Positions 1 to 53,891 of a stretch of 53,891 nt of DNA are shown piece after piece. A model generated the notes under the pieces. The model did no database searches and had not been told where the DNA came from. It saw only the letters and a list, made by a program, of their open reading frames with translations. This stretch comes from Acidimicrobiia bacterium (lineage in GTDB: Bacteria; Actinomycetota; Acidimicrobiia; Acidimicrobiales; CAIXPF01). Positions within the stretch are counted from its first letter, which is position 1. Every line of letters starts with the position of its first letter. The position numbers were made by a program, and so were the translations under genes. The stretch covers positions 1 through 53,891 of the forward strand of contig WHTX01000002.1 in NCBI GenBank assembly GCA_009377505.1, read 5' to 3'.

Positions 1-492
1 CCCGACCTGACGGTGGAGGAGAACCTGCTGGTGGCCGGCCCCCGCCCGGCCATCGAGGCCAGCTTCGAGCTGTTCCCCGTCCTCGCCAACCGGCGCACGG
101 CACGCGCCGCCCTGCTGCCGGGCGGCGAGCAGCAGATGCTGGTCATCGCCCGGGCTCTCGTCAGCCAGCCCAAGGTGCTGCTGCTCGACGAGATGTCCCT
201 CGGCCTCGCCCCCACCATCATCAAGCGGCTCGTCCCCGTGGTGCGCCGCCTGGCCGACGAGGGCGTGGGCGTGGTGCTGGTCGAGCAGTTCGCCGCCCTG
301 GCGCTCTCCGTCGGGGACCGCGCCTACGTGATCGTGCGCGGCGAGATCGCCTACGAGGGCGACTGCGAGGTGCTGGGCCGGGACCCCGACCTCCTCCGCC
401 GCCTCTACCTGGGCGCTGGCTCCATCGACGTCGCAGGCTCGAGCGCCGGGCCGGCCTTCCAGGACACCAGGAGGCCCCATGACCACGGGTGA
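1..492 (+). CDS. livF: Branched-chain amino acid ABC transporter ATP-binding protein, LivF-like (5' truncated by window edge)
   Basis: Frame 1 is open from nt 1 (PDLTVEENLL...). ABC signature and Walker B region present: LPGGEQQMLVIARAL, LLLDEMSLGLAP. Stop codon overlaps the next start. Confidence 0.85.
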   Translation, partial: PDLTVEENLLVAGPRPAIEASFELFPVLANRRTARAALLPGGEQQMLVIARALVSQPKVLLLDEMSLGLAPTIIKRLVPVVRRLADEGVGVVLVEQFAALALSVGDRAYVIVRGEIAYEGDCEVLGRDPDLLRRLYLGAGSIDVAGSSAGPAFQDTRRPHDHG

Positions 493-2554
493 CGTCAGCG
501 CACGAGCGTCCGGTGGTGCCCTCATGGTGGGCAGCGTGCCGCTCCGCAGCGCGACGGAGGTCTTCCGGACGCTGGCAGGCGCGCTCGGCGACCAGGTGCG
601 ACGCCTCCCCGACGGCGAGACCGGGCCGCGTTCGGACTGGATCGTGTGGCAGTACCCCGTGTTGAGCGCCCACCCCGAGTTCGAGGTGTGCCCGCCGGGC
701 GACCATCCCTACCGGTCCCTGCCCCGGCTCCGGCTCCGCGAGGGCGAGTCGGCGACCTCGTTGCGCTTCGAGGACCTGGGCTACGCACAGGCGGCCATCT
801 CCTCCTACCAGGTCTTCTCCCGGCTCAAGCGCGACGGGCTGGTGCCGGCGCACTGCCGGTTCCAGGTGTGCCTGCCCACGCCGCTCGCCCCCATCAGCGC
901 CTTCGTGGCCCCCGAGCAGCAGGCCCTCATCGAGCCTGTCTACGAGGCGCGGATGCTCGACGAGGTGCGGGCCATCGTCGACTCGGTCCCCCGCGACCAG
1001 CTCGCCGTCCAGTGGGACACGAACTTCGAGTTCGCCATGCTCGACGGGTTGTTGCCGAGCTGGTTCGAAGACGTCCGGGCCGGCATCGTCGAGCGCCTCC
1101 TGCGCCTTGCCCGCACCGTCCCGAGCGATGTGGAGCTCGGCTACCACTTCTGCCTCGGCCACGGCCACGAGCGCCTCACCCACGACCGCCCGCCCGACGC
1201 CCGCCGCATGGTGGAGGTGGCCAACGCCCTCTCCTCGGGGCTGGGGCGCTCGCTCGACTGGGTGCACCTGCCGGTCCCCGGCGACCGGCTCGACGTCGCC
1301 TACTACGAGCAGCTCGCCGCGCTCTCACTGCGGCCCGACACGGAGCTCTACCTGGGGCTCATCCACATCGAGGACGGCGTCGTCGGGGCGTCGGCCCGGG
1401 TGACGGCGGCGCAGCGCTACGTGCGCCTCTTCGGGGTGGCCACGGAGTGCGGGTGGGGCCGCAACCGCCCCCAGGACGTCGAAGAGCTGATCCGGCTGCA
1501 CCAGCAGCTCACGGTGGCGCCGCGCCCCCCGGCGCGGGAGCGCCGCGCCTTCTCGTGGCCCGCGGGGTTCGAGCGGGTGCCCGCGCAGGACTGGACCGAG
1601 CACCCCGTCGACGAGTTCGGCCTCGCCTATGACAACGTCGAGCGGCACGGCTGGTACCGCAACCTCGACCCCACCGTCGAGGAGCTGGCGCACCTCCTCC
1701 AGGACGGCGACGTCCTCATCGACTACTCGGGCGGCACGGGCATCCTGCTCGACCGGCTCAAGCTGCGGGTGTTCGAGGCCCGTGTGGGCACCCTCGTCGT
1801 CGACAGCTCGCCCAAGTTCCTGCGGGTCGCCCTGGAGAAGTTCCGCGACGACCCCGCCGTGGCCTTCCGCCTGCTGCGCTACCTGCGGGACGACGAGCGG
1901 CTGCAGCGCGTCGACGAGGTGGTAGGGCCGGAGCTGCTGAGCGGCGGGGTCGACGTCATCGTGACCACGAACGCCATCCACCTCTACCCCGACCTGGCCG
2001 ACGCCGTGGACTCCTGGGTGCGGGTGCTGCGGCGGGGCGGCCACCTGCTCGTCAACTCCGGCAACATCCGCAACCCGCGGGCGCGCAGCAGCGAGTGGAT
2101 CCTGGACGAGACGGTGTGGGTGGTGGCCGAGCTGGCCGAGGGCATCGTGCGCACCGACCCGACCTACGCCGCCTACCGGGGCGCCCTCGACGACACCGAG
2201 CGGATGAAGGCGCACGCTGCGCACCGGGACCGGGTGTTCCTCGCCCCCCGGCCCCTCGACCTGTACCTCGACACGCTCGTGCGCTGCGGCCTCACCGTGG
2301 AGTCGGTGCGCGAGGTCAGCATCCAGGCCGGCGTGGACGACTGGTTCGAGTTCCTCAGCGCCTACCACGACGCCGTGCTCGGCTGGGTGGGCGGGACGCA
2401 GAGGGTCGACGGCGCGGCGCCCGGCGACCGCGCCGTGGCCGACCGGCTGCGCCTCATGCGCCAGGCGATGGACGTCCTCTTCGGCGGGCGCCCGAGCTTC
2501 CACGCCTGCTGGACCTACATCACCGCCTCCCGCCCCGAGGTCGCCCCGCGCTGA
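479..2554 (+). CDS. Two-domain protein: N-terminal MetE/UROD-like domain (tentative) fused to a class I SAM-dependent methyltransferase
   Basis: AGGAGG at 470-475 precedes ATG 479. The C-terminal half has SAM-MTase motif I (VLIDYSGGTGILLDRL) and a post-I region (VIVTTNAIHLYPD...VLRRGGHLLV). The N-terminal ~340 aa (HFCLGHGH, ATECGWG) resembles a cobalamin-independent Met-synthase-like fold, judged by eye. Confidence 0.7.
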   Translation: MTTGDVSARASGGALMVGSVPLRSATEVFRTLAGALGDQVRRLPDGETGPRSDWIVWQYPVLSAHPEFEVCPPGDHPYRSLPRLRLREGESATSLRFEDLGYAQAAISSYQVFSRLKRDGLVPAHCRFQVCLPTPLAPISAFVAPEQQALIEPVYEARMLDEVRAIVDSVPRDQLAVQWDTNFEFAMLDGLLPSWFEDVRAGIVERLLRLARTVPSDVELGYHFCLGHGHERLTHDRPPDARRMVEVANALSSGLGRSLDWVHLPVPGDRLDVAYYEQLAALSLRPDTELYLGLIHIEDGVVGASARVTAAQRYVRLFGVATECGWGRNRPQDVEELIRLHQQLTVAPRPPARERRAFSWPAGFERVPAQDWTEHPVDEFGLAYDNVERHGWYRNLDPTVEELAHLLQDGDVLIDYSGGTGILLDRLKLRVFEARVGTLVVDSSPKFLRVALEKFRDDPAVAFRLLRYLRDDERLQRVDEVVGPELLSGGVDVIVTTNAIHLYPDLADAVDSWVRVLRRGGHLLVNSGNIRNPRARSSEWILDETVWVVAELAEGIVRTDPTYAAYRGALDDTERMKAHAAHRDRVFLAPRPLDLYLDTLVRCGLTVESVREVSIQAGVDDWFEFLSAYHDAVLGWVGGTQRVDGAAPGDRAVADRLRLMRQAMDVLFGGRPSFHACWTYITASRPEVAPR

Positions 2555-2675
2555 GCCACTGCGGCGCTCGCGCCCGTGCGTCGCCTGCACGCGATCGAGG
2601 GCCGTGCGGGTAGGGCCCCGTGCCCGAGCCGGTAGCCTCCCCGGCGTTCGTGCCAGCGAAGGGTCGGGAGTGACC

Positions 2676-3278
2676 GTGAGGACCGTGGTGATCATCGTCC
2701 TGTTGGTCGTGGCCGTCGTGGCGGTGGTCGCCCTCGTCCGCGCCCGGCGGGCGCGCCCGGACCAGGGCGAGGGGCAGGCGCCGCCCCGCCGGGACCCCTT
2801 CGCCGACGCTCACGGCAACGAGCAGGCCCTGTACCGCCTCAAGGTCGGGGACGTGGTCACCTTCGAGGCCACGGACCACTTCGTGCGCGGCTCCATCCGC
2901 TACGACGCGAGCGGCTACACCTGGGCCGAGCACCTGATCGACGACGACCGTGCCCAGCACTGGGTGTCGGTCGAGGACGACGAGGGCATCGCCGTGGCCG
3001 TGTGGCAGGAGGTGGCCCCGGGCGACGTCGACGGCGAGCCCGGCGCCGACCGGGTTGCCCACGGGCAGCACACCTACCGTCTCCAGGAACAGGGCAGCGC
3101 CAGCTACACCGCCGAGGGCACCACCGGGACCGCGCCCACCGGCACCGCCCGCTACGTCGACTACGATGGCCCCGACGGCGCCCTCCTGAGCTTCGAGCAG
3201 TTCGGCCAGAGCTGGGAGGTGTCCGTCGGGCGCCCGGTCCGGCCCCGGGCGCTGATCGTGTACCCCACCTCGTCATGA
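2676..3278 (+). CDS. DUF4178 domain protein with N-terminal TM helix
   Basis: GGGAG at 2666-2670 precedes GTG 2676. TM segment VVIIVLLVVAVVAVVALV, then YRLKVGDVVTF...WAEHLIDDD typical of DUF4178. First gene of the conserved DUF4178/DUF4247/DUF350/SpeE neighbourhood. Confidence 0.7.
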   Translation: MRTVVIIVLLVVAVVAVVALVRARRARPDQGEGQAPPRRDPFADAHGNEQALYRLKVGDVVTFEATDHFVRGSIRYDASGYTWAEHLIDDDRAQHWVSVEDDEGIAVAVWQEVAPGDVDGEPGADRVAHGQHTYRLQEQGSASYTAEGTTGTAPTGTARYVDYDGPDGALLSFEQFGQSWEVSVGRPVRPRALIVYPTSS

Positions 3279-3386
3279 CCGGAGTCTTCCGTGCCCTCCC
3301 GGTCGCCTCTCGCGGCGCTCGCGTCATCGACCTTCGCCCGACCGGGGCCCGGGCGAGGTTGGGGTGAGCGGGGGCCGAGTCGAGCG

Positions 3387-3818
3387 GTGCTGAGGCTCGT
3401 GGCGTTGGCGCTGGCCCTGCTGCTCGTCGGGTGCGGGTCGTCGTCGCCCTCGCGCCAGGAGGTCGAGGCGTTCCTCGACACCACCTTCGAGGCCGACCCG
3501 GGGCGCGCGAACACCTGGCGGTCGGCACAGCCCGTGCAGCCGACGGCCGACGGGATCGCCGAGCGCGTCGACCCCCGCGACCGCTTCACGGAGGAGCAGG
3601 CCGAGTTCATGCGCGACGGCGAGTACATCGTCGCCGTGTTCCCGGAGCCGAGCGGCTCGCGCGTCGAGCTCGACGACTACCGGCGCGTCCGCAACCGGTA
3701 CCTGCCGCTCATCGGCGGCTACTGGGGGGCCTCCCCCAACTCGTACGGCCCCCGGGGCGAGCGCGCATCGAACACCGGCGGCGGCTTCCGGGGCGGCGGG
3801 CCCGGCGTCGGCAAGTGA
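3387..3818 (+). CDS. DUF4247-like lipoprotein
   Basis: GTG 3387 gives VLRLVALALALLLVGCGSS, a lipobox signal peptide. Gly-rich tail. Position in the conserved cluster. Confidence 0.65.
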   Translation: MLRLVALALALLLVGCGSSSPSRQEVEAFLDTTFEADPGRANTWRSAQPVQPTADGIAERVDPRDRFTEEQAEFMRDGEYIVAVFPEPSGSRVELDDYRRVRNRYLPLIGGYWGASPNSYGPRGERASNTGGGFRGGGPGVGK

Positions 3819-3849
3819 CGACAGCAACGGACCCAGGAGGCCGACAGAA

Positions 3850-4278
3850 ATGGACATCGGAGACCTGCTCGTGGAGCTCGCCCAGATCCTGGCCTGGGGA
3901 GTGGTCGGGATCGTGCTGCTCGCCGTCGGCTATCTGGTGGTCGACCTGCTCACGCCAGGGAACCTCGGCCAGCTGATCTACGAGCAGCACAACGTCAACA
4001 CCGCGGTGGTGCTCGGCTCGGGGCTGCTGGCCCTCGGTGCCATCGTGGCCACGTCGATCGTCACCTCCTTCGACGGGTTCGCTGACGGGATCGTGAGCGC
4101 CGTCGGCTTCGGGCTGGTCGGCATCCTGCTGCTGGCAGTCTCGTTCCTCGTCGTCGACCGGATCACCCCGGGCGACCTCGGCGAGATCGTCACGCACCAC
4201 GAGCCCAACCCGGCCGCGTGGGTGGTGGCGGCCAACCACATAGCCCTGGGCGCCATCCTGTCGGCCGCCATCTCGTGA
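3850..4278 (+). CDS. DUF350 domain membrane protein
   Basis: AGGAGG precedes ATG 3850. Internally duplicated pattern (VGYLVVDLLTPGNLGQLI / VSFLVVDRITPGDLGEIV) typical of DUF350. Confidence 0.8.
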   Translation: MDIGDLLVELAQILAWGVVGIVLLAVGYLVVDLLTPGNLGQLIYEQHNVNTAVVLGSGLLALGAIVATSIVTSFDGFADGIVSAVGFGLVGILLLAVSFLVVDRITPGDLGEIVTHHEPNPAAWVVAANHIALGAILSAAIS

Positions 4279-4321
4279 GCTCGTCAGGCGGCACCCCCAC
4301 GAGCGACGAGGCGGCCGGCCG

Positions 4322-5899
4322 GTGAGCGACGCACCGCAGCCACGGGGCCCCGCCGTCCTGACCGGTACGGCGGCCCGGCGGGTGGTGCTCGCCGCGGTGT
4401 TCGTCTGCGCCGCCTGCGGGCTCGTGTACGAGCTCGCCCTGGTGGCCCTGGGCTCGTACCTCACCGGGAGCTCGGTCGAGCAGACCTCGCTCGTGATCGC
4501 CTTCGTGATGGCGTCGATGGGCCTCGGCGCCCTTGCGGTCAAGCCGCTGCTGCGATGGCCGATCGCCTCCTTCGCTGCGGTCGAGGTGGCGCTCGGGCTG
4601 GTCGGGGCGTTCTCGGTCCCGTTCCTCTACGCCGCCTTCGCCTGGCTCGACCTGTACACGCCGGTCATGCTCGTCGCCGCGGTCGCCATCGGCGGGCTGA
4701 TCGGCGCCGAGGTCCCCCTGCTCATGAGCCTCGTGCAGCGGCTCCGGGCCCAGGAGGCGGCGGGGGCGGTCGCCGACCTGTCGGCCGTCGACTACGGCGG
4801 CGCCCTCATCGGCGGCCTGGCCTTCCCCTTCGTGCTGCTGCCGACCTTCGGGCTGCTCCAGGGCGCCCTGCTCGTCGGCGCCGTCAACATCGCCGCCGCC
4901 GGCCTCGTCGCCGGCTGGCTGTTCGGCCCGGCGCTGCCCCGGGGCCGTCTGGCCGTCGGCGGAGCCTGCGCAGGCTCCCTGGTGCTCCTCGGCGGCGCCG
5001 CCGCCTACGCCGACCAGTTCGAGGTGACCGCGCGCCAGAAGATGTACCGCTACCCGATCGTCCACGCCGAGCGCAGCGCCTACCAGGAGATCGTGCTCAC
5101 ATCGGACCGGGTCGGCGGCGGCCACCCACCTGACGTGCGCCTGTACCTCGACGGCGACCTGCAGTTCTCGAGCCTGGACGAGCACCGCTACCACGAGGCG
5201 CTCACCCACCCGGCGATGGCGGGCCGGCGCTCCCGGGTGCTGGTGCTCGGCGGCGGCGACGGCTTGGCCCTGCGGGAGGTGCTCGACTACCGCGACGTGG
5301 ACGACGTCACCCTGGTCGACCTCGACCCCGCCGTCGTGCGGCTGGCCCGCACCCACTCGTGGCTGTCGGCCCGCAACCGCGGCGCGTTCGAGGACCCTCG
5401 GGTGGAGGTCGTGGCGGCCGATGCCCTCACGTGGAGCCGCGGCTACGACGGCCCGCCCTTCGACGTGGTGCTGGTGGACCTGCCCGACCCCGACTCGACC
5501 GACACGGCGAAGCTCTACACGGTGGAGTTCTACGGCGTGGTGGCCGGCCTGCTGGCCGACGACGGGCGGATGACCGTGCAGGCGGGCTCCCCGTTCTTCG
5601 CTCCCTCCTCGTACTGGTCGGTGGCCGCGGCGGTGCAGGAGGCGGGGCTGAGCGAGGTGCCCTACCACGTGAGCGTCCCGTCCTTCGGCGAATGGGGCTT
5701 CGTGCTGGCCGCCCGGGGCCCCGCCCCGCCGGCCCTGCGCCTGGCCCCCGACGCACCCGAGCTGAGCTTCCTCACCCCCGACGTCCTCGATGCCGCCCGG
5801 GTGTTCCCCCCCGACCGTCTCCCGGCGGCGGTGGAGGCCTCCACGCTGCTCGACCCCGTGATCCTCGAGTACCAGCGGCGGGAGTGGGCCGGCTACTGA
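4322..5899 (+). CDS. speE: Membrane-anchored polyamine aminopropyltransferase (spermidine synthase-like)
   Basis: N-terminal polytopic region, then a SpeE fold: VLVLGGGDGLALREVLDY, VTLVDLDPAVV, DVVLVDLPDP. Confidence 0.85.
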   Translation: MSDAPQPRGPAVLTGTAARRVVLAAVFVCAACGLVYELALVALGSYLTGSSVEQTSLVIAFVMASMGLGALAVKPLLRWPIASFAAVEVALGLVGAFSVPFLYAAFAWLDLYTPVMLVAAVAIGGLIGAEVPLLMSLVQRLRAQEAAGAVADLSAVDYGGALIGGLAFPFVLLPTFGLLQGALLVGAVNIAAAGLVAGWLFGPALPRGRLAVGGACAGSLVLLGGAAAYADQFEVTARQKMYRYPIVHAERSAYQEIVLTSDRVGGGHPPDVRLYLDGDLQFSSLDEHRYHEALTHPAMAGRRSRVLVLGGGDGLALREVLDYRDVDDVTLVDLDPAVVRLARTHSWLSARNRGAFEDPRVEVVAADALTWSRGYDGPPFDVVLVDLPDPDSTDTAKLYTVEFYGVVAGLLADDGRMTVQAGSPFFAPSSYWSVAAAVQEAGLSEVPYHVSVPSFGEWGFVLAARGPAPPALRLAPDAPELSFLTPDVLDAARVFPPDRLPAAVEASTLLDPVILEYQRREWAGY

Positions 5900-5920
5900 C
5901 GGCCATGCGCCAGAGCTCGG

Positions 5921-7036
5921 TCACGACGTGGGCAGCTCCTGGCCGCCGACCAGCACCTGTGCCACCTCGAGCTCGTCGTCGAGCACCACCACGTCGGCCC
6001 GGGCGCCGGGCTCCAGCCGCCCGATGTCGGCGCGGCCGAGGAGCCGGGCGGGCGCCTCGGTCACCGCGGCGACGGCGCGCTCGAGGGGCAGGCCCACCGA
6101 CACGAGGTTGCGGACCGCGGCATCGAGCGTGCCGGTGCCACCGGCCAAGGTGCCGTCGAGGAGCCGGGCGGCACCGCCGCCCACGACCAGGGACGCTCCC
6201 GGGCGGCGGTGCTCGCCCTCGCCCAGGCCCGCGGCCCAGACCGCGTCGGTCACGACGACCAGGCGGTCACCGGCGGCGGCGGCCGACACCCGCAACGTGT
6301 CCGCGCCGACGTGGGCCAGGTCGGCGATGACGCCGACGAAGACGTCCCCCCTGGCCAGGGCTGCGCCCCCCACCGCGGCGTCGCGGCCGGTCATCGGCCG
6401 CTGCGCGTTCCACAGGTGGGTGACGGCCCTGGCGCCGGCATCGAAGGCGGCGTGGGCGGTGAGCCCGTCGCAGTCCGTGTGGCCGAGGGAGACCGCCACG
6501 CCCCGGCCGACGAGGTAGCGGACCAGCTCCAGGGCGCCGTCGAGCTCGGGCGCCAGGGTCACGAGCGCCACCGGCCCGGCGGCGAGGAAGGCCGCGGCGG
6601 CGTCGATGTCGGGTGCCCGCAGGTGCGCGACCGGGTGGGCGCCGGCGCGACGCTCGGACAGGAACGGCCCTTCGAGGTGCACCCCGAGGATGCGGGCGCC
6701 GGGCGGCGGCGTGCGCACCACGGCGCCGGCGAGGGCCAGCGCGGGCGGGTAGCGGTCGGGCGGGCTGGTGGGCAGGGTGGGGAGCCACCCGGTCACCCCC
6801 GTACTGGCCAGTACCGACGCGGCGTGGCCGTAGCCGTCCTCGTCGGTGTCGCCGAAGTCGACCCCTGCGAGCCCGTTCACCTGGACGTCGAGGAAGCCGG
6901 CACAGGCGGTGCCGCCCCGGCGGCCCGGCGGCCAGGCCGCGACCTCGACCACCCGCCCGTCGTCGACGACGACGTCACCGGGCACGACCGAGCCCTCGAC
7001 GACGCACGCCGACGCCCCCAGCCTCCTCCGCGCCAT
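5921..7036 (-). CDS. nagA: N-acetylglucosamine-6-phosphate deacetylase
   Basis: GFLDVQVNGLAGVDF, HLEGPFLS, VTLAPE, VSLGHTD, THLWNAQ, ADLAHV motifs. Start set at the internal ATG (MARRRLGASACVVEG) because the upstream extension is Arg/Gly-rich and not protein-like. Confidence 0.85.
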   Translation of the reverse strand: MARRRLGASACVVEGSVVPGDVVVDDGRVVEVAAWPPGRRGGTACAGFLDVQVNGLAGVDFGDTDEDGYGHAASVLASTGVTGWLPTLPTSPPDRYPPALALAGAVVRTPPPGARILGVHLEGPFLSERRAGAHPVAHLRAPDIDAAAAFLAAGPVALVTLAPELDGALELVRYLVGRGVAVSLGHTDCDGLTAHAAFDAGARAVTHLWNAQRPMTGRDAAVGGAALARGDVFVGVIADLAHVGADTLRVSAAAAGDRLVVVTDAVWAAGLGEGEHRRPGASLVVGGGAARLLDGTLAGGTGTLDAAVRNLVSVGLPLERAVAAVTEAPARLLGRADIGRLEPGARADVVVLDDELEVAQVLVGGQELPTS

Positions 7037-7091
7037 CACCTGCCTCGCCCCTCGACCGCCAGGAGTCTGCCAGTCCCAAGTGCCATGACCA

Positions 7092-7247
7092 CCAACGTTC
7101 GCCGCGTTCACGCCGGCCGAGCCCTGGGTGCGCTCGTTGCCGGCAGGCGGGCTCGCACGCACCCGCAGCCCCGAGCAAAGGCGCCGGCCGGCCGTCCCTC
7201 CCCCCACTGACCGCTACGGCCTCCCGGGCCCTTGGAACCACTGGTCC
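7092..7247 (+). repeat. Dispersed ~110-nt intergenic element, copy X (blocks ordered B then A, with a degenerate A upstream)
   Basis: Shares exact 18-, 17- and 16-nt strings with 31447-31571 (gaccgctacggcctcccg, tgggtgcgctcgttgcc, gggctcgcacgcaccc), plus a hairpin with the same 10-nt loop. Confidence 0.75.
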
Positions 7248-7260
7248 AGCGGCCGCGTCG

Positions 7261-8238
7261 CTAGCGCGCCGGCGCCGCGCCCACGGCGGCGAGGGCGGGC
7301 TGGAGGTGCTCCTGCCAGAAGTGGAAGAAGCCCTCCTGGTCGGGGCCGACCTGGTGGAAGTAGAGGTGGTCGTAGCCGGCGCCCACGTAGGCGCGGACCG
7401 ACTCGATCACCGGTCCGGGGTCGGGCCCGCACGGCGTGGGCCCGACGGCCTCCTGCTCCGAGACCATCTGCGCCGCCTCCTCGAAGTGCGTCCACGTCGG
7501 CAGGTCCTGGGCGAGCTGGCCGGTGATCCCACCGTTGGGCCACTCCCGGTGCACGGTCTGGCGGGCGGTCGCCTCGTCCGGCGCCCAGCACACGTTGAGC
7601 TGGGCGTACCGGGGACCGGCGCCGCCCGCGGCGGCGTAGGCCTGGATGAGGCGGTCCTCGGGCGCGTGGCCCCAGTAGCCGTCGCCGATGCGCCCGGCCA
7701 GCTGCGCCGCCTTGGGGCCGAAGCCCGACACGACGATGGGGACGGGCCGGGCCGGGGGGTCGAAGAGCTTGGCGTTCTCGACCTCGTAGAAGGCGCCGCT
7801 GTGGTCGACCGTGTCCCCCGTCCACAGCTGACGGACCACGTCGACGGCCTCCTCGAGCATGGCCAGGCGGACCTCGGGCCTCGGCCAGCGCTGGCCGAGG
7901 ATGTGCTCGTTGAGGGCCTCCCCGGTGCCCACGCCGAGGAAGAACCGGCCGCGGAGCAGCAGGGAGGTGGTCGCCGCGGCCTGGGCGATGATCGCCGGGT
8001 GGACGCGCATGATGGGGCAGGTGACCCCGATGCCGACGCCGATGCTCTCGGTCGCCTCCGAGATGGCGCCGAGCACCGACCAGACGAAGGGGCTGTGGCC
8101 CTGCTCGCTGACCCATGGGTGGTAGTGGTCCGAGATCGACACGAAGTCGAAGCCCACCTCTTCGGCCCGGGCGGCGTTGCGGACCAGGTCGGCGGGCGCG
8201 TGCTCTTCGCTGGACAGCGTGTAGCCGAACGACGTCAT
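7261..8238 (-). CDS. LLM-class F420-dependent oxidoreductase (G6PDH-family type)
   Basis: MTSFGYTLSSEEH...FDFVSISDHYHPW...GVGTGEALNEHILG is characteristic of this family. GAGGAAG RBS upstream. Confidence 0.85.
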   Translation of the reverse strand: MTSFGYTLSSEEHAPADLVRNAARAEEVGFDFVSISDHYHPWVSEQGHSPFVWSVLGAISEATESIGVGIGVTCPIMRVHPAIIAQAAATTSLLLRGRFFLGVGTGEALNEHILGQRWPRPEVRLAMLEEAVDVVRQLWTGDTVDHSGAFYEVENAKLFDPPARPVPIVVSGFGPKAAQLAGRIGDGYWGHAPEDRLIQAYAAAGGAGPRYAQLNVCWAPDEATARQTVHREWPNGGITGQLAQDLPTWTHFEEAAQMVSEQEAVGPTPCGPDPGPVIESVRAYVGAGYDHLYFHQVGPDQEGFFHFWQEHLQPALAAVGAAPAR

Positions 8239-8337
8239 GGCTTCCTCAGTACCCGACAGGCCCAGGCCCAGTCGTCGGGCTCAGCCAGTTCCGGCGCGGT
8301 TCGACAGTCCTCGGGGGCGGGGCTACCGTCGCTGGTG

Positions 8338-8436
8338 AACCCACGGGAGCCCGGCGCACCGGGCTGAGAGGGGGGCTGTCACCGGCCCCCGACCGTACGA
8401 ACCTGATGCGGGTCATACCGACGCAGGGAGACGGAC
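8338..8436 (+). promoter_or_regulatory. TPP (THI-box) riboswitch
   Basis: Conserved cores CTGAGA (8364-8369), ACCTGAT (8401-8407) and GGGTCATACCGACGCAGGGA. Overall layout matches actinobacterial thi riboswitches. Lies directly upstream of thiE. Confidence 0.85.
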
Positions 8437-8475
8437 GTCATCGATGTTCCCAGGCTCCACCTGATCACCCCACCG

Positions 8476-9090
8476 ATGGTGGGCGCCGAGGTGGTCGAGA
8501 CCACGGAGCGGGCGCTCGCCGCGGGCGCTCCCCTGGTGCAGGTGCGCGCCAAGGACGTGACCGACCGGGCCCGCTACGTCTGCGCCGATCAGCTCTCGCG
8601 GGCCTGCGTGGCGTCGGGGGCGCTGTGCCTGGTGAACGACCGGGTCGACGTGGCCCTGGCCGTGGCGGCCGCCGGTGTCCACGTCGGGGCCGACGACCTG
8701 CCGGTGGCCCTGGCCCGGCGGCTGCTCGGTGACGGCGCCCTGGTGGGGGCGACGTGCCGGGACGCCGAGGCCGCCCGTCGGGCCGTCGACGAGGGGGCGT
8801 CGTACCTGGGCGTCGGCCCGGCCTTCTCCACCACCACGAAGGCCGGCCTGCCGCCGCCCCTCGGCCTCGGGGGCATCGAGGCCGTGGCCTCGGCGGTGGA
8901 GGTGCCCGTCGTGGCCATCGCTGGCGTGACCGCGGAGCGGGTGCCGCGGTTGCTGGACGCCGGTGCCTGGGGCGTCGCCGTGGTCGCGGCCGTCTTCGAG
9001 GCCGACGACCCATCGGCGGCCACGGCCGAGCTGCTCGAGCTCCTCGGGGAGGGCGCCGGGGCGCGCCGGCCCCCAGGGCGGGCGCCGTGA
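8476..9090 (+). CDS. thiE: Thiamine-phosphate synthase (5' boundary unresolved, see finding)
   Basis: ThiE fold motifs (VQVRAKD, YLGVGPAFSTTTK, VVAIAGV). The first in-frame ATG/GTG/TTG is 8476, but a conserved first beta-strand (RLHLITPP) is encoded upstream of it. Confidence 0.8.
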   Translation: MVGAEVVETTERALAAGAPLVQVRAKDVTDRARYVCADQLSRACVASGALCLVNDRVDVALAVAAAGVHVGADDLPVALARRLLGDGALVGATCRDAEAARRAVDEGASYLGVGPAFSTTTKAGLPPPLGLGGIEAVASAVEVPVVAIAGVTAERVPRLLDAGAWGVAVVAAVFEADDPSAATAELLELLGEGAGARRPPGRAP

Positions 9091-10145
9091 GGGTGGCGGT
9101 CCTCGGAGCCGGGGTGATCGGCCTGTCCGTGGCGTGGCGCTGCGCCCGCCGGGGCATGGAGGTCACCGTGCACGACCCGGCCCCGGCGCGGGCGGCGGCG
9201 AACGTGGCCGCGGGGATGCTGGCCCCCGTCACCGAGCTGCACGCCGGCGAGGAGGCACTGCTCGCGCTCAACCTGGAGTCGGCCCGGCGCTGGCCGAGCT
9301 TCGCAGCTGAGCTGGCCGGGGACGCCGGGTGCGATCCCGGCTACGTCACGTGCGGGACCGTGGCCGTGGCTCGCGACCTCGACGACCTCCGCGTCCTCGA
9401 CGACCTCCACGCCCAGCAGGTGGGGCTCGGGCTGCAGGTCGAGCGGTTGAGCGGCAGGGAGGTCCGCCGGCGGGAGCCGGCGCTCGCCCCGAGCGCCCGT
9501 GGCGGGCTCTTCGTCGGCGGCGACCACCAGGTCGACAACCGGCGCCTGCTGTCGGCCCTGCGCCGAGCGGCAGGGGCGCGGGCGGTGGGCATGGTCACCA
9601 CCTCGCCCGAAGATCCCCCTGCCATGAGGGCGCTCGACGCCGACGCCGTGGTCGTGGCCGCCGGCTGGCGCTCGCCGGCGCTCGTGCCCGGCCTCGCCGT
9701 GCGGCCGGTGAAGGGCCAGGTCCTCCGCCTCCGCTCGGACGGGCGCTCGGTCCTGCCCGCCCACGTCGTCCGGGGCCTCGACGTCTACGTGGTCCCCCGC
9801 GGGGACGAGGTGGTAGTGGGGGCCACCGTCGAGGACGTCGGGGAGGACCTGACCGTTCGAGCCGGGGCGGTGCACGACCTCCTCCACGACGCCGCCGACC
9901 TGGTGCCCGGGGTCGCCGAGGCCGAGCTCGTCGAGTGCGGGGTGGGCCTGCGCCCGGCGACGCCCGACAACGCGCCCCTCATCGGCGCGCTCGACGAGCG
10001 GACGGTGGTGGCCACCGGCCACTATCGCAACGGCATCCTGTTGGCGCCCGTCACCGCCGACGCCGTGGCCGAACTGCTGGTCAGCGGGGAGGCGCCCGAC
10101 GTCGTCGCCCCGTTCCGCCCCGAGCGCCCCGCGGTGAGGAGGTGA
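9087..10145 (+). CDS. thiO: Glycine oxidase ThiO (FAD-dependent)
   Basis: GTGA overlap with the thiE stop. VAVLGAGVIGLSVAW dinucleotide-binding motif. Position between thiE and thiS. Confidence 0.85.
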   Translation: MRVAVLGAGVIGLSVAWRCARRGMEVTVHDPAPARAAANVAAGMLAPVTELHAGEEALLALNLESARRWPSFAAELAGDAGCDPGYVTCGTVAVARDLDDLRVLDDLHAQQVGLGLQVERLSGREVRRREPALAPSARGGLFVGGDHQVDNRRLLSALRRAAGARAVGMVTTSPEDPPAMRALDADAVVVAAGWRSPALVPGLAVRPVKGQVLRLRSDGRSVLPAHVVRGLDVYVVPRGDEVVVGATVEDVGEDLTVRAGAVHDLLHDAADLVPGVAEAELVECGVGLRPATPDNAPLIGALDERTVVATGHYRNGILLAPVTADAVAELLVSGEAPDVVAPFRPERPAVRR

Positions 10146-10149
10146 CGCC

Positions 10150-11745
<1,596 letters not shown>

Positions 11746-11752
11746 GGGCGTC

Positions 11753-12553
11753 GTGAGGGGCCCTCCGGTCGCCCTCACCGTCGCCGGGTCCGACTCCGGC
11801 GGGGGCGCCGGCGTCCAGGCCGACCTGAAGACCTTCGCCGCGTTCGGCGTGTTCGGCACGAGCGTGCTGACCGCCCTCACGGCGCAGAACACCACCGGGG
11901 TCAGCGGGGTCCACGTGGTCCCGCCGAGCTTCGTGGTGCAGCAGGCCGAGGCCGTCCTCGAGGACCTCCCCGTGGGCGCGGTCAAGACCGGGATGCTGGC
12001 CACGGCGGACATCGTCGCCGCCGTCGCCGGGCTCGCCGAAGGGGGCCGGCTCCCCAACCTGGTCGTCGACCCGGTCATGGTGAGCTCGACCGGCGACCGG
12101 CTCCTCGACGCCGGCGCTGTCGGGCGCTACCTGACCGGTCTCTTCCCGCACAGCCGGGTGATCACCCCGAACCTGCGCGAGGCCCAGGTGCTGTTGGGCC
12201 GCGAGCTGTGGACCCTCGACGACGTCCGGGCCGCCGCCGAGGACCTCTTCGACACCGGCCCGGAGGTCGTCGTCGTCAAGGGCGGCCATCCCACCGCCGA
12301 CTGCCCGGACGAGGCGGTCGACGTGTGGTTCGACGGCTCCGAGCTGCACGAGTTGCGGGCGCCCCGGCTGCTGACCACGAACGACCACGGCACGGGGTGC
12401 ACGTTCGCCTCGGCGGTCGCGGCGCGCCTGGCGCACGGCGACGACGTCCCCGGGGCGCTGGCCGCCGCCAAGGCCTACGTGGCCCGGGCGATGGCGGCCA
12501 GCAGCGGCTGGCGGCTCGGCCGGGGGCACGGTCCTCTCGACCACTCGTGCTGA
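11753..12553 (+). CDS. thiD: Hydroxymethylpyrimidine/phosphomethylpyrimidine kinase
   Basis: [33 protein letters not shown] motifs. Confidence 0.9.
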
Positions 12554-12572
12554 GGCTCGGCGGCCGGGGCCC

Positions 12573-13190
12573 TCAGCGGGCCGCGTGGGCGGCGGCGAAG
12601 AAGCCCTGCTCGAGCTGCATGGCCGTGCGGTAGTGCTCGGCGATGCGGCTCGGGTCCCCGCCGAGGCGGTCGAGGAGGGCCTCGAGCGTGCCCGCCAGCT
12701 CCTGGAACCCCTCAGCAGCGTAGGTGTCGACCCACTCCCGGTAGGGGCCGTCGGCGGCCGTGACGGGCTGCAGTTCCCGACCGAGCCACGCGTAGAGCCG
12801 CATGCAGGGCGCCATCGCCGCGCAGGCGTGGCCGACGGGCTCGAGCGCGGCGACTCGCAGCAGGAAGTCGGTGTAGGCGGCGGTCGCCGCCGCGGGTGGC
12901 GGGGCCAGGTCGGCGCCCCAGCGCGCCGCGTAGGAGCGGTGCAGGCCCAGCTCGGCGAAACCGCCGTCGAGCAGCTCCTTGAAGGCGGCCATCGAGTCGG
13001 CGTCGGGCGCCTTGGCCACGCACAAGGCGTAGGCCCGCACGAACGCGTCCAGGAACCTGGCGTCCTGGCCGACGTAGAACAGGAAGGCCGGCCGCTCGAG
13101 GCGGCCCGAGGCGATGCCCTGCACGAAGGGGTGGTCTCGGCAGGCTCGGGCCAGGTCCCGGTTGGCACCGAACAGCTCGCCGGCCGTCAC
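12573..13190 (-). CDS. tenA: TenA-family aminopyrimidine aminohydrolase (thiaminase II)
   Basis: HPFVQGIASGRL...FYVGQDARFL...YTDFLL pattern of TenA. Convergent with thiD. Confidence 0.8.
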   Translation of the reverse strand: MTAGELFGANRDLARACRDHPFVQGIASGRLERPAFLFYVGQDARFLDAFVRAYALCVAKAPDADSMAAFKELLDGGFAELGLHRSYAARWGADLAPPPAAATAAYTDFLLRVAALEPVGHACAAMAPCMRLYAWLGRELQPVTAADGPYREWVDTYAAEGFQELAGTLEALLDRLGGDPSRIAEHYRTAMQLEQGFFAAAHAAR

Positions 13191-13226
13191 GGCTGGCTGC
13201 GCCGCTCGCCGCTGCTCGCCCGCCGC

Positions 13227-14336
13227 TCAGCCCGTGGCGGTGACGGCGGCGGGGATGTCGAGGGGCGCGGTGTCCCAGCTCTTCAGCTCGGGCAGGCACC
13301 GCTCGGCGAAGAGGCGCATGCTCTGCTCGGCGTCGGCGTAGGGCATGCCCCCGTAGCAGAAGCTCGGGGTGACGGCGTTCATGCCGATCATCGTGCGCAT
13401 GTGCTCGAACTTGGCCAGCACCTGGTCGGGGGTGCCCCACGGCATCAGCCCCACGAAGTCGTCGATGGCGCCCTGGGTGCCGTGCCGGTCGATGTAGCGG
13501 GTGATGCCCGTGTAGAACTCGTAGCCCTTCACGCCCTTGTGCGGCGCCGAGGCGAACTCGTAGTGGCGCATCACCGTCTCGTAGTTGGCCCCGATCCAGC
13601 GGCGGGCCAGCTCCTCGGCCCGGTCGGCGCTCTCGTCCACGAAGACCGACCCGCCCGAGATGGGGGGCGGCGGCGACGCCCCGGCGTTCGCGGCGCGGTA
13701 CGCCCCGTCGTAGGCGGCGAGGTCCTCCTGGACGGTGGGCCACGGCTTCTGGGGGATGATGAGTACGCCCACGCCCAGCTTGGCCATGAGCGGCATCGAC
13801 TCGGGCGAGACCGCCGCCGCGTAGGCGCGGCCCCGGAACGAGTGCGCCGGCCGGGGGCGGATCTGGCGGCGGGGCTGGGCGCCGAACTCGTTGTCGTACT
13901 CCATCGAGCCCGACTCGAGCGCCTCGAGCACGAGGCGGACGTACTCGACGAAGCGCTCCCTGGAGGTGTTCATGTCCACCCGGAAGCCCTCGTACTCGAT
14001 GCGGGCCAGGCCGCGGCCGAGGCCGAGGATCATGCGCCCGTCGCACAGGTTGTCGAGCAGGGCGACCTGCTCGGCGACCCGGATGGGGTCGTGCCAGGGC
14101 AGGACGATCACCCCCGAGCCGAGCAGCACGTGGGGGTGCTTGCCGGCCATGTAGGACAACCACTGGGTGGGGTCCGGGCACATCGTGTAGTCGTCGAAGT
14201 GATGCTCGACGGTCCACAGCGACTCGAGGCCGAGCTCCACCGCGAGGTCGCAGAGCCGCAGCTCCTGGCGGTAGACCTCCTGGTCGCTCAGCGCGTCGAA
14301 CGGGTTCTGGAACGTAGCCGTGTACCCGACGTGCAT
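13227..14336 (-). CDS. LLM-class flavin-dependent oxidoreductase
   Basis: Luciferase-like pattern (LWTVEHHF..., LGLGRG). Start at MHVGYT, with AAGGGGGG RBS upstream. Confidence 0.8.
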   Translation of the reverse strand: MHVGYTATFQNPFDALSDQEVYRQELRLCDLAVELGLESLWTVEHHFDDYTMCPDPTQWLSYMAGKHPHVLLGSGVIVLPWHDPIRVAEQVALLDNLCDGRMILGLGRGLARIEYEGFRVDMNTSRERFVEYVRLVLEALESGSMEYDNEFGAQPRRQIRPRPAHSFRGRAYAAAVSPESMPLMAKLGVGVLIIPQKPWPTVQEDLAAYDGAYRAANAGASPPPPISGGSVFVDESADRAEELARRWIGANYETVMRHYEFASAPHKGVKGYEFYTGITRYIDRHGTQGAIDDFVGLMPWGTPDQVLAKFEHMRTMIGMNAVTPSFCYGGMPYADAEQSMRLFAERCLPELKSWDTAPLDIPAAVTATG

Positions 14337-14458
14337 GTCGAAACCCCCCTTGTGGCCCGCATCGCGGCCCGGGCGCCGATGCTGCCCGCTGCGCACCCTA
14401 CCCGCCGGGCGGGGCGGGCGGAGCTGCTAAGAAAGCCGGGGTCCAGGAGGAGACAGGC

Positions 14459-15457
14459 GTGGCCGGTTCGGGCGACGAGATCCGGGAACGGGTGGAGGCC
14501 TTCGCCCGCGGCCAGCTCGGCGCGGGCGCCCGGCCCCGTATCGAGGGCCTCGACCGGGTGCTCGTCGGGCGGTCCCGGGAGAACTGGCTGTTCGACCTGG
14601 TGTGGCAGGACGCCGACCGGGAGGTGCACGAGTCCCTGATCGTGCGGCGCGACCCCCTGGGCGGGCTGCTGGAGACCGACCGCGCCGTCGAGTTCGCCGT
14701 GCTCCGGGCCCTGGAGCCGAGCGAGGTGCCCGCCCCCCGGGCCCGCTGGCTCGACCCGACGGGGGACTCGCTGGGCCGGCCCTCGCTGGTCATGCGCCGC
14801 GAGCCCGGCGTCTGCGACTACTTCGTGCTCAACGGGGACCGGCCCCTGGGCGAGCGGGCCCGCCTGGCCGAGCGGTTCTGCGACCTGCTCGCCCGGATCC
14901 ACCTGGTCGACTGGCGGGCGCTCGGCATGGGGGCGTTCCTCGGGGACCCGGGGCCGTGGGCGTCCCACGCCGAGCTCGACCGCTGGGAGGCGGTCCTGCG
15001 CCGCGACCAGCTCGAGCCCTACCCGGGCCTCGACGCCGCCCTGGCCTGGTTGCGGGCCGCGGCGCCCCCCTCCCAGGGCACCGTGCTCGTCCACGGCGAC
15101 GTCAAGGCGGGCAACATCCTCCTCGAGGGCGAACGGGTCGTCGCCCTGCTGGACTGGGAGCTCGCCCACCTGGGGGACCCCATGGAGGACCTGGGCTGGG
15201 TGACCCAGCCCCTGCGCACCAAGGAGCACCTGATCGCCGGCGCCTGGGAGCGCCACCAGCTCCTGGCGCGCTACCAGGCGACGGCGGGCATCGACGTGGA
15301 CGAGGCCAGCGTGGCCTGGTGGAACGTGCTCGCCACCTACAAGACGGCGGTCATGCAGGTGAGCGGGCTGCGCTCCTTCGTCGAAGGGCGCTGCGAGGAG
15401 CCGTACCGCCTGACGCGCACGGTGGCGCGCACCCTGGCCGAAGCGACCGGAACCTGA
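14459..15457 (+). CDS. Phosphotransferase (APH/ChoK-fold) family protein
   Basis: AGGAGG before GTG 14459. Catalytic loop HGDVKAGNILL and DWELAHLGDPMEDLGW. Confidence 0.8.
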   Translation: MAGSGDEIRERVEAFARGQLGAGARPRIEGLDRVLVGRSRENWLFDLVWQDADREVHESLIVRRDPLGGLLETDRAVEFAVLRALEPSEVPAPRARWLDPTGDSLGRPSLVMRREPGVCDYFVLNGDRPLGERARLAERFCDLLARIHLVDWRALGMGAFLGDPGPWASHAELDRWEAVLRRDQLEPYPGLDAALAWLRAAAPPSQGTVLVHGDVKAGNILLEGERVVALLDWELAHLGDPMEDLGWVTQPLRTKEHLIAGAWERHQLLARYQATAGIDVDEASVAWWNVLATYKTAVMQVSGLRSFVEGRCEEPYRLTRTVARTLAEATGT

Positions 15458-15462
15458 GGACC

Positions 15463-16611
15463 ATGAGCACCGACGAACCAGCCCCCGACCTGACCATCAG
15501 CGACGAGCACTTCGCCGAGCAGTTCCCGCTCTCCCCGCTCGACGACTTCATGGTCCACCAGACCCCCGACCCCATCCGGGTGACGTGGACGAGCGACCCC
15601 CGGGCGTACGAGCGCTACTGGATGGTCTGCCACGACCCGGCCGGCGAGGTGCTCGTGGCCGCCGGCGGCAGCTTCTACCCCAACCTCGACCGGGCCGAGG
15701 CCTACGCCATCGTCAACCACCAGGGACGCCACACCAGCGTCCGGGGCTTCCGCCGCCTCGGCGCCGACCGGGCCGACCTGCGCATCGGCCCCCTCGCCCC
15801 CCGCATCATCGAGGGCATGCGCTGGTGGCGTTACGTGCTCGAGCCCAACGAGTGGGGCATCAGCTACGAGCTCGACTTCCGCGACACAACCCGCCAGGTG
15901 TTCCGCGAGCCGCTGTCCAACTCGGCGGGAGGGTCCCCCCCGGGGCGGCGCAACGACGTCACCACCGGCTTCGAGAGCTTCGGCGAGGTCGAGGGCTGGG
16001 TCGAGGTCGCCGGTACCCGCATCGAGGTCCCCGCCGGCTCCCCCGGCACCCGGGACCGCCACTGGGGCATCGGCCGGGGCGTCGGCGGGCCCGCCCTCGC
16101 CCTCGGTGGCCGCCTCCACGTGGGCGTGTCCGGCAACGCCTTCGTCGCCTTCCCGAGCTGGACGCTGTGGGGGGACCGGGTCTTCTACCGCTTCGGCGAC
16201 CCCCGCCCGGGCATGGCCCGGGTGGCCAGGCCGAACCGCCGGCTCCGCTTCGAGCCCGACACGAAGGTCTTCGTCGAGGGCGTCGTCGACTACCCCCTCG
16301 AGGACGGCACCGTGAAGCAGGTGCACTACGAGCGCATCGGCCACCAGACCGCCTACCTGCGCTGCGGGATGTACGGCGGCACCCCCGACCGGGGCATCCA
16401 CCAGGGCGGCTACGACGGGCCCGACCTCATCGAGGGCGAGACCTACGACGTCAGCAGGCCCGAGGTGCGGGCAGCCATCGCCGGGCTCGACGAGCACCTC
16501 TGCCGGGCGCGCTGTGACGGCGAGGTGGCGACGGGGATCTACCAGCCCATCGACCCCGCGGCCTACGAGGCATGCGCAGCTGGGCGGCCCGGCTGGGCTT
16601 TCCTCGACTGA
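15463..16611 (+). CDS. Conserved hypothetical protein (family not assigned)
   Basis: ATG is 6 nt after the previous stop. Protein-like composition. DRHWGIG motif. Sits between two APH-fold paralogues. Confidence 0.6.
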   Translation: MSTDEPAPDLTISDEHFAEQFPLSPLDDFMVHQTPDPIRVTWTSDPRAYERYWMVCHDPAGEVLVAAGGSFYPNLDRAEAYAIVNHQGRHTSVRGFRRLGADRADLRIGPLAPRIIEGMRWWRYVLEPNEWGISYELDFRDTTRQVFREPLSNSAGGSPPGRRNDVTTGFESFGEVEGWVEVAGTRIEVPAGSPGTRDRHWGIGRGVGGPALALGGRLHVGVSGNAFVAFPSWTLWGDRVFYRFGDPRPGMARVARPNRRLRFEPDTKVFVEGVVDYPLEDGTVKQVHYERIGHQTAYLRCGMYGGTPDRGIHQGGYDGPDLIEGETYDVSRPEVRAAIAGLDEHLCRARCDGEVATGIYQPIDPAAYEACAAGRPGWAFLD

Positions 16612-16617
16612 TCGCCG

Positions 16618-17610
16618 ATGGGCCAGAGCTCTCTCGACGCACTGCGCAGCGGGCTGGAGGCGTTCCTCGACGACCAGCTCGGCGAGCCGGCCACCGTCAC
16701 CGACCTCGAGCCCGTGGCCTCGGTGGGCAACGCCCGGGAGCCGTGGTCCTTCACCGCCCGCTGGCGGGGCGGCGAGGCCCGGTGCGTGATGCTGGTCAAG
16801 GCCGAGGCCGGCCAGCTCGAGACGGCGCTCGGGCCTGAGTTCCACACGTTGGCGCGCCTCGACGGCACCGGCGTGCCCGCGCCCGGGGCCCTGTGGCTCG
16901 ACGAGTCGGGGGCGTGGATCGGCCGGCCCTTCTTCGTGACCGAGCTCGTAGCGGGCAGCGCCGAGACCAGGCTGCTACGGCGTCCGGAGGAGGCGGAGCC
17001 GGCGCGGGCGGTCGCCCTCGACCTGGCGGCGGCCGCCGCCCGCCTCCACGCCGTCGAAGTGGGCCGCTTCGAGGACCACCTGGAAGCCACCTCCGCCGAC
17101 GCCGCGGCCGCCACGCAGCTCGAGACGTGGCGGGAGCTGTTCCTCCGCCAGCGCCTGGAGCCTCACCCCGCGCTCGTCTACGGCTTCACCTGGCTGGGGC
17201 GGCACCTCCCCGTCGCCTCACGCGTCTCGCTCGTGCACGGCGACCTGCGCTTCGGCAACCTCCTGCACCACCACGGCCGGCTGACCGCCCTGCTCGACTG
17301 GGAGATGGCCCACCTCGGCGACCCCGTCGAGGACCTGGGCTGGGTCTACCGCGCCTTGTGGAGCCCGGCCCGGGCCCTGCCCTTCGAGGCGTTCCTCGAC
17401 GCCTACGTGGCAGCCGGCGGCGTGCCCGTGGGCCCCGAGCACCTGCGCTGGTGGCAGGTGTTCGCCGAGGTGAAGCACAGCACCATCTCCCTCACCGCCG
17501 GACGCTCCTTCGCCGACGGCGCCACCAGGAGCCTGCGGCACGCCGACCGCGCCGCCACGCTCCCCGCCTTCATCGGCCGCTTGCTCGAGCTGGTGGGCGA
17601 GCGGTGCTGA
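16618..17610 (+). CDS. Phosphotransferase (APH/ChoK-fold) family protein, paralogue of 14459-15457
   Basis: HGDLRFGNLL and DWEMAHLGDPVEDLGW. Confidence 0.8.
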   Translation: MGQSSLDALRSGLEAFLDDQLGEPATVTDLEPVASVGNAREPWSFTARWRGGEARCVMLVKAEAGQLETALGPEFHTLARLDGTGVPAPGALWLDESGAWIGRPFFVTELVAGSAETRLLRRPEEAEPARAVALDLAAAAARLHAVEVGRFEDHLEATSADAAAATQLETWRELFLRQRLEPHPALVYGFTWLGRHLPVASRVSLVHGDLRFGNLLHHHGRLTALLDWEMAHLGDPVEDLGWVYRALWSPARALPFEAFLDAYVAAGGVPVGPEHLRWWQVFAEVKHSTISLTAGRSFADGATRSLRHADRAATLPAFIGRLLELVGERC

Positions 17611-18068
17611 ACCCCTCCGCCGCCGACCAGTTGGCCGGGATGGCCGACGCCCTCGCCGACACCGTGGTGGAGGAGCTGGCACCGGGGCCGGCGCGGGACC
17701 AGGTGCAGGCCGCCATAGGCCTGGCCCGGCGCCTGGCCCGGGCGCTTCCCCACCTCACCCCCTACCTGCAGGAGGACACCCGAGACCTGGCCACCACGCT
17801 GGGGCGCCTGTTGCCTGCCGCGGGCCCGGGCTCGGCGCCGATCGACGAGGGCCTCGAGGCCGCCCTCGCTGCCGCCGCCGCCCTGCCCGACGCGCCCCTG
17901 CCCACCGTCCATGCCCTGACCGCGACGAACCTGCGCCTGCGGGCCGCCGTCGCCCAGCTCGCCGAGGCTCCCGCCCCGAGCGAGGAGGCAGACCAGGCCC
18001 TGCGCGGCCTGCTGGCCCGGCTGGCCAGCCGCGAGGCCGCGCTCCGCCTCTCCCCCTGGGAGCGCTGA
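17604..18068 (+). CDS. Hypothetical helical protein
   Basis: GTG 17604 overlaps the upstream stop (coupling). Ala/Leu-rich, 154 aa, no recognisable motif. Confidence 0.45.
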   Translation: MLNPSAADQLAGMADALADTVVEELAPGPARDQVQAAIGLARRLARALPHLTPYLQEDTRDLATTLGRLLPAAGPGSAPIDEGLEAALAAAAALPDAPLPTVHALTATNLRLRAAVAQLAEAPAPSEEADQALRGLLARLASREAALRLSPWER

Positions 18069-18097
18069 GCCCGAGGCCCCGGGGGGCTCGCCCGCCG

Positions 18098-18119
18098 GCG
18101 AATCGACGTCGAATCGACG
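18098..18119. repeat. ATTCG-box: 22-nt element gcgaatcgacgtcgaatcgacg (two GAATCGACG units 11 bp apart)
   Basis: Exact reverse complement recurs at 53451-53472. AT-richer than the surrounding sequence. Confidence 0.8.
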
Positions 18120-18142
18120 GGCGCGCGGCCCGCCGGCGCCGG

Positions 18143-18190
18143 CGACTGGCAGCGCAAAGCGCGGTGCTGCGCAACCCCAGCTGCCAGTCG
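18143..18190 (+). repeat. 11-bp perfect inverted repeat (CGACTGGCAGC ... GCTGCCAGTCG) with 26-nt spacer; possible terminator or operator
   Basis: Read directly from sequence. Lies between the stop at 18068 and the start at 18270. Confidence 0.6.
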
Positions 18191-18269
18191 GCCCGGCCCT
18201 CGCCACCGCGCCACAGCGGCGCGGGCGGCCCCAGACGCCCACGAGCGATCCGCACTATGGTCCCCCGGC

Positions 18270-19367
18270 GTGAAGGCACTCGTCATCGGGGGGACGGGGC
18301 CGACGGGCCCGTCCCTCGTCAACGGCTTGTCGGCCCAGGGCTGGGACGTCACCATCCTGCACACCGGCCGCCACGAGGTGGACAGCATCCCGGCGTCCGT
18401 CGAGCACCTCCACTGCAGCCCGTTCCGCGTCGCCGAGGTCGACGAGACATTGGCCGGGCGCACCTTCGACCTCGTCTTCGCCATGTACGGGCGCCTGCGC
18501 GACCTGGCGCCCTACTTCCGGGGCCGCTGCGGGCGCTTCATGGCGGTGGGCGGCGTCCCCGCCTACCGGGGGTTCGCGGCCACGGGCCCCAGCTGGCCCG
18601 GGGGCATGCTGGCCCCCGTCCGGGAGAGCGACGAGCGGGCCACCGACGACGAGAACGTCAAGGTGTCGCGCATCGTGCACACCGAGGACCTGCTCTTCGA
18701 GGCCCACCCCGACGCCACCCTGTTCCGCTACCCCCTCATCTACGGGCCCGGCCAGCCGAACCCGCGCGAGTGGCTGGTCGTGCGCCGCATCCTCGACGGG
18801 CGACGCCGGGTGATCGTCGCCGACGGGGGCCTCACGCTGCGGACCGCCGGCTACGGCCCGAACGTCGGCCACGCCCTCGTGCTGGCGGCGCAGCACCCTG
18901 ACGTCGCCGCCGGCAAGGCCTACAACGTGGGCGACGAGCACACCCTCACCGCCCGCCAGGCCATCGAGGTGATCGGCGCCGCGCTCGGGGCCGAGCTCGA
19001 GATCGTCAACCTGCCCGCCGCGCTCGCCACCCCGGCCCGGCCGTTCCTGTCGGCGGAGATGACCCTGCACAAGTTCACCGGCGTCGACGCCATCCGCCAC
19101 GACCTCGGCTACCGGGACGTCGTGCCCGCCGTCGAGGCGCTGGCCCGCACGGCCCGACACCTCGCCACCAACCCGGTCGAGAGGGGCAGCACGATGGAGA
19201 TGCGCCTCCAGGACCCCTTCGACTACGAGGCCGAGGACCGCCTCGTCGCCCACTACCGGGCGGCGATGGCCGCGGTGGCCCCCGTGGCCGACGAGTACGA
19301 CCCGGACTTCCGCGACCGCTACTCGCCGGGGTCGGACGACTGGCGCCTGGTCGAGGCGAAGAGCTGA
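18270..19367 (+). CDS. NAD-dependent epimerase/dehydratase family protein
   Basis: N-terminal Rossmann motif MKALVIGGTGPTGPSLV. 365 aa. Confidence 0.8.
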   Translation: MKALVIGGTGPTGPSLVNGLSAQGWDVTILHTGRHEVDSIPASVEHLHCSPFRVAEVDETLAGRTFDLVFAMYGRLRDLAPYFRGRCGRFMAVGGVPAYRGFAATGPSWPGGMLAPVRESDERATDDENVKVSRIVHTEDLLFEAHPDATLFRYPLIYGPGQPNPREWLVVRRILDGRRRVIVADGGLTLRTAGYGPNVGHALVLAAQHPDVAAGKAYNVGDEHTLTARQAIEVIGAALGAELEIVNLPAALATPARPFLSAEMTLHKFTGVDAIRHDLGYRDVVPAVEALARTARHLATNPVERGSTMEMRLQDPFDYEAEDRLVAHYRAAMAAVAPVADEYDPDFRDRYSPGSDDWRLVEAKS

Positions 19368-19477
19368 AGGCGGTCGCGCCGCCGGTGGCATCGGTCACAA
19401 GAGAAAAGATGCCCTGGTCCGTTGCCCTCATCCGGGCGGATGATGGAGATCATCTGTGCCACGGATAGGGGGGACCC

Positions 19478-20338
19478 ATGCTCCTGCACTCCTTCGCCAT
19501 CGCCCCACCGACGGAGCACGTCTTCGTGTGCACGGACGGTTCGCCGGCCATGCGCCCCGCCATCGGCACGGCCACCCTGGTGGCCGAGCGCACCGGTGCC
19601 GCGCTGCACCTCCTCCACGTGCAGGAGCGCGACGAGGCCGCGCACCGGGCGCGGCGCGACACGGTCGAGCGCACGGCGGCCGAGCTCGGCGCGACCGCCG
19701 ACATCCTGACGGCCGGGCGGGGCCGCGCTGCCGCCCACCCTGCGCTGCCCATCGGCGAGTACCTCGGCGGCTTCGAGGCCGCCCTGCCCTGCACCTCGAC
19801 CCATGGGCGCAACGGCGTCGGCCAGACCATCTTCGGGTCCGTGACTGCGGAACTGGTCCGGGGCGGCGGCCTGCCCGTGCTCGTCCTCGGCCCGTCGGCC
19901 GTCGCCCCCGAGCGGCTGTCCCGCGTGGTCGCCTGCACCGACGGCAGTGCCTTCGCCGCCGAGATCCTCCCCGCCGCCGCTGGCCTCGCCCGCGACCTCG
20001 ACGTGCCCCTGTGGATCGTGGAGGTGCTCGACGCCGACCGAGCGCCCAGGGACGGAGACGTGGCCGAGAGCGCGACCGTGCGCCGGCTCGCCCACGACCT
20101 GGCCTCGACCGGGCTCGACGTGGAGTGGGACGTGCTGCACGGGCGGGACACGGTCGCCGCCATCGGCCGCTTCGCTGACCTCCAGCCCGGCACGGTCACC
20201 GCCCTGGCCACCCACGGGCGCGGCGGTGTCGTCGGCACGCTCGTCGGCAGCGTCGCCCGAGCCGTGACGAGGCACACCGCCGGGCCGACGCTGATCTACC
20301 GGCCCAAGTCCCTGGACGCGCCCACCGGGACGGCCTGA
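19478..20338 (+). CDS. Tandem-domain universal stress protein
   Basis: Two Usp halves, each ending in a G-x2-G-x9-GS-type ATP motif (HGRNGVGQTIFGSVTAELV; HGRGGVVGTLVGSVARAV). Confidence 0.85.
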   Translation: MLLHSFAIAPPTEHVFVCTDGSPAMRPAIGTATLVAERTGAALHLLHVQERDEAAHRARRDTVERTAAELGATADILTAGRGRAAAHPALPIGEYLGGFEAALPCTSTHGRNGVGQTIFGSVTAELVRGGGLPVLVLGPSAVAPERLSRVVACTDGSAFAAEILPAAAGLARDLDVPLWIVEVLDADRAPRDGDVAESATVRRLAHDLASTGLDVEWDVLHGRDTVAAIGRFADLQPGTVTALATHGRGGVVGTLVGSVARAVTRHTAGPTLIYRPKSLDAPTGTA

Positions 20339-20374
20339 CGCCCCGGTCGGAAGATGACCGGCCGAGGATCGGGA

Positions 20375-20400
20375 CGACCTCGCCTCGCCTGACGAGGTCG
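20375..20400. terminator. Candidate bidirectional hairpin between convergent genes
   Basis: CGACCTCG / CGAGGTCG, an 8-bp stem with a 10-nt loop. No T-tract. Confidence 0.3.
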
Positions 20401-20411
20401 CCCGCCCCCGC

Positions 20412-22847
20412 TCACTCCAGCAGCTCTGCCGCGGCCAGGTCGGCGATGCGGTCGACGTCGTAGCCCAACAGCTCGGTGAGCACCTCGAAGGTCTGCTCAC
20501 CGAAGGTGGGCCCACCGTGGCTGAACGTTGCCGGGGTCCGGGACAGGCGGAAGCGGCTGGCCTCCACCACCGTCGTGCCCTGCTTGGCGTGGGAGACCTC
20601 GACGAAGTGCCCACGGTGGCGGACCTGGGGGTCCTCGCAGAACTCCGGCGAGTTCTGCACCACGTGGGCGGCGATGCCCCGTCCCTGCAGGAGCCGCACG
20701 AGTTCGTCGCCGTCCTGGCCTGCCGTCCAGCCGGCGATGAGCCCGTCGAGCTCGTCGTGGCGGGCCCGGCGCTCGGCGACGGGGAGCCCGCCCAGGTCGT
20801 CGCGCCCCAGCAGGCCGGCGAGGGACGCCCAGGCGGCGTCGTCCGTACAGGAGATGGCCAGCCAGGCGTCGTCACCCGCGCTGGGGTAGGCCCCCTGGGG
20901 GGCGTAGACGAGGTCGCGGTTGCCGGCCCGCTCCCAGATGCGCCCGTTCACCGTCCGGTCGAGGACCGCCGGCGCCAGCAGGTGGAGCGCCGACTCGGCC
21001 TGGGAGAGGTCGATGTACTGCCCCTCGCCGGTCGCCCGTCGGTGCTCGAGCGCGCCCATGATGGCGGCGACCAACCACCGGGGCGAGGTGTAGTCGGTGT
21101 AGGCGCCGAGCGGCCCGCACGGCGCCCGGTCGACCCAGCCCACGGGGTAGAAGAAGCCGGAGATGGCGGCGGCCATGGTCCCGAACCCGGCCAGCATGGC
21201 GAGCGGGCCCGTCTGGCCCATCAGGCAGCTCGACGCCATGACGAGGCCGGGCTTGCGGGCGCGCAGGTGCTCGTAGTCGAGGCCCCACGCCGACATCGCC
21301 CGAGGCGAGAACGACTCGAGGACGACATCCGCCCACTCGACCAGGTCCCAGATGACGTCCTTGGCGCCCGGGCGGGACATGTCGAGGGCGAGGCCGGACT
21401 TGCCGGCGTTCATGTTGTTCCACAGGCCCGAGTTCTCGGGGTCGGTGACGTCGTCGCGGAAGGGCTGCAGGGTGCGGGCGACGTCCATCTTGTTGACGGA
21501 CTCGACGCGCACGATCTCGGCCCCGTAGTCGGCGAGGACACGCGCCGCGGCAGGCCCGGCCATGGCCCACATGAGGTCGAGGACCTTGACGCCTTCGAGG
21601 GGCCGGGCCGTGGAGGGGTTGGGTTCGTCCACGACGACGTGGGGGTGGCGGTCGGCTTCGGCGAGCACGGTCTCGGTGTGCGCCCCGAGCCTCGGGGCAG
21701 CGGGCAGTGCCGGGAGCGGCGTGGCGCTGAACTTGGCGAACGCCCCCGGGTAGCGGAACGAGCCGAGGTCGCCGTGGTCGACGTCCTCCCAGTACTCCCT
21801 GGAGGCGAGCTGCTCACTCGCCACCACCTCGGCCGTCGTCCACACCGGGGTGATGAGCACCCGCCGGGTCATCGCCGCGTCGAGCAGCTCCGCTTTGGTC
21901 TTGGTGGCGAAGAAGTCGGTCAGGCACTGCTTGAGGCGGTTGTACTCCGGCACCGGCTCGCGGCCGTCGAGGAGCATCATCGGGTACTCGAGCCAGTCCT
22001 TGTCCCGAGTGGCCTCGTCGCAGAACCCCTCCTCGTGCACCCAGTCCATGAGCCGCTGGGTGAAGCGGGCGAAGCCGACCCCGAAGAGCAGGGTCACGGA
22101 GGCGTGGCCGTCCTTGCAAGGCCACATCAGCTGGATGTCGATGCCCTGCAGGTTGGCGCCACCGGCGATGCGGGTGGTCACGGCGGCGCCGAGCGGCTTG
22201 GCCAGCATCATCGACTGGGACGCCTGGTTGATGCTCTGCTGAGCCGACATGTCCACGTGCTGGCCGAGCCCCGACCGGGCCTGGCGCTCGAACAGGGCGA
22301 TCAGCGCCGCCCCCGCCGCCTCCGACGCCGCGTTGTGCATGGCCTGGGGCAACGTCCCCCCGGCCCGCAGCGGCGCCCGGTCCTTGTCGCCGGTGAGCAC
22401 CATGTTGCCCGCCGCCGCCTGGACCACCAGGTCCGGCGCGACCCAGCCGGCCTTGGGCCCGTCACTGCCGAAGGGAGTGATCGAGACGTACACGAGGGCC
22501 GGGTTCAGCCGGGACAACTCGTCGTAGCCGAGCCCTCGAGCGGCCATCTCACCGGGTCGCGCCGACTCGAAGAGGATGTCGGCGCCGCTGGCGAGCCGGC
22601 GCAGCTGCTCACGGCCGTCATCGCTGTCGAGGTCGAGCACCACGCTCTTCTTGCCCCGGTTGTAGGCCCAGTGGTGCAGGGACCGCTCGGGGCCCTCGAC
22701 GTCGCCGGCGAAGGGGCCGAGGGCGCGCGCCGAGGAACCACCCGGCGGTTCGATGGCGATCACCTCCGCGCCCAGCTGGCGCAGGATCAGCCCCGCCAGG
22801 TGCCCCCGTTCGTCCGTCAGGTCCAGGACGCGGTAGTCGGACAGCAT
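20412..22847 (-). CDS. Fused double CoA-transferase (two family III CaiB/BaiF-type domains)
   Basis: Two repeats of the family III N-terminal pattern (YRVLDLTDERGHLAG...; VKVLDLMWAMAGPAA...). GAGGGGGGAA RBS before ATG 22847. Confidence 0.85.
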   Translation of the reverse strand: MLSDYRVLDLTDERGHLAGLILRQLGAEVIAIEPPGGSSARALGPFAGDVEGPERSLHHWAYNRGKKSVVLDLDSDDGREQLRRLASGADILFESARPGEMAARGLGYDELSRLNPALVYVSITPFGSDGPKAGWVAPDLVVQAAAGNMVLTGDKDRAPLRAGGTLPQAMHNAASEAAGAALIALFERQARSGLGQHVDMSAQQSINQASQSMMLAKPLGAAVTTRIAGGANLQGIDIQLMWPCKDGHASVTLLFGVGFARFTQRLMDWVHEEGFCDEATRDKDWLEYPMMLLDGREPVPEYNRLKQCLTDFFATKTKAELLDAAMTRRVLITPVWTTAEVVASEQLASREYWEDVDHGDLGSFRYPGAFAKFSATPLPALPAAPRLGAHTETVLAEADRHPHVVVDEPNPSTARPLEGVKVLDLMWAMAGPAAARVLADYGAEIVRVESVNKMDVARTLQPFRDDVTDPENSGLWNNMNAGKSGLALDMSRPGAKDVIWDLVEWADVVLESFSPRAMSAWGLDYEHLRARKPGLVMASSCLMGQTGPLAMLAGFGTMAAAISGFFYPVGWVDRAPCGPLGAYTDYTSPRWLVAAIMGALEHRRATGEGQYIDLSQAESALHLLAPAVLDRTVNGRIWERAGNRDLVYAPQGAYPSAGDDAWLAISCTDDAAWASLAGLLGRDDLGGLPVAERRARHDELDGLIAGWTAGQDGDELVRLLQGRGIAAHVVQNSPEFCEDPQVRHRGHFVEVSHAKQGTTVVEASRFRLSRTPATFSHGGPTFGEQTFEVLTELLGYDVDRIADLAAAELLE

Positions 22848-22968
22848 GCGTTCCCCCCTCGCTCTCCTGGCGCGAACGCTACCTCGCGCGTGTGACGATG
22901 GGCACCAGCCCCGGGCGGTCGGCAGCCGACCAGCAGGCTGTCGGCCTGATGGGCAAGACTTCCCGGCC

Positions 22969-24543
22969 ATGGCTGTGGAGCTGGTGTGGGAAGCGCCGGG
23001 CGAGGGCGACTGGTGGCTGGTGAGGGAGCACTTCCCCAACACCGTGAGCCGGATGTTCTCCTCCCTGTTCCCGGCCGTGACCCTGGGCTGGGAGAAGGGC
23101 GGCGCCCGATACGGGCTACCGACGGGCCAGGCCCAGTGGGCTTCGGTCAACGGCTGGATCTACTACGGCACCGAGATCCCGCTGACCGCCGACGACCTCG
23201 CCGGGCGAGAACGGGCGGCCGCGGCGACCTTGGCCGCCGCGCCGTGGCGGGACGAGGTGCGCCGCTGGCACGACGAAGGGCGGCCGCGGGCCGTCGACGC
23301 CAACCGGCGATTGCAGTCCGACGGCCCCGAGAACCTCGACGACACCAGGTTGGGCGAGCACTTCGAGGAGACGCTGGCGAACTTCCTCCGTTGGGCTCCA
23401 CTGCACTTCGAGCACGTCGGCTTCGACATCGTCGCCGGGCTGTTCCTCGGCGCCGCGGCCGACTGGGGCGTCGAGCCGGCCGCCCTCACGGGGCTGCTGG
23501 CCGGGGCCTCACCAGCCAGTTCGGCTGCCGACGCGCACGTGCGGGCCATCGCCGACGCGCTCGACCGTGCCGCCAGCCCGGTACCGGTCGCGTCCATCGC
23601 CGACCTCCGGGCCGTGAGCGGGGCGGCCGCGCCGCTCGACGCCTACCTCGAGGACTACGGATGGCGGCTGATGGTCGGCCAGGACCTGGTCGAGCCCACC
23701 CTTCGCGAGCAGCCCGCGCTCCTCGTGGCCACGGTGAACGCACGCCGGGGGGGCCGGGACGAGGCCCCGCGAGACCTCTCGCCGGGGATCCGTGCGGCGC
23801 TGGCGCCCACAAAACAGGCGCGCTTCGACGCCTTGCTCGGCGACGCCCGGGCCAGCTACGCGCTCCGTGACGACGACAACGGCGTGTGCTGGAACTGGCC
23901 CCTGGGGCTCGTGCGGCGGGCCGGGCTGGAGATCGGCCGCCGCCTCGCGGCCCGCGGCGTGGTCGCCGATCCCCGCCACGTCTTCGAAGCGGGCGCTGAC
24001 GAGGCGCCGACGCTGCTGTCCGGCCCGAGGCCCTCGGCGGCCGAGCTCGCCCGGCGCTGGCGCGAGCGCGCCCGCGCCAGCGCAGAGGAGCCGCCCCAGC
24101 ACCTCGACGGCGGCGGCGAACGGCTCGCCCGCCCGAGCCTGCCCCCCGCCGTCGCCCGGTTGTCCGCCGTCCGCGACGCCGTGTGGAGCGTGGCGCCGCC
24201 TCGTGCCGGCGCGCCGCCGCTCAGCGGCATCGGCATCGGGCACGACAAGGTGGTGGGCGCGGCGCGGGTCGTGCGCCGGCCCGAGGACCTGGCCCGCCTC
24301 GTCGAGGGCGACGTCCTCGTGGCGGTGGCCACGACCGCGGCCTTCAACACCGTCCTCCCGCTGGTGTCGGCCGTGGTCACCGAGCAGGGCGGCGTGTTCA
24401 GCCACGCCGCCGTCCTGTGCCGGGAGCTCGGGCTGCCGGCCGTCGTGGGCGTGGCCGAACTGCTCGACCGCATCGGGGACGGCGACCTCGTGGAGGTCGA
24501 TCCCCTGGCCGGTACGGTCCGTCTCCTCGCGTACGGCGGCTGA
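22969..24543 (+). CDS. PEP-utilising-enzyme mobile-domain protein (no ATP-grasp domain)
   Basis: C-terminal swivelling phosphohistidine domain: GDVLVAVATTAAFNTVLPLVSAVVTEQGGVFSHAAVLCRELGLPAVVGV. Confidence 0.75.
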   Translation: MAVELVWEAPGEGDWWLVREHFPNTVSRMFSSLFPAVTLGWEKGGARYGLPTGQAQWASVNGWIYYGTEIPLTADDLAGRERAAAATLAAAPWRDEVRRWHDEGRPRAVDANRRLQSDGPENLDDTRLGEHFEETLANFLRWAPLHFEHVGFDIVAGLFLGAAADWGVEPAALTGLLAGASPASSAADAHVRAIADALDRAASPVPVASIADLRAVSGAAAPLDAYLEDYGWRLMVGQDLVEPTLREQPALLVATVNARRGGRDEAPRDLSPGIRAALAPTKQARFDALLGDARASYALRDDDNGVCWNWPLGLVRRAGLEIGRRLAARGVVADPRHVFEAGADEAPTLLSGPRPSAAELARRWRERARASAEEPPQHLDGGGERLARPSLPPAVARLSAVRDAVWSVAPPRAGAPPLSGIGIGHDKVVGAARVVRRPEDLARLVEGDVLVAVATTAAFNTVLPLVSAVVTEQGGVFSHAAVLCRELGLPAVVGVAELLDRIGDGDLVEVDPLAGTVRLLAYGG

Positions 24544-24571
24544 GGACCGGGCCGGCCTCGGCCGGCCGCTG

Positions 24572-24596
24572 CCCGGCGGGCTGGCCGCCCGCCGGG
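24572..24596. terminator. GC-rich hairpin between convergent genes
   Basis: CCCGGCGGG-ctggccg-CCCGCCGGG, a 9-bp stem with a 7-nt loop, abutting the stop at 24597. Confidence 0.45.
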
Positions 24597-25043
24597 TCAG
24601 GAGGCCCGGGAGGCGACGAAGACCGGGATCTGGCGCTCGGTCTTGGCCTGGTACTGCTCGTAGTTGGGGAAGGCGGCCACCGCCCGCTCCCACCAGGCCG
24701 CCTTTTCCGCGCCGCTCACCTCGCGGACCTCGACGAGAAAGGGCTCGGGCCCGTCCTGGATGGTGACGGCCTTGGGGTCGGCAACGAGGTTGTAGTACCA
24801 GACCGGGTGCTTGGGCGCGCCGCCCAAGGAGGCTACGAGGGCGTACTCGCCGCCGTGCTCGACGCGCATGAGGGCGAACTTGCGGATCTTGCCGCTCTTG
24901 TTGCCCCGCGTCGTCACGATGATCACGGGCAGGCCGGTGTCGAGCAGCGTGCCGGCCTCCTTCCCTCCGGTGCGCTCGTAGGTCTCGACCTGGTCGCGCA
25001 CCCATTTGGTCGGGGTCGGCACGTACTCGCCTTCGAGGGTCAT
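24597..25043 (-). CDS. Deazaflavin (F420H2)-dependent nitroreductase-family oxidoreductase (DDN-like)
   Basis: 148 aa. [15 protein letters not shown]...[13 protein letters not shown] is characteristic of the family. Confidence 0.85.
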
Positions 25044-25081
25044 GGGGCGGACCTTACGCCCGGCCGGGGAGGCGCGATGCC

Positions 25082-26806
25082 TCAGGGGCGCACCTTCGGG
25101 CCGCGCAGCAGCCGGCCGGGCAGTGCCCCGGTGGCCTCGCCGTCTCGCCATGTGACCTCGCCGGCGCAGACCGTCGCCGTGTACCCCTCGGCTCGTTGCA
25201 GCAGGCGGGGGCCCTCGGCGGGCAGGTCGTGCACCATGTGCGGCGCTTCGATGCTCAGCCGGTCGAAGTCGATGACGTTCAGGTCGGCCCGGTAGCCGGG
25301 GGCGATGACGCCCCGGTCGAAGAGCCGGTACACAGCGGCCGTGTCCGACGTCTGCCGCTTGATCACGTGCTCGATCGGCAGCTTCGGGCCCCGGCTGCGG
25401 TCCCTGGCCCAGTACGACAGCATGAACGTGGGCGTCGACGCGTCGCAGATGACCCGGCAGTGCGCGCCCCCGTCGGACAGGGAGTTCACCGTGCCCTCGT
25501 GCTGGAGCCGCTCCCACGTGGCGTCGAGCGTGCCGTAGGCGAAGTCGGCCAGGGGGAAGAAGATCAGCGCCTTGCCGTCCCGCTCGAGCAGCAGGTCGTA
25601 GGTGAACTCGTAGGGGTCACGCCCGGCCCGCTTGGCCCGCTCGGCGATGCTGTCCTCGCGCGCCGGCTCGTAGTCGGGCTCGGCACCGAGGGGGAACATC
25701 TTGTGGAAGCCGTGGGCGACGTCGTGGTTGAAGCTGCTACGCCAGCGGGTCGCCTCGCCCAGGATGGCCGCCTTCACCTCCGGCTTGCGCAGCTCGGCCA
25801 CCCGCTCGGCCAGCGAGAGGCGGTCGAGGGGCCCGTAGGTGGGGTGCGCCTTGAAGGGGTTGAGGCTCGTCTGGAGGCCCATGAGGATGCCGGCGGGGCG
25901 CCCTGCGACCTGGGCGAAGATGCGGCCGCCGGCCTCTCGCGCCGCCATGGACTTGGCCAGCACCTCACGCCACGACTCGGGCTCCCGGTCGTTCTGCACC
26001 AGGGCGTAGGTGATGGTGACGCCCGTGTCCACGGCAAGGCCGCGCATCCACTGGACGTCGTCGCCGAACTTGCCGCCGAGGCCCATGTCCGAGGCGATCT
26101 CGAACACGCCCGAGCCGTTGGCCGCCATCGCCTGGCCGAGGGCCATCATCTCCTCGGCGCCCGCGAACGTGCCCGGTATGGGGTCGCCGTCCTTGGTGCG
26201 GTGCAGCATCGTGCGCGACGTCGAGAAGCCGAGAGCGCCGGCGGCGATGCCGTCGCCGACCAGGTTGGCCATGTGCCCGAGGTCCTCGGCGGTGGGCTCG
26301 CCGTTGAGCGCCCGCTCCCCCATCACGTAGGCCCGCAGAGGCGAGTGCGGCACGTGGGTGCCGACGTCCATTGTCCAGCGGCGCTTGGCCAGGGCGTCGA
26401 GGTACTCGGGGAAGCTCTCCCACTCCCACTCGATGCCCTCGGCCAGAGCCGAGCCGGGGATGTCCTCGACGGACTCCATCAACTCGATCAGCCACTTGCG
26501 CTCGGCGGGGCGGGCCGGGGCGAAGCCCACCCCGCAGTTCCCCATGACCGTGGTGGTGACGCCGTGCCAGGCCGAGGGCGTCAGCTCGCTGTCCCAGGTG
26601 ACCTGCCCGTCGTAGTGCGTGTGGATGTCGACGAAACCCGGTGTGACCAACTTGCCCTCGGCGTCGATCTCCTGGTGGCCCTTCGTGGTGAGGCGCGGCC
26701 CCACCTCGGTGATGCGGCCGCCCTCGACGGCCACGTCCACGCCCACACGGGCCGCCGCGCCCGTGCCGTCCACCACCGTGCCGCGCCTGATGACGAGATC
26801 GGCCAT
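25082..26806 (-). CDS. N-acyl-D-amino-acid deacylase family amidohydrolase
   Basis: [16 protein letters not shown]...[22 protein letters not shown]. Confidence 0.85.
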
Positions 26807-26909
26807 GAGACCCCCTTGAGTTGACCCTGCGGTCAACCGTAGCCCACTGGCTGTGGGGCCAACATCCCCGTGGGCCCGAGCGACGGCGCTGCAGACCAGC
26901 GCTGTGGGA

Positions 26910-27860
26910 TCAGAGGCGTCGGGCTCGGCGACCGATGGTGCCGGCGCCGACCACGAGCGCGCTGCCTGCCAGGATCAGCAGCACCCCGGCGGCACCGGAC
27001 GTGGCGGACGAGGCCGCTCCGGTGCGCGGGATGGTGGCGGTCACGCCGGCCACCGCCACGCAGCCCGCCGGGCCCATCGTCTGGCCGGCCGGGCAGGTGG
27101 TCGATGAGCCGATGGACGCCGAGGTGGGCGAGATCGACGCGGAGGTCGGCGAGATCGACGCAGAGGTCGGCGAGATCGACGGCGGTGGCGTGGTCGAGGG
27201 GGTCGTCGGGGGGGCCAGCGTCGTCACCGTGACGGGCACGCCGCACGGCTCGCGTCCGCCGTTCCAGGCCGAGATCAGCATGTTGAACTGCCCGTTCAGG
27301 ATGCCGTAGAAGGAGCCCGACGGCCCCACGATGGCGAGCGGCGGCCCGAGGCTGGCGTCCACCTGGTAACAGGGTGGCATCGGGTCGCCCGGCTGGTCAC
27401 CGAGGAACAGCGTGAGCTCGAAGGGCGCCGTGCACGGGATCATCCCCGCCTCGGGCCCGCAGTAGGCCGTGCGGTCACCGACCTGGTCGATGTTGGGGTC
27501 GAAGATGGTGCTGCCGGCGATCTTGCCCGACAGCCCCACGCCGATGCCCTCGCAGCCCGGAGCGAAGCCGTCCCAGCGCATCGTGACCGATTCGGCAGGA
27601 GGCAGTAGGTTGAGCCGCCGCAGGTCGGTCACCTCGGGCCCTCCGTCTACGGAGAACCGCTCGTTGACCACCACCTCGGGCCCCTCGGCCGTGCAGCTCG
27701 GCGGGATGATGCCGAGGCCGAGGGGGTAGTTGGCGAAGTCCGTGATCGGTGTCGGGGACGGGTCGTTGCTCGTCTGGGCCGACGCGACGCCGGCGCCGCC
27801 GACCGCCACGGCGACGGCCAACACGCCCGCCGACACCATCCTCGAGACTCGGGTGCTCAT
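26910..27860 (-). CDS. Secreted Cys-rich surface protein with Pro/Ser/Thr repeat stalk and LPXTG-like (IPRTG) sorting signal
   Basis: AGGAGG RBS. Signal peptide (VLAVAVAVGGAGVASAQ). C-terminus is IPRTG, then a hydrophobic stretch, then RRARRL. Confidence 0.7.
   Translation of the reverse strand: MSTRVSRMVSAGVLAVAVAVGGAGVASAQTSNDPSPTPITDFANYPLGLGIIPPSCTAEGPEVVVNERFSVDGGPEVTDLRRLNLLPPAESVTMRWDGFAPGCEGIGVGLSGKIAGSTIFDPNIDQVGDRTAYCGPEAGMIPCTAPFELTLFLGDQPGDPMPPCYQVDASLGPPLAIVGPSGSFYGILNGQFNMLISAWNGGREPCGVPVTVTTLAPPTTPSTTPPPSISPTSASISPTSASISPTSASIGSSTTCPAGQTMGPAGCVAVAGVTATIPRTGAASSATSGAAGVLLILAGSALVVGAGTIGRRARRL
27121..27183. repeat. 21-bp tandem repeat x3 inside the surface-protein gene
   Basis: gaggtSggcgagatcgacgNN x3. 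Encodes SISPTSA x3 on the minus strand. Confidence 0.9.
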
Positions 27861-27875
27861 CACGACGCCCTCCTC

Positions 27876-27905
27876 TTGTCGAGCCACCGCTTGTCGAGCC
27901 ACCGC
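27876..27905. repeat. Perfect 15-bp tandem duplication (ttgtcgagccaccgc x2) in the 5' leader of the surface-protein gene
   Basis: Read directly. Ends about 5 nt upstream of the AGGAGG RBS and 16 nt upstream of the start codon on the minus strand. Confidence 0.9.
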
Positions 27906-28113
27906 CTGCGGGGTGCGCCCCCGCGGACGTGGCCGCAGCGCAGGCCGGCTCGCCGCCCACCGAGCAGGCTGCACGCCTGGCACTGGGGCGCTTCCTAGCA
28001 CGCGCTCGCCGGTCCATGCTGGCTCCTGCGCCTCGACGGCTGCGCACCTCGTCGAACGCCGATCGACCGCCGGCCACGTCCTGACGTCATGGCACCACGA
28101 GCCGTGTCGGCCG

Positions 28114-28269
28114 CCGCTCGGGCGCCTCGCTCCACACGGTGCATCCCGCTCCCCGCCGCTCGGGCGCCTCGCTCCGCACGGTGCATCCCGCTCCCCGCCG
28201 CTCGGGCGCCTCGCTCCGCACGGTGCATCCCGCTCCCCGCCGCTCGGGCGCCTCGCTCCGCTCAGTGCA
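28114..28269. repeat. MIRU-like 42-bp tandem repeat, ~3.7 copies (family copy A)
   Basis: Unit ccgctcgggcgcctcgctccgcacggtgcatcccgctccccg starts at 28114, 28156, 28198 and 28240. The last partial unit contains the stop codon of the minus-strand gene 28262-28741. Confidence 0.95.
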
Positions 28270-28741
28270 AGGCGTGCAGAACGGCGTCGGCCCTCTCGGC
28301 GGCCGCGGGGATGGCCGCCGCCAACCAGCTCGGGAGCTCGGCAGCGTCGACGAACGCGTCGGCGGTGACCTCCCAGCGAGCCCGGCCGTCGGTGAGCACT
28401 CCCGTCACGCCCTCCCCCCGCCGGACGCGCTCGACGAGCTCGAGCCCGTCGTAGACTGTGATGTTCATGTCCGCCACGCAGTGGTGCTTGAGGACCTCCT
28501 CGAACGTCGCCGGGGCGATCGCCGGCGGCTCGGCGGCCGCCAGGTAGGGCCGGAGCACGTCGAGCACACCGTGCGGGGTGAGCACGGCGACTGCCTCGGG
28601 GTCGAGCACCACGGGGACCTCACCGCCGAGGACCTCGTGGCCGGCGAGCAGGCTCGACATGCTCGAGCCGCTCACGAACCGGGCGACGAGCAGCGCCGCG
28701 GGGCCTCGGCCGACGACCAGCAGGGGCGTGTCGATCAGCAT
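28262..28741 (-). CDS. Short FAD/NAD(P)-binding-like protein (possible truncated flavin monooxygenase remnant)
   Basis: MLIDTPLLVVGRGPAALLVA dinucleotide-binding-like N-terminus. 159 aa. Starts 12 nt after the cyclase stop. Confidence 0.5.
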   Translation of the reverse strand: MLIDTPLLVVGRGPAALLVARFVSGSSMSSLLAGHEVLGGEVPVVLDPEAVAVLTPHGVLDVLRPYLAAAEPPAIAPATFEEVLKHHCVADMNITVYDGLELVERVRRGEGVTGVLTDGRARWEVTADAFVDAAELPSWLAAAIPAAAERADAVLHALH

Positions 28742-28752
28742 CGTCGCGGCCC

Positions 28753-29709
28753 TCAGAAGATGGCGAGGGGGTTCACCGGGCTGCCGGTGACGCCCTGGAA
28801 CCGGATGGGCGCCAGCATGAACTGGAACTCCCACCGGCCCAGGCGCGCGCACGTGGCCGCCAAATCCTCGAGCTGGCAGTTGTCGATCAGCCAGAGCCCC
28901 ATGGCCACGATCCCGACCATGTGGATGGGCATGGTGACCGTCTTGTAGCCCGCGGGCGTGACGTCCTGGGCCACGTCCGACCCGATCATCGAGACGCCGC
29001 GTTCAGCGAGCCACGGGAGACAGGCCGCCTGGTAGCCCGACCGCGGCTTGTTGGCGTTGTAGTTGCGCCCCTCGGCGATGCGCGCCCCCGCCTCGCCCGT
29101 GCGCAGGAGCAGCACGTCCCCGGGCTCGACCCTCACGTCTGCCGCCGCTTCGGCGGCCTCGAGGTCCTCGGGGAAGACCTGGTCGTCAGCGGCCAGCACG
29201 TCGACGCCACGGAGCCGGGGGACGTCGAGCAGCACGCCGCGGGCGGTCACGCCGCTCGACAGGGCGAGGACGTCGTGCTTGAGGGCCCCCTGGCGGTCCG
29301 ACACCAGCGAGGCCGGCGCGCCGCCGTACATCTTCCCGTCCCAGAACAGGTGGGCGAGCGAGTCGAGGTGGGTCACGTCGAGCCCGTGGAACACCATGCC
29401 GATGTACTCCTGGGCGCCGCCCGCTCGGCCGCCGCCGATCAGCCCCCGCCGGCCCTCCTCCTCGAGGCCAAGGCCGGTCGACAACATGTAGCGCTGCGAC
29501 TCCACGGTGGCGCCGGGCTGCCGCCCGGTCTTGATGTCCCAGCTGCAGGACACCGAGATGCCCTCGCGCACGAGGCCAGCGGCGGCCACCCGCTTCTCGG
29601 GCGTCAGGTGGTTCAAGGTGCCGAGGCGGTCGTCCTCGCCCCAACGGCCCCAGTTCGACAGCTTGTCAAACCAGGACAACACGACCTCTTCGGACGGCGC
29701 GCTCGGCAT
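28753..29709 (-). CDS. Cyclase-family protein (kynurenine formamidase-like fold)
   Basis: GGGAGGGG RBS. SNWGRWGEDDRLGTLNHLTPEK N-terminus and HLDSLAHLFWDGKMY are typical of putative cyclases. Confidence 0.85.
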   Translation of the reverse strand: MPSAPSEEVVLSWFDKLSNWGRWGEDDRLGTLNHLTPEKRVAAAGLVREGISVSCSWDIKTGRQPGATVESQRYMLSTGLGLEEEGRRGLIGGGRAGGAQEYIGMVFHGLDVTHLDSLAHLFWDGKMYGGAPASLVSDRQGALKHDVLALSSGVTARGVLLDVPRLRGVDVLAADDQVFPEDLEAAEAAADVRVEPGDVLLLRTGEAGARIAEGRNYNANKPRSGYQAACLPWLAERGVSMIGSDVAQDVTPAGYKTVTMPIHMVGIVAMGLWLIDNCQLEDLAATCARLGRWEFQFMLAPIRFQGVTGSPVNPLAIF

Positions 29710-29884
29710 GCGATCCCCTCCCAGCTGCACAGATCAGCCGCTGAGCGTACGTGGTCGCGCCTGGTGGGGCGAACGCGAGGTCTCGCGGAACGTGGCCAGC
29801 AGGTGGCCGGTTCTGGGTCGCAGGATGGCACCACGACAGCGATCACGGCCGCCCGTTCCGGTGGCACGAGAGAGGACACGCCAC

Positions 29885-30256
29885 GTGGACTGGAAACTCG
29901 AACTGGTAGCCATCCCCGTCACCGACGTGGACCGTGCCAAGGCCTTCTACACCGAGAAGGCCGGGTTCGACGCCGACCACGACCACAGGGTCAGCGACAC
30001 GATCCGCTTCGTGCAGCTGACGCCTCCAGGCTCGGCCTGCTCGATCGCCCTCGGCGAAGGCGTCGTGGACGCGCCGGCGGGATCGGTGAAGGGCATGCAG
30101 ATGGTCGTCTCGGACATCGCGGCAGCCCATGCGGAGCTGGCCGGGCGGGGGGTGGAGGTCAGCGACGTACAGGAGTTCCCCTGGGGCTCCTTCGTGTTCT
30201 TCAGCGACCCGGACGGCAACAGCTGGGCCGTGCAGCAGCTGCCGGCTCGGGGCTGA
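29885..30256 (+). CDS. VOC/glyoxalase-family protein
   Basis: 123 aa. IPVTDVDRAKAFYTEKAGF...FFSDPDGNSWAVQQ. Confidence 0.8.
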   Translation: MDWKLELVAIPVTDVDRAKAFYTEKAGFDADHDHRVSDTIRFVQLTPPGSACSIALGEGVVDAPAGSVKGMQMVVSDIAAAHAELAGRGVEVSDVQEFPWGSFVFFSDPDGNSWAVQQLPARG

Positions 30257-30413
30257 GATGCTCACCGATGGAGCCGACGGCGGTGGTCGACGGCGGCGGC
30301 GAGGACCACGGCAGCCGCCGTCCTCTCGGCCTCGGGGGCGGGGACCTCCCCGTGGTCTCGGGGAGGTCCCCCGCCACGAGCACAGACATGGCTGGCCGGG
30401 GACCGGCGACGGC

Positions 30414-31334
30414 TCAGCCCGGCCGGCCCAGGCGCCCCTTCAGCACGGTGGGCCGGTCACCGAACAGCTCGGCCCGGGCCTCGGCGAGCTCGGCGACGGT
30501 CCAGCGGTCCTTGCCCTTGCGGATCCTGGCGACCCGGTGCCAGCCCTCCATGAGCTGGACCTGGTCCCCGCCCACGACGAAGGTCTGGCCGGTGATGTCG
30601 GCGGCGGCGTCCGTGCAGAGGTAGGCGACCCACGGCGAGACGTTGTCCGGGTCGTCGGCGTCCCACTGGCCCTCGCCCCGCTCGAAGCGCTCGGCCCCGA
30701 AGGTGTTGACCGTCATCCGGGTCCGCGCCCGCGGGTTGATCGTGTTGCACGTCACGCCGTAGCGGGCGACCTCCTGGGCCACCTCGATGCCGAGGGCGGC
30801 GATGCCCGCCTTCGCCGCCGAGTAGTTGGGCTGGCCCGGGTTGCCGAAGAGGCCAGCCTCCGAGGCGGTGTACACGATGCGGCCGCCCACGGGCTCGCCC
30901 GTCTCCTTGAAGCGCTCTCGCCAGTAGGCGGTGGCCCACCGGGTGGGCACGAAGTGGCCCTTCAGGTGGACCCTGATGACCGAGTCCCACTCGTCCTCGG
31001 CCATGTTGAACACCGTGCGGTCGCGCACGAAGCCGGCGTTGCAGACGAGCCCGTCGAGGCGGCCGAACTGCTCCACCGCCTGGTTGACGAGCCGCTGCGC
31101 CCCCTCCCAGTCGGCGACGTCGTCGTGGTTGGCCACTGCCCGGTGGCCCGCGGCCTCGAGCTCGGCCGCCACCTCGGTGGCCGGCCGGGCGTCGGTGCCC
31201 CGCCCGTCCCACTCCCCGCCCAGGTCGTTGACCACCACCGCGGCGCCTTCGGACGCGAGCAACTGGGCATGGCTACGCCCCAGCCCGCGCCCCCCACCAG
31301 TGACGATCACGACCTTTCCGTCGAGCATGCCCAT
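30414..31334 (-). CDS. SDR-family oxidoreductase
   Basis: KVVIVTGGGRGLGRSHA cofactor motif. YSAAKAG catalytic motif. Confidence 0.85.
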   Translation of the reverse strand: MGMLDGKVVIVTGGGRGLGRSHAQLLASEGAAVVVNDLGGEWDGRGTDARPATEVAAELEAAGHRAVANHDDVADWEGAQRLVNQAVEQFGRLDGLVCNAGFVRDRTVFNMAEDEWDSVIRVHLKGHFVPTRWATAYWRERFKETGEPVGGRIVYTASEAGLFGNPGQPNYSAAKAGIAALGIEVAQEVARYGVTCNTINPRARTRMTVNTFGAERFERGEGQWDADDPDNVSPWVAYLCTDAAADITGQTFVVGGDQVQLMEGWHRVARIRKGKDRWTVAELAEARAELFGDRPTVLKGRLGRPG

Positions 31335-31446
31335 GCGGTCCCCTCCATCCCCGGACGTGCGCCCGTCCCCCCTTGGCTAGCCGAAGGCCCCGCCCCGGTC
31401 GAGCTCGACGCCCGCGCCCGACGAGCCGCCCGCCCCCAGCGGGGAC

Positions 31447-31571
31447 CCGGCCGGCCCGTCCCCCCTCTCCGACCGCTACGGCCTCCCGAGCCCTTGGGAG
31501 CTCCCGTCTGGGTGCGCTCGTTGCCCTGCCGGGCTCGCACGCACCCGGCAGGGCCCCTGGAACTACTCGTC
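31447..31571 (+). repeat. Dispersed ~110-nt intergenic element, copy Y (blocks ordered A then B), containing an 11-bp hairpin
   Basis: Hairpin GCCCTGCCGGG (31523-33) / CCCGGCAGGGC (31544-54) with loop ctcgcacgca. Long exact matches to 7092-7247. Confidence 0.75.
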
Positions 31572-31584
31572 TAGGGTTCGGGCC

Positions 31585-32670
31585 ATGAGCGATGTCGCCC
31601 TCGCGCCCGAGATCGAGGCGCTGCGTGCCGCGGCCGAGCGCCTCGCCGGCCGTGAGCTCGGGCCCAACGTGCGCCGGGCCGAAGGCGAGGGGCGGTGGCC
31701 CGCGCCGGTGCTCGCCGTGCTCGAGGGCTTCCCGCTCGGCGGCCTCGACCTCCCTAGTCGCCTCGGCGGCGTGGACGCCGGGTGCCTGGCCAAGGTGGTC
31801 GTGCTCGAGACGCTGGCCGCGGCGGACGCCGGGGGCCTGCCCGCGGCGGACCAGCCGGGCCGGGCGAGCGGCGCCGTCCTCGCCTGCCCCGACCGCGGCA
31901 CCGCCGAGCAGGTCGCCACCAGTTGCCTCGCCGGTACGGCGCAGGGCGCCCTCGTCGTCGTCGACCCCGACAACGGCGCCGAGACCAGCCCGGTTCGGGT
32001 GGAATGGGCGCCGGCGTGGCCGCCGCTGCGCTGGGCCTGGGTCAGCAAGGGCGACCGGCTCCGCCTGGTCGAGGTCCCGAACGAGCCCGAACTGGCGCCG
32101 GCGCTGGCCTTCCAAGCGTCGGGAGGGGTGTCCGTCGCCGGGGGGACCGGCGCGGACGCCCTGCCCGTCGTGGGCGACTGGCAGCTCGCGCCCGGGGGCG
32201 GGCTGGCCGTGCGGGGCCGCGCCCGGCTGTGGGCGGCCGCGGTCGCCGTGGGCATCGCCCAGGCGGCCTTCGACGCCACCGTCGCCTACACCGTCGAACG
32301 GGTCGTCTTCGGCAAGCCCGTCGCCCACCACCAGGGCAACGCCTTCGCCCTGGCGGCCGCGGCCGCCGGCGTGCACGGGGCGCGCCTGGTGGTGCGCGAC
32401 GCGGCCACGGCGTTCGACGAGGGCGACGAGCACGCCGGGTTCTGGGCCACCCAGGCCTGGCTCGAGACCATGGACGCCGCCTTCGTCGCCACCGACCTCG
32501 GCATCCAGCTCCTCGGCGGCCACGGCTTCCTCGTCGACCACCTCGCCGAGAAGCGCTTCCGCGAGGCGCGCATGCTGGCGCTGCTCGCCGGGGGCCGCGA
32601 CGCCGCCGACGCGGACGTCGCCGACTGCGTCCTCGACGTGCCCGACCCCCTGTTCAGCGCCCAGGAGTGA
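31585..32670 (+). CDS. Acyl-CoA dehydrogenase family protein (likely partner subunit)
   Basis: ACAD C-terminal helical pattern (QAAFDATVAYTVERVVFGKPVAHHQG). Immediately followed by a second ACAD gene. Confidence 0.8.
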   Translation: MSDVALAPEIEALRAAAERLAGRELGPNVRRAEGEGRWPAPVLAVLEGFPLGGLDLPSRLGGVDAGCLAKVVVLETLAAADAGGLPAADQPGRASGAVLACPDRGTAEQVATSCLAGTAQGALVVVDPDNGAETSPVRVEWAPAWPPLRWAWVSKGDRLRLVEVPNEPELAPALAFQASGGVSVAGGTGADALPVVGDWQLAPGGGLAVRGRARLWAAAVAVGIAQAAFDATVAYTVERVVFGKPVAHHQGNAFALAAAAAGVHGARLVVRDAATAFDEGDEHAGFWATQAWLETMDAAFVATDLGIQLLGGHGFLVDHLAEKRFREARMLALLAGGRDAADADVADCVLDVPDPLFSAQE

Positions 32671-32672
32671 CC

Positions 32673-33863
32673 GTGACCCGCTTCGACCAACGAACCCGGG
32701 AGATGATCGAGGAGGTCCGGGAGCTCGGCCGCACCTACATGCGCCCCATGGGCCTGGAGAGCGACCGTACTGCCGACCCGCCGCCCGTGGACCACCCCTT
32801 CTACCTGCTCTGCGCCCGCCAGGGCGGCCTGGTCAGCCGGGTGATCGGCGAGGGCGAGCGCAACGAGGGCGGCGAGGCGCTCGCCTGGCGGCCGGTGCGC
32901 AACTTCCTCCTCGGCGAGGAGAGCGCGTACTGGGACCGGGGGGTGGCCCTCTCCCTCCCCGGCCCAGGCATCGGCGGGGCGGCACTGCGCAGCACGGCCA
33001 CGCCCGAGCAGCGCCAGCGCTTCCTCGAGGTCTTCACCGACCACTCCCGCGCCCACTGGGGCGCCATGGCCATGACCGAGCCCGGCGCGGGCAGCGACGT
33101 GGCCCGCATCCAGACCAGGGCGCGCAAGGACGGCGACGAGTGGGTGCTCAACGGCCAGAAGATGTTCTGCTCGAACGCGGCGCGCGCCGACTGGGTGGTC
33201 GTGTGGGCCACGGTCGACGCCTCCCTGGGCCGTGAGGGCCACCGCGCCTTCGTCGTCGAACGGTCCACGCCCGGCTTCGAGATCCTCAAGATCGAGCACA
33301 AGATGGGGTCACGAGGCTACGAGACCACGAGCTTCGTGCTGGAGGACGCCCGGGTGCCCGCCGAGAACCTCCTCGGCGGCGAGGCCTTCTACGAGTCCCG
33401 CCGCGGCTTCAAGGGCGCCATGGCCACGTTCAACACCACCCGGCCCCTCCACGTGGCCCACGGGGTGGGCATGGGCCGCGCCGCCCACGACTTCGCCCTC
33501 GACGTCGTGCGCTCGGACTACCCGTCCCAGGGCCGGCGGCGCCGGCGCGCCCTCGAGCGCCTCGGCGAGATCCGGCGGGGCCTGCAGACGGCCCGCCTCA
33601 TGTACCTGCACGCCGTGTACCTGGCCAAGGCGGGCCAGTCGAACGCCCTCGAAGCCTCCTACGCCAAGCTGTACGCGCCGCCGGTGGTCCTCCGCGCCGT
33701 CGCCACCGCCCTCGACATCGTCGGCGAAGCCGGCGTGCGCAACGACCGGATGCTCGAGAAGCTCTACCGGGACGTCAAGATCCTCGACATCGGCGAGGGC
33801 ACCCAGCAGGTGCAGCGCGTCGTCGTCGCCCGCCAACTCCTCGACTTCCCCCGCGACGTGTAG
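32673..33863 (+). CDS. Acyl-CoA dehydrogenase family protein
   Basis: AGGAG before GTG 32673. AMAMTEPGAGSDV, WVLNGQKMFCSNA, ILDIGEGTQQVQR. Confidence 0.85.
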   Translation: MTRFDQRTREMIEEVRELGRTYMRPMGLESDRTADPPPVDHPFYLLCARQGGLVSRVIGEGERNEGGEALAWRPVRNFLLGEESAYWDRGVALSLPGPGIGGAALRSTATPEQRQRFLEVFTDHSRAHWGAMAMTEPGAGSDVARIQTRARKDGDEWVLNGQKMFCSNAARADWVVVWATVDASLGREGHRAFVVERSTPGFEILKIEHKMGSRGYETTSFVLEDARVPAENLLGGEAFYESRRGFKGAMATFNTTRPLHVAHGVGMGRAAHDFALDVVRSDYPSQGRRRRRALERLGEIRRGLQTARLMYLHAVYLAKAGQSNALEASYAKLYAPPVVLRAVATALDIVGEAGVRNDRMLEKLYRDVKILDIGEGTQQVQRVVVARQLLDFPRDV

Positions 33864-33872
33864 CGGCGCTGC

Positions 33873-34778
33873 TCAGTGGCCGGCCTCGATGAGCCCCCAC
33901 CGGCGGCGGATGGCGCGGTCGAGGGTGCCGAACACGAGGGCGTCGACGGCGATGCCGATGGCCAGGATGACGATCATGGTCGCGATCAGCCCCGAGGAGT
34001 CGGCGAGCTCACGGTTGATCTGGAGCAGGAACCCGATCGACGGCTCGTTGGGGATGACGACGATGAGCTCGCCCGCCATGAGGCTCCGCCAGGCGAACGC
34101 CCACCCCTGCTTGAGCCCGCCCACGAAGGAGGGCAGCGAGGCGGGCAGGATGATGTGGCGGTAGGCCTGGAGGCCCCGGGCGCCGAGCACCCGTCCGGCC
34201 CGCAGGAGGATGGGGGGGATGTGGTCGGCGCCGGCGATGAGCCCGTTGGCGATGGCCGGCGCGGCGCCGAGCACGACGACGAAGAGGATCGCCTGCTCGG
34301 AGAGCTTGAAGAGCAGGATTGCCAGGGGGAACCAGGCGATGGAGGGCATGGTCTGCACCCCGGTGATCAGGGAGCCCACGGCCGTGCGCACCGGCTTGAC
34401 CCGGGCCACGACGCTGCCCACGACCACGCCGATGACCGTCGCCAGGGTGAAGCCGATGGCGGCCCGGCGCAGCGTGATGGCCATCGCCTCGGCGATCGTG
34501 CCGTCCAACAGCAGGTCCCACAGGTCGCGCAGCGTCTCGCCCGGCGACGCGAGCGCATAGGTGGGCTTCCACCCCGACCACACCACGGCCTGCCACAGGA
34601 AGAGCCCGATGGCGACCGCCGCCACCTTGGGCCACGTCGAGCGCCACAGCCGCCGCCGACGGGTCTCGCCGGCCGCCTCGGCGAGCTCGAGCGCGTCGAG
34701 CCCGGCGAAGGTGTCGTCGAGGTTCTGCGCCCCGTCCTCGGTGGGCACGGCGCCGGCGCGGATGGAGTCAGTGGGCAT
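33873..34778 (-). CDS. ABC transporter permease (NitT/TauT family)
   Basis: Six-TM BPD-type permease with an EAA-like loop. Start overlaps the ATPase stop by 11 nt. Confidence 0.85.
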   Translation of the reverse strand: MPTDSIRAGAVPTEDGAQNLDDTFAGLDALELAEAAGETRRRRLWRSTWPKVAAVAIGLFLWQAVVWSGWKPTYALASPGETLRDLWDLLLDGTIAEAMAITLRRAAIGFTLATVIGVVVGSVVARVKPVRTAVGSLITGVQTMPSIAWFPLAILLFKLSEQAILFVVVLGAAPAIANGLIAGADHIPPILLRAGRVLGARGLQAYRHIILPASLPSFVGGLKQGWAFAWRSLMAGELIVVIPNEPSIGFLLQINRELADSSGLIATMIVILAIGIAVDALVFGTLDRAIRRRWGLIEAGH

Positions 34779-35652
34779 GGCGGAGCACCTCTCGGCGGAG
34801 CAGGTTCGTCACCGACCCGGCGAGCTCGCTGACCTCGGGGGACTCGATCCGCCGGGGCCGCTCGATGCTCACGTCGATGGTGGTCGCCACCCGCCCCGGG
34901 CGGCTCGACAGCACGACGATGCGGTCGGCCAGGCGGGCCGCCTCGCGCACGTTGTGGGTGACGAAGAGGATGGTCAGGTTACGGTCCGCCCACAGCGATT
35001 CGAGCTCGTCGTGGAGCAGGTCACGGGTCATGGCGTCGAGGGCCCCGAAGGGCTCGTCCATCAGCAGGATGTCGGCGTCCTGGGCGAACGCCCGGGCCAG
35101 CGCCACCCGTTGGCGCATGCCTCCCGAGAGCTCGTGGGGGCGACGGGCGGCGAAGCCGCTCAGGTGGACGGTGCGCAGCAGCGTCTCGACGCGGGCACGG
35201 CGGGCGTCCCTGGCCACGCCCCGGAGCTTGAGGGCGAGGTCCACGTTGCCAGCCACGGTGAGCCAGGGGAACAGCGCCGCGTCCTGGAACATGAGCCCCG
35301 TGCGGCCCTCGACGTGGAGCCGGCCCGCGCTCGGGGCGTCGAGCCCGGCGACGAGGTTCAACAGGGTGCTCTTGCCGCACCCCGAGGCGCCCACGACGCA
35401 GGTCAGCTCGCCCGGTTGGACCTCGAGGTCGATGCGGTCGAGGGCGGCGACGGGTTGGCGGCCCCCGCCGTACACCTTGCTCACCTGGTGCAGGGCGACC
35501 ACAGGGAGGGGGCCCGGCGGGCGGCCGGGCACGACGACAGCGCCTGTCGGGCCGTTCGCTTCGCTCGGTGCCCCCCACTCTCGGCCGCTCAGGCCGTTCG
35601 CTGCGCTCGGTGCCCCCCGCTCCCGGCCGCTCGGGCCGTTCGCTGCGCTCAC
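34768..35652 (-). CDS. ABC transporter ATP-binding protein (NitT/TauT family); N-terminal ~50 codons are repeat-encoded, alternative start GTG 35502
   Basis: Walker A GASGCGKST, signature LSGGMRQRVALARA, Walker B ILLMDEPFGALD. GTG 35652 forms a GTGA overlap with the SBP stop. Confidence 0.8.
   Translation of the reverse strand: MSAANGPSGRERGAPSAANGLSGREWGAPSEANGPTGAVVVPGRPPGPLPVVALHQVSKVYGGGRQPVAALDRIDLEVQPGELTCVVGASGCGKSTLLNLVAGLDAPSAGRLHVEGRTGLMFQDAALFPWLTVAGNVDLALKLRGVARDARRARVETLLRTVHLSGFAARRPHELSGGMRQRVALARAFAQDADILLMDEPFGALDAMTRDLLHDELESLWADRNLTILFVTHNVREAARLADRIVVLSSRPGRVATTIDVSIERPRRIESPEVSELAGSVTNLLRREVLRHAH
35550..35652. repeat. MIRU-like 42-bp tandem repeat, ~2.4 copies (family copy B)
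   Basis: Units start at 35550, 35592 and 35634. 34 of 42 positions are identical to the 28114-28269 unit, in the same orientation. Confidence 0.9.
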
Positions 35653-36749
35653 AGGCCGCCCACTCCGGTGTTGCCCCGCTCGGCGAGCAGCTCGTTCAGG
35701 ATCGTCAGGTCGTAGATGTCGGCGAGGTCGACCTCGTCGAGCAGCCCGGCGGCCACGGCGTCGTCCTTGGACTTCGCCAGCGACGAGGCGATGGGGTCGG
35801 CGGTGAAGGTCAACCGCTCCCAGGCACCGGCGATGGTCGACTCGGGGAGCGCCTTGGTCGTGATGCGCTCGATGCCGGCGTTGGTCGCCGCCCGGGCCCT
35901 GGCCGGGTCCTCGTTGGCGACGTCGATGGCCTCGAGGAGGCCGGTGATGAGCGCCCTCACGACCTGCGGGTTCGCCCCGAGGTAGTCGGTGTCGACGATC
36001 AGGTGGGTCGTGACGAACTGGCCATCGGGCCAGACGTCCCGCTCGTCGACCAGCACCTTGCCCCCGCCCTCCAGCTCGAGCCGTGTCGCCCAGGGCTCGG
36101 GCACCCAAGCGCCGTCGATCGCGCCCTCGCGGAAGGTGGTCAGCGTGTCGGCGTTGGCCTGGGGCCGGATGGACACGTCGCCCCCGCCGGTGACGTCGGC
36201 GGCGTAGCCGTGCTCGGTCAGCCAGGCGCGCAGGGCGACGTCCTGTGTGTTGCCGAGGGATGGCGTGGCCAGGGTCGTGCCCGCCAGGTCCTCGGGCGAG
36301 TCGATGCCCTCCCGCACGACGAGGGAGGCGCCGCCCGACGTGGTGCCGGCCACGATGCGCAGCGCCTCGCCACCGGACTGGGCGAAGCCGTTGATGGCCG
36401 GGTTCGGGCCGATGAAGCTCGCGTCGATGGCCCCCGAGAACAGCGCCTCGATCGCCTCGGTGCCGGAGTTGAAGTACACGTACTCCACCTGCACGCCCTC
36501 GCCGAGGCTGGCTGCGAACATGCCCTCCTCCTCGCCGATCACGGCAGGAGCGTGGGTGACGTTGGCGAAGTAGCCGAGGCGCAGAGCGCCGGACTCGGAC
36601 GCCCCGGGCCCCTCGGTCGCCCCGCTCGACGTGCTCGCCGCGTCGTCGTCCGAGGAGCTGTCCCCGCAGGCGGCGGCGGCGAGCCCGACGGCCACGAGGA
36701 CGGCGAGAAGAGGCAGGCGCCGACGTATGCCTACAAAGTCGATCAACAT
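35649..36749 (-). CDS. ABC transporter substrate-binding lipoprotein (NitT/TauT family)
   Basis: MLIDFVGIRRRLPLLAVLVAVGLAAAACG lipobox signal. Periplasmic-binding-protein-like body. Confidence 0.8.
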   Translation of the reverse strand: MLIDFVGIRRRLPLLAVLVAVGLAAAACGDSSSDDDAASTSSGATEGPGASESGALRLGYFANVTHAPAVIGEEEGMFAASLGEGVQVEYVYFNSGTEAIEALFSGAIDASFIGPNPAINGFAQSGGEALRIVAGTTSGGASLVVREGIDSPEDLAGTTLATPSLGNTQDVALRAWLTEHGYAADVTGGGDVSIRPQANADTLTTFREGAIDGAWVPEPWATRLELEGGGKVLVDERDVWPDGQFVTTHLIVDTDYLGANPQVVRALITGLLEAIDVANEDPARARAATNAGIERITTKALPESTIAGAWERLTFTADPIASSLAKSKDDAVAAGLLDEVDLADIYDLTILNELLAERGNTGVGGL

Positions 36750-37117
36750 AGTCAGGATTTCTACAGCCGCCGGACGGGCCTCGGCAAGCGAGTCCCGCCG
36801 GCGCCGTCGGTCGGCCGGGCGCCCCGCCGCCCCGGGCCCCGAACGGCTACGGGCGACGTCGGCGCCGCCGAACCAGGCACCGGCGCCGCTCCTCGGGCCG
36901 GTGGCCCGGCGGGACCAGGACATCACAAACGCCATGACCATCCAGGGGCTGTCGGCGTGGGGCGGTCGGGCAGTGGCCCCGTCATCGGCCCCATGCTCGA
37001 CCTCCCGGGTACTGGGCATCTGCATCCTCTGTGACCGCCCTCGTGGGGCGGATGGCGGTCAACACGCCATGCCTGGCCTCCGAGAAACGCCGTGTCAACC
37101 GTTCGTCGCGTTGATCC

Positions 37118-37146
37118 TGGACGGCACGGAGGTCGCTTGCTAGAGT
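37118..37146 (+). promoter_or_regulatory. Candidate promoter for the tRNA-like RNA (-35 TGGACG, 17-nt spacer, -10 TAGAGT)
   Basis: Hexamers read by eye. The -10 ends 13 nt before the first G of the tRNA-like acceptor stem. Confidence 0.3.
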
Positions 37147-37159
37147 TCGGCGTCACTTG

Positions 37160-37227
37160 GGGGGCGTAGCTCAGTTGGGAGAGCACGGCTTGCCGAGACA
37201 GGGGTTCAAATCCCCTCCCCTCCACCA
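37160..37227 (+). tRNA. Atypical tRNA-Ala-derived RNA lacking an anticodon arm (68 nt including CCA); functional tRNA-like carrier or pseudogene
   Basis: Acceptor GGGGGCG/CCCCTCC with G3:T70. D arm GCTC-AGTTGGGA-GAGC. T arm AGGGG-TTCAAAT-CCCCT. A73 and CCA present. Only 15 nt (ACGGCTTGCCGAGAC) lie between the D and T arms. Confidence 0.6.
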
Positions 37228-37339
37228 AGTCCCACGACTTCTAGCTAGCCGTGACCCCGGAAGTCCGTGGCATGATCAGGCCGGCCGAGTCGGTCGACGA
37301 CTCGATGTCGTCAAAGCCCGACCCCGGAGGATGCCCGAT

Positions 37340-38662
37340 ATGCCGTGGACGATCGAGCAGATCGAACGACGTTTCCTCGGTTTCATGGAGGCCAACGGCC
37401 ACGTGGTGATCGAGGGCCACTCCGTGCGCTCTCCGACGGACGACGTCCTGTTCACGACGGCTGGGATGCACCCGCTCACGCCCTACCTCGGCGGCGAGCC
37501 GCACCCCGCCGGCCAGCGCCTGACCGATGTCCAGCGCTGCGTGCGCACCACGGACATCGACGAGGTCGGCGACGACACGCACCTGACGGTGTTCGAGATG
37601 CTCGGGAACTGGAGCCTCGGGTCGTACTTCAAGGAGACGGCCATCCCGCTGTCCTTCAAGCTCCTCACCGAGGAGTTCGGCATCGACCCGCACAGCCTGT
37701 ATGTCACCGTTTTCGCCGGTGACCGCGAGGTTCCCGTCGACGACGAGGCCCCGGCGATCTGGTCACAGGTCTTCACCGGAGCCGGGGTCGACCCGACCGG
37801 GCGGATCAACCCGCTGGGCGAGGAGGACAACTGGTGGTCGAACGGGCCCGTGGGCTTGTGCGGTCCCGACACGGAGATCTTCGTCTACGTCGGCGAAGAA
37901 GGCGTGCCCGTCTTCGGCGACAAACCGGAGTTCGTGGAGATCTGGAACAACGTCTTCATGACCTACGACCGCTCGAAAGACGGCGAACTGACCTCGCTGT
38001 CGCAACGAAACGTCGATACCGGCATGGGCCTCGAGCGCATCGCCATGTTCCTCAACCAGCACACGTCGGTGTGGCAGACCGACGAGCTGGCCGAGCTCGC
38101 CGAGGCCGTCGCCGCCACCCTCGGGACAAGCACCGCCGACCTCGACACCGACGGCACCCGCTCCCTGCGCATCGTCACCGACCACCTGCGAGCCGGCCTG
38201 GCCATCGCCGCCGCCGGCATCCAGCCTTCGGCCAGCCGCCAGGGCTACGTGCTGCGCAAGCTCGTCCGCCGCTCCCTGCGCCACGCCGAGCTGCTCAAGG
38301 GCACTGACGAGGGCCTCCTCGCCGCTTACGCGGCCGCGGCCGAGGCCGTGTCGCAGGTCGTCGGGCGGCGCTGGCCCGATGTCGGGGGCTCCCCCGACGG
38401 CGATGCCGCCCGGGCCGTGCTGAACAAGGAGGCCGGCCGCTTCGCCAAGACGCTGAAGTCCGGCGTCGAGCACCTCCACGACCTGGCCGAGCACGGTACG
38501 ACCTTCGACGGCGACCTGGCCTTCAACTTCGCCGACACGCTCGGCTACCCGGCCGAACTGGCCGCCGAGGAGGCGTCCAGGGTGGGCATGGCCGTCGACC
38601 CGGGCTGGGAGGCCCGCTTCGAGGAGCTCCGCGAGGAGCAACGGGCCCGCTCCCGCGGCTGA
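37340..38662 (+). CDS. Free-standing alanyl-tRNA-synthetase aminoacylation + tRNA-recognition domain paralogue (no editing domain, no C-Ala)
   Basis: GGAGG is 9 nt before ATG 37340. AlaRS motifs: FTTAGM, QRCVRTTDIDEVG, FEMLGNWSLGSYFK, GPDTEIF, EIWNNVFM, VDTGMGLERI, RIVTDHLRA, GYVLRKLVRR. 440 aa. Confidence 0.85.
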   Translation: MPWTIEQIERRFLGFMEANGHVVIEGHSVRSPTDDVLFTTAGMHPLTPYLGGEPHPAGQRLTDVQRCVRTTDIDEVGDDTHLTVFEMLGNWSLGSYFKETAIPLSFKLLTEEFGIDPHSLYVTVFAGDREVPVDDEAPAIWSQVFTGAGVDPTGRINPLGEEDNWWSNGPVGLCGPDTEIFVYVGEEGVPVFGDKPEFVEIWNNVFMTYDRSKDGELTSLSQRNVDTGMGLERIAMFLNQHTSVWQTDELAELAEAVAATLGTSTADLDTDGTRSLRIVTDHLRAGLAIAAAGIQPSASRQGYVLRKLVRRSLRHAELLKGTDEGLLAAYAAAAEAVSQVVGRRWPDVGGSPDGDAARAVLNKEAGRFAKTLKSGVEHLHDLAEHGTTFDGDLAFNFADTLGYPAELAAEEASRVGMAVDPGWEARFEELREEQRARSRG

Positions 38663-38689
38663 GCCCGGGACCGCCGGCGCGACGACTGG

Positions 38690-39478
38690 TCATCCCGCCC
38701 CCGGGCCCCAGCCGAAGGGGCCGCCGCTGCCACCGCCCCCCCAACCGAGCACCACGCCGGCGAGGGCGCCGACGGCAGCGACGACGACGAGGCCGATGGT
38801 CTCCGAGGGGCGCCTCGGCGTCCGGTCTGCCGGGTGGGGCGCGCCCGAGGCGAGCACGGCGCCCAGCCCGATGCCGATGGCCCACCCGGCCGGGTGGGTG
38901 AGGTCGTACACGAGGCCCGAGAACAGCAGCGGCCCGGGGAAGTAGCAGCTCAGCCCCACTCGCAGCCGGCGCCGCCACGCAACCGGCAGGTGGGCCGTCC
39001 ATGCCCCGAGCGTGGCGAACCCGCCCACCGACATGCCGAAGTCGATCGTGCCGGCCAGGTCTCGCGCCCAGGCCCAGTCGCCGTGGCGCAGGGGGTAGAG
39101 CAGGCCGCAGACGACGAGCACGCCGGCCAGCTGGCCCCCGACCAGCACCACGGCGGCGCGCCAGTGCCGGGCCACGTGCTCGTACAGCGCGATCCCGAGC
39201 AACGTGAACAGGGGCAAGGGCAGCGTCAGCGCCTCTACCAGGAACATGCCGCTGAGCAGGGCCCAGGGGCGCCCGTCGAGCAGCGGGGGCAGCCCGAAGC
39301 CGAGCCGGTCGACCTCGGTCGTCGTCACGTCGGGCCCGAGGGCGCGCGTCGCCCACGCCGTGGCCACCGCCGACGTGGCCACGGTCAAGAGCACGACGCG
39401 GTAGTCGAGCGGTGCCCGCAGGAGCGACCGCGCCAACCGCCGCCCGTCGTAGCGCGGCCGCGGCCGTGTCAGGGTCAT
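38690..39478 (-). CDS. Polytopic membrane protein, stand-alone paralogue of the N-terminal module of 39500-41944 (rhomboid-like, tentative)
   Basis: Collinear similarity to the fusion protein: GRPWALLSGMFL/GRWWTFFTGAFF; YEHVARHWRAAVVLVGGQ/YERRVGHWRALGVVVGGQ; DFGMSVGGFATLG/DLGISAGGFAVFG; DLTHPAGW/DVEHLVSW. Confidence 0.7.
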   Translation of the reverse strand: MTLTRPRPRYDGRRLARSLLRAPLDYRVVLLTVATSAVATAWATRALGPDVTTTEVDRLGFGLPPLLDGRPWALLSGMFLVEALTLPLPLFTLLGIALYEHVARHWRAAVVLVGGQLAGVLVVCGLLYPLRHGDWAWARDLAGTIDFGMSVGGFATLGAWTAHLPVAWRRRLRVGLSCYFPGPLLFSGLVYDLTHPAGWAIGIGLGAVLASGAPHPADRTPRRPSETIGLVVVAAVGALAGVVLGWGGGGSGGPFGWGPGAG

Positions 39479-39499
39479 CGATGCGGCTCGAGTGCCGGC

Positions 39500-41944
39500 T
39501 CAGCCGCGACCGGGCTTCGCCATGTCCCACGTCATCATCGCCCAGTCCTTGAGCCCGGCATCGGGCATGTAGGCACGAGCGATGGCGACGCCGATCTCGA
39601 GGAGCGTCGACTCGTCGGGGAAGACGAGGTACATGGGGCGGAACACGGGCTGGAACTTGGTCTTGAAGGCGTGCAGGGACCGGAAGCCGTAGTAGGGCTC
39701 GAGCGAGTCGCCGAGGAAGTCGAGCAGCTTCTGGAGCACCCGCTGGTCGCTGCTGCCGGCGAGGTGGTCGGGGGCCCTGGCGAGCGGGGCGGCGGAAAGG
39801 CTGATGAAGCGGAAGCCCTCGTCCTTGAACTCGAGCGCCGAGGCGCCGATCAGGTACTCCATCACCGGCCTGAAGCCCTCGTCCCGGCGCCGCATGAGGT
39901 CGAGCGTCCAGCCGATCACCTCGCCGTCCTCGCCGACAGGCATCCAGGACGTGAAGCCCTCGACCGTGGAGTCCTCGTCCATCGCCACGTGGAGCCGCAC
40001 CTCGGGGTCGTCGGCCTCGCGGAGGGTGCCCAAGGTGAAGCCCATCTCCGGCAGCGACTTGTCCGAGACCCAGCCGTTGCTGATGACGTGGAGCTGGTCG
40101 GTGAGCACGGGCTTGGCCTCGGCCCACCGTGTCTTCTCGAGGCGGATGTTCAGCTTGCCGGCCTTGTTCATGGCCGTGCGGACGTCCTGCCACGCCTTGC
40201 CCTTGAACTCGAGGCCCTCGAGGCCGACGACGCCGTCCTCGGCCACCTCCACGGCCTTCCAGCGCAGCTCGGGGGCGAGCGCCGCCGTCTCCTCGCTGGC
40301 GGCGAACATGCAGGGGAGCCAGCCTCGCTCGAAGCAGAAGGCGTCGAACTCCTGCATGGCCGCCAGCCTCTTGCCCGCCGGCCCCACGGGGTCGGCCAGG
40401 CACAGGGCCACCGAGCCCACCACCCTGAAGCCGATGGCGGTCTCGCCGTCGGCGGAGAACCACACCGTGTTGCCCCGCCACGTCAGCATCCACTCGATGG
40501 ACGAGGAGTGGTTGGCCAGCAGCAGCGCCCGCAGGCGGGCGTCCTGCTCGGGCTCGGGCCGGGGACGGCGCGAGGCGTAGACCAACCCGATCACCGTGAC
40601 GATGATGGCGCCGATCCACACGAGGGCGATCGAGCGGACGAACAGCTCGGCCGCGTCCGTCGCCGGCTCGATGTTGCCGCTCGTTGAGAAGAAGAGGCGG
40701 CTGACGAACTCAGCCACCATGTCCGCCGGCCGGGCCCGGGGGACGAAGTCGTCCTGGAGCACGGCGAAGCCGATTGCGGTGTAGGCGAAGAGCCCGAGGG
40801 CGACCTTGAGGAGCCGCCCACCGGCGCGGCGGAACGAGTGCTGCGGGGACCGCGCCGTGAAGGCCCGGTAGGTGACGAGCAGGAGCAGCAGCAGCCCGCC
40901 CGTGATGACCAGGTCCGCCGTGCGCTCCGAGCTGGCGTCCACGGCGAGGAGGCTCAGGAAGCTGAGGGCCATGAGCCCCGTCGTCAGGCCCCAGGCGAAG
41001 CGGCGCCCGCGCCGCAACCCGTCGGCCAGGGCCAGCCAGACGATCGAGGACACCACCAGGGCCAGCGTGACCCCTGACGGGTGGTAGGCGTCATCGCCGG
41101 CGTGGAAGGGGCCCCCGTTGCCCTGCCAGATGGCCGCCAGCAATGCCGACAACGCCGAGACGGCGACGACGAGCGCCACCACCGAGCGCTGCAGGCGGCG
41201 GCCGAACCGCACCGCCGGCTGCACGGGCCGCCTCCCGGCCAGGAGGGGGCCGGCAGCCATGCCCAGCGTCCAGGAGACGAGGTGCTCCACGTCCCACAGG
41301 AGGCCAGCGTTGAGGAGCATGGCGATCAGGTAGGCCGTGACCGCGGCGCGTACCCGCACCCGCCACGTGGGCTGCATGACCGCCGTCAGGGCGCCGAAGA
41401 CGGCGAAGCCCCCAGCCGAGATCCCGAGGTCGAGCTCCCTGCCGAGCTCGACGGCCCAGGTCCAGCCGGTGTCGCGGAACAGGTAGAGGAACCCAGCGGT
41501 GAGCATCGAGCCGAACGCCTGGCCGCCGACGACGACCCCCAGGGCCCGCCAGTGCCCGACGCGGCGCTCGTAGGTGCTCGCCGCCGCCACCAGCAGGACG
41601 AGGATGGGGATGTAGAGGACGATCTGGGGCACGAAGAAGGCCCCGGTGAAGAACGTCCACCAGCGGCCTTCCCGGAGGGCGGGCAGGCCGTAGGCCACGG
41701 CGTCATAGAGGCTGTCGCCCTCGCTGATCCCCCGCCAGGCCGCGCCGGTGACGAGCCCGGCGCCGACACAGAGGACGACGAGGGCGGCGGTGGCCGGGTA
41801 CCGGCGGACGACGCCTGACACCCAGGCGGCGGCACGCCCCGCCCGTCCAGTTGCCGCTCCCGGCGCCGGGGCCTCGGGCCCGTCGGCTGGAGGGCCACCG
41901 TGTTCGTCGAGGGTACTCGTCGGGCTCGCCACGTCGCAGATCAT
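39500..41944 (-). CDS. Membrane fusion protein: rhomboid-like module + TM region + C-terminal aminoacyl-phosphatidylglycerol synthase (DUF2156, MprF/LysX-type) domain
   Basis: The C-terminal ~350 aa has aaPGS hallmarks: VWFSADG, GWTLDLMRRR, PVMEYLI, FISLSAAPLA, YYGFRSLHAFKTKFQPVFRPMYLVF. Start at ATG 41944 is tentative. Confidence 0.8.
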   Translation of the reverse strand: MICDVASPTSTLDEHGGPPADGPEAPAPGAATGRAGRAAAWVSGVVRRYPATAALVVLCVGAGLVTGAAWRGISEGDSLYDAVAYGLPALREGRWWTFFTGAFFVPQIVLYIPILVLLVAAASTYERRVGHWRALGVVVGGQAFGSMLTAGFLYLFRDTGWTWAVELGRELDLGISAGGFAVFGALTAVMQPTWRVRVRAAVTAYLIAMLLNAGLLWDVEHLVSWTLGMAAGPLLAGRRPVQPAVRFGRRLQRSVVALVVAVSALSALLAAIWQGNGGPFHAGDDAYHPSGVTLALVVSSIVWLALADGLRRGRRFAWGLTTGLMALSFLSLLAVDASSERTADLVITGGLLLLLLVTYRAFTARSPQHSFRRAGGRLLKVALGLFAYTAIGFAVLQDDFVPRARPADMVAEFVSRLFFSTSGNIEPATDAAELFVRSIALVWIGAIIVTVIGLVYASRRPRPEPEQDARLRALLLANHSSSIEWMLTWRGNTVWFSADGETAIGFRVVGSVALCLADPVGPAGKRLAAMQEFDAFCFERGWLPCMFAASEETAALAPELRWKAVEVAEDGVVGLEGLEFKGKAWQDVRTAMNKAGKLNIRLEKTRWAEAKPVLTDQLHVISNGWVSDKSLPEMGFTLGTLREADDPEVRLHVAMDEDSTVEGFTSWMPVGEDGEVIGWTLDLMRRRDEGFRPVMEYLIGASALEFKDEGFRFISLSAAPLARAPDHLAGSSDQRVLQKLLDFLGDSLEPYYGFRSLHAFKTKFQPVFRPMYLVFPDESTLLEIGVAIARAYMPDAGLKDWAMMTWDMAKPGRG

Positions 41945-42059
41945 CGCATGGCCGTCGGTCGCCCTGCTCGGACCAGTGGCGCGATGACCGCATTGAGCGG
42001 TCGACGCCCCAGACCACGGGCAGCAGCGCCCTCGCCACCAGGGTGCGCAGGTGCTGTGG

Positions 42060-42635
42060 TCAGGACAGGGCGAGCGTGGTGACGCCTCGGCGCACGTCGA
42101 AGGCCCGGAAGATGTTGGCCACCCCTTCGAACAGCGCCCCGAAGCCCACCCAGATGACGAGCAGGGTGATCGACCGCCCTTCATAGCCAGCAGCCCAGAA
42201 GCCCACGCCGATCTCGGCGAGCCCGGCGACGAGGCCGAGCCACCAGAGCTCGGTGAGCCCCCGGCTCATGATGGCGACCATGACGGTGAAGACGCCCTTG
42301 AAGAGCAGGTACCAGCCGATGATGGCTGCGAGCACGAGGAAGGTGGCCTCGGGCCATGCCACGGCGACGATGCCGGTGAGGATGAAGAGCACGCCGACCG
42401 CGGCGCGCAACCACTTCCAACCCTCGATGACCGAGAGGGTGGCGAGGTAGACGAGGCCGTTGGCGATCATCGAGAAGCCGGCGAACAAGGCGATCGACCA
42501 GACCGTCCTCCACTCGAAGGAGAGCACGACCCAGCCGAACACCAGCCACAGGCCGCCGATGACGAGCAACACCCACCATTGTCCCTGGTCGCGCTCATCG
42601 GCAGCGACAGACGTCTGGCGTTCGGTGACGGCCAT
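42060..42635 (-). CDS. HdeD-family (DUF308) acid-resistance membrane protein
   Basis: Six-TM protein with a repeated WW/GW pattern (QWWVLLVIGGLWLVFGWVVL...), typical of HdeD. Confidence 0.75.
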   Translation of the reverse strand: MAVTERQTSVAADERDQGQWWVLLVIGGLWLVFGWVVLSFEWRTVWSIALFAGFSMIANGLVYLATLSVIEGWKWLRAAVGVLFILTGIVAVAWPEATFLVLAAIIGWYLLFKGVFTVMVAIMSRGLTELWWLGLVAGLAEIGVGFWAAGYEGRSITLLVIWVGFGALFEGVANIFRAFDVRRGVTTLALS

Positions 42636-42791
42636 GGCAACCCCCCTGGTCAGACCGATATCTCAGTCGATGACCACGCGAGACTGTAGCCATCACCGCC
42701 GCGGCGCGGCGTGTGGCAACATGGCAACATGGTGCTGGCCCGCGGCCCGACTGGCGACCATGGCTGACCATCGCCGACCAGGCTGGCTCGG

Positions 42792-44117
42792 TCAGTCGAC
42801 GGCGTCGGCCGCCCGCTCGAGTCGCCCGTCGGCTCCGACGGGCAGGCTGAGCAGGAGCAGGAAGCCGGTGGCGGCCAGGGCGAAGGCCACCAAGATGGCC
42901 CAGCGGTACGAGTCGGTGCGGTCGATCAGCCAACCGGCCGACGGCGGGCCGAGCAAGCCGCCGAGACCGGAGGCGGTGTAGAAGAGCCCGAGGACCGAGC
43001 CGAGCCCGGCCACGCCGAGGCGGTCGCTGAGCACGATGGGGCTCAGGGACACGAACCCGCCGTAGCCGACGCCGAGCACCATCACGAACAGCGCCATGAG
43101 GGCGAAGGACGACCCGGCCACCAACCAGATCAGGAAGCTGGCGGCGTGCACGGCCAGGCAGGTGCGGTAGAGCCGGAAGGAGCCGAGCCGGCGCACCAGG
43201 GTGCCGAACCCGACCCGGGCCACGACGCTCGAGCCGCCGAGCACGTCGACGAGAACGGCCGCGGGCACGGGCCCCACGCCCCGGTCCTTGGCGTGCTGGC
43301 CGACGAAGACGAAGGGCACGAACAGGGCGAGGGCCATGAACGAGGCCGAGAGGTGGAGGCGCCGGAAGGTGGGCGAGGCCCACGCCTGGCCGAAACGGGC
43401 AGCCGACGGCCGGCCGTCGGTGGGCGGCGCGGCGGTCAGGGGCAGGCACACGCCGAGCAGCACCGCCGCCCCGCCCACGCCGAAGATGACGTAGGTGTCG
43501 CGCCAGCCGTAGCGGTCGACCAGCGCCGCGGCCACGGGCGAGAGCACCAGCGTGCCCACGCCGATGCCGGCCACGGCGAGGCCGACGGCGATGGCCCGCC
43601 GGTGACGGAACCAGCCGCCGACCACGGCGACCATCGGTACGTAGCCGCAGGCTGCCGCCACCCCGACACCGACGCCGTAGGTCAGGTAGCCGACGCCCAG
43701 GGACTCGACGCGGCTCGTGGCGACCAGCCCGAGGAGCAGGGCCACCCCGCCCAGCGCGAGGATCGGCCGGGGGCCGAAGCGGTCCACGGCCCGACCGGTC
43801 AGGATGCTGAGGAAGAAGAACGCGAACGTGGTCAGCCCGAAGATCACCGCGGTGGCGCTCCGGTCGCTGTCGAACTCGGCGGCCATGGAGTCGAAGAAGG
43901 CGCCGAAGCTGTACGCCGTCCCGAGCGTCACCGCGGACGAGAAGAAGGCGGCGACCACCGCCAGCCAACCCCGCCGGGAGTCGAGGTCGTGGGCCGTGGC
44001 GCTCGTCACGGCGGCGGATGCTATCGAGCGCCCGCCTGCCGCCCGGCCCCTATGGTCGGGCTGGTGCACGTCTCGGTGGTGCTCCCCGGGCTCGCCCACG
44101 AGCACCTCGGGGCACAA
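42792..44117 (-). CDS. MFS transporter (OFA-like); start uncertain (alternative GTG 44009)
   Basis: 12-TM profile. GRAVDRFGPRP loop 2-3 motif. Confidence 0.8.
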   Translation of the reverse strand: MCPEVLVGEPGEHHRDVHQPDHRGRAAGGRSIASAAVTSATAHDLDSRRGWLAVVAAFFSSAVTLGTAYSFGAFFDSMAAEFDSDRSATAVIFGLTTFAFFFLSILTGRAVDRFGPRPILALGGVALLLGLVATSRVESLGVGYLTYGVGVGVAAACGYVPMVAVVGGWFRHRRAIAVGLAVAGIGVGTLVLSPVAAALVDRYGWRDTYVIFGVGGAAVLLGVCLPLTAAPPTDGRPSAARFGQAWASPTFRRLHLSASFMALALFVPFVFVGQHAKDRGVGPVPAAVLVDVLGGSSVVARVGFGTLVRRLGSFRLYRTCLAVHAASFLIWLVAGSSFALMALFVMVLGVGYGGFVSLSPIVLSDRLGVAGLGSVLGLFYTASGLGGLLGPPSAGWLIDRTDSYRWAILVAFALAATGFLLLLSLPVGADGRLERAADAVD

Positions 44118-44161
44118 CGCAGGTTTCGGGCGGGGCGCACGGCCCAGGCCGGCGGCCCCCG

Positions 44162-44818
44162 ATGATCCCGGTGCCCCACGGCTTCGACGTCACGTTGCTC
44201 CTCTGGCTGAACCTGGCCGGCACCTTCACCTTCGGCCTCAGCGGCGGGCTGGCGGCGGTACGGGCCCGTCTCGACCTCTTCGGCGTCCTCGTGCTCGCCG
44301 CCGTCGTGGGGCTGGCCGGGGGCATCACCCGTGACCTGTTGATCGGCGTCCCCCCGTCCACGTTCCGCGACTGGCACTACCTGGCTGCGGTCGGCGCCGC
44401 GGGCCTGGTGTCCTTCTTCGGCCGTCCTGCCCTCGAGCGCCGCTGGCGGCTGGTGCAGCTGTTCGACGCCATGGGCCTCGCCCTCGTCTGCGTCACGGGC
44501 GCGAGCCGGGCGCTCGCCTTCGGGCTGGGCCCGGCGCAGGCGATCATCCTCGGCGCGATCAGCAGCATCGGGGGCGGCATCCTGCGCGACGTGCTGCTGC
44601 GCCAGGTCCCCACCGTCCTCCGCCAGGACCTCTACGCCGTGCCTGCCGTGCTCGGCGCGGCGGTCGTGACCATCGCCCACGAGGCTGGCGCCACCCACGG
44701 CGCGTTCGCCGTGCTCGGCGCCGGGTTGTGCTTCGGGACCCGGCTGCTCGGCATCCACCGGGGGCTCAGCATGCCGCTCGCGCCCAGTGAGCGCCGCGAC
44801 GAGCCCCCAGCCGACTGA
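44162..44818 (+). CDS. Trimeric intracellular cation channel (TRIC/UPF0126) family membrane protein
   Basis: Two internal repeats, each with a GGGxxRD motif (GLAGGITRDLL; SIGGGILRDVL). Confidence 0.8.
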   Translation: MIPVPHGFDVTLLLWLNLAGTFTFGLSGGLAAVRARLDLFGVLVLAAVVGLAGGITRDLLIGVPPSTFRDWHYLAAVGAAGLVSFFGRPALERRWRLVQLFDAMGLALVCVTGASRALAFGLGPAQAIILGAISSIGGGILRDVLLRQVPTVLRQDLYAVPAVLGAAVVTIAHEAGATHGAFAVLGAGLCFGTRLLGIHRGLSMPLAPSERRDEPPAD

Positions 44819-44900
44819 GCCACCTTGCCGGCCCGGCCGGGCACCTTCCCCCGGTCGCCGCTCATGTGCTTGAGCCCTCAACCAGTTAGGGTCGCGGGCC

Positions 44901-45449
44901 ATGGCCGAGGGGGAACGCTGGCTCACCAGCGACGAGCAGGCCTCGTGGCGGGCCTTCATGCTCGCCCGGCAGCGCCTCGAGGGGGCCCTGGAGGCGCAGC
45001 TCCAGCGCGACGCCGGAATGCCCCACGCCTACTACGTGACCCTCGTCGCCCTCTCCGAGGCCGACCACGAGGCGATGCGCATGAGCGACCTCGCCCGGGT
45101 GCTGCACTACTCGCCGAGCCGGCTCACCCACGCCGTGGCCAGCATGGAGCGCAGCGGCTGGGTTCGCCGCCAGCCGTGCCCCACCGACCGGCGGGGCCAG
45201 GTCGCCGTCCTCACCGCCGAGGGCCGCCGTGCCCTCGAGGGCGCAGCGCCCGGCCACGTGGCCGAGGTGCGCCGGCTCGTCTTCGACCGCCTCTCCCCCG
45301 AGCAGGCCGCGCAGCTGCGGGTCATCTGCCGAACGGTCCTCGAGGGCCTTCGCGGACCGGCTGGCGCGCCGACCAACGCGCCGGCCGGCTCACCCGGCGA
45401 ACTCGCGCACGGGCAGGCCGACGGCGCCGACGGCCGCCACGAAGAGTGA
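44901..45449 (+). CDS. MarR-family transcriptional regulator
   Basis: Winged-HTH pattern: MRMSDLARVLHYSPSRLTHAVASMERSGWVRRQPCPTDRRGQVAVLT. Confidence 0.85.
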   Translation: MAEGERWLTSDEQASWRAFMLARQRLEGALEAQLQRDAGMPHAYYVTLVALSEADHEAMRMSDLARVLHYSPSRLTHAVASMERSGWVRRQPCPTDRRGQVAVLTAEGRRALEGAAPGHVAEVRRLVFDRLSPEQAAQLRVICRTVLEGLRGPAGAPTNAPAGSPGELAHGQADGADGRHEE

Positions 45450-46280
45450 GCCAGCGGCCGGGCCCTGGCCAGGGCCGAGGCCTTGGCGCGAAGTGGTGAT
45501 GAACAGCTGGTCGAGCCGGGGCCCCCCGAAGGTGCAGGCAGTGACCTGGCGGGCGGGCACCTCGACCACCTCGTCGAGCACCCCGGCGGGCGTGTACCGG
45601 CGCACGGCGCCCCCGCCGAAGAGCGCCACCCAGACGCCACCCTCCCGGTCGACGGTCAAGCCGTCGGGGCCTCCGGCGCCGGGCGGGAGCTCGACGAAGG
45701 GGCGCTGCCCGGTCAGCCCGGTCGCCTCGTCGTAGTCGAGGACGGCGACGCGCCCGGTCGGCGTGTCGTTGTAGTAGGCGCGCGAGCCGTCAGGGCTCCA
45801 GTCGAGGCCGTTGGAGATGGTGACCCCGTCGAGCACCACCCGGACCGAGCCGTCGGGGTCGAGCCGGTAGAGCGCGCCAGCGCCGCTCCGCTGGTCGTAG
45901 GCCATCGAGCCGCAGTAGAAGCGCCCGTGGGGGTCACAGCCCCCGTCGTTCATGCGCACGCCGGGGTCGGCCCACAGCTCGCCGAGCGGCGTGAGCGCCC
46001 CGTCGGCGCCCTCGAGCACGAAGCCCCGCTCCACGCCGATCACCGCGCCCCCACGGCGCCGGGGGCGGACGGCGGCGGCGACCCGGCCCACGTTGCGCCG
46101 TTCGACCGCCCCGTCGGCGGCCAGGGTCAGGACGTCGCCAGCAAACATGTCCACCCAGCGCAGGCCGCCCCAGCGCTCGGACCACACCGGGCCCTCGGCG
46201 TGGTGGGCGACGGGCTCGGTCACCTGCTCAGCGCGCACGCGGCGCCTCCTCGTCGGGACGGCAGACGCTATCGCCACCAC
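45390..46280 (-). CDS. SMP-30/gluconolactonase/LRE-family protein
   Basis: EGPVW, NDGGCDPHGRFYCGSM, SNGLDWSPDG, PDGLTVDREGGVW beta-propeller motifs. 60-nt convergent overlap with marR. Confidence 0.8.
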   Translation of the reverse strand: MVAIASAVPTRRRRVRAEQVTEPVAHHAEGPVWSERWGGLRWVDMFAGDVLTLAADGAVERRNVGRVAAAVRPRRRGGAVIGVERGFVLEGADGALTPLGELWADPGVRMNDGGCDPHGRFYCGSMAYDQRSGAGALYRLDPDGSVRVVLDGVTISNGLDWSPDGSRAYYNDTPTGRVAVLDYDEATGLTGQRPFVELPPGAGGPDGLTVDREGGVWVALFGGGAVRRYTPAGVLDEVVEVPARQVTACTFGGPRLDQLFITTSRQGLGPGQGPAAGSLFVAAVGAVGLPVREFAG

Positions 46281-46327
46281 CAGGCCGACCGGGACGCGCC
46301 CCGCCGCGCCTCCTACGCTCGCGGTCG

Positions 46328-47281
46328 GTGCCAGGCACGGTGGCCGCCCCGTCGGGCGAGCAGTACTCGATCACGCACGGCAGCCAGACCGTGGTCATCA
46401 CCGAGGTCGGGGCCAGCCTGCGCGACTACACCGCCGCAGGTCGGCCGGTGCTCGACGGCTACGGCGCCGAGGAGCCCTGCACCGGCGGCCGGGGCCAGAG
46501 CCTCCTCCCGTGGCCCAACCGGGTCCGCGGCGGCCGTTACCCGTGGCAGGGCAGCACCGAGCAGCTCGACCTGACCGAGCCCGACAAGGGCGGCGCCATC
46601 CACGGGCTGACCCGCTGGGCCAACTGGCGCCTCGTCGAGCGCAGCGGGCACCGCGCCCGGTTCGCCTACGTCCTGCACGCCTGCCCGGGGTGGCCGTTCG
46701 TGCTCGGCTGCGAGCTCGACTACTCGCTCGGCGACGCCGGGCTGACGGTGCGCACCACGGCGACCAACCTCGGCCGGCGTGCCTGCCCCTACGGCACCGG
46801 CGCCCACCCCTACCTGCACGCCGGCGCCCCGACGATCGACTCGGCACGCCTGGCGGTGCCCGCCCGCCGCTACCTGCCCGTGGACGGCGCCGGCATCCCG
46901 ACCGGCCAGGCACCGGTCGACGGCACGCCCTACGACCTGCGCCGAGCCCGCCAGCTCGGCGACCGGCGCCTCGACACGGCCTACACCGACCTCGAACGCG
47001 ACGGCGACGGGCGTGCCCGCGCCCACCTCACTCGCCCCGACGGTCGCCGGGTGGCCCTGTGGCTCGACGAGGCCTACTCGTACCTGCAGGCCTTCACCGG
47101 CGACACCCTGCCCGAGCCCGACCGGCGGCGAACCGGGCTGGCCGTCGAGCCGATGACCTGCGCGCCCGACGCCTTCAACTCGGGGGCCGGGCTGGTCGTG
47201 CTCGGGCCCGGGGACACCCACACCGCGGCGTGGGGCATCGAGCCGCCCGCCGAGCCCGCGCCCGAGGAGAACCGCCCGTGA
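46328..47281 (+). CDS. Aldose 1-epimerase family protein
   Basis: LLPWPNRVRGGRY, HGLTRW, GAHPYL, GLAVEPMTCAPDAFN motifs. Confidence 0.8.
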   Translation: MPGTVAAPSGEQYSITHGSQTVVITEVGASLRDYTAAGRPVLDGYGAEEPCTGGRGQSLLPWPNRVRGGRYPWQGSTEQLDLTEPDKGGAIHGLTRWANWRLVERSGHRARFAYVLHACPGWPFVLGCELDYSLGDAGLTVRTTATNLGRRACPYGTGAHPYLHAGAPTIDSARLAVPARRYLPVDGAGIPTGQAPVDGTPYDLRRARQLGDRRLDTAYTDLERDGDGRARAHLTRPDGRRVALWLDEAYSYLQAFTGDTLPEPDRRRTGLAVEPMTCAPDAFNSGAGLVVLGPGDTHTAAWGIEPPAEPAPEENRP

Positions 47282-48714
47282 TCGACAAGCTCGTACTGTT
47301 GGGGGCCACCGGCGACCTCGCCGGCCGCTACCTGCTGCCCGCCCTGGCTGAGCTGCACGCCGCTGGCGGGCTCCCTGGCGGGTTCGAGCTCGCCGGCGCG
47401 GCCCGCGACGCGCTGGACGACGACTCGTTCCGGCAGGCGGCCGGGGCGGAGCTCGCTGAGCACGCCGCCGACGTGCCCGTCGCCGCCCGGGACGCCCTGG
47501 TGCGCTCGATGCGCTACCGACCGGTCGACCTCGAGGACGCCGAGAGCGTCGCCCGGGCCGTCCACGGTGACGGCAACGGCGGGCGCAGTGACGGCGGGGG
47601 GCGCGGCGGCGGTCGCCGGCCGGTGGCGGTCTACCTGGCGCTGCCCTCGGGCCTGTTCGCCCCGACGGTGCGCACCCTGGGGACCGTCGGGCTGGCACCG
47701 GGCAGCCGGATCGCCCTGGAGAAGCCCTTCGGCGAGGACCTCGAGAGCGCGCGGGCGCTCAACGCCCTGCTGGCTCGGGCGGGCGAGGAGGCCGGGGAGC
47801 ACGTGGCCTTCCGGGTCGACCACTTCCTGGGGATGGCCAGCGTGCAGAACCTGCTCGGGCTGCGGCTGGCCAACCGGGCGCTCGCGGCGGCGTGGAACAG
47901 CGAGCACATCGAGCAGGTCGAGATCGTCTGGGAGGAGACCCTCGCCCTCGAAGGCCGGGCCGCGTACTACGACCGGGCCGGGCAGCTGAAGGACATGGTG
48001 CAGAACCACCTGCTCCAGGTCCTGTGCCTCGTGGCCATGGAGCCCCCGGCCGCCCTGCGGGCACGGGACCTGCGCGACCGCAAGCTCGACGTGCTGCGCG
48101 CCGTGCGCCCCATGAGCCCGGCCGACGCCGTCGCCCGGACGCGGCGGGCCCGCTACACCGCGGGGCGGATCGGCGACCGCCAGGTCCCGGCCTACGTGGA
48201 CGAGGACGGCGTCGACCCCGCCCGCGCCACGGAGACCTGCGCCGAGGTGGCCCTGGAGCTCGACAACGAGCGGTGGGCGGGGACCCGCTTCGTGGTGCGC
48301 ACGGCCAAGGCGATGGGCCGTGACCGCATGGAGGTCGTGGTGCGCTTCCGCCCCGTCGCCGGGGCCCCCTTCGCCAGCTCCCCCGCGCCGGCGCCCAACG
48401 AGCTACGGGTCGGCCTGGGCGAGCTCGACGACCATGTCACCCTGGTGCTCACCGGCGGGGCCGCCGGCACCCCGCCCCGCCCCGCGCCGCTGGCCCTCAC
48501 CGCCCCGCCGCCGCCGTGCGCGCTGCCCGCCTACAGCCGGGTACTGCTCGACATCCTGGGGGGCGAGAGCACCCTGTCGGTCCGGGGCGACGAGGCCGAA
48601 CAGGCCTGGCGCATCGTCACGCCCGTGCTGGAGGCGTGGGCCGACGGCTCGGTGCCCCTGCAGGAGTACCCCGCGGGCTCGGCCGGCCCGCCGCCCCCGG
48701 CCCGCCGGGCCTGA
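47278..48714 (+). CDS. zwf: Glucose-6-phosphate dehydrogenase
   Basis: GTGA overlap with the upstream stop. LLGATGDLAGRYLLPAL, EKPFGEDL, RVDHFLGM, DMVQNHLLQVL. Confidence 0.85.
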   Translation: MIDKLVLLGATGDLAGRYLLPALAELHAAGGLPGGFELAGAARDALDDDSFRQAAGAELAEHAADVPVAARDALVRSMRYRPVDLEDAESVARAVHGDGNGGRSDGGGRGGGRRPVAVYLALPSGLFAPTVRTLGTVGLAPGSRIALEKPFGEDLESARALNALLARAGEEAGEHVAFRVDHFLGMASVQNLLGLRLANRALAAAWNSEHIEQVEIVWEETLALEGRAAYYDRAGQLKDMVQNHLLQVLCLVAMEPPAALRARDLRDRKLDVLRAVRPMSPADAVARTRRARYTAGRIGDRQVPAYVDEDGVDPARATETCAEVALELDNERWAGTRFVVRTAKAMGRDRMEVVVRFRPVAGAPFASSPAPAPNELRVGLGELDDHVTLVLTGGAAGTPPRPAPLALTAPPPPCALPAYSRVLLDILGGESTLSVRGDEAEQAWRIVTPVLEAWADGSVPLQEYPAGSAGPPPPARRA

Positions 48715-48719
48715 GCGGC

Positions 48720-51125
48720 CTACTGCCGGGGCCGGCGGTGCGCCCCCGGCGGCCCGGCGGTGTCGTCGCCGTTGGCGCCCACGCCGTGGCGGGACGCCTC
48801 GCGGCCGGGCGGCGGCCCGACGGGCGGCCGCTGGCCCCGCTCGGGACACGGGAGCGTGCGGGGCGAGCCCGCCTCGAGGGTCAGGAGGTCGCCGTTGTGG
48901 GTCAGCTCGAGCGGCTCGCCGCTGACCAGCTCGTATCGGGCGCTGTCGTGGCCGAGCTCGACGCGGAGGCGTCGGCCCCGGTAGAGCAGGCGGAAGCAGA
49001 GCCGGGTGAGCCTCGTGGGCAGGCACGGCGAGAAGGCGAGCGTGTCGCCATGGTCGCGCATCCCCCCGAACCCGGCGACGGCGACCAGCCAGGTGCCGGC
49101 GAGCGAGGCCAGGTGCAACCCGTCGGCCGTGTTGCCGGCGCGATCCCGCAGGTCGACGAGGGCGGTCTCGAGCAGGTACTCGTAGGCGAGCTCGACGTGC
49201 CCGACCTCGGCGGCGACGACCCCCTGGATGCACGCCGACAACGAAGAGTCACGCACGGTGATCGGCTCGTAGTAGTCGAAGTCGCGCCGCTTCTGCTCGG
49301 GGGAGAACTGGTCGCCGCAGGCGTAGAGGGCGAAGACCAGGTCGGCCTGCTTCACCACCTGGCTCGAGTAGAGCAGGTAGTAGGGGTAGTGCATCAGCAG
49401 CGGGTACTCGTCGGGGTCGGTGGCAGCGAAGTCCCACGGGCGGTAGCGGGTGAACCCCTCCGACTGGGAGGTCACGCCGAGCTGGGCGTCGAAGGGGACG
49501 ACCATGGCGTCCGCCGCCGCCCGCCACGATTCCACCTCCTCGTCCTCGACGCCGAGCTCGGCCGCCCGTTCGGGGTATCGCGACACCACCTCAGCGGCAG
49601 CGCGGAGGTTGCGGGCGGCCATCAGGTTGGTGAAGGCGTTGTTGTCGACGAGCGCGGTGTACTCGTCGGGCCCCGTCACCCCGTCGATGCGGAAACACCC
49701 CTCGGCGTCGTGGTGCCCGAGCGACGCCCACAACCGGGCCGTCTCCACGAGCAGCTCGAAGCCCGGCCCCCGCTCGAAGTCGGCGTCGCCGGAGGCGGCG
49801 CCATAGCGGCGAGCAGCATCAGCGACGCCCGCGTTGACGTGGAACGCCGCCGTTCCCGCCGGCCAGTACCCCGAGCACTCCTCGCCGCGGATCGTCCGCC
49901 ATGGGAAGGTGACGCCTCCGAGGCGGAGCTCGCGAGCCCGGGACCGAGCCAGCTCGAGCGTCGTGTGGCGCCACAGCAGTGCGTCGCGGGCCGATTTGGG
50001 GGCGGTGTAGGTCAGGACCGGGAGTGTGTACGTCTCCATGTCCCAGAAGGTGTGCCCGTCGTAGCCCCGGCCGGTGAGCCCCTTGGCGGGGATGGCGCGC
50101 TGCTCCGCCCGCGCCGCGGCCTGCACCACCTGGAAGAGGCCGAAGCGGACCGCCTGCTGCAGCTCGGGGTCGCCCTCCAGCTCCACGTCGGCGCGCTCCC
50201 ACACGTCATCGAGGTACTCGCGCTGCGCGGCCCGCAGCCCCTCCCAGCCGGTCCGCCTCGCCGCAGCGAGCGCGGCGTCGACCTGGTCGCGCAGCGCGGG
50301 CATCGAGCGCACGCTCGACCACCCGTAGGCGAGCAGCTTCACCACCTTCAGCGTCTCCCCCGGCGCCAGCTCGGTGCTCACCGTGACCCGCGCCAGGTCG
50401 GGCTCGCTCTCCGACGTCGTCACCGTTCCCGGGGGCCCCTCCACCACGTGGTCGAGCCCGGCCGCCATCCGCAGCCCGCTGGCGCGGGTGCGGTGCCCGA
50501 GCGCGGCCTCGAGGTCGTTGGACGCGTGGTACTCGCAGACGAGGGGGGCGCGCAGCGCCGCGGCCGCCCGGGGGTCGGCCGCTCGCCCGGGTACGGGCTC
50601 GTTGGCCACGAGGGTCGACTGCACCACGATGCGGGCCGCCTCGTCGAGCGGCTCGACCTCGTAGCAGATCGCCGCCACAGCGCGATGGACGAAGGAGACC
50701 AGCCGGGTCGAGCGGGCCCGCACCCGCTGGCCGGCGGGCGAGGTCCACTCCAGGTCCCGCCGCAGGACGCCCTCGCGCAGGTCGAGCACCCGCTCGTGGT
50801 GCGAGAGCCTCCCGTGGCGCACATCGAGGGGCTCGTCGTCGACGAGCAGTCGGATCAGCTTGCCGTTCGTGACATCGATGAGGGACTGGCCCTCCTCGGG
50901 GTAGCCGTAGCCCGCCTCGGCGTAAGGCAGGGGCAGGGACTCGAAGAAGCCGTTCAGGTACGTCCCGGGGATGCCGTGGGGCTCACCCTCGTCGAGGTTG
51001 CCGCGCAGCCCGATGTGGCCGTTCGAGAGGGCGAAGATCGACTCGGTCTGGCCGAGCAGGTCGAGGTGCAGCTCCCGCTCGGCCACGGCCCACGGGTCGA
51101 CGGAGAACGTCCCCGGCTCGATCAC
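48720..51125 (-). CDS. Glycoside hydrolase family 65 disaccharide phosphorylase (trehalose/maltose/kojibiose type)
   Basis: GYDGHTFWDMETY, PWRTIRGEECSGYWPAGTAAFHVN. GTGA overlap with the beta-PGM stop. Confidence 0.85.
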   Translation of the reverse strand: MIEPGTFSVDPWAVAERELHLDLLGQTESIFALSNGHIGLRGNLDEGEPHGIPGTYLNGFFESLPLPYAEAGYGYPEEGQSLIDVTNGKLIRLLVDDEPLDVRHGRLSHHERVLDLREGVLRRDLEWTSPAGQRVRARSTRLVSFVHRAVAAICYEVEPLDEAARIVVQSTLVANEPVPGRAADPRAAAALRAPLVCEYHASNDLEAALGHRTRASGLRMAAGLDHVVEGPPGTVTTSESEPDLARVTVSTELAPGETLKVVKLLAYGWSSVRSMPALRDQVDAALAAARRTGWEGLRAAQREYLDDVWERADVELEGDPELQQAVRFGLFQVVQAAARAEQRAIPAKGLTGRGYDGHTFWDMETYTLPVLTYTAPKSARDALLWRHTTLELARSRARELRLGGVTFPWRTIRGEECSGYWPAGTAAFHVNAGVADAARRYGAASGDADFERGPGFELLVETARLWASLGHHDAEGCFRIDGVTGPDEYTALVDNNAFTNLMAARNLRAAAEVVSRYPERAAELGVEDEEVESWRAAADAMVVPFDAQLGVTSQSEGFTRYRPWDFAATDPDEYPLLMHYPYYLLYSSQVVKQADLVFALYACGDQFSPEQKRRDFDYYEPITVRDSSLSACIQGVVAAEVGHVELAYEYLLETALVDLRDRAGNTADGLHLASLAGTWLVAVAGFGGMRDHGDTLAFSPCLPTRLTRLCFRLLYRGRRLRVELGHDSARYELVSGEPLELTHNGDLLTLEAGSPRTLPCPERGQRPPVGPPPGREASRHGVGANGDDTAGPPGAHRRPRQ

Positions 51126-51934
51126 CGCGCCCCCAGCAGGTCGCCGAGGTCGGCGACGACGGTGTCGGCGCCGTGGCTGCGCAGCGCCCCGGCGTGCCCG
51201 GCGCGGTCGACGCCGACGACCCACCCGAAGTCGCCGGCCCGTCCCGCCTGCACGCCGGCGACGGCGTCCTCGAAGACGGCCGCGTGGCCGGGGGCGACGC
51301 CCAGGGCCTCGGCCGCGGCGAGGAACATGTCGGGGGCGGGCTTGCCCCGTAGGCCCGCCTGCTGGGCCACCAGCCCGTCGACGCGCACCTCGAAGAGGCC
51401 CTCGATGCCGGCGGCGGCGAGCACTTCCCGGCAGTTCTTGCTCGCCGAGACGACCGCCCGCCGCAGTCCGGCGTCGCGCACGACGGCGACGAAGCGCACC
51501 GACCCCTCGTACACCTCGACGCCGTCACGCCTGATGAGCTCGAGCACCAGGTCGTTCTTGCGGGTGCCCAGGCCGTGGACCGTCTCCGCCGTCGGCGGGC
51601 CCTCGTCCGCCCCCTCGGGAAGGGCGATCCCCCGAGACGCCAGGAACCCCCGCACGCCGTCCTGGCGGAGCTTGCCGTCGACGTGGTCGACGTAGTCCGC
51701 GGGGAGCTCGAAGGGGCGGAAGGGCCCGCCCGTCCGCCTCGACCGGTCGACCAGGAAGGCGTCGAACATCTCCTTCCACGCCGCGGCGTGCACCTTTGCC
51801 GTCTGGGTGAGGACGCCGTCGAGGTCGAACAGGCAGGCGGAGATGCCCTCGGGCAGGGCCGCCAGCGCGCTGCGGGCCCGCAGCGCCGCCCGGGACGTCG
51901 GCGCGCCCGGCAGGGCGTTGGTTGATCGGTCCAC
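51122..51934 (-). CDS. pgmB: Beta-phosphoglucomutase-family HAD hydrolase
   Basis: HAD motif I CLFDLDGVLTQTA. Motif IV FEDAVAGVQAGRAG. Coupled to the GH65 gene. Confidence 0.8.
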   Translation of the reverse strand: MDRSTNALPGAPTSRAALRARSALAALPEGISACLFDLDGVLTQTAKVHAAAWKEMFDAFLVDRSRRTGGPFRPFELPADYVDHVDGKLRQDGVRGFLASRGIALPEGADEGPPTAETVHGLGTRKNDLVLELIRRDGVEVYEGSVRFVAVVRDAGLRRAVVSASKNCREVLAAAGIEGLFEVRVDGLVAQQAGLRGKPAPDMFLAAAEALGVAPGHAAVFEDAVAGVQAGRAGDFGWVVGVDRAGHAGALRSHGADTVVADLGDLLGAR

Positions 51935-52042
51935 CGCTCGACGCTATCCCGGCGCGGTCGACGAGGGCCGGGGGCCCCGACCTGTCGGCGCCTCGTTCTC
52001 CGCGCCGTTGCACGATGGCCTTGCAGAACACATAAGGCTAGT

Positions 52043-52060
52043 TGGTAGGTTTACCTACCA
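52043..52060. promoter_or_regulatory. 18-bp palindrome TGGTAGG-TTTA-CCTACCA in an AT-rich island; candidate operator overlapping a TAGGTT -10-like hexamer
   Basis: Read directly. Lies ~70 nt upstream of the DUF2470-SIP coding start. Confidence 0.4.
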
Positions 52061-52130
52061 TGAACCTGTCGATCCGCTACTCCCTCGCAGTGGCGGGCCC
52101 CGCCCCTCAGGCCGCGGCGGCGAGCTGACC

Positions 52131-53300
52131 GTGGCCGACCCACAGGGCGCGGCGGCCCCAGAGCGGGCGCCGGGCGCGCCGGGCGCGCAAGGCGCTCCGG
52201 TCGATGACCCCGTCGCCGCCACGCTGGCCGAGCTCGGGCCGGCGGTGCTCGACCGGCTCAACAACGACTTCGAAGACTCGATGCTGCTGGTGGGGCGCGT
52301 GCTCGGCGGGCGGCCCGAGGCGCTCTCCGCGACGGTGACGGGGGTGGACCGCCGGGGCGTCGACGTGACCGTCACCGACCCCGCCGGCGACCACCTCGCC
52401 CGCATCGACTTCGTCGAGGAGGTGGGCGACGTCGCCCAGCTCACGGCGTCGCTGCTGGGCCTGGTCACCCGGGCGCGGGAGGTCTCCCGGGAGGAGGGGA
52501 CGACGAGCGCCGAGCGGGAGATGGCCGAGCTGGCCGGCATCCGCACGTTCCTCGCCCAGGTCGTGGCCGTGGCGGACCTCCACCCCCACCTCCGCCAGGT
52601 GACCTTCGCCGGCGGCGACCTGGCGACGTTCGCCCCCCGGGGGCCGGACACCTTCCTCTACCTCCTGCTGCCGCCGCCTGGCCGGGACACGCTCACCATC
52701 GACCAGGGCTTCACCTGGGAGCAGCACGCGCAGATGCCCGAGGCCGAGCGCCCCGTCGGCGGCTACTACACCGTGCGCCGCTGGCGGCCGGACGTCGGCG
52801 AGCTCGACGTGCTGATGGTGGTGCACGGCAACGAGGGCCAGGCGTCGGCCTGGGCGCAGCGGGCCCGACCGGGCGACACCGTGGCGCTGTGGGGCCCGCG
52901 CACGGCCTACCACCCGCCCCCGGGCTGCGACCGGCTGCTCCTGGTCGCCGACGAGACCGGCCTGCCCGCCGTGGCGGCCATCCTCGAGCAGCGGCCCCCC
53001 GGCCTACCGGCCCGGGTCCTGGCCGAGGTGGCCAGCGAGGCCGAGCGCCAGGCGCTGCCCGGCGCGCCCGAGGTCGAGGTCACCTGGCTGCACCGCGACG
53101 GCGCCGAGGCGGGGACGACCACGTTGCTCGTCGACGCGGCGCGGGCGCTGCCGCCCCTCGGAGGGCGCCCCTACGTCTGGGGCGGCGGCGAGAGCCGGGC
53201 CATGACTGCGGTGCGCCGCCACGTGCGCGACGATCGCGGCCTCGGGCGGGACGCCGTGTCGCTGGTGGCCTACTGGCGGCACGGGGGCGGGCACGAGTAG
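52131..53300 (+). CDS. DUF2470-like N-terminal domain fused to a siderophore-interacting (FAD-binding 9 / SIP) reductase
   Basis: SIP pattern: YYTVRRWRP, LLLVADETGLPAVAAILE, VWGGGESRAMTAVRRHV. Start at GTG 52131 is tentative. Confidence 0.7.
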   Translation: MADPQGAAAPERAPGAPGAQGAPVDDPVAATLAELGPAVLDRLNNDFEDSMLLVGRVLGGRPEALSATVTGVDRRGVDVTVTDPAGDHLARIDFVEEVGDVAQLTASLLGLVTRAREVSREEGTTSAEREMAELAGIRTFLAQVVAVADLHPHLRQVTFAGGDLATFAPRGPDTFLYLLLPPPGRDTLTIDQGFTWEQHAQMPEAERPVGGYYTVRRWRPDVGELDVLMVVHGNEGQASAWAQRARPGDTVALWGPRTAYHPPPGCDRLLLVADETGLPAVAAILEQRPPGLPARVLAEVASEAERQALPGAPEVEVTWLHRDGAEAGTTTLLVDAARALPPLGGRPYVWGGGESRAMTAVRRHVRDDRGLGRDAVSLVAYWRHGGGHE

Positions 53301-53450
53301 CCGGCCGCCCCCGCGCCGCCCGGTTGCGCCCGGTGGCGCCCGGCTCGTGGCGCCAGGGCTCGTCGAATTTCGACCGTCGACGACCGTTGACCAGCCGGTG
53401 GCTCGCTCGCCCAGCTCAGACCCCCTTTCGCCCGCCCTGCGGCCACGACG

Positions 53451-53472
53451 CGTCGATTCGACGTCGATTCGC
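53451..53472. repeat. ATTCG-box, exact inverted copy of 18098-18119
   Basis: cgtcgattcgacgtcgattcgc. A related copy (attcgacgggattcgctgc) lies at 53534-53552. Confidence 0.8.
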
Positions 53473-53573
53473 TGCGCCTCCTCGACGACGCCGGTGAAGG
53501 GTCCGTGACCAGGGCATTCGCCGCCGTGTGGCCATTCGACGGGATTCGCTGCCCGTGCGAGCCAGGTAGGCGG

Positions 53574-53891
53574 TCAATCGGTGCCGCTGCCCGCCTCGTC
53601 GTCGCCCTCGTCACCCTCGTCGCCCTCGTCGTCCCCGCTCTCGGCTGCGGGACGGTCGCTGTCCGCGGCGACGGGCGGGATGGGCGCAGCCGGGATGATG
53701 TCGACGGCCGGGGGCGGAGCCGTCGGCGCCGCGCCCGGCGGTTGCGGGGGCGCGGCCTCGGCCGGCGGGGGCGTGGAAGGCGGTGCTGTCGAAGGTGGCG
53801 TCGTCGAAGGTGGTGTCCTTCGCGGTGCGGGCGGCGGCGTGGCCGGCCCAGCCTCGGCCGGAGGCGACGCGGCCGGAGGGGCAGCGAATCC
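53574..53891 (-). CDS. C-terminal part of a Pro/Ala/Thr-rich protein with an acidic DEG-repeat tail (5' end outside the window)
   Basis: Minus frame is open from the window edge to TGA (53576-53574). Translation ...TPPSTTPPSTAPPSTPPP...GDDEGDEGDEGDDEAGSGTD. Absent from the supplied ORF track because no start codon lies in the window. Confidence 0.45.
   Translation of the reverse strand, partial: GFAAPPAASPPAEAGPATPPPAPRRTPPSTTPPSTAPPSTPPPAEAAPPQPPGAAPTAPPPAVDIIPAAPIPPVAADSDRPAAESGDDEGDEGDEGDDEAGSGTD

What the first reader, a model, noticed from the sequence alone, without database searches (positions are those of the whole stretch)
37118..42635. Candidate dedicated aminoacyl-carrier system: anticodon-less tRNA-Ala-like RNA + truncated AlaRS + aaPGS (MprF/LysX-type) fusion operon
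Seen in sequence: within 5.5 kb lie five linked elements.
- (i) A tRNA-like RNA with the alanine acceptor identity set but no anticodon arm (37160-37227).
- (ii) About 110 nt downstream on the same strand, a 440-aa AlaRS catalytic/tRNA-recognition fragment with no editing or C-Ala domains.
- (iii) Converging on it with a 27-bp gap, a minus-strand operon encoding an 814-aa membrane protein whose C-terminal domain carries the hallmarks of tRNA-dependent aminoacyl-phosphatidylglycerol synthases (DLMRRR, SLSAAPLA, YYGFRSLHAFKTKF).
- (iv) A stand-alone paralogue of that protein's N-terminal membrane module.
- (v) An HdeD-type acid-resistance membrane protein, with an MFS transporter upstream.

Established knowledge:
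- aaPGS/MprF enzymes take the aminoacyl group from aa-tRNA.
- In mycobacteria the LysX protein physically fuses a LysRS to the MprF-like transferase, which is precedent for a private aaRS feeding lipid aminoacylation.
- AlaRS recognises the acceptor stem (G3:U70), not the anticodon, and an N-terminal ~460-aa fragment charges minihelices.

Inference:
- This locus may be a split, alanine-type analogue of LysX with its own carrier RNA.
- Such a carrier cannot decode on the ribosome, so envelope aminoacylation would be insulated from translation.
- That would explain why the synthetase can dispense with editing.
- I know of no described system that combines these three parts.
Basis: partly seen in the sequence, partly recalled or inferred. 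Interest (0 to 1): 0.92.

Follow-up and report, generated by a model that had tools for sequence, protein, structure and literature searches.

The report
Anticodon-less alanine carrier RNA for lipids
A small tRNA-shaped RNA that has lost its anticodon is encoded, in a group of soil and water actinobacteria, together with a shortened alanine-charging enzyme and a membrane-lipid aminoacylating enzyme. It looks like a private alanine delivery line for the cell envelope that cannot feed into protein synthesis.

Summary

- **RNA.** Window 37160-37227 (+) is a 68-nt tRNA-shaped RNA. It carries the full bacterial alanine identity set (A73, G2:C71, G3.U70, G4:C69, G20) and an encoded CCA. Its anticodon arm is replaced by a 3-bp stem with a CUUG tetraloop.
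- **Mini-AlaRS.** A 440-aa AlaRS fragment (catalytic plus tRNA-recognition domains) starts 112 nt downstream. Its active site is intact.
- **aaPGS.** A minus-strand operon with an aaPGS-type lipid aminoacyl transferase converges on it.

Comparison of 28 related loci (Ilumatobacteraceae/Acidimicrobiia):
- The mini-AlaRS lies within 10 kb of an aaPGS-family gene in 21 of 23 assessable loci.
- The RNA lies beside it in 18 of 27.
- The RNA shows compensatory changes, variable stem length, interchangeable stable tetraloops and its own promoter.
- In some loci the RNA is divergent from the AlaRS gene, heads the aaPGS operon, or sits beside a second aaPGS type with no AlaRS gene.
- Most loci also encode aspartate 4-decarboxylase, which makes L-alanine.

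Best reading: a self-contained pathway, Asp to Ala to Ala-RNA to Ala-lipid, using a carrier RNA that cannot decode.

The HdeD and MFS neighbours are not conserved. Expression, charging, the lipid product and a separate housekeeping alaS were not shown. I found no published description.

The parts
37141..37146 (+). -10-like hexamer TAGAGT, ending 13 nt before the first base of the RNA. There is no good TTG -35 in the window (CTGGAC at 37117-37122, 18-nt spacer).
   Evidence: the motif TTGnnn-N16-19-TAnnnT ends 12-19 nt before G1 in 15 of 20 RNA loci, against 0 of 4000 random positions in the same loci. The window has only the -10 part. Flanks are shown.
37160..37227 (+). 68-nt tRNA-Ala-like RNA without an anticodon. 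It has a 7-position acceptor stem (G3.U70, C6.C67 mismatch), a normal D arm and T arm, A73 and an encoded CCA. The anticodon arm is reduced to CGG-CUUG-CCG.
   Evidence: Rfam tRNA 49 bits. (ARAGORN finds none). (homologues in 20 further loci); 95% of cells paired, 7 pairs with changes on both sides, 0 of 500 shuffles as high, slid controls 0-1, G3.U70 in 14 of 14 distinct sequences.
37228..37339 (+). 112-nt spacer with a Shine-Dalgarno sequence (GGAGGA, 37326-37331). No terminator lies between the RNA and the AlaRS gene.
   Evidence: no terminator-like site on the + strand. (AGGAGG before the ATG in the related loci).
37340..38662 (+). Mini-AlaRS, 440 aa: aminoacylation domain plus tRNA-recognition domain only.
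   Evidence: Pfam; aligns end to end with the engineered N-terminal AlaRS fragments 9jc7, 1riq and 3hxu, E 1e-64 to 1e-71; below both alaS equivalog cut-offs; catalytic and Ala-pocket residues kept and D400 kept in 78 of 78 family members, but N303 is Ala in 72 of 78 and Y399 is Ala in 78 of 78.
38690..39478 (-). 262-aa membrane protein, a stand-alone paralogue of the aaPGS N-terminal (rhomboid-like) module, with no Pfam family. It is the last gene of the minus-strand operon.
   Evidence: 38% identity, E 5e-35; a separate copy is also present in L001, L007 and L014, and not in most loci.
39500..41944 (-). aaPGS-family transferase, 814 aa: rhomboid-like membrane module, then a LysX-type transmembrane region, then the cytosolic LPG_synthase_C (DUF2156) domain.
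   Evidence: about 88 orthologue clusters at 52-81% identity, Acidimicrobiia; synteny with the mini-AlaRS.

Best explanation
The locus encodes a private alanine supply line for membrane-lipid aminoacylation.

Proposed steps:
1. A promoter just upstream of 37160 drives a transcript that starts with the tRNA-like RNA and runs on into the mini-AlaRS gene.
2. The tRNA maturation enzymes (RNase P at the 5' end, a 3' nuclease at or after the encoded CCA) release a 68-nt RNA with an intact acceptor stem, elbow and CCA but no anticodon.
3. The mini-AlaRS activates L-alanine and charges this RNA through its G3.U70 acceptor stem.
4. The cytosolic DUF2156 domain of the aaPGS-type enzyme, which needs only the aminoacyl acceptor helix, transfers the alanine to a membrane lipid (PG, DAG or a related lipid).
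5. In most related genomes aspartate 4-decarboxylase makes the alanine on the spot, and an esterase and a second aaPGS paralogue complete the module.

Because the carrier cannot read a codon, alanine charged on it cannot enter proteins, and neither can serine or glycine mischarged by an editing-less enzyme.

Shown here: the sequence anatomy, structural conservation of the RNA, intact active-site residues, and gene linkage. Inferred: transcription and processing, charging by this enzyme, transfer to lipid, and the identity of the lipid.
For: RNA is a real structured gene:
- 14 distinct sequences show 7 base pairs with compensatory changes. None of 500 shuffles reaches this, and register-shifted controls give 0-1.
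- Conservation stops exactly at the CCA.
- The substitute for the anticodon arm varies from no stem (L096) through 3 bp to 6 bp. Where a stem is present it is capped by CUUG, UUCG, UUUG or CGUG.
- ARAGORN reads the long-stem forms as 'tRNA-???' with a 2-nt anticodon.
- A promoter motif precedes it in 15 of 20 loci. In L096 it has its own promoter and a strong terminator.

RNA is not just an AlaRS leader:
- In L089/L099 and L096 it is divergent from the AlaRS gene. In L089/L099 it heads the aaPGS-esterase-aaPGS2 operon.
- In L087 it sits 160 nt from a Metallophos-LPG_synthase_C gene, with aspartate 4-decarboxylase and an esterase nearby and no AlaRS gene.

Reciprocal test: a metagenome scan with the RNA pattern gave 8 contigs, 7 of them carrying the family RNA. 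The other, L093, carries a different tRNA-like RNA. Every family contig long enough to judge carried the mini-AlaRS or an aaPGS-family gene next to the RNA.

Linkage: an aaPGS-family gene lies within 10 kb in 21 of 23 assessable mini-AlaRS loci.

Alanine:
- The bacterial identity set A73, G2:C71, G3.U70, G4:C69, G20 (PMC9976931) is present.
- AlaRS pocket residues are conserved in at least 76 of 78 members.
- The neighbouring PLP enzyme is aspartate 4-decarboxylase (NF006755, 771 bits against a cut-off of 321), which makes L-alanine.

Feasibility, from the literature:
- A tRNA-Ala minihelix is as good a substrate as the full tRNA for Ala-PG synthase (PMC6103681).
- N-terminal AlaRS fragments and a natural mini-AlaRS charge acceptor helices (PMC10036535).
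- LysX shows that an aaPGS can depend on its own synthetase (PMC6103681).
Against: - Nine of 27 assessable mini-AlaRS loci have no RNA within 10 kb even with a broadened model. So the synthetase probably also works with the ordinary tRNA-Ala, or the RNA lies elsewhere in those genomes.
- Orthologous aaPGS genes exist without either partner nearby (L095 Rhabdothermincola salaria, L097).
- Nothing in the sequence makes the pair visibly orthogonal. The RNA carries the standard alanine identity set, so the housekeeping AlaRS should charge it too.
- The family's Ala at position 303 corresponds to E. coli N303A, which is fully active but no longer rejects G3:C70 tRNAs (PMC6055181). That argues for relaxed rather than exclusive recognition.
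- The minimum-free-energy fold of the window RNA alone is no better than shuffles (z 0.58).
- There are no expression, charging or lipid data.
- A separate full-length alaS in these genomes was not verified.
- The window itself lacks the aspartate 4-decarboxylase.
Confidence: 0.6

Rival explanations
1. Private synthetase, ordinary tRNA. The mini-AlaRS boosts charging of the normal tRNA-Ala for the aaPGS enzymes. The tRNA-like RNA is an accessory element: a processing or stabilising signal for the operon mRNA, a decoy or buffer for the synthetase, or a sensor of alanine charging. It is not the aminoacyl donor.
For: - Nine mini-AlaRS loci lack the RNA yet mostly keep the aaPGS and often the aspartate 4-decarboxylase.
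- Ala at position 303 predicts broad acceptance of acceptor stems.
- In 16 loci the RNA is simply the 5' part of the AlaRS transcript.
Against: - The CCA end, A73, G3.U70 and the whole elbow are conserved, as expected for a chargeable molecule.
- The RNA occurs as a free-standing gene with its own promoter and terminator (L096).
- The RNA occurs next to an aaPGS gene with no AlaRS gene (L087).
- An editing-less AlaRS that loads the translational tRNA-Ala pool would promote Ser/Gly mistranslation.
Confidence: 0.15
2. The RNA and mini-AlaRS form a true carrier pair, but the acceptor is not a membrane lipid made by the neighbouring aaPGS. It could be, for example, a cell-wall precursor, a protein or a small molecule.
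For: Some mini-AlaRS loci (L002, L013) have no aaPGS within 10 kb. Other mini-AlaRS lineages sit in unrelated contexts (L100, L101).
Against: - Twenty-one of 23 assessable loci have an aaPGS-family gene, of two different architectures.
- No Fem-type, L/F-transferase, cyclodipeptide-synthase or natural-product genes were seen in the neighbourhoods.
- In L087 the RNA is adjacent to an aaPGS-type gene.
Confidence: 0.08
3. Cis-regulatory tRNA mimic. The structure in the 5' leader binds the mini-AlaRS and represses its own translation, like the ThrRS operator. It is never charged.
For: It lies 50-112 nt upstream of the AlaRS start in most loci. In L008 its 3' end overlaps the start codon.
Against: - It is on the opposite strand from the AlaRS gene in L089/L099 and L096, and has no AlaRS gene nearby in L087.
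- A promoter sits immediately 5' of G1, as for a tRNA gene.
- Conservation ends exactly at the CCA.
Confidence: 0.07
4. [quoted passage not shown]
For: The active site is intact. A viral mini-AlaRS can replace yeast AlaRS (PMC10036535). A full-length alaS could not be looked for genome-wide here.
Against: - The family was found in only 19 species genomes of one actinobacterial group. Relatives that carry the orthologous aaPGS show no mini-AlaRS within 10 kb of it.
- Its nearest relatives are short CPR-type AlaRS, not actinobacterial alaS.
- Asn303, which is kept in more than 95% of AlaRS to reject G3:C70 tRNAs, is lost.
- The RNA shows compensatory evolution, not decay.
Confidence: 0.04
5. The protein is an AcmF-like aminoacyl transferase that uses Ala-tRNA as donor rather than a synthetase.
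For: AcmF of ascamycin biosynthesis has the same truncated architecture (PMC12945691).
Against: AcmF lacks most ATP and alanine activation residues and carries the substitutions N219Q and D232E. This family keeps all the equivalent residues. No nucleoside-antibiotic genes are nearby.
Confidence: 0.03

Closest known systems
LysX of mycobacteria and corynebacteria (aaPGS fused to a LysRS)
   Same: An aaPGS-family lipid aminoacyl transferase with its own dedicated synthetase. LysX needs its LysRS domain (PMC6103681). LysRS-fused members also exist in the Metallophos-aaPGS family that neighbours this system.
   Different: Here the synthetase is a separate gene, is specific for alanine, and is truncated. 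It is accompanied by its own carrier RNA. LysX uses the ordinary tRNA-Lys.
Non-proteinogenic tRNA-Gly isoacceptors of Staphylococcus (peptidoglycan bridge synthesis)
   Same: tRNA species reserved for an envelope-building transferase and kept away from translation (PMC9976931).
   Different: Those tRNAs keep a normal anticodon arm, escape through weakened EF-Tu binding, and are charged by the housekeeping GlyRS. This RNA has no anticodon and is encoded with a private synthetase.
Tupanvirus mini-AlaRS and engineered AlaRS N-terminal fragments
   Same: [quoted passage not shown]
   Different: The viral enzyme serves translation and has no partner RNA or transferase. This is a bacterial family of about 87 sequence clusters with a fixed genomic partnership.
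tRNA-like domain of tmRNA
   Same: An alanine-accepting RNA with G3.U70 and no anticodon arm. The Rfam tmRNA model matches the ends of this RNA.
   Different: There is no mRNA-like part and no pseudoknots. It has a normal D arm and is 68 nt rather than about 360 nt. Nothing links it to SmpB or ribosome rescue.
Synthetic tRNA-Ala minihelices and microhelices
   Same: They show that the acceptor/T helix suffices for AlaRS and for Ala-PG synthase (PMC6103681).
   Different: Those are laboratory constructs. This would be a natural, genomically encoded counterpart that keeps the D arm and elbow.
AlaDAGS-PesT operon of Corynebacterium
   Same: An actinobacterial aaPGS homologue using Ala-tRNA, encoded with an esterase (PMC6103681). 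Esterase genes (PF00756) occur in L004, L087 and L089/L099.
   Different: No private synthetase, carrier RNA or alanine-forming enzyme has been described there.

Membership tests
Canonical elongator tRNA-Ala | Acceptor stem with G3.U70, A73 and CCA; D arm and T arm with elbow nucleotides | tested here: met
   G3.U70 in 14 of 14 sequences. T loop UUCRAAU. D loop with GG in most.
Canonical elongator tRNA-Ala | Anticodon arm of 5 bp with a 7-nt loop carrying a 3-nt anticodon | tested here: not met
   The arm is a 3-6-bp stem with a 4-nt loop, or no arm at all in L096. ARAGORN finds nothing, or 'tRNA-???' with a 2-nt anticodon.
tmRNA | Tag-peptide reading frame and pseudoknots between the two halves of the tRNA-like domain | tested here: not met
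   The Rfam tmRNA hit is below gathering (34 against 47 bits), with 326 model positions replaced by 28 nt.
Housekeeping alanine--tRNA ligase (alaS) | Class II catalytic core with an alanine pocket, plus a tRNA-recognition domain | tested here: met
Housekeeping alanine--tRNA ligase (alaS) | Editing domain and C-Ala domain; score above the NCBIfam equivalog cut-off | tested here: not met
   The protein ends at profile position 429 of 552. NF002436 scores 374 against a cut-off of 529, and TIGR00344 scores 330 against 457.
Housekeeping alanine--tRNA ligase (alaS) | Asn303/Asp400 pair that reads G3.U70 and rejects G3:C70 | tested here: not met
   Asp400 is kept in 78 of 78, but Asn303 is Ala in 72 of 78. 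The role of Asn303 is from PMC6055181. The L096 lineage keeps Asn.
aaPGS / MprF | C-terminal LPG_synthase_C (DUF2156) transferase domain | tested here: met
   E 5e-68 over the full profile. PDB 4v34 and 9goe at E 1e-21.
aaPGS / MprF | N-terminal MprF flippase domain (LPG_synthase_TM, PF03706) | tested here: not met
   Instead it shows weak Rhomboid_2 and LysX-type TM matches. It is below the bifunctional MprF equivalog cut-off (200 against 600 bits).
aaPGS / MprF | aa-tRNA-dependent aminoacylation of PG or DAG | not testable with these tools
   Needs enzymology or lipidomics.
LysX-type aaRS-aaPGS system | Synthetase physically fused to the transferase | tested here: not met
   They are separate, convergent genes in the window. 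They are never fused in the 28 loci.
LysX-type aaRS-aaPGS system | Dedicated synthetase genetically coupled to the transferase | tested here: met
   21 of 23 assessable loci.
AcmF-type AlaRS-like transferase | Loss of ATP and alanine activation residues | tested here: not met
   The residues are conserved, in contrast to the AcmF description in PMC12945691.
Cis-acting tRNA-mimic leader | Always in the 5' UTR of the regulated synthetase gene | tested here: not met
   Divergent orientation in L089/L099 and L096. No AlaRS gene in L087.

The most novel reading that the evidence does not exclude
This is the first natural aminoacyl-carrier RNA built for a non-ribosomal job. It is a tRNA descendant that has shed its anticodon, and in one lineage the whole anticodon arm. 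It is charged by a co-encoded minimal AlaRS and serves only as alanine donor for lipid aminoacyl transferases, with aspartate 4-decarboxylase supplying the alanine. That would answer, for this clade, the open question of how aminoacyl-tRNA is diverted from EF-Tu and the ribosome to MprF-type enzymes. It would also provide a natural minimal synthetase/acceptor-helix pair.
Probability: 0.5. Interest if true: 0.9.

Novelty: new variant of a known kind. Interest (0 to 1): 0.8.

Why it matters
**An open question becomes testable.** How MprF-type enzymes obtain aminoacyl-tRNA in competition with EF-Tu and the ribosome is stated to be an open question (PMC9976931). A clade that encodes a carrier unable to decode, with its own synthetase and its own alanine source, would show one evolutionary solution. 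It could be tested with a handful of genes.

**A natural minimal pair.** It would be a natural example of the 'operational RNA code', in which an acceptor helix and a minimal synthetase work without an anticodon. It is also a ready-made candidate for an alanine-charging pair that stays outside translation, of interest for synthetic biology.

**Missed by annotation.** The RNA is missed or flagged as undetermined by tRNA finders. The synthetase is annotated only as 'alanine--tRNA ligase-related protein'. The system is therefore invisible in current annotation.

Tried and rejected
1. **Looking for a full-length alaS.** tblastn with the E. coli AlaRS editing/C-Ala half found nothing in the loci held. 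Names of clusters of full-length AlaRS representatives gave no usable organism link.
2. **Weak covariance-model hits.** L022:18089-18144 and L057:13166-13221 are noise. L006:13296-13352 is a copy of a tRNA-Pro 3' half.
3. **A diverged RNA in the RNA-less loci.** A relaxed regular expression and a broadened model R2 found only ordinary tRNAs.
4. **RNA on phages.** No match in viral contigs.
5. **Link between Ala303 and the RNA.** There is none: Ala303 occurs with and without the RNA.
6. **Other mini-AlaRS lineages and the same context.** L100 and L101 do not share it.
7. **Single-sequence folding of the window RNA.** Uninformative (z 0.58). The evidence for structure comes from covariation.
8. 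**Consensus sigma-70 scan of the window.** It found nothing. The promoter evidence comes from the family-wide motif.
9. **L093.** It carries a different short-armed tRNA-like RNA with no aaPGS or AlaRS gene in 4.5 kb. I left it out of the family.

Full report
**What is in the window**

The stretch 37160-37227 (+) reads GGGGGCG-UA-GCUC-AGUUGGGA-GAGC-A-CGG-CUUG-CCG-AGAC-AGGGG-UUCAAAU-CCCCU-CCCCUCC-A-CCA.
- It has a tRNA acceptor stem with G3.U70 and one C6.C67 mismatch.
- It has a normal D arm with G18, G19 and G20, a normal T arm, discriminator A73 and an encoded CCA.
- Where the 17-nt anticodon arm should be, there are 10 nt: three base pairs closed by a CUUG tetraloop.
- ARAGORN reports no tRNA in the whole window.
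- Rfam's tRNA model scores it at 49 bits against a gathering score of 29. The tmRNA model matches its two ends with the middle deleted.
- The bacterial alanine identity set given in PMC9976931 (A73, G2:C71, G3.U70, G4:C69, G20) is complete.

- A 440-aa ORF (37340-38662) starts 112 nt downstream, behind a GGAGGA Shine-Dalgarno. It covers positions 2-429 of the 552-position AlaRS Pfam model and nothing else.
- A minus-strand operon converges on it. It encodes a DUF308 protein (42060-42635), an 814-aa aaPGS-type protein (39500-41944; LPG_synthase_C E 5e-68) and a 262-aa membrane protein (38690-39478).
- The 262-aa protein is a paralogue of the aaPGS N-terminal module (38% identity, E 5e-35).

**The synthetase fragment**
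- It aligns end to end with the engineered N-terminal AlaRS fragments that were crystallised (9jc7, 1riq, 3hxu; E 1e-64 to 1e-71).
- It falls below both NCBIfam alaS equivalog cut-offs.
- It belongs to a tight family of about 87 sequence clusters, 63-85% identical and all about 440 aa. These are annotated, where at all, as 'alanine--tRNA ligase-related protein' from Ilumatobacteraceae/Acidimicrobiales.
- The next best relatives are 600-aa AlaRS of Saccharibacteria and other CPR bacteria, at 47% identity or less.
- I aligned 78 members with E. coli AlaRS. The arginine of motif 2, the Trp/Asn/Val/Asp/Gly residues of the alanine pocket, and Asp400 are all kept. Asp400 is the positive reader of the G3 amino group.
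- Asn303 is Ala in 72 of 78, and Tyr399 is Ala in 78 of 78.
- Chong et al. (PMC6055181) showed that E. coli N303A is fully active on tRNA-Ala (1.9-fold kcat/Km) but no longer rejects G3:C70 tRNAs. They also showed that the Asn is kept in more than 95% of about 2,500 AlaRS.
- The protein therefore looks like an active alanine-charging enzyme. With no editing domain, no C-Ala domain and no Asn303, it would be poorly suited as a housekeeping AlaRS.
- It differs from AcmF, a truncated AlaRS-like transferase that has lost the activation residues (PMC12945691).

**The RNA is a conserved, structured, independent gene**

A covariance model built from seven copies finds the RNA in 20 further loci at 46-103 bits.
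- On 14 distinct sequences, 95% of pair cells are standard pairs and seven pairs show changes on both sides. None of 500 column shuffles reaches these values, and register-shifted controls give 0-1.
- G3.U70 is invariant. The C6.C67 mismatch is present in 11 of 14 and repaired to C:G in two.
- Conservation ends exactly at the CCA.
- The arm that replaces the anticodon arm has no conserved length. It has 3 bp in most loci, 4 bp in L087 and L089, and 6 bp in L004 and L008.
- In L096 the arm is absent altogether. That RNA is a 54-nt three-way junction of acceptor stem, D-like hairpin and T arm.
- Its loop is CUUG, UUCG, UUUG or CGUG, all short tetraloop caps (UUCG and CUUG are textbook stable tetraloops, from general knowledge). 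That points to selection for a stub rather than a decoding loop.
- ARAGORN labels the long-stem versions 'tRNA-???' with a two-base anticodon.
- A TTGnnn-N16-19-TAnnnT promoter motif ends 12-19 nt before G1 in 15 of 20 loci, against 0 of 4000 random positions. The window has only the -10-like TAGAGT.

In most loci the RNA lies 50-112 nt upstream of the mini-AlaRS on the same strand, with no terminator between them. The two would then be co-transcribed and separated by tRNA processing (an inference).

The RNA is not merely a leader, for three reasons.
- In L089/L099 it is on the opposite strand from the AlaRS gene and heads the aaPGS-esterase-aaPGS2 operon.
- In L096 it is divergent from the AlaRS gene, with its own promoter and a strong terminator hairpin (z -4.98).
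- In L087 there is no AlaRS gene in 8.7 kb. The RNA sits 160 nt from a Metallophos-LPG_synthase_C gene, flanked by an esterase and a PLP enzyme.

**Linkage**

I compared 28 independent mini-AlaRS loci: the window, 19 species genomes from GTDB, and metagenome and MAG contigs.
- An aaPGS-family gene lies within 10 kb in 21.
- It is absent in two loci with full flanks (L002, L013).
- It cannot be judged in five short contigs.
- The RNA is adjacent in 18, absent within 10 kb in nine, and cut off by a contig end in one (Ilumatobacter nonamiensis).

The reciprocal scan of metagenome contigs with an RNA pattern returned eight contigs.
- Seven carry the family RNA.
- All five of those that are long enough carry the mini-AlaRS, an aaPGS-family gene, or both, next to the RNA.
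- The eighth (L093) is a different tRNA-like RNA from a low-GC organism, and I set it aside.

The orthologous aaPGS also occurs without either partner nearby (Rhabdothermincola salaria L095, and L097). The DUF308 and MFS genes of the window recur in no other locus. The 262-aa paralogue recurs as a separate gene in only a few loci.

**An unexpected fourth partner**

The gene annotated only as 'aminotransferase class I/II' lies beside the aaPGS, the AlaRS gene or the RNA in L001, L006, L007, L017-L022, L087, L089/L099, L090 and L096.
- It is an aspartate 4-decarboxylase (NF006755, 771 bits against a cut-off of 321; TIGR03801, 764 against 435).
- This enzyme converts L-aspartate to L-alanine.
- That is independent evidence that alanine is the amino acid moved by the system.
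- It suggests a self-contained route: Asp to Ala to Ala-RNA to Ala-lipid.
- The window itself lacks this gene.
- Some loci add a PF00756 esterase and a second aaPGS paralogue with an N-terminal metallophosphoesterase domain.
- In the wider family of that paralogue, several members carry a fused LysRS, which is the LysX arrangement. Private synthetases for aaPGS enzymes thus seem to be a recurring theme in Acidimicrobiia.

L096 carries a second, more canonical mini-AlaRS lineage: 39% identical, 459 aa, with Asn303 and Tyr399 retained. It sits with the most reduced RNA, the same aaPGS and the decarboxylase.

**Mechanism and its weak points**

Established knowledge makes each step feasible.
- AlaRS reads the acceptor stem, not the anticodon.
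- N-terminal fragments and a natural viral mini-AlaRS charge micro- and minihelices (PMC10036535).
- Ala-PG synthase uses an alanyl minihelix as well as the full tRNA (PMC6103681).
- LysX depends on its own LysRS domain (same review).

The retained D arm and elbow would keep the RNA a substrate for RNase P, the 3' processing enzymes and the CCA-adding enzyme (an inference).

A carrier without an anticodon cannot deliver its amino acid to a codon. Mischarging by an editing-less, Asn303-less enzyme would then be harmless. This is a rationale, not a result.

Against a strictly private pair:
- The RNA has the ordinary alanine identity set, so the housekeeping enzyme should charge it as well.
- One third of the mini-AlaRS loci have no nearby RNA.
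- I could not verify a full-length alaS in these genomes.

There are no data on expression, charging or lipids.

**Comparison with what is known**

I found no paper describing a truncated AlaRS, an anticodon-less tRNA and an aaPGS together. The closest known systems are:
- LysX: a dedicated synthetase, but fused, and using the normal tRNA.
- The staphylococcal non-proteinogenic tRNA-Gly species: dedicated tRNAs, but with an anticodon and the housekeeping synthetase.
- The Tupanvirus mini-AlaRS: the same architecture, but serving translation.
- The tmRNA tRNA-like domain.

The system is a new variant of tRNA-dependent lipid aminoacylation. If the RNA is indeed the donor, it would be the first natural aminoacyl-carrier RNA that is structurally excluded from decoding. 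It bears directly on the open question of how MprF-type enzymes obtain their substrate in competition with EF-Tu (PMC9976931).

Noticed in passing
L001, L006, L007, L017-L022, L087, L089/L099, L090, L096 (for example L099:2540-4186 +); absent from the window: The 'aminotransferase' gene next to the aaPGS, mini-AlaRS or RNA is an aspartate 4-decarboxylase (L-Asp to L-Ala). It forms part of the conserved neighbourhood, although the window lacks it.
   Followed up: yes
L087:3846-6764 (+), L099:10001-12949 (+), L098:10001-12883 (+): A second aaPGS paralogue with an N-terminal metallophosphoesterase domain (about 970 aa) travels with the system. Its wider family is common in Acidimicrobiales and includes members of about 1520 aa with a fused LysRS (LysX-like).
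   Followed up: partly
L096:15354-15408 (+): A minimal 54-nt version of the RNA with no anticodon arm at all and ACAA instead of ACCA at the 3' end. It has its own promoter and a strong terminator. It sits next to a distinct mini-AlaRS lineage (459 aa) that keeps Asn303.
   Followed up: partly
L008:9929-10002 (+): The CCA end of the RNA overlaps the mini-AlaRS start codon (ACCATG), with no Shine-Dalgarno. 3' processing of the RNA would leave a leaderless mRNA.
   Followed up: no
L100:2351-3649 and L101:10001-11425: Other full-coverage AlaRS fragments of 430-475 aa exist outside this family (at least 16 representatives). One follows an Rce1-like/CPBP membrane protease gene in a cultured actinobacterial genome (GCA_014640255.1). 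Neither has an aaPGS gene or the RNA nearby.
   Followed up: partly
L093:759-831 (-): A low-GC metagenome contig carries a different 73-nt tRNA-like RNA with G3.U70 and a short irregular anticodon arm. It lies 15 nt downstream of a tRNA-Cys, with no AlaRS or aaPGS gene in 4.5 kb.
   Followed up: partly
L006:2175-2252 (+) and L006:13296-13352 (-): A copy of the 3' half of tRNA-Pro(CGG) lies in inverted orientation 11 kb from the intact gene. The pair brackets the decarboxylase, aaPGS and mini-AlaRS genes. This may be a trace of integration or rearrangement.
   Followed up: no
L019, L021, L022 (mini-AlaRS) and L014, L019 (aaPGS): These genes come as two or more tblastn segments, suggesting frameshifts. 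All are long-read MAGs, so these may be assembly errors rather than pseudogenes.
   Followed up: no
window 8335-8446 (+): TPP riboswitch (Rfam RF00059, 59 bits, above the gathering score).
   Followed up: no
window 28111-28269 and 35550-35650: Tandem repeats with a 42-nt period (3.8 and 2.4 copies). The second lies in the N-terminal region of the ABC ATPase ORF 34768-36108 (-).
   Followed up: no

Follow-up and report, generated by a model that had tools for sequence, protein, structure and literature searches.

An anticodon-less tRNA-Ala-like RNA beside a minimal alanyl-tRNA synthetase gene in Acidimicrobiia: a candidate alanyl carrier for lipid aminoacylation

Genes and features of the locus

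The window analysed, a 53,891-nt stretch of contig WHTX01000002.1 from an Acidimicrobiia bacterium (assembly GCA_009377505.1), carries a short RNA gene that resembles tRNA-Ala and lacks the anticodon arm. Directly downstream lies the gene of a truncated alanyl-tRNA synthetase (mini-AlaRS), and near the latter a homologue of the MprF-like aminoacyl-lipid synthases (aaPGS homologue) is encoded (Table 1). The acceptor of the RNA pairs over seven positions, with G:T (G3:U70) at 3:70 and a C:C mismatch at 6:67, both of which had been noted in a first-pass annotation of this DNA. Its coordinates for the acceptor, D and T arms, A73 and CCA also match the sequence, and the start of the element, which it had placed at 37159, is corrected to 37160.

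Table 1. Coordinates of the RNA element, its parts and the neighbouring genes in the window
Feature	Position	Strand	Basis or description
-10-like hexamer TAGAGT	37141..37146	+	putative promoter, 13 nt upstream of G1
Anticodon-less tRNA-Ala-like RNA gene, 68 nt	37160..37227	+	sequence reading, Rfam tRNA match, custom covariance model R1
Acceptor stem 5' strand GGGGGCG	37160-37166	+	sequence
T8 A9	37167-37168	+	sequence
D arm GCTC-AGTTGGGA-GAGC	37169-37184	+	sequence
A26	37185	+	sequence
Mini-hairpin CGG-CTTG-CCG in place of the anticodon arm	37186-37195	+	3-bp stem, CUUG tetraloop
Variable region AGAC, 4 nt	37196-37199	+	sequence
T arm AGGGG-TTCAAAT-CCCCT	37200-37216	+	sequence
Acceptor stem 3' strand CCCCTCC	37217-37223	+	sequence
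A73	37224	+	sequence
Encoded CCA	37225-37227	+	sequence
Spacer from CCA end to mini-AlaRS start, 112 nt	37228..37339	+	sequence
Shine-Dalgarno-like GGAGGA in spacer	37326-37331	+	sequence
Mini-AlaRS, 440 aa	37340..38662	+	aminoacylation and tRNA-recognition domains only; without editing domain and C-Ala
Membrane protein, 262 aa	38690..39478	-	paralogous to the N-terminal membrane domain of the lipid synthase encoded next to it
MprF-like aminoacyl-lipid synthase (aaPGS homologue)	39500..42184	-	longest ORF; membrane domain and C-terminal LPG_synthase_C (DUF2156)

The tRNA-like core of the element comprises the acceptor, the D arm, the T arm with its T-loop, U8, A14, G18G19 and a 4-5-nt variable region. 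The 5-bp/7-nt anticodon arm is absent, and a stem of 3-7 bp with a 4-nt loop stands in its place in all 12 distinct sequences collected from this and related loci. The D arm of these elements, GCUCAG(C/U)UGGGAGAGC, matches that of E. coli tRNA-Ala. The identity set of tRNA-Ala consists of G1:C72, G2:C71, G3:U70, G4:C69 and A73; the element fits this set, and its alanylation is predicted from sequence. The Rfam tRNA model RF00005 matches it with 49.0 bits against a gathering threshold of 29 (E = 1.6e-7, whole window searched) and aligns it with an anticodon loop shrunk to 2 positions. Neither a tRNA nor a tmRNA was called by ARAGORN in the whole window, and in 19 related loci it made no call at any element. 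This silence is expected from the missing anticodon loop, so covariance models were used.

The 15-nt segment between the D and T arms folds on its own as a CGG/CCG hairpin (-2.3 kcal/mol), and this fold together with the variants from other loci bears out the early reading of a CTTG-capped mini-hairpin that leaves no 7-nt loop. In single-sequence folding of the whole element, the minimum free energy is -22.8 kcal/mol, compared with -18.0 kcal/mol for the cloverleaf-like fold; the z-score against shuffled sequences is +0.58, and the cloverleaf was not recovered for most element variants. Because the minimum-energy fold differs and the z-score is unremarkable, the support for the cloverleaf is comparative rather than energetic.

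The mini-AlaRS matches Pfam tRNA-synt_2c with E = 2e-96 over profile positions 2-429 of 552, and PDB catalytic fragments of AlaRS at 1e-64 to 1e-71. The NCBIfam alaS models TIGR00344 and NF002436 score 330 bits vs 457 and 374 vs 529, respectively, below their equivalog cut-offs, and match only within the N-terminal ~430 model positions. Its relatives form a tight clade of ~440-aa Acidimicrobiia proteins, labelled 'alanine--tRNA ligase-related protein' at NCBI. When the window protein and six clade members were compared with E. coli AlaRS, the residues for amino acid activation were found to be kept, namely the motif-2 Arg, the Trp, the Asn/Val of IWNNVF and the Asp/Gly of VDTGMG. The Asp equivalent to E. 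coli D400 is conserved in the clade (ADTLGYP), and the position of E. coli N303, which contacts G3:U70, is occupied by Ala or Pro. This replacement need not abolish G:U specificity, because the mini-AlaRS of Tupanvirus lacks the equivalents of both G:U-reading residues (N303 and D400) and is still G:U-specific (PMC10036535). The viral enzyme, which is without C-Ala, also charges an acceptor microhelix (PMC10036535). In AcmF, an AlaRS-like transferase with a dead active site, the activation residues have been lost, with Asn changed to Gln and Asp to Glu (PMC12945691); an AcmF-type role for the mini-AlaRS was rejected, as the activation Asn and Asp are retained. The mini-AlaRS is therefore predicted to be a true, catalytically competent synthetase.

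The aaPGS homologue matches Pfam LPG_synthase_C (PF09924) with E = 5.7e-68 over residues 553-854 and Rhomboid_2 weakly, and the PDB entries of MprF and AlaPGS (4v34) at 1e-21 to 1e-22. Matches to the NCBIfam MprF and LysX models fall below the equivalog cut-offs, so that the protein is regarded as a divergent family member. Its true start probably lies downstream of 42184, because homology to relatives begins near residue 65-125. The 262-aa membrane protein between the two genes has no Pfam or NCBIfam match; by tblastn it is 33-44% identical to the N-terminal region of aaPGS homologues, which it also adjoins in related loci.

Conservation and genomic context of the element

The same shortened architecture occurs in at least 17 independent loci with 12 distinct sequences, drawn from Acidimicrobiia genomes and metagenomes. 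The custom model R1 scores 100 bits at the window element and 55-102 bits at 16 further loci. G1-G5 and the encoded CCA are unchanged in 12 of 12 distinct sequences, as is the complete set of tRNA-Ala identity pairs (G1:C72, G2:C71, G3:U70 and G4:C69) with A73, and 11 of these 12 share the C6:C67 mismatch. Across the aligned elements, 94.7% of cells are paired, compared with 49-69% in slid controls. Both-sided (compensatory) changes are found at five pairs, with covariation in the T stem and in the mini-hairpin. Besides the CGG/CCG stem seen in the window, the covarying mini-hairpin stems are CGA/UCG (CGA-CUUG-UCG and CGA-CGUG-UCG), CGGC/GCCG (CGGC-UUCG-GCCG), CGAC/GUCG (CGAC-UCAC-GUCG), CGGCGG/CCGCCG (CGGCGG-CUUG-CCGCCG) and AUGACGG/CCGUCAU (AUGACGG-UUUG-CCGUCAU). 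Thus, the stem varies from 3 to 7 bp while the loop is 4 nt throughout (CUUG, CGUG, UUUG, UUCG or UCAC) and never 7 nt. Mean conservation is 88% in the RNA element, 79% in the adjacent coding gene and 55% in the upstream DNA.

The first-pass annotation had read the loss of the decoding element as selected, had proposed a comparison with orthologues and had allowed for a recent pseudogene or an assembly deletion. The sharing of the form by at least 17 loci with invariant G3:U70, A73 and CCA agrees with selection, the short hairpin proves to be conserved and covarying, and none of the related loci has a normal tRNA-Ala at the orthologous position. The agreement of independent assemblies rules out an assembly deletion.

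The element is not a constant companion of the synthetase gene. In 14 of 29 mini-AlaRS loci no element was found within about 6-7 kb, even with the model filters off, and these include L204, which holds the nearest relative of the window mini-AlaRS (85% identity); the RNA is therefore either unlinked or dispensable there. The contig of I. nonamiensis stops 117 nt upstream of the gene. A 43-nt, 20-bit match at L001 has G3:C70 and lacks CCA, and was taken as chance or a relic. Metagenome DNA was scanned with a loose pattern, and among the 120 matches listed, 116 were not this element (mostly tmRNA 3' ends or tRNA-Tyr). The remaining four listed matches comprise three loci that carry the element (L097, L142 and L148) and an odd 52-nt minihelix-like sequence (L103).

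Where it is present, the element usually stands directly upstream of the mini-AlaRS gene, on the same strand and at a distance of 0-120 nt (14 loci). Most related loci have a TAnnnT hexamer (TACCTT, TAACCT, TAGGTT, TATGTT, TACTGT, TAACTT, TACCGT or TAAGGT) at 12-17 nt upstream of G1, generally preceded by a TTGCGA-like -35 hexamer 17-19 nt above it. No promoter emerged when the window was scanned for the strict sigma-70 consensus, and one is proposed solely because the TAnnnT hexamer recurs. The spacer in the window holds an imperfect hairpin (CACGACTTC ... GAAGTCCGTG), and related spacers of 50-120 nt contain a GC-rich hairpin followed by AGGAGG ahead of the start codon. The window scan returned no intrinsic terminator with a T-run on the + strand. 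We infer that the element and the mini-AlaRS gene are co-transcribed.

Of the 29 mini-AlaRS loci, 23 have an aaPGS homologue in the flanking DNA that was fetched. A gene for aspartate 4-decarboxylase, an enzyme that forms L-alanine, is present in 15 of the 31 loci surveyed (14 of these 29 and L142), and L207 holds an alanine racemase gene. At L142, L203 and L205, the synthase gene is accompanied by an esterase gene (PF00756). At L203 the element directly precedes the aaPGS gene instead of a mini-AlaRS gene. At L142, on a contig without mini-AlaRS, it stands alone with no downstream gene, divergent from an aaPGS homologue and convergent with the end of the aspartate decarboxylase gene, with the esterase gene alongside; relatives of this type of synthase are fused to, or encoded beside, LysRS. 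From the mini-AlaRS, the aspartate 4-decarboxylase and the racemase at L207, we infer that alanine is the amino acid of the aaPGS homologue. With the mini-AlaRS and aaPGS context, which the first-pass annotation had not noted, the notion of a selected RNA becomes a concrete functional hypothesis.

Proposed function and alternatives

Judged from sequence comparison, the RNA is probably a functional descendant of tRNA-Ala that acts outside translation and is reserved for carrying alanine in the tRNA-dependent aminoacylation of lipids. Its transcript would begin at a promoter of its own, carry a short 5' leader and, in most loci, extend through the mini-AlaRS gene; maturation would be tRNA-like, presumably by RNase P at G1 and by 3' trimming to the encoded CCA. 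As its conserved residues suggest, the mini-AlaRS would touch the acceptor stem only, read G3:U70 and A73, and esterify L-alanine to A76. The MprF-like synthase would use the charged RNA as alanyl donor for a membrane lipid, either phosphatidylglycerol or diacylglycerol, and aspartate 4-decarboxylase would supply L-alanine in many related clusters. AlaPGS uses an Ala minihelix as well as full-length tRNA, and the acceptor/T helix of Ala-tRNA suffices (PMC6103681). Because it has no anticodon, only a tetraloop stub, the RNA cannot decode; the lipid pathway would therefore spare the Ala-tRNA-Ala pool of translation, and Ser or Gly mischarged by the editing-less mini-AlaRS could not reach proteins.

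A stronger and more tentative reading is that the locus encodes a natural, self-contained orthogonal pair outside the genetic code, in which a minimal AlaRS serves an anticodon-less carrier that is charged by this enzyme only and kept from EF-Tu, the ribosome and the housekeeping AlaRS. We regard such complete insulation as possible rather than probable. The conserved C6:C67 mismatch would perhaps keep the carrier from these three partners, and a complex of mini-AlaRS and aaPGS may hold the RNA as a reusable swinging arm. If the pair is truly orthogonal, the RNA would correspond to an acyl or peptidyl carrier protein and would show Schimmel's 'operational RNA code' at work in nature, with the acceptor/T half working without the anticodon half.

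The thrS operator mimics tRNA-Thr, and the element might be a tRNA-mimic leader acting in cis, a structure within the mini-AlaRS mRNA that the enzyme binds for autoregulation, or might affect how a dicistronic tRNA-mRNA transcript is processed or stabilized, rather than be a charged carrier. The close same-strand spacing in the 14 loci, with no obvious terminator between and a Shine-Dalgarno sequence after the element, is in line with a leader, as is L003, where the last A of the CCA doubles as the A of the mini-AlaRS ATG. However, the element has no downstream gene at L142 and precedes the aaPGS gene at L203, and a protein-binding mimic needs no exact A73-CCA, D/T elbow or 4-nt variable region, all of which are conserved. 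We thus hold an exclusive leader role to be unlikely, and leader and carrier roles are in any case compatible. That the element is instead a functionless, decaying tRNA-Ala pseudogene or assembly deletion is scarcely credible. Decay would fit the missing ARAGORN call, the C:C mismatch in the acceptor stem and the unexceptional single-sequence fold, but not a truncated design common to at least 17 independent assemblies, compensatory changes in hairpin and T stem with invariant identity elements, better conservation than in neighbouring protein-coding DNA, or hairpins of differing length all capped by tetraloops.

Since tmRNA is charged by AlaRS through G3:U70 and lacks an anticodon, a minimal tmRNA-like or SmpB-dependent RNA was also considered; charged with alanine, it would go into ribosomes that have stalled and append alanine with no tag template. 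Both ends of the Rfam tmRNA model (RF00023) are matched at a permissive threshold (34.1 bits, E = 4.5e-12 for a 551-nt stretch), but this score is below the gathering threshold of 47, ARAGORN calls no tmRNA, and the 68 nt include neither a coding region nor a pseudoknot. The tRNA-like domain of tmRNA lacks a D stem, whereas the element has the full one of tRNA-Ala (GCUC/GAGC), and its conserved neighbours are genes for lipid aminoacylation and alanine supply, not smpB. A tmRNA-like role is therefore very improbable, and an origin from tmRNA or two-piece tmRNA was rejected on D stem, size and context. The alanyl group could also go to a non-lipid acceptor (peptidoglycan, a secondary metabolite or a protein N-terminus), the linkage to aaPGS being partly coincidental. 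No aaPGS gene was found in the fetched DNA of L003, L005, L097 and L148, of which only L005 has full flanks (L097 and L148 are short contigs, and L003 extends ~4.5 kb downstream), and further families of aminoacyl-tRNA-dependent transferases exist (PMC12945691, PMC9976931). Against this, the annotated neighbourhoods contain no Fem/MurM-type, L/F-transferase, cyclodipeptide synthase or PEARL gene, and DUF2156 is their sole recurrent aminoacyl-tRNA-dependent transferase domain, which leaves another acceptor quite unlikely.

Aminoacyl-tRNAs are diverted from translation into aminoacylated lipids, peptidoglycan bridges and natural products. How MprF diverts aminoacyl-tRNA from EF-Tu, and how the charged pool is partitioned with the ribosome, have been described as open questions (PMC9976931). 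The locus suggests one evolutionary answer to pool partition, in which a tRNA-Ala was copied, its anticodon removed and a stripped-down synthetase paired with it, both being placed beside a lipid synthase and an alanine-producing enzyme. No description of the RNA element or of the Acidimicrobiia mini-AlaRS was found in the literature searched. If confirmed, the RNA would be the first genome-encoded, conserved tRNA descendant acting purely as an aminoacyl carrier, nature's version of the in vitro minihelix results, and would offer synthetic biology a ready-made aaRS/RNA pair that does not interfere with decoding. For annotation, the locus exemplifies an RNA gene missed by standard tRNA finders next to a synthetase labelled merely as ligase-related.

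Comparison with known systems

The non-proteinogenic tRNA-Gly isoacceptors of S. aureus, donors for the FemXAB bridge, are likewise dedicated to a transferase and insulated from translation (PMC7826273, PMC9976931). They keep a full anticodon arm, and T-stem changes weaken their binding to EF-Tu, whereas here the anticodon loop is gone and the RNA comes with a dedicated synthetase gene. In Mycobacterium LysX (an MprF-LysRS fusion) and fungal ErdS (an AspRS-DUF2156 fusion), a dedicated aaRS paralogue is likewise joined to a DUF2156 transferase, which provides lipid or sterol aminoacylation with a separate charging step, and in ErdS the tRNA is a retained swinging arm (PMC6103681, PMC10580965, PMC13219428). 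Both are fusions that use ordinary cellular tRNAs, in contrast to the separate truncated AlaRS gene with its own RNA described here. In the AlaPGS and AlaDAGS systems with PesT (Pseudomonas, Clostridium and Corynebacterium), which the PF00756 esterases of L142, L203 and L205 recall, DUF2156 takes alanine from Ala-tRNA-Ala, for which the acceptor/T helix is enough (PMC6103681). These systems draw on the translational Ala-tRNA-Ala pool and the housekeeping AlaRS, whereas an own RNA and the mini-AlaRS are proposed for the Acidimicrobiia. AcmF of ascamycin biosynthesis shows the identical truncation to aminoacylation and tRNA-recognition domains (PMC12945691), with Ala-tRNA as donor; it differs in having lost the activation residues that the mini-AlaRS retains.

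The tRNA-like domain of tmRNA resembles the element in alanine charging through G3:U70, which is predicted for the element, in the lack of an anticodon and in its acceptor/T-arm sequence (34 bits with the Rfam tmRNA model). A tmRNA, however, is about 350 nt long with a tag reading frame and pseudoknots, has no D stem and works with the ribosome and SmpB, whereas the RNA here has 68 nt, a normal D arm and a lipid-modification context. The anticodon is reportedly dispensable for alanylation, as in Schimmel's minihelix-Ala. The Tupanvirus mini-AlaRS and the N-terminal fragment of E. coli AlaRS show the same reduction to catalytic and tRNA-recognition domains and charge acceptor-stem substrates specifically (PMC10036535). 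In the virus, the enzyme works for translation on a normal tRNA-Ala, and the minihelix is artificial, whereas the shortened substrate of the Acidimicrobiia is genome-encoded and conserved.

Architecture of the RNA

The 68-nt RNA gene reads GGGGGCG-UA-GCUC-AGUUGGGA-GAGC-A-CGG-CUUG-CCG-AGAC-AGGGG-UUCAAAU-CCCCU-CCCCUCC-A-CCA. The sub-coordinates that the first-pass annotation had read from the sequence are all correct, and only its start is moved, from 37159 to 37160. Across the whole window, the element is recognized by the Rfam tRNA model with 49.0 bits (gathering score 29; E = 1.6e-7), and the gap that had been expected across the anticodon arm appears in the alignment as an anticodon loop collapsed to two positions. 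No tRNA or tmRNA was detected in the entire window by ARAGORN. Only 15 nt separate the D arm from the T arm; these still include A26 and a variable region of 4 nt (AGAC), and the missing part is exactly the lower anticodon arm, with 3 bp and a CUUG tetraloop instead of 5 bp and a 7-nt loop. The element scores above the Rfam tRNA threshold and carries every tRNA-Ala identity feature, but lacks the anticodon-arm feature that defines a tRNA. Folded in isolation, the 15-nt segment forms the CGG-CUUG-CCG hairpin. The minimum free energy of the 68-mer is -22.8 kcal/mol, versus -18.0 kcal/mol for a cloverleaf-like fold (z-score +0.58). Because these thermodynamics are unremarkable, the structural case rests on the comparison of loci.

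Conservation of the shortened form

Loci encoding a member of the clade of mini-AlaRS, the truncated alanyl-tRNA synthetase (AlaRS), were compared (n = 29: the window, 19 genome loci, one locus on a metagenome contig and eight loci obtained by exact-protein look-ups), and the RNA was sought with R1, a covariance model trained on the elements identified first. It was found in 15 of the 29, directly upstream of mini-AlaRS in 14 (window, L003-L006, L012-L017, L052, L097, L205) and, in L203, directly upstream of the gene for the MprF-like aminoacyl-lipid synthase (aaPGS) of the same cluster. At least two further metagenome contigs carry it. L148 stops at the CCA of the RNA, and L142 (8.7 kb) has the RNA gene and no mini-AlaRS; on this contig, the gene for a 972-aa Metallophos-membrane-DUF2156 protein diverges from the RNA gene, which is flanked by aspartate 4-decarboxylase and esterase genes.

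G1-G5, G7:C66, G3:U70, A73 and CCA never vary among the 12 distinct sequences that the 17 copies examined represent. Both sides have changed in three pairs of the T stem and in two of the hairpin, and 94.7% of cells pair, versus 49-69% when the partners are slid. The covariation score was reached in 0 of 500 shuffles, a count that is not a probability, since the shuffles ignore relatedness. The replacement hairpin occurs with stems of 3 bp (CGG-CUUG-CCG, CGA-CUUG-UCG, CGA-CGUG-UCG), 4 bp (CGGC-UUCG-GCCG, CGAC-UCAC-GUCG), 6 bp (CGGCGG-CUUG-CCGCCG) and 7 bp (AUGACGG-UUUG-CCGUCAU); stem sequence and length drift, and the loop has 4 nt in every case. Judged from the sequences, a constant loop on a drifting stem marks selection that favours a stable, closed stub and disfavours a loop able to decode. 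The proposal of the first-pass annotation that the form was selected, not randomly decayed, is borne out by its recurrence in all 17 copies with covarying hairpin and T-stem pairs, and the comparison of orthologues that it called for finds the short hairpin conserved as a 4-nt-loop stub on covarying stems. Mean identity is 88% in the element, 79% in the first 900 nt of the adjacent gene and 55% in the 68 nt upstream of the element. Because the shortened form is conserved across loci, and more so than the adjacent gene and upstream DNA, pseudogene decay and assembly error are excluded.

A C6:C67 mismatch in the acceptor stem (window 37165 and 37218) is kept in 11 of the 12 distinct sequences; L003 has a C:G pair at this position, and L006 has lost one C of the 3' strand, leaving C6 unpaired. 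The mismatch could be a determinant of orthogonality or act against EF-Tu. The L003 element has a D stem of only 3 bp and the 7-bp hairpin, and the last A of its CCA doubles as the A of the mini-AlaRS ATG start (…CCUCCACCAUGCCG…); maturation of the RNA and translation of the mRNA must therefore be either coupled or in competition in this locus.

In L001, 2 kb downstream from a mini-AlaRS gene without upstream RNA, R1 gives a weak 43-nt match (20 bits, E about 0.01-0.06). This match resembles the acceptor stem and T arm, lacks a D/anticodon region, has G3:C70 and a 3' end of ACGA, not ACCA, and is likely due to chance or a relic. The 5-kb metagenome contig L103 carries an AT-rich array of tRNAs, and R1 matches a 52-nt sequence within it, GGGGGCGAGAGCGCAAUGGUUUUUGCGGGUUCGAAUCCCGUCGCCUCCACCA, with 29 bits (E about 1e-4). 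A T arm, A73, CCA and an acceptor stem of 7 bp with G3:U70 are present, and only 17 nt replace the D and anticodon arms; the neighbouring sequence is called by ARAGORN as a 'tRNA-???' whose anticodon has 2 nt. The 52-nt sequence may represent another, independent type of alanine acceptor without an anticodon, or else a fragment resembling tmRNA.

The predicted synthetase and its neighbours

The window (about 73% G+C) is ordinary chromosomal DNA of an actinomycete-like organism. The annotations of its genes place an anticodon-less tRNA-Ala-like gene, a minimal AlaRS and a member of the enzyme family that moves amino acids from aminoacyl-tRNA onto membrane lipids side by side.

Features of the window and of comparison loci (L-numbers)
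Source	Feature	Position	Strand	Remarks
Window	RNA gene	37160-37227	+	
Window	-10-like TAGAGT	37141-37146		
Window	Mini-AlaRS, 440 aa	37340-38662	+	starts 112 nt past CCA, preceded by GGAGGA
Window	Membrane protein, 262 aa	38690-39478	-	convergent with mini-AlaRS
Window	MprF-like protein	39500-42184	-	convergent with mini-AlaRS; C-terminal LPG_synthase_C/DUF2156, E = 5.7e-68
Window	Aliphatic sulfonate/taurine-type ABC transporter	33873-37025	-	immediately upstream of RNA gene, opposite strand
Window	SsuA-family binding protein	35649-37025		part of ABC transporter
Window	Permease	33873-34778		part of ABC transporter
Window	TPP riboswitch (RF00059)	8335-8446	+	just upstream of ORFs starting at 8476 and 8754
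L001	43-nt R1 match	9297-9339	-	
L003	RNA element	5929-6003		
L103	52-nt sequence	323-374	-	
L207	Alanine racemase	7028-8167	-	between mini-AlaRS and aaPGS homologue
L211	LysX-like synthase system	6490-10931		

The C-terminal part of the MprF-like protein matches solved structures of MprF and alanyl-phosphatidylglycerol synthase at 1e-21 to 1e-22. The 262-aa protein stands alone as a paralogue of this synthase's N-terminal membrane domain (33-44% identity to that region in synthase relatives; weak Rhomboid_2 match) and recurs beside the synthase in related loci. The ABC transporter appears unrelated to the RNA. The riboswitch scores 59.4 bits in Rfam (gathering score 54.3).

Mini-AlaRS is an AlaRS cut down to its aminoacylation and tRNA-recognition domains. 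It matches Pfam tRNA-synt_2c (E = 2e-96, profile positions 2-429 of 552) and AlaRS catalytic fragments in the PDB (1e-64 to 1e-71), and scores under the NCBIfam alaS equivalog cut-offs. Its clade is tight (about 87 clusters of ~440-aa proteins, 63-100% identity), with named members from Ilumatobacteraceae and other Acidimicrobiia that NCBI labels 'alanine--tRNA ligase-related protein'. Its closest relatives, at ~47%, are not actinobacterial AlaRS but short AlaRS (~606 aa) from Saccharibacteria and other CPR bacteria. In both groups the motif-2 loop lacks four residues (GGKH), and the CPR enzymes with this deletion are the working AlaRS of those organisms. This sequence relationship suggests horizontal acquisition followed by truncation.

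Alignment with E. coli AlaRS indicates an intact activation site, with the motif-2 arginine (QRCVR), the DNWW tryptophan, Asn and Val of EIWNNVF and Asp and Gly of VDTGMGLER kept in the clade. The aspartate equivalent to D400 is also kept; in place of N303, one of the two G3:U70-reading residues, the clade has Ala or Pro. This replacement need not argue against function, because the Tupanvirus mini-AlaRS, without both G:U-reading residues and without C-Ala, specifically charges tRNA-Ala and an acceptor microhelix (PMC10036535). AcmF, an Ala-tRNA-dependent transferase, has the same truncation and has lost its activation residues (PMC12945691); the residues retained in mini-AlaRS set it apart from an enzyme of this type.

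Of the 29 mini-AlaRS loci, 23 have an aaPGS homologue in the flanking DNA that was retrieved. The 520-580-aa 'aminotransferase' beside the synthase is an aspartate 4-decarboxylase (532-759 bits against cut-offs of 321 and 435), which converts L-aspartate to L-alanine and is present in 15 of 31 loci (14 of the 29 and L142); L212 and L213 have a single same-strand array of aaPGS, the decarboxylase gene asdA and mini-AlaRS. Its spot is occupied in L207 by an alanine racemase (TIGR00492, 287 bits against a cut-off of 168), and D-/L-alanine interconversion possibly feeds the pathway there. PF00756 esterases recur in L142, L203 and L205 and recall PesT, which accompanies AlaDAGS in Corynebacterium (PMC6103681).

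Among relatives of the L142-type synthase, some are fusions with LysRS and others have their start overlapped by a LysRS gene, so that a private aminoacyl-tRNA synthetase is a recurring theme in this family, of which LysX is the known example. In Acidimicrobiia, the Metallophos-membrane-DUF2156 family (L211; P0143-P0148, P0239) includes LysRS fusions of about 1520 aa and a split form, in which the gene for a 504-aa LysRS shares 4 nt with the start of the synthase gene. Both are systems of the LysX type that occur outside Mycobacteriales.

Proposed role and known systems

AlaRS recognizes its substrate through the acceptor stem alone. We consider it probable, reasoning from sequence, that the RNA has its own promoter, is processed like a tRNA, is alanylated by mini-AlaRS and serves lipid modification insulated from translation. 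Transcription would start from a putative promoter with a -10-like TAnnnT 12-17 nt upstream of G1, and the synthase would use the alanyl-RNA for lipid alanylation. AlaPGS uses an Ala-minihelix as well as the full tRNA, with a 7-bp microhelix as the minimal substrate (PMC6103681); the way in which MprF competes with EF-Tu for aminoacyl-tRNA is described as an open question (PMC9976931). Because an RNA without an anticodon could not decode, it would separate the lipid pathway from translation and make the missing editing domain harmless for whatever mini-AlaRS loads on it.

The RNA gene that stands alone in L142, and its placement before the aaPGS gene in L203, contradict the idea of a tRNA mimic that regulates only in cis. 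A tmRNA-like role, towards which a sub-threshold Rfam tmRNA match points (34.1 bits against 47), conflicts with the intact D stem, the length of 68 nt and the genomic context. Donation of alanine to another transferase is possible in four element loci without a visible synthase (three being short or truncated contigs), but no other aminoacyl-tRNA-dependent transferase was seen in the examined neighbourhoods. With R1 filters off, no element was found within 6-7 kb in 14 of the 29 mini-AlaRS loci, including L204, which encodes the closest relative of the window enzyme (85% identity); either the RNA is unlinked in these loci or their enzymes use ordinary tRNA-Ala.

No description of this system was found in full-text literature searches. 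By analogy, it would work like the tRNA-dependent lipid aminoacylation of AlaPGS/AlaDAGS, LysX and ErdS, and would also resemble the tRNA-Gly that S. aureus dedicates to non-proteinogenic use. Unlike all of these, it would combine a genome-encoded carrier lacking the anticodon loop with a separate minimal synthetase.

What the first reader, a model, noticed from the sequence alone, without database searches (positions are those of the whole stretch)
37340..38662. Naturally truncated AlaRS: aminoacylation and tRNA-recognition domains only, ending where the engineered E. coli 461-aa fragment ends
Seen in sequence:
- All class IIc AlaRS catalytic signatures are retained: FTTAGM, QRCVR, FEMLGNWSLGSYFK, GPVGLCGPDTEIF, EIWNNVFM, VDTGMGLERI.
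- The helical tRNA-recognition region is also retained: RIVTDHLRAGLAIAAAGIQPS, RQGYVLRKLVRRSLRH, RFAKTLKSG, FNFADTLGYPAEL.
- The ORF stops right after ...FEELREEQRARSRG.
- No editing domain (HxxxH/CxxxH) or C-Ala domain follows in any frame. The next 27 nt run into a convergent gene.

Established knowledge: full-length bacterial AlaRS is about 870-900 aa, and its N-terminal ~440-461 aa suffice for G3:U70-dependent charging.

Inference:
- This is an active but non-proofreading alanyl (possibly Ser/Gly-tolerant) ligase.
- It is unlikely to be the housekeeping enzyme.
- It is plausibly dedicated to the adjacent tRNA-like RNA.
Basis: partly seen in the sequence, partly recalled or inferred. Interest (0 to 1): 0.75.

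Follow-up and report, generated by a model that had tools for sequence, protein, structure and literature searches.

The report
Editing-free mini alanyl-tRNA synthetase with own RNA
This gene encodes a naturally shortened alanyl-tRNA synthetase that keeps its charging site, lacks all proofreading parts, and sits beside a small anticodon-less tRNA-like RNA and a lipid-aminoacylating enzyme, which suggests a private alanine-delivery line that bypasses the ribosome.

Summary
Window 37340-38662 (+) encodes a 440-aa protein made only of the AlaRS catalytic and tRNA-recognition domains. It ends at the equivalent of E. coli residue ~438. No editing or C-Ala domain occurs in any frame of the 53.9-kb window.

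It is not an artefact. About 80 protein clusters of 438-447 aa in Ilumatobacteraceae/Acidimicrobiia share the architecture, catalytic residues are essentially invariant, and dN/dS is 0.09-0.35.

A 68-nt tRNA-like RNA lies 112 nt upstream (37160-37227). It has G3:U70, A73, an encoded CCA, and D and T arms, but a 3-bp stem with a CUUG tetraloop replaces the anticodon arm. This RNA precedes the enzyme in 20 of 30 related loci and shows compensatory changes.

An MprF-type (DUF2156) aminoacyl-lipid synthase gene is linked in about 20 of 30 loci. In many loci an aspartate 4-decarboxylase, which makes L-alanine, follows it.

A second, 39%-identical mini-AlaRS family occurs in Microbacterium, Agromyces, Humibacillus and others. 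It carries a 54-nt three-arm G3:U70 RNA as a separate gene in varied orientations.

Best reading: a dedicated, proofreading-free AlaRS charges a non-decoding carrier RNA for lipid alanylation. I found no publication describing this. No biochemistry was done, and the housekeeping alaS was not located.

The parts
37160..37227 (+). 68-nt anticodon-less tRNA-like RNA. Acceptor stem GGGGGCG/CCCCTCC with G3:U70 and a C6.C67 mismatch, A73, encoded CCA, D arm with G18G19, and T arm AGGGG-TTCAAAT-CCCCT. The anticodon arm is replaced by CGG-CTTG-CCG.
   Evidence: Rfam tRNA hit of 49 bits, above the gathering score of 29. ARAGORN calls no tRNA. Own covariance model scores 100 bits, E = 3e-21. Across 12 distinct homologues, 99.5% of cells are paired, G3:U70 is present in 12/12, and 5 pairs show compensatory changes; 0 of 500 shuffles reach the covariation score.
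37141..37146 (+). Possible -10 element TAGAGT, 13 nt before G1 of the RNA. Weak, pattern only.
   Evidence: Read from the sequence. Homologous loci show TTGCGx-N17/18-TAnnnT 11-17 nt before G1. The consensus sigma-70 scan found nothing here.
37326..37330 (+). Shine-Dalgarno GGAGG, 9 nt before the ATG at 37340.
   Evidence: Sequence.
37340..38662 (+). Mini-AlaRS coding sequence (440 aa plus stop).
37340..38059 (+). Class II catalytic (aminoacylation) domain, about residues 1-240. It contains the QRCVR, FEMLGNW, EIWNNVFM and VDTGMGLER motifs.
   Evidence: Secondary structure of the model. Residue mapping to E. coli.
38060..38659 (+). Helical tRNA-recognition domain, about residues 241-440. D400-equivalent is kept (ADTLGYP). 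N303-equivalent is replaced by Ala (PSASRQGYVLRK).
38690..39478 (-). 262-aa integral membrane protein. It is a paralogue of the N-terminal rhomboid-like domain of the neighbouring MprF-like protein.
   Evidence: No Pfam hit. tblastn shows 37-50% identity to residues ~150-330 of the MprF-like proteins in many loci.
39500..41950 (-). MprF-like aminoacyl-lipid synthase. The mechanical ORF runs to 42184, but homology starts near residue 125-150. It has a rhomboid-like TM domain, a LysX-type TM region and a C-terminal LPG_synthase_C (DUF2156) transferase domain.
   Evidence: PF09924, E = 6e-68. NCBIfam MprF and LysX hits fall below their cut-offs. PDB hits to AlaPGS 4v34 and LysPGS 4v36 are about equal. 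It belongs to a tight clade of ~89 clusters, many found on the same contigs as the mini-AlaRS.

Best explanation
The gene encodes a catalytically competent, proofreading-free paralogue of alanyl-tRNA synthetase. It consists only of the aminoacylation and acceptor-stem-recognition domains.

Its proposed substrate is the small RNA encoded 112 nt upstream. That RNA keeps everything AlaRS needs: a G3:U70 wobble pair, G2:C71, A73 and a CCA end. It also keeps the D/T elbow. It has no anticodon loop, so it cannot decode on the ribosome.

Proposed steps:
1. The enzyme activates L-alanine with ATP and esterifies it to the 3' end of this carrier RNA.
2. The alanyl-RNA then serves as aminoacyl donor for the linked MprF-type (DUF2156) membrane enzyme.
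3. That enzyme transfers alanine to a membrane lipid (alanyl-phosphatidylglycerol, alanyl-diacylglycerol or a related lipid).

Because the carrier never enters translation, occasional Ser or Gly mischarging would be harmless. [quoted passage not shown]

**Shown:**
- domain content and intact active site;
- purifying selection;
- the RNA's structure and conservation;
- the gene linkage;
- an L-alanine-forming aspartate 4-decarboxylase in many related clusters.

**Inferred:**
- charging of the RNA;
- use of the product by the MprF-like enzyme;
- the identity of the lipid;
- insulation from translation.
For: **The enzyme.**
- AlaRS fold and boundaries are confirmed.
- Catalytic and alanine-pocket residues are kept in 76-78 of 78 homologues, and D400 in 78 of 78.
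- dN/dS is 0.09-0.35.
- About 80 clusters have the same length.
- There is no editing or C-Ala domain in the window or in related loci.

**The RNA in this clade.**
- It lies immediately upstream, on the same strand, in 20 of 30 loci of the clade.
- G3:U70 is invariant, and compensatory changes occur in the T stem and in the short hairpin.
- The hairpin is 3, 6 or 8 bp long and always closes with a YUUG tetraloop.
- The RNA is absent from the ~600-aa relatives' loci.

**Independent replicate.**
- A second mini-AlaRS family of ~465 aa is 39% identical and ends at the same point.
- In Microbacterium, Agromyces, Humibacillus and others it has a 54-nt three-arm G3:U70 RNA with no anticodon arm at all, next to the enzyme in 6 of 7 loci.
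- That RNA is usually divergent and once downstream. It has its own promoter-like elements, and three loci (L170, L175, L176) have a hairpin just after the RNA; T-rich tails follow in L170 and L176.

**The downstream enzyme.**
- An MprF-like gene lies within 6-10 kb in about 20 of 30 loci, despite rearranged gene order.
- The MprF-like proteins form an equally restricted clade, many on the same contigs.
- The same MprF type is linked in family 2 (L170, L173).

**Alanine supply.**
- The neighbour first seen as an 'aminotransferase' is aspartate 4-decarboxylase, above the NCBIfam equivalog cut-offs (508-526 bits against 321).
- It sits directly after the MprF-like gene in 14 loci and after the mini-AlaRS in L174. 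It makes L-alanine.

**Precedents.**
- aaPGS enzymes recognise mainly the acceptor stem and the aminoacyl group (PMC6103681).
- LysX fuses a LysRS to MprF.
- The Tupanvirus mini-AlaRS charges acceptor-stem microhelices (PMC10036535).
Against: - No biochemical or expression data exist. Charging, RNA processing and lipid products are all inferred.
- Nine of 30 loci of this clade have no tRNA-like RNA within +-6-10 kb. There the enzyme must use an RNA encoded elsewhere or the ordinary tRNA-Ala.
- Five of seven family-2 loci, and several family-1 loci, show no MprF-like gene within the flanks. The acceptor enzyme may therefore differ or act in trans.
- Rhabdothermincola salaria has the MprF type with no mini-AlaRS within 10 kb.
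- In this clade the U70-reading Asn303 is replaced by Ala, so acceptor recognition may be altered.
- In this clade the RNA always lies in the 5' leader position, which also fits a cis-regulatory role.
- In L082 and L085 the RNA has a degenerate T loop and no encoded CCA.
- The window itself lacks the aspartate decarboxylase.
- The housekeeping alaS of these genomes was not located.
Confidence: 0.6

Rival explanations
1. LysX-like channelling with ordinary tRNA-Ala. The mini-AlaRS charges the cell's normal tRNA-Ala locally for the MprF-like enzyme. The upstream tRNA-like element is not a substrate carrier. It is a regulatory mimic in the mRNA leader, for example an operator that binds excess enzyme, as in ThrRS-type autoregulation.
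For: - In this clade the RNA always lies directly 5' of the gene on the same strand. In L003, L082 and L085 it abuts the start codon with no Shine-Dalgarno sequence.
- Nine of 30 loci lack the RNA but keep the enzyme, and seven of those nine keep the MprF link.
- L082 and L085 have lost the encoded CCA and the canonical T loop.
Against: - In family 2 the homologous RNA is a separate gene on the opposite strand or downstream of the enzyme. It has its own promoter-like elements, and hairpins follow the RNA in L170, L175 and L176.
- The single-stranded ACCA end, A73, G2:C71, G3:U70 and the D/T elbow nucleotides are conserved. That is more than an operator would need.
- An editing-free enzyme that charges genuine tRNA-Ala would feed Ser-tRNA-Ala and Gly-tRNA-Ala into translation.
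Confidence: 0.15
2. Antibiotic-resistance or back-up AlaRS. It would be an extra copy that keeps translation going when the housekeeping AlaRS is inhibited, as AcmD does in the ascamycin producer.
For: - Extra aaRS copies are often resistance genes (PMC5388404; AcmD in PMC12945691).
- Other ~440-aa AlaRS-like proteins lie in natural-product-like clusters with MccF-type peptidases, sulfotransferases and methyltransferases (L167, L168).
Against: - There is no biosynthetic cluster around the window gene or its relatives.
- The conserved neighbours are the tRNA-like RNA, the MprF-like gene and aspartate 4-decarboxylase.
- AcmD is a full-length 871-aa enzyme.
- Loss of editing would be costly for a translational back-up.
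Confidence: 0.07
3. AcmF-like transferase. The truncated AlaRS fold no longer makes Ala-AMP. Instead it uses pre-formed Ala-tRNA to alanylate a small molecule.
For: AcmF is also a truncated AlaRS-like protein with only the aminoacylation and tRNA-recognition domains (PMC12945691). An AcmF-like inactive paralogue exists in L167 (D236E, G238A, R243T).
Against: AcmF lacks most ATP- and Ala-binding residues and carries N219Q and D232E. The window protein and 76-78 of 78 relatives keep R70, E92, N213, D236, G238 and R243.
Confidence: 0.04
4. It is the organism's only AlaRS, or half of a split AlaRS with a free-standing AlaX-type editing protein encoded elsewhere.
For: - The housekeeping alaS of these genomes was not found with the tools available.
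- Split AlaRS exists in Nanoarchaeum (PMC11392972).
- The Tupanvirus mini-AlaRS can replace yeast AlaRS.
Against: - Only 19 species genomes in the GTDB-wide scan carry the clade, including one Ilumatobacter species.
- Its nearest relatives are CPR-type enzymes.
- Family 2 occurs in well-studied genera such as Microbacterium and Agromyces, where NCBI labels it only 'related protein'.
- L167 shows a mini form and a full-length 882-aa AlaRS on one contig.
- No editing domain lies within +-6-10 kb in the 33 related loci searched.
Confidence: 0.03
5. Pseudogene or assembly artefact: a full-length alaS cut short by a frameshift or misassembly.
For: Some related MAG loci (L014, L016, L017) do contain frameshifts.
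Against: - About 80 clusters from independent assemblies end at the same residue.
- dN/dS is well below 1.
- No editing-domain remnant exists in any frame.
- A convergent gene starts 27 nt after the stop.
Confidence: 0.01

Closest known systems
Engineered E. coli AlaRS N-terminal fragments (461N; crystallised 1-441, PDB 3hxu)
   Same: Same two domains and the same fold: TM 0.84 to 3hxu, 36% identity, the same catalytic residues, and an end at E. coli residue ~438.
   Different: - It is natural, not engineered.
- It lacks the GGKH insert (E. coli 72-75).
- It has Ala at N303, Ala at Y399 and Leu at Y402.
Tupanvirus mini-AlaRS (PMC10036535)
   Same: [quoted passage not shown] It has lost at least one canonical G3:U70-reading residue, and it was shown to work on acceptor-stem microhelices.
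   Different: - The viral enzyme is related to its eukaryotic host's AlaRS, serves translation with normal tRNA-Ala genes, and lacks both N and D.
- The window enzyme is bacterial and of the short CPR-like type. It keeps D400 and is paired with an anticodon-less RNA.
Short (~600-aa) AlaRS of Saccharibacteria/CPR (NCBIfam NF002436, PRK01584)
   Same: These are the closest sequence relatives, at 42-48% identity. They share the deletion of GGKH. NF002436 is the best NCBIfam hit, at 374 bits.
   Different: - Those enzymes continue into an editing core (PF07973) and keep N303.
- The window protein stops just before it and scores below the family cut-off of 529.
- No tRNA-like RNA was found in the seven short-type (~600-aa) relatives' loci searched.
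LysX of Mycobacterium (MprF-LysRS fusion) and fungal ErdS (AspRS-DUF2156 fusion)
   Same: In both, a dedicated aaRS is coupled to a DUF2156/MprF-type aminoacyl-lipid transferase.
   Different: - Here the genes are separate, not fused.
- The aaRS is truncated.
- A dedicated non-decoding RNA is co-encoded. LysX and ErdS use ordinary tRNAs.
AcmF and AcmD of the ascamycin cluster (PMC12945691, PMC4257720)
   Same: These are pathway-dedicated AlaRS paralogues in Actinobacteria. AcmF has the same two-domain truncation.
   Different: - AcmF is catalytically dead for activation and acts as an Ala-tRNA-dependent transferase.
- AcmD is a full-length 871-aa enzyme.
- The window enzyme is truncated but keeps an intact activation site, and it is not in a nucleoside-antibiotic cluster.
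Non-translational tRNAs and tRNA-like acceptors (S. aureus non-proteogenic tRNA-Gly, B. cereus tRNA-Other, the tmRNA tRNA-like domain)
   Same: These are RNAs charged by an aaRS but diverted from normal decoding. The tmRNA tRNA-like domain is an anticodon-less G3:U70 acceptor for AlaRS.
   Different: - Those RNAs use the housekeeping synthetase.
- They either keep an anticodon arm or, like tmRNA, still enter the ribosome.
- Here the RNA is 54-73 nt, has no anticodon loop, and comes with its own synthetase gene.

Membership tests
Alanyl-tRNA synthetase (class IIc), aminoacylation module | Sequence membership in Pfam PF01411 (tRNA-synt_2c). | tested here: met
   E = 2e-96, 324 bits against a cut-off of 30.3. 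Residues 8-439 match profile positions 2-429 of 552.
Alanyl-tRNA synthetase (class IIc), aminoacylation module | Catalytic and alanine-pocket residues (E. coli R70, E92, W171, N213, V215, D236, G238, R243; Met = 1). | tested here: met
   All are present in the window protein and in 76-78 of 78 clade members.
Alanyl-tRNA synthetase (class IIc), aminoacylation module | Three-dimensional fold of the catalytic plus helical tRNA-recognition domains. | tested here: met
   AF2 pLDDT 91.2 and pTM 0.88. Foldseek TM 0.84-0.87 to 9jdn, 1riq, 3hxu and 5knn.
Alanyl-tRNA synthetase (class IIc), aminoacylation module | G3:U70-reading pair Asn303 / Asp400. | tested here: inconclusive
   D400 is kept in 78 of 78. 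N303 is Ala in the window and in 72 of 78. The Tupanvirus enzyme lacks both residues yet still requires G3:U70.
Canonical full-length AlaRS (alaS equivalog: TIGR00344, NF002436) | Editing domain (HxxxH/CxxxH, PF07973) and C-Ala domain (DHHA1), with a score above the equivalog cut-off. | tested here: not met
   Scores are 330 bits against 457 and 374 bits against 529. No editing or C-Ala match occurs in six frames of the window or in the 33 related loci searched.
Canonical full-length AlaRS (housekeeping role) | It is the only AlaRS of the genome and is present throughout the lineage. | not testable with these tools
There is only indirect evidence: patchy distribution (19 species) and the NCBI label 'related protein'.
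AcmF-type Ala-tRNA-dependent transferase | Truncated AlaRS fold with loss of ATP- and Ala-activation residues (N219Q, D232E). | tested here: not met
   The truncation is shared, but the activation residues are intact.
LysX/ErdS-type aaRS-DUF2156 systems | aaRS covalently fused to the DUF2156 transferase. | tested here: not met
   The genes are separate and convergent. None of the 120 best homologues listed for either protein shows a fusion architecture.
LysX/ErdS-type aaRS-DUF2156 systems | Dedicated aaRS genetically coupled to an aminoacyl-lipid synthase. | tested here: met
   An MprF-like gene lies within 6-10 kb in about 20 of 30 loci despite rearrangements. The two families have matching clade-restricted distributions and shared contigs.
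tRNA (for the partner RNA at 37160-37227) | Cloverleaf with a 7-nt anticodon loop. | tested here: not met
   ARAGORN finds none. The anticodon arm is a 3-8 bp stem with a 4-nt YUUG loop, or is absent in family 2.
tRNA (for the partner RNA at 37160-37227) | Acceptor stem, D arm and T arm with elbow nucleotides; AlaRS identity set G3:U70, G2:C71, A73; CCA end. | tested here: met
   Rfam RF00005 scores 49 bits against a gathering score of 29. G3:U70 is present in 12 of 12 and 6 of 6 distinct sequences.

The most novel reading that the evidence does not exclude
Actinobacteria possess a natural, translation-independent aminoacyl-carrier system. A minimal AlaRS that has shed its editing and elbow-binding domains is paired with a private 54-73-nt RNA that keeps only the 'operational code' (G3:U70 acceptor helix plus elbow) and has no anticodon. 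The module is often completed by an alanine-producing aspartate 4-decarboxylase and a DUF2156 lipid transferase. It would be a living aaRS-minihelix-type pair, orthogonal to the genetic code, and it appears to have arisen or been retained in two mini-AlaRS lineages only 39% identical to each other.
Probability: 0.5. Interest if true: 0.9.

Novelty: new variant of a known kind. Interest (0 to 1): 0.8.

Why it matters
AlaRS is described as keeping one four-domain 'prototype' architecture throughout biology. The Tupanvirus enzyme was reported as the natural exception (PMC10036535).

This work shows two bacterial families of catalytically intact mini-AlaRS. One is in Acidimicrobiia. The other is widespread in cultured Actinomycetes such as Microbacterium and Agromyces. 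Each family is co-encoded with a tRNA-like RNA that has G3:U70 but no anticodon.

If the pair works as proposed, it would matter in four ways:
- It is a natural example of Schimmel's acceptor-stem 'operational RNA code' used outside translation.
- It offers a mechanistic reason for the loss of proofreading.
- It is a new way for cells to feed tRNA-dependent lipid aminoacylation without draining or contaminating the translational tRNA pool.
- It could give synthetic biology a ready-made orthogonal aaRS and mini-RNA pair.

Cultured hosts carry the second (family-2) version of the system, so it is directly testable.

Tried and rejected
**Housekeeping alaS not located.**
- Contig look-ups return only +-10 kb.
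- Cluster look-ups of full-length relatives gave no organism names.

**Split gene rejected.** E. coli AlaRS residues beyond 423 match nothing in the 33 related loci searched.

**Promoter scan.** The sigma-70 consensus scan of 36900-39000 found no promoter, and its only terminator-like site lies inside the CDS on the minus strand. The promoter statement therefore rests on by-eye TTGCGx-N17/18-TAnnnT patterns in homologous loci.

**Search for the RNA where it seemed missing.**
- The covariance model and a relaxed regex found no RNA in L001, L002, L008-L011, L018, L083 or L165.
- A 22.5-bit, 43-nt minihelix-like hit in L001 (9297-9339, minus strand) lacks G3:U70 and a CCA end. I treated it as unconvincing.

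**Specificity of the MprF-like enzyme.** PDB sequence comparison does not separate Ala- from Lys-type synthases (4v34 against 4v36, E = 4e-21 against 7e-20).

**Other intervening or neighbouring genes.** A P-type ATPase, DUF2207 and an MFS transporter show no consistent pattern.

**Literature.** Ten full-text searches found no description of a bacterial mini-AlaRS with a tRNA-like partner or an MprF link.
Full report
**1. The observation**

The window is about 73% G+C. Its closest homologues come from Ilumatobacteraceae/Acidimicrobiia.

The ORF listed as 37157-38662 (+) has a GGAGG at 37326-37330, 9 nt before the ATG at 37340. This gives a 440-aa product.

- Pfam PF01411 covers residues 8-439 and aligns to profile positions 2-429 of 552. 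The match stops where the editing part of the profile begins (E = 2e-96).
- NCBIfam's best models are the short AlaRS family NF002436 (374 bits) and alaS TIGR00344 (330 bits). Both fall below their equivalog cut-offs of 529 and 457 because the C-terminal half is missing.
- The best solved-structure relatives are N-terminal catalytic fragments of AlaRS.
- An AlphaFold2 model built on 35 homologues has mean pLDDT 91.2. It superposes on those fragments with TM 0.84-0.87.

Aligned to E. coli AlaRS, the protein ends at residue ~438. That is the end of the crystallised 1-441 fragment and about 23 residues before the end of the classical 461-aa fragment.

The stop codon is followed by 27 nt and then by the stop of a convergent gene.

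An HMM of the editing region of the nearest 600-aa relatives, and E. coli residues 445-876, find nothing in six-frame translations of the whole window.

**2. It is a real, selected gene family**

A search of 5.8 billion proteins found about 80 clusters of 438-447 aa at 63-85% identity. NCBI names them 'alanine--tRNA ligase-related protein' in Ilumatobacteraceae and Acidimicrobiales. A sharp drop then leads to ~606-aa AlaRS of Saccharibacteria/CPR at 42-48% identity. At 50% clustering the clade collapses to one representative, at 707 bits against 344 for the next.

In E. coli numbering (Met = 1), R70, E92, W171, N213, V215, D236, G238 and R243 are kept in 76-78 of 78 members. The clade shares the GGKH(72-75) deletion with the CPR type.

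Pairwise dN/dS is 0.09-0.35.

Two features are clade-specific. The U70-contacting Asn303 is Ala in 72 of 78 members, whereas the CPR relatives have Asn in 33 of 33. Tyr399 is Ala in 78 of 78. The G3-contacting Asp400 is invariant.

The alanine pocket is unchanged, so the amino acid is most likely still alanine. The Ser and Gly misactivation that all AlaRS show is established knowledge and was not tested here.

No residue beyond E. coli position 423 matches anywhere within +-6-10 kb in the 33 related loci searched. The editing half is therefore not encoded alongside.

**3. The partner RNA**

Rfam's tRNA model hits 37160-37224 at 49 bits, yet ARAGORN calls no tRNA in the window. The sequence is:

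GGGGGCG-TA-GCTC-AGTTGGGA-GAGC-A-CGG-CTTG-CCG-AGAC-AGGGG-TTCAAAT-CCCCT-CCCCTCC-A-CCA

It has:
- a G3:U70 pair, G2:C71, A73 and an encoded CCA;
- a normal D arm with G18G19;
- a normal T arm;
- a 3-bp stem closed by a CUUG tetraloop where the anticodon arm should be.

There is no anticodon.

I built a covariance model. It finds this RNA immediately upstream of the mini-AlaRS, on the same strand, in 20 of 30 clade loci drawn from genomes and metagenomes. It finds none in the seven short-type (~600-aa) relatives' loci searched.

Across 12 distinct sequences:
- 99.5% of cells are paired;
- G3:U70 is present in 12 of 12;
- five pairs carry compensatory changes, three in the T stem and two in the hairpin;
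- 0 of 500 shuffles reach the covariation score, and the shifted-register controls collapse.

The hairpin is 3 bp in most loci, 6 bp in L163 and 8 bp in L003. It always closes with a YUUG tetraloop.

The RNA changes far more slowly than synonymous sites of the adjacent gene. For example, the window and L012 differ at about 3 of 68 RNA positions, against dS = 0.7.

Nine loci have no such RNA within the flanks, and one locus (L007) has too little upstream sequence to judge. These fall in a few subclades of the protein tree.

In L003, L082 and L085 the RNA abuts the start codon with no Shine-Dalgarno sequence. In L082 and L085 it has a variant T loop and no encoded CCA.

**4. The linked transferase and alanine supply**

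Two genes converge on the mini-AlaRS.

- A 262-aa membrane protein at 38690-39478.
- An MprF-like protein at 39500-41950 (the mechanical ORF runs to 42184). It has a C-terminal LPG_synthase_C/DUF2156 domain (E = 6e-68) and N-terminal rhomboid-like and LysX-type TM regions.

The 262-aa protein is a paralogue of the MprF-like N-terminal domain.

An orthologous MprF-like gene lies within the fetched flanks in about 20 of 30 loci. Its arrangement varies: adjacent and convergent, divergent, or 4-5 kb away.

Its homologues form an equally restricted clade of ~89 clusters at 52-81% identity. The next relatives are at 40% or below. Many of these clusters sit on contigs with the same longest-contig lengths as the mini-AlaRS clusters.

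The gene that Pfam calls an aminotransferase turned out to be aspartate 4-decarboxylase, which forms L-alanine. It scores 508-526 bits on NF006755 against a cut-off of 321, and 482-500 bits on TIGR03801 against 435. It sits directly after the MprF-like gene in 14 loci. The window itself lacks it.

A PF00756 esterase follows the mini-AlaRS in L163, L173 and L175. This recalls the esterase PesT that accompanies the Corynebacterium alanyl-diacylglycerol synthase (PMC6103681).

**5. An independent replicate in cultured Actinomycetes**

One MprF-clade member (L170) is followed by the decarboxylase and then by a 459-aa AlaRS-like gene. That gene is only 39% identical to the window protein but ends at the same ...QRARSR boundary.

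Its family has more than 120 clusters of ~465 aa at 74-88% identity. It includes Microbacterium, Agromyces, Terrabacter, Humibacillus and Nakamurella, and again carries the label 'alanine--tRNA ligase-related protein'. L170's protein keeps both N303 and D400.

Next to it in 6 of 7 loci is a 54-nt RNA, GGGGGAU-GCGC-ACUUGGG-GCGC-CCCG-CCAGG-UUCAACU-CCUGG-GUCCUCC-ACCA. It has G3:U70 in 6 of 6 sequences, a D-like hairpin, a T arm and no anticodon arm at all.

- It lies on the opposite strand upstream of the enzyme in five loci and downstream in one.
- It has TTGCxx-N17-TAnnnT promoter-like elements.
- In L170, L175 and L176 a hairpin immediately follows the RNA; T-rich tails follow in L170 and L176.

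The RNA is therefore an independent gene that travels with the enzyme, not merely a leader.

MprF-like genes are close by in 2 of the 7 loci (L170, L173).

A neighbour-joining tree places the two mini families in different parts of the short-type AlaRS radiation. This hints at two truncation events, but the method is crude.

**6. Mechanism and rivals**

The best-supported reading is a dedicated line with up to four parts. Aspartate 4-decarboxylase supplies alanine, where present. The mini-AlaRS activates it and loads the anticodon-less carrier RNA through G3:U70 and A73. The DUF2156 enzyme uses the alanyl-RNA to alanylate a membrane lipid.

Published work supports each step in principle:
- aaPGS enzymes read mainly the acceptor stem and the aminoacyl moiety, and LysX couples a LysRS to MprF (PMC6103681);
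- a mini-AlaRS can charge acceptor microhelices efficiently (PMC10036535).

Loss of editing makes sense if the product never reaches the ribosome.

The rivals are:
- a regulatory leader mimic with ordinary tRNA-Ala as substrate. This is weakened by the family-2 gene arrangements;
- a resistance or back-up AlaRS. There is no biosynthetic context, and AcmD is full length;
- an AcmF-like transferase. The active site is intact here, unlike AcmF;
- a sole or split AlaRS. This is not directly testable here, but the distribution argues against it;
- an artefact, which is excluded.

**7. Comparison and novelty**

Other truncated AlaRS-like proteins exist.
- AcmF is a 370-aa inactive transferase.
- ~440-aa forms with intact sites occur in clusters with MccF-type peptidases, methyltransferases, a sulfotransferase and, in L167, an AcmF-like dead paralogue plus a full-length 882-aa AlaRS.

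A two-domain AlaRS is therefore not unprecedented.

What I could not find in ten literature searches is any description of a bacterial, catalytically intact mini-AlaRS family, of its anticodon-less G3:U70 RNA partner, or of their link to MprF-type enzymes and aspartate 4-decarboxylase.

I rate it a new variant of a known kind (a pathway-dedicated aaRS paralogue). The RNA partner is the most novel element.

**8. Limits**

- Everything downstream of sequence is inference.
- The housekeeping alaS was not located.
- Family-2 covariation rests on six sequences with one compensatory pair.
- The lipid product is unknown.
- Locus counts depend on flank lengths and include a few frameshifted MAG assemblies.

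Noticed in passing
window 8335-8446 (+): TPP riboswitch (Rfam RF00059, 59.4 bits against a gathering score of 54.3). It is unrelated to the finding.
   Followed up: no
L170:13850-15229(-), L171-L176 (gene at 8001-9400): A second mini-AlaRS family of ~465 aa, 39% identical to the window protein, is widespread in cultured Actinomycetes (Microbacterium, Agromyces, Terrabacter, Humibacillus, Nakamurella). NCBI names it 'alanine--tRNA ligase-related protein'.
   Followed up: partly
L170:15354-15407(+), L171:9475-9528(+), L173:7916-7863(-), L174:7904-7854(-), L175:7908-7858(-), L176:7910-7860(-): A 54-nt three-arm tRNA-like RNA (G3:U70, no anticodon arm) is encoded as a separate gene next to the family-2 mini-AlaRS. 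It has its own promoter-like elements, and hairpins follow the RNA in L170, L175 and L176. None was found in the Terrabacter locus L172.
   Followed up: partly
L174:9400-11001, L170:12283-13839, L012:9663-11189(-) and homologues in L001, L002, L007, L013-L017, L052, L081, L083, L084: Aspartate 4-decarboxylase, which forms L-alanine and scores above the NCBIfam equivalog cut-offs, is a recurrent member of the cluster. It usually lies directly after the MprF-like gene. It is absent from the window.
   Followed up: partly
L163:11369-12664, L173:9433-10731, L175:9445-10743: A ~432-aa PF00756 'putative esterase' immediately follows the mini-AlaRS in both families. It recalls the esterase PesT that accompanies the Corynebacterium Ala-DAG synthase.
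   Followed up: no
L163:12669-13367(-); homologues in L001, L002, L003, L010, L011, L018, L082, L083: A conserved ~230-aa multi-pass membrane protein with no Pfam or NCBIfam match recurs next to the mini-AlaRS in 9 loci. It is not in the window.
   Followed up: partly
L167 (1793-11012) and L168 (1232-6775): Other ~440-aa AlaRS-like proteins with intact catalytic residues lie in natural-product-like clusters. L167 has an AcmF-like dead paralogue (D236E, G238A, R243T), an AspRS-like gene, methyltransferases, an MccF-type Peptidase_S66 and a full-length 882-aa AlaRS. L168 has a sulfotransferase, methyltransferases and Peptidase_S66.
   Followed up: partly
window 38690-39478 (-) and 39500-42184 (-): The 262-aa membrane protein is a stand-alone copy of the rhomboid-like N-terminal domain of the adjacent MprF-like protein. 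The mechanical ORF of the MprF-like gene is over-extended at its 5' end by about 80-150 codons of low-complexity sequence.
   Followed up: partly
L003:5929-6001, L082:618-689, L085:1273-1368: In one subclade the tRNA-like RNA abuts or overlaps the start codon with no Shine-Dalgarno sequence, so 3' processing would leave a leaderless mRNA. L082 and L085 have a variant T loop (UGCAAGU) and no encoded CCA.
   Followed up: no
L001:9297-9339 (-): A 43-nt minihelix-like sequence (acceptor plus T arm only, 22.5 bits) occurs in a locus that lacks the 68-nt RNA. It has no G3:U70 and ends ACGA. It is probably not significant.
   Followed up: partly
L014, L016, L017 (gene at 6001-7330): The mini-AlaRS reading frame is broken in these long-read MAG assemblies. 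tblastn splits it into two segments, which probably reflects sequencing indels rather than pseudogenes.
   Followed up: no
L169 (Rhabdothermincola salaria, gene at 10001-12397): A cultured Acidimicrobiia species carries the same MprF-like subtype (60% identity) with no mini-AlaRS, decarboxylase or tRNA-like RNA within 10 kb.
   Followed up: partly
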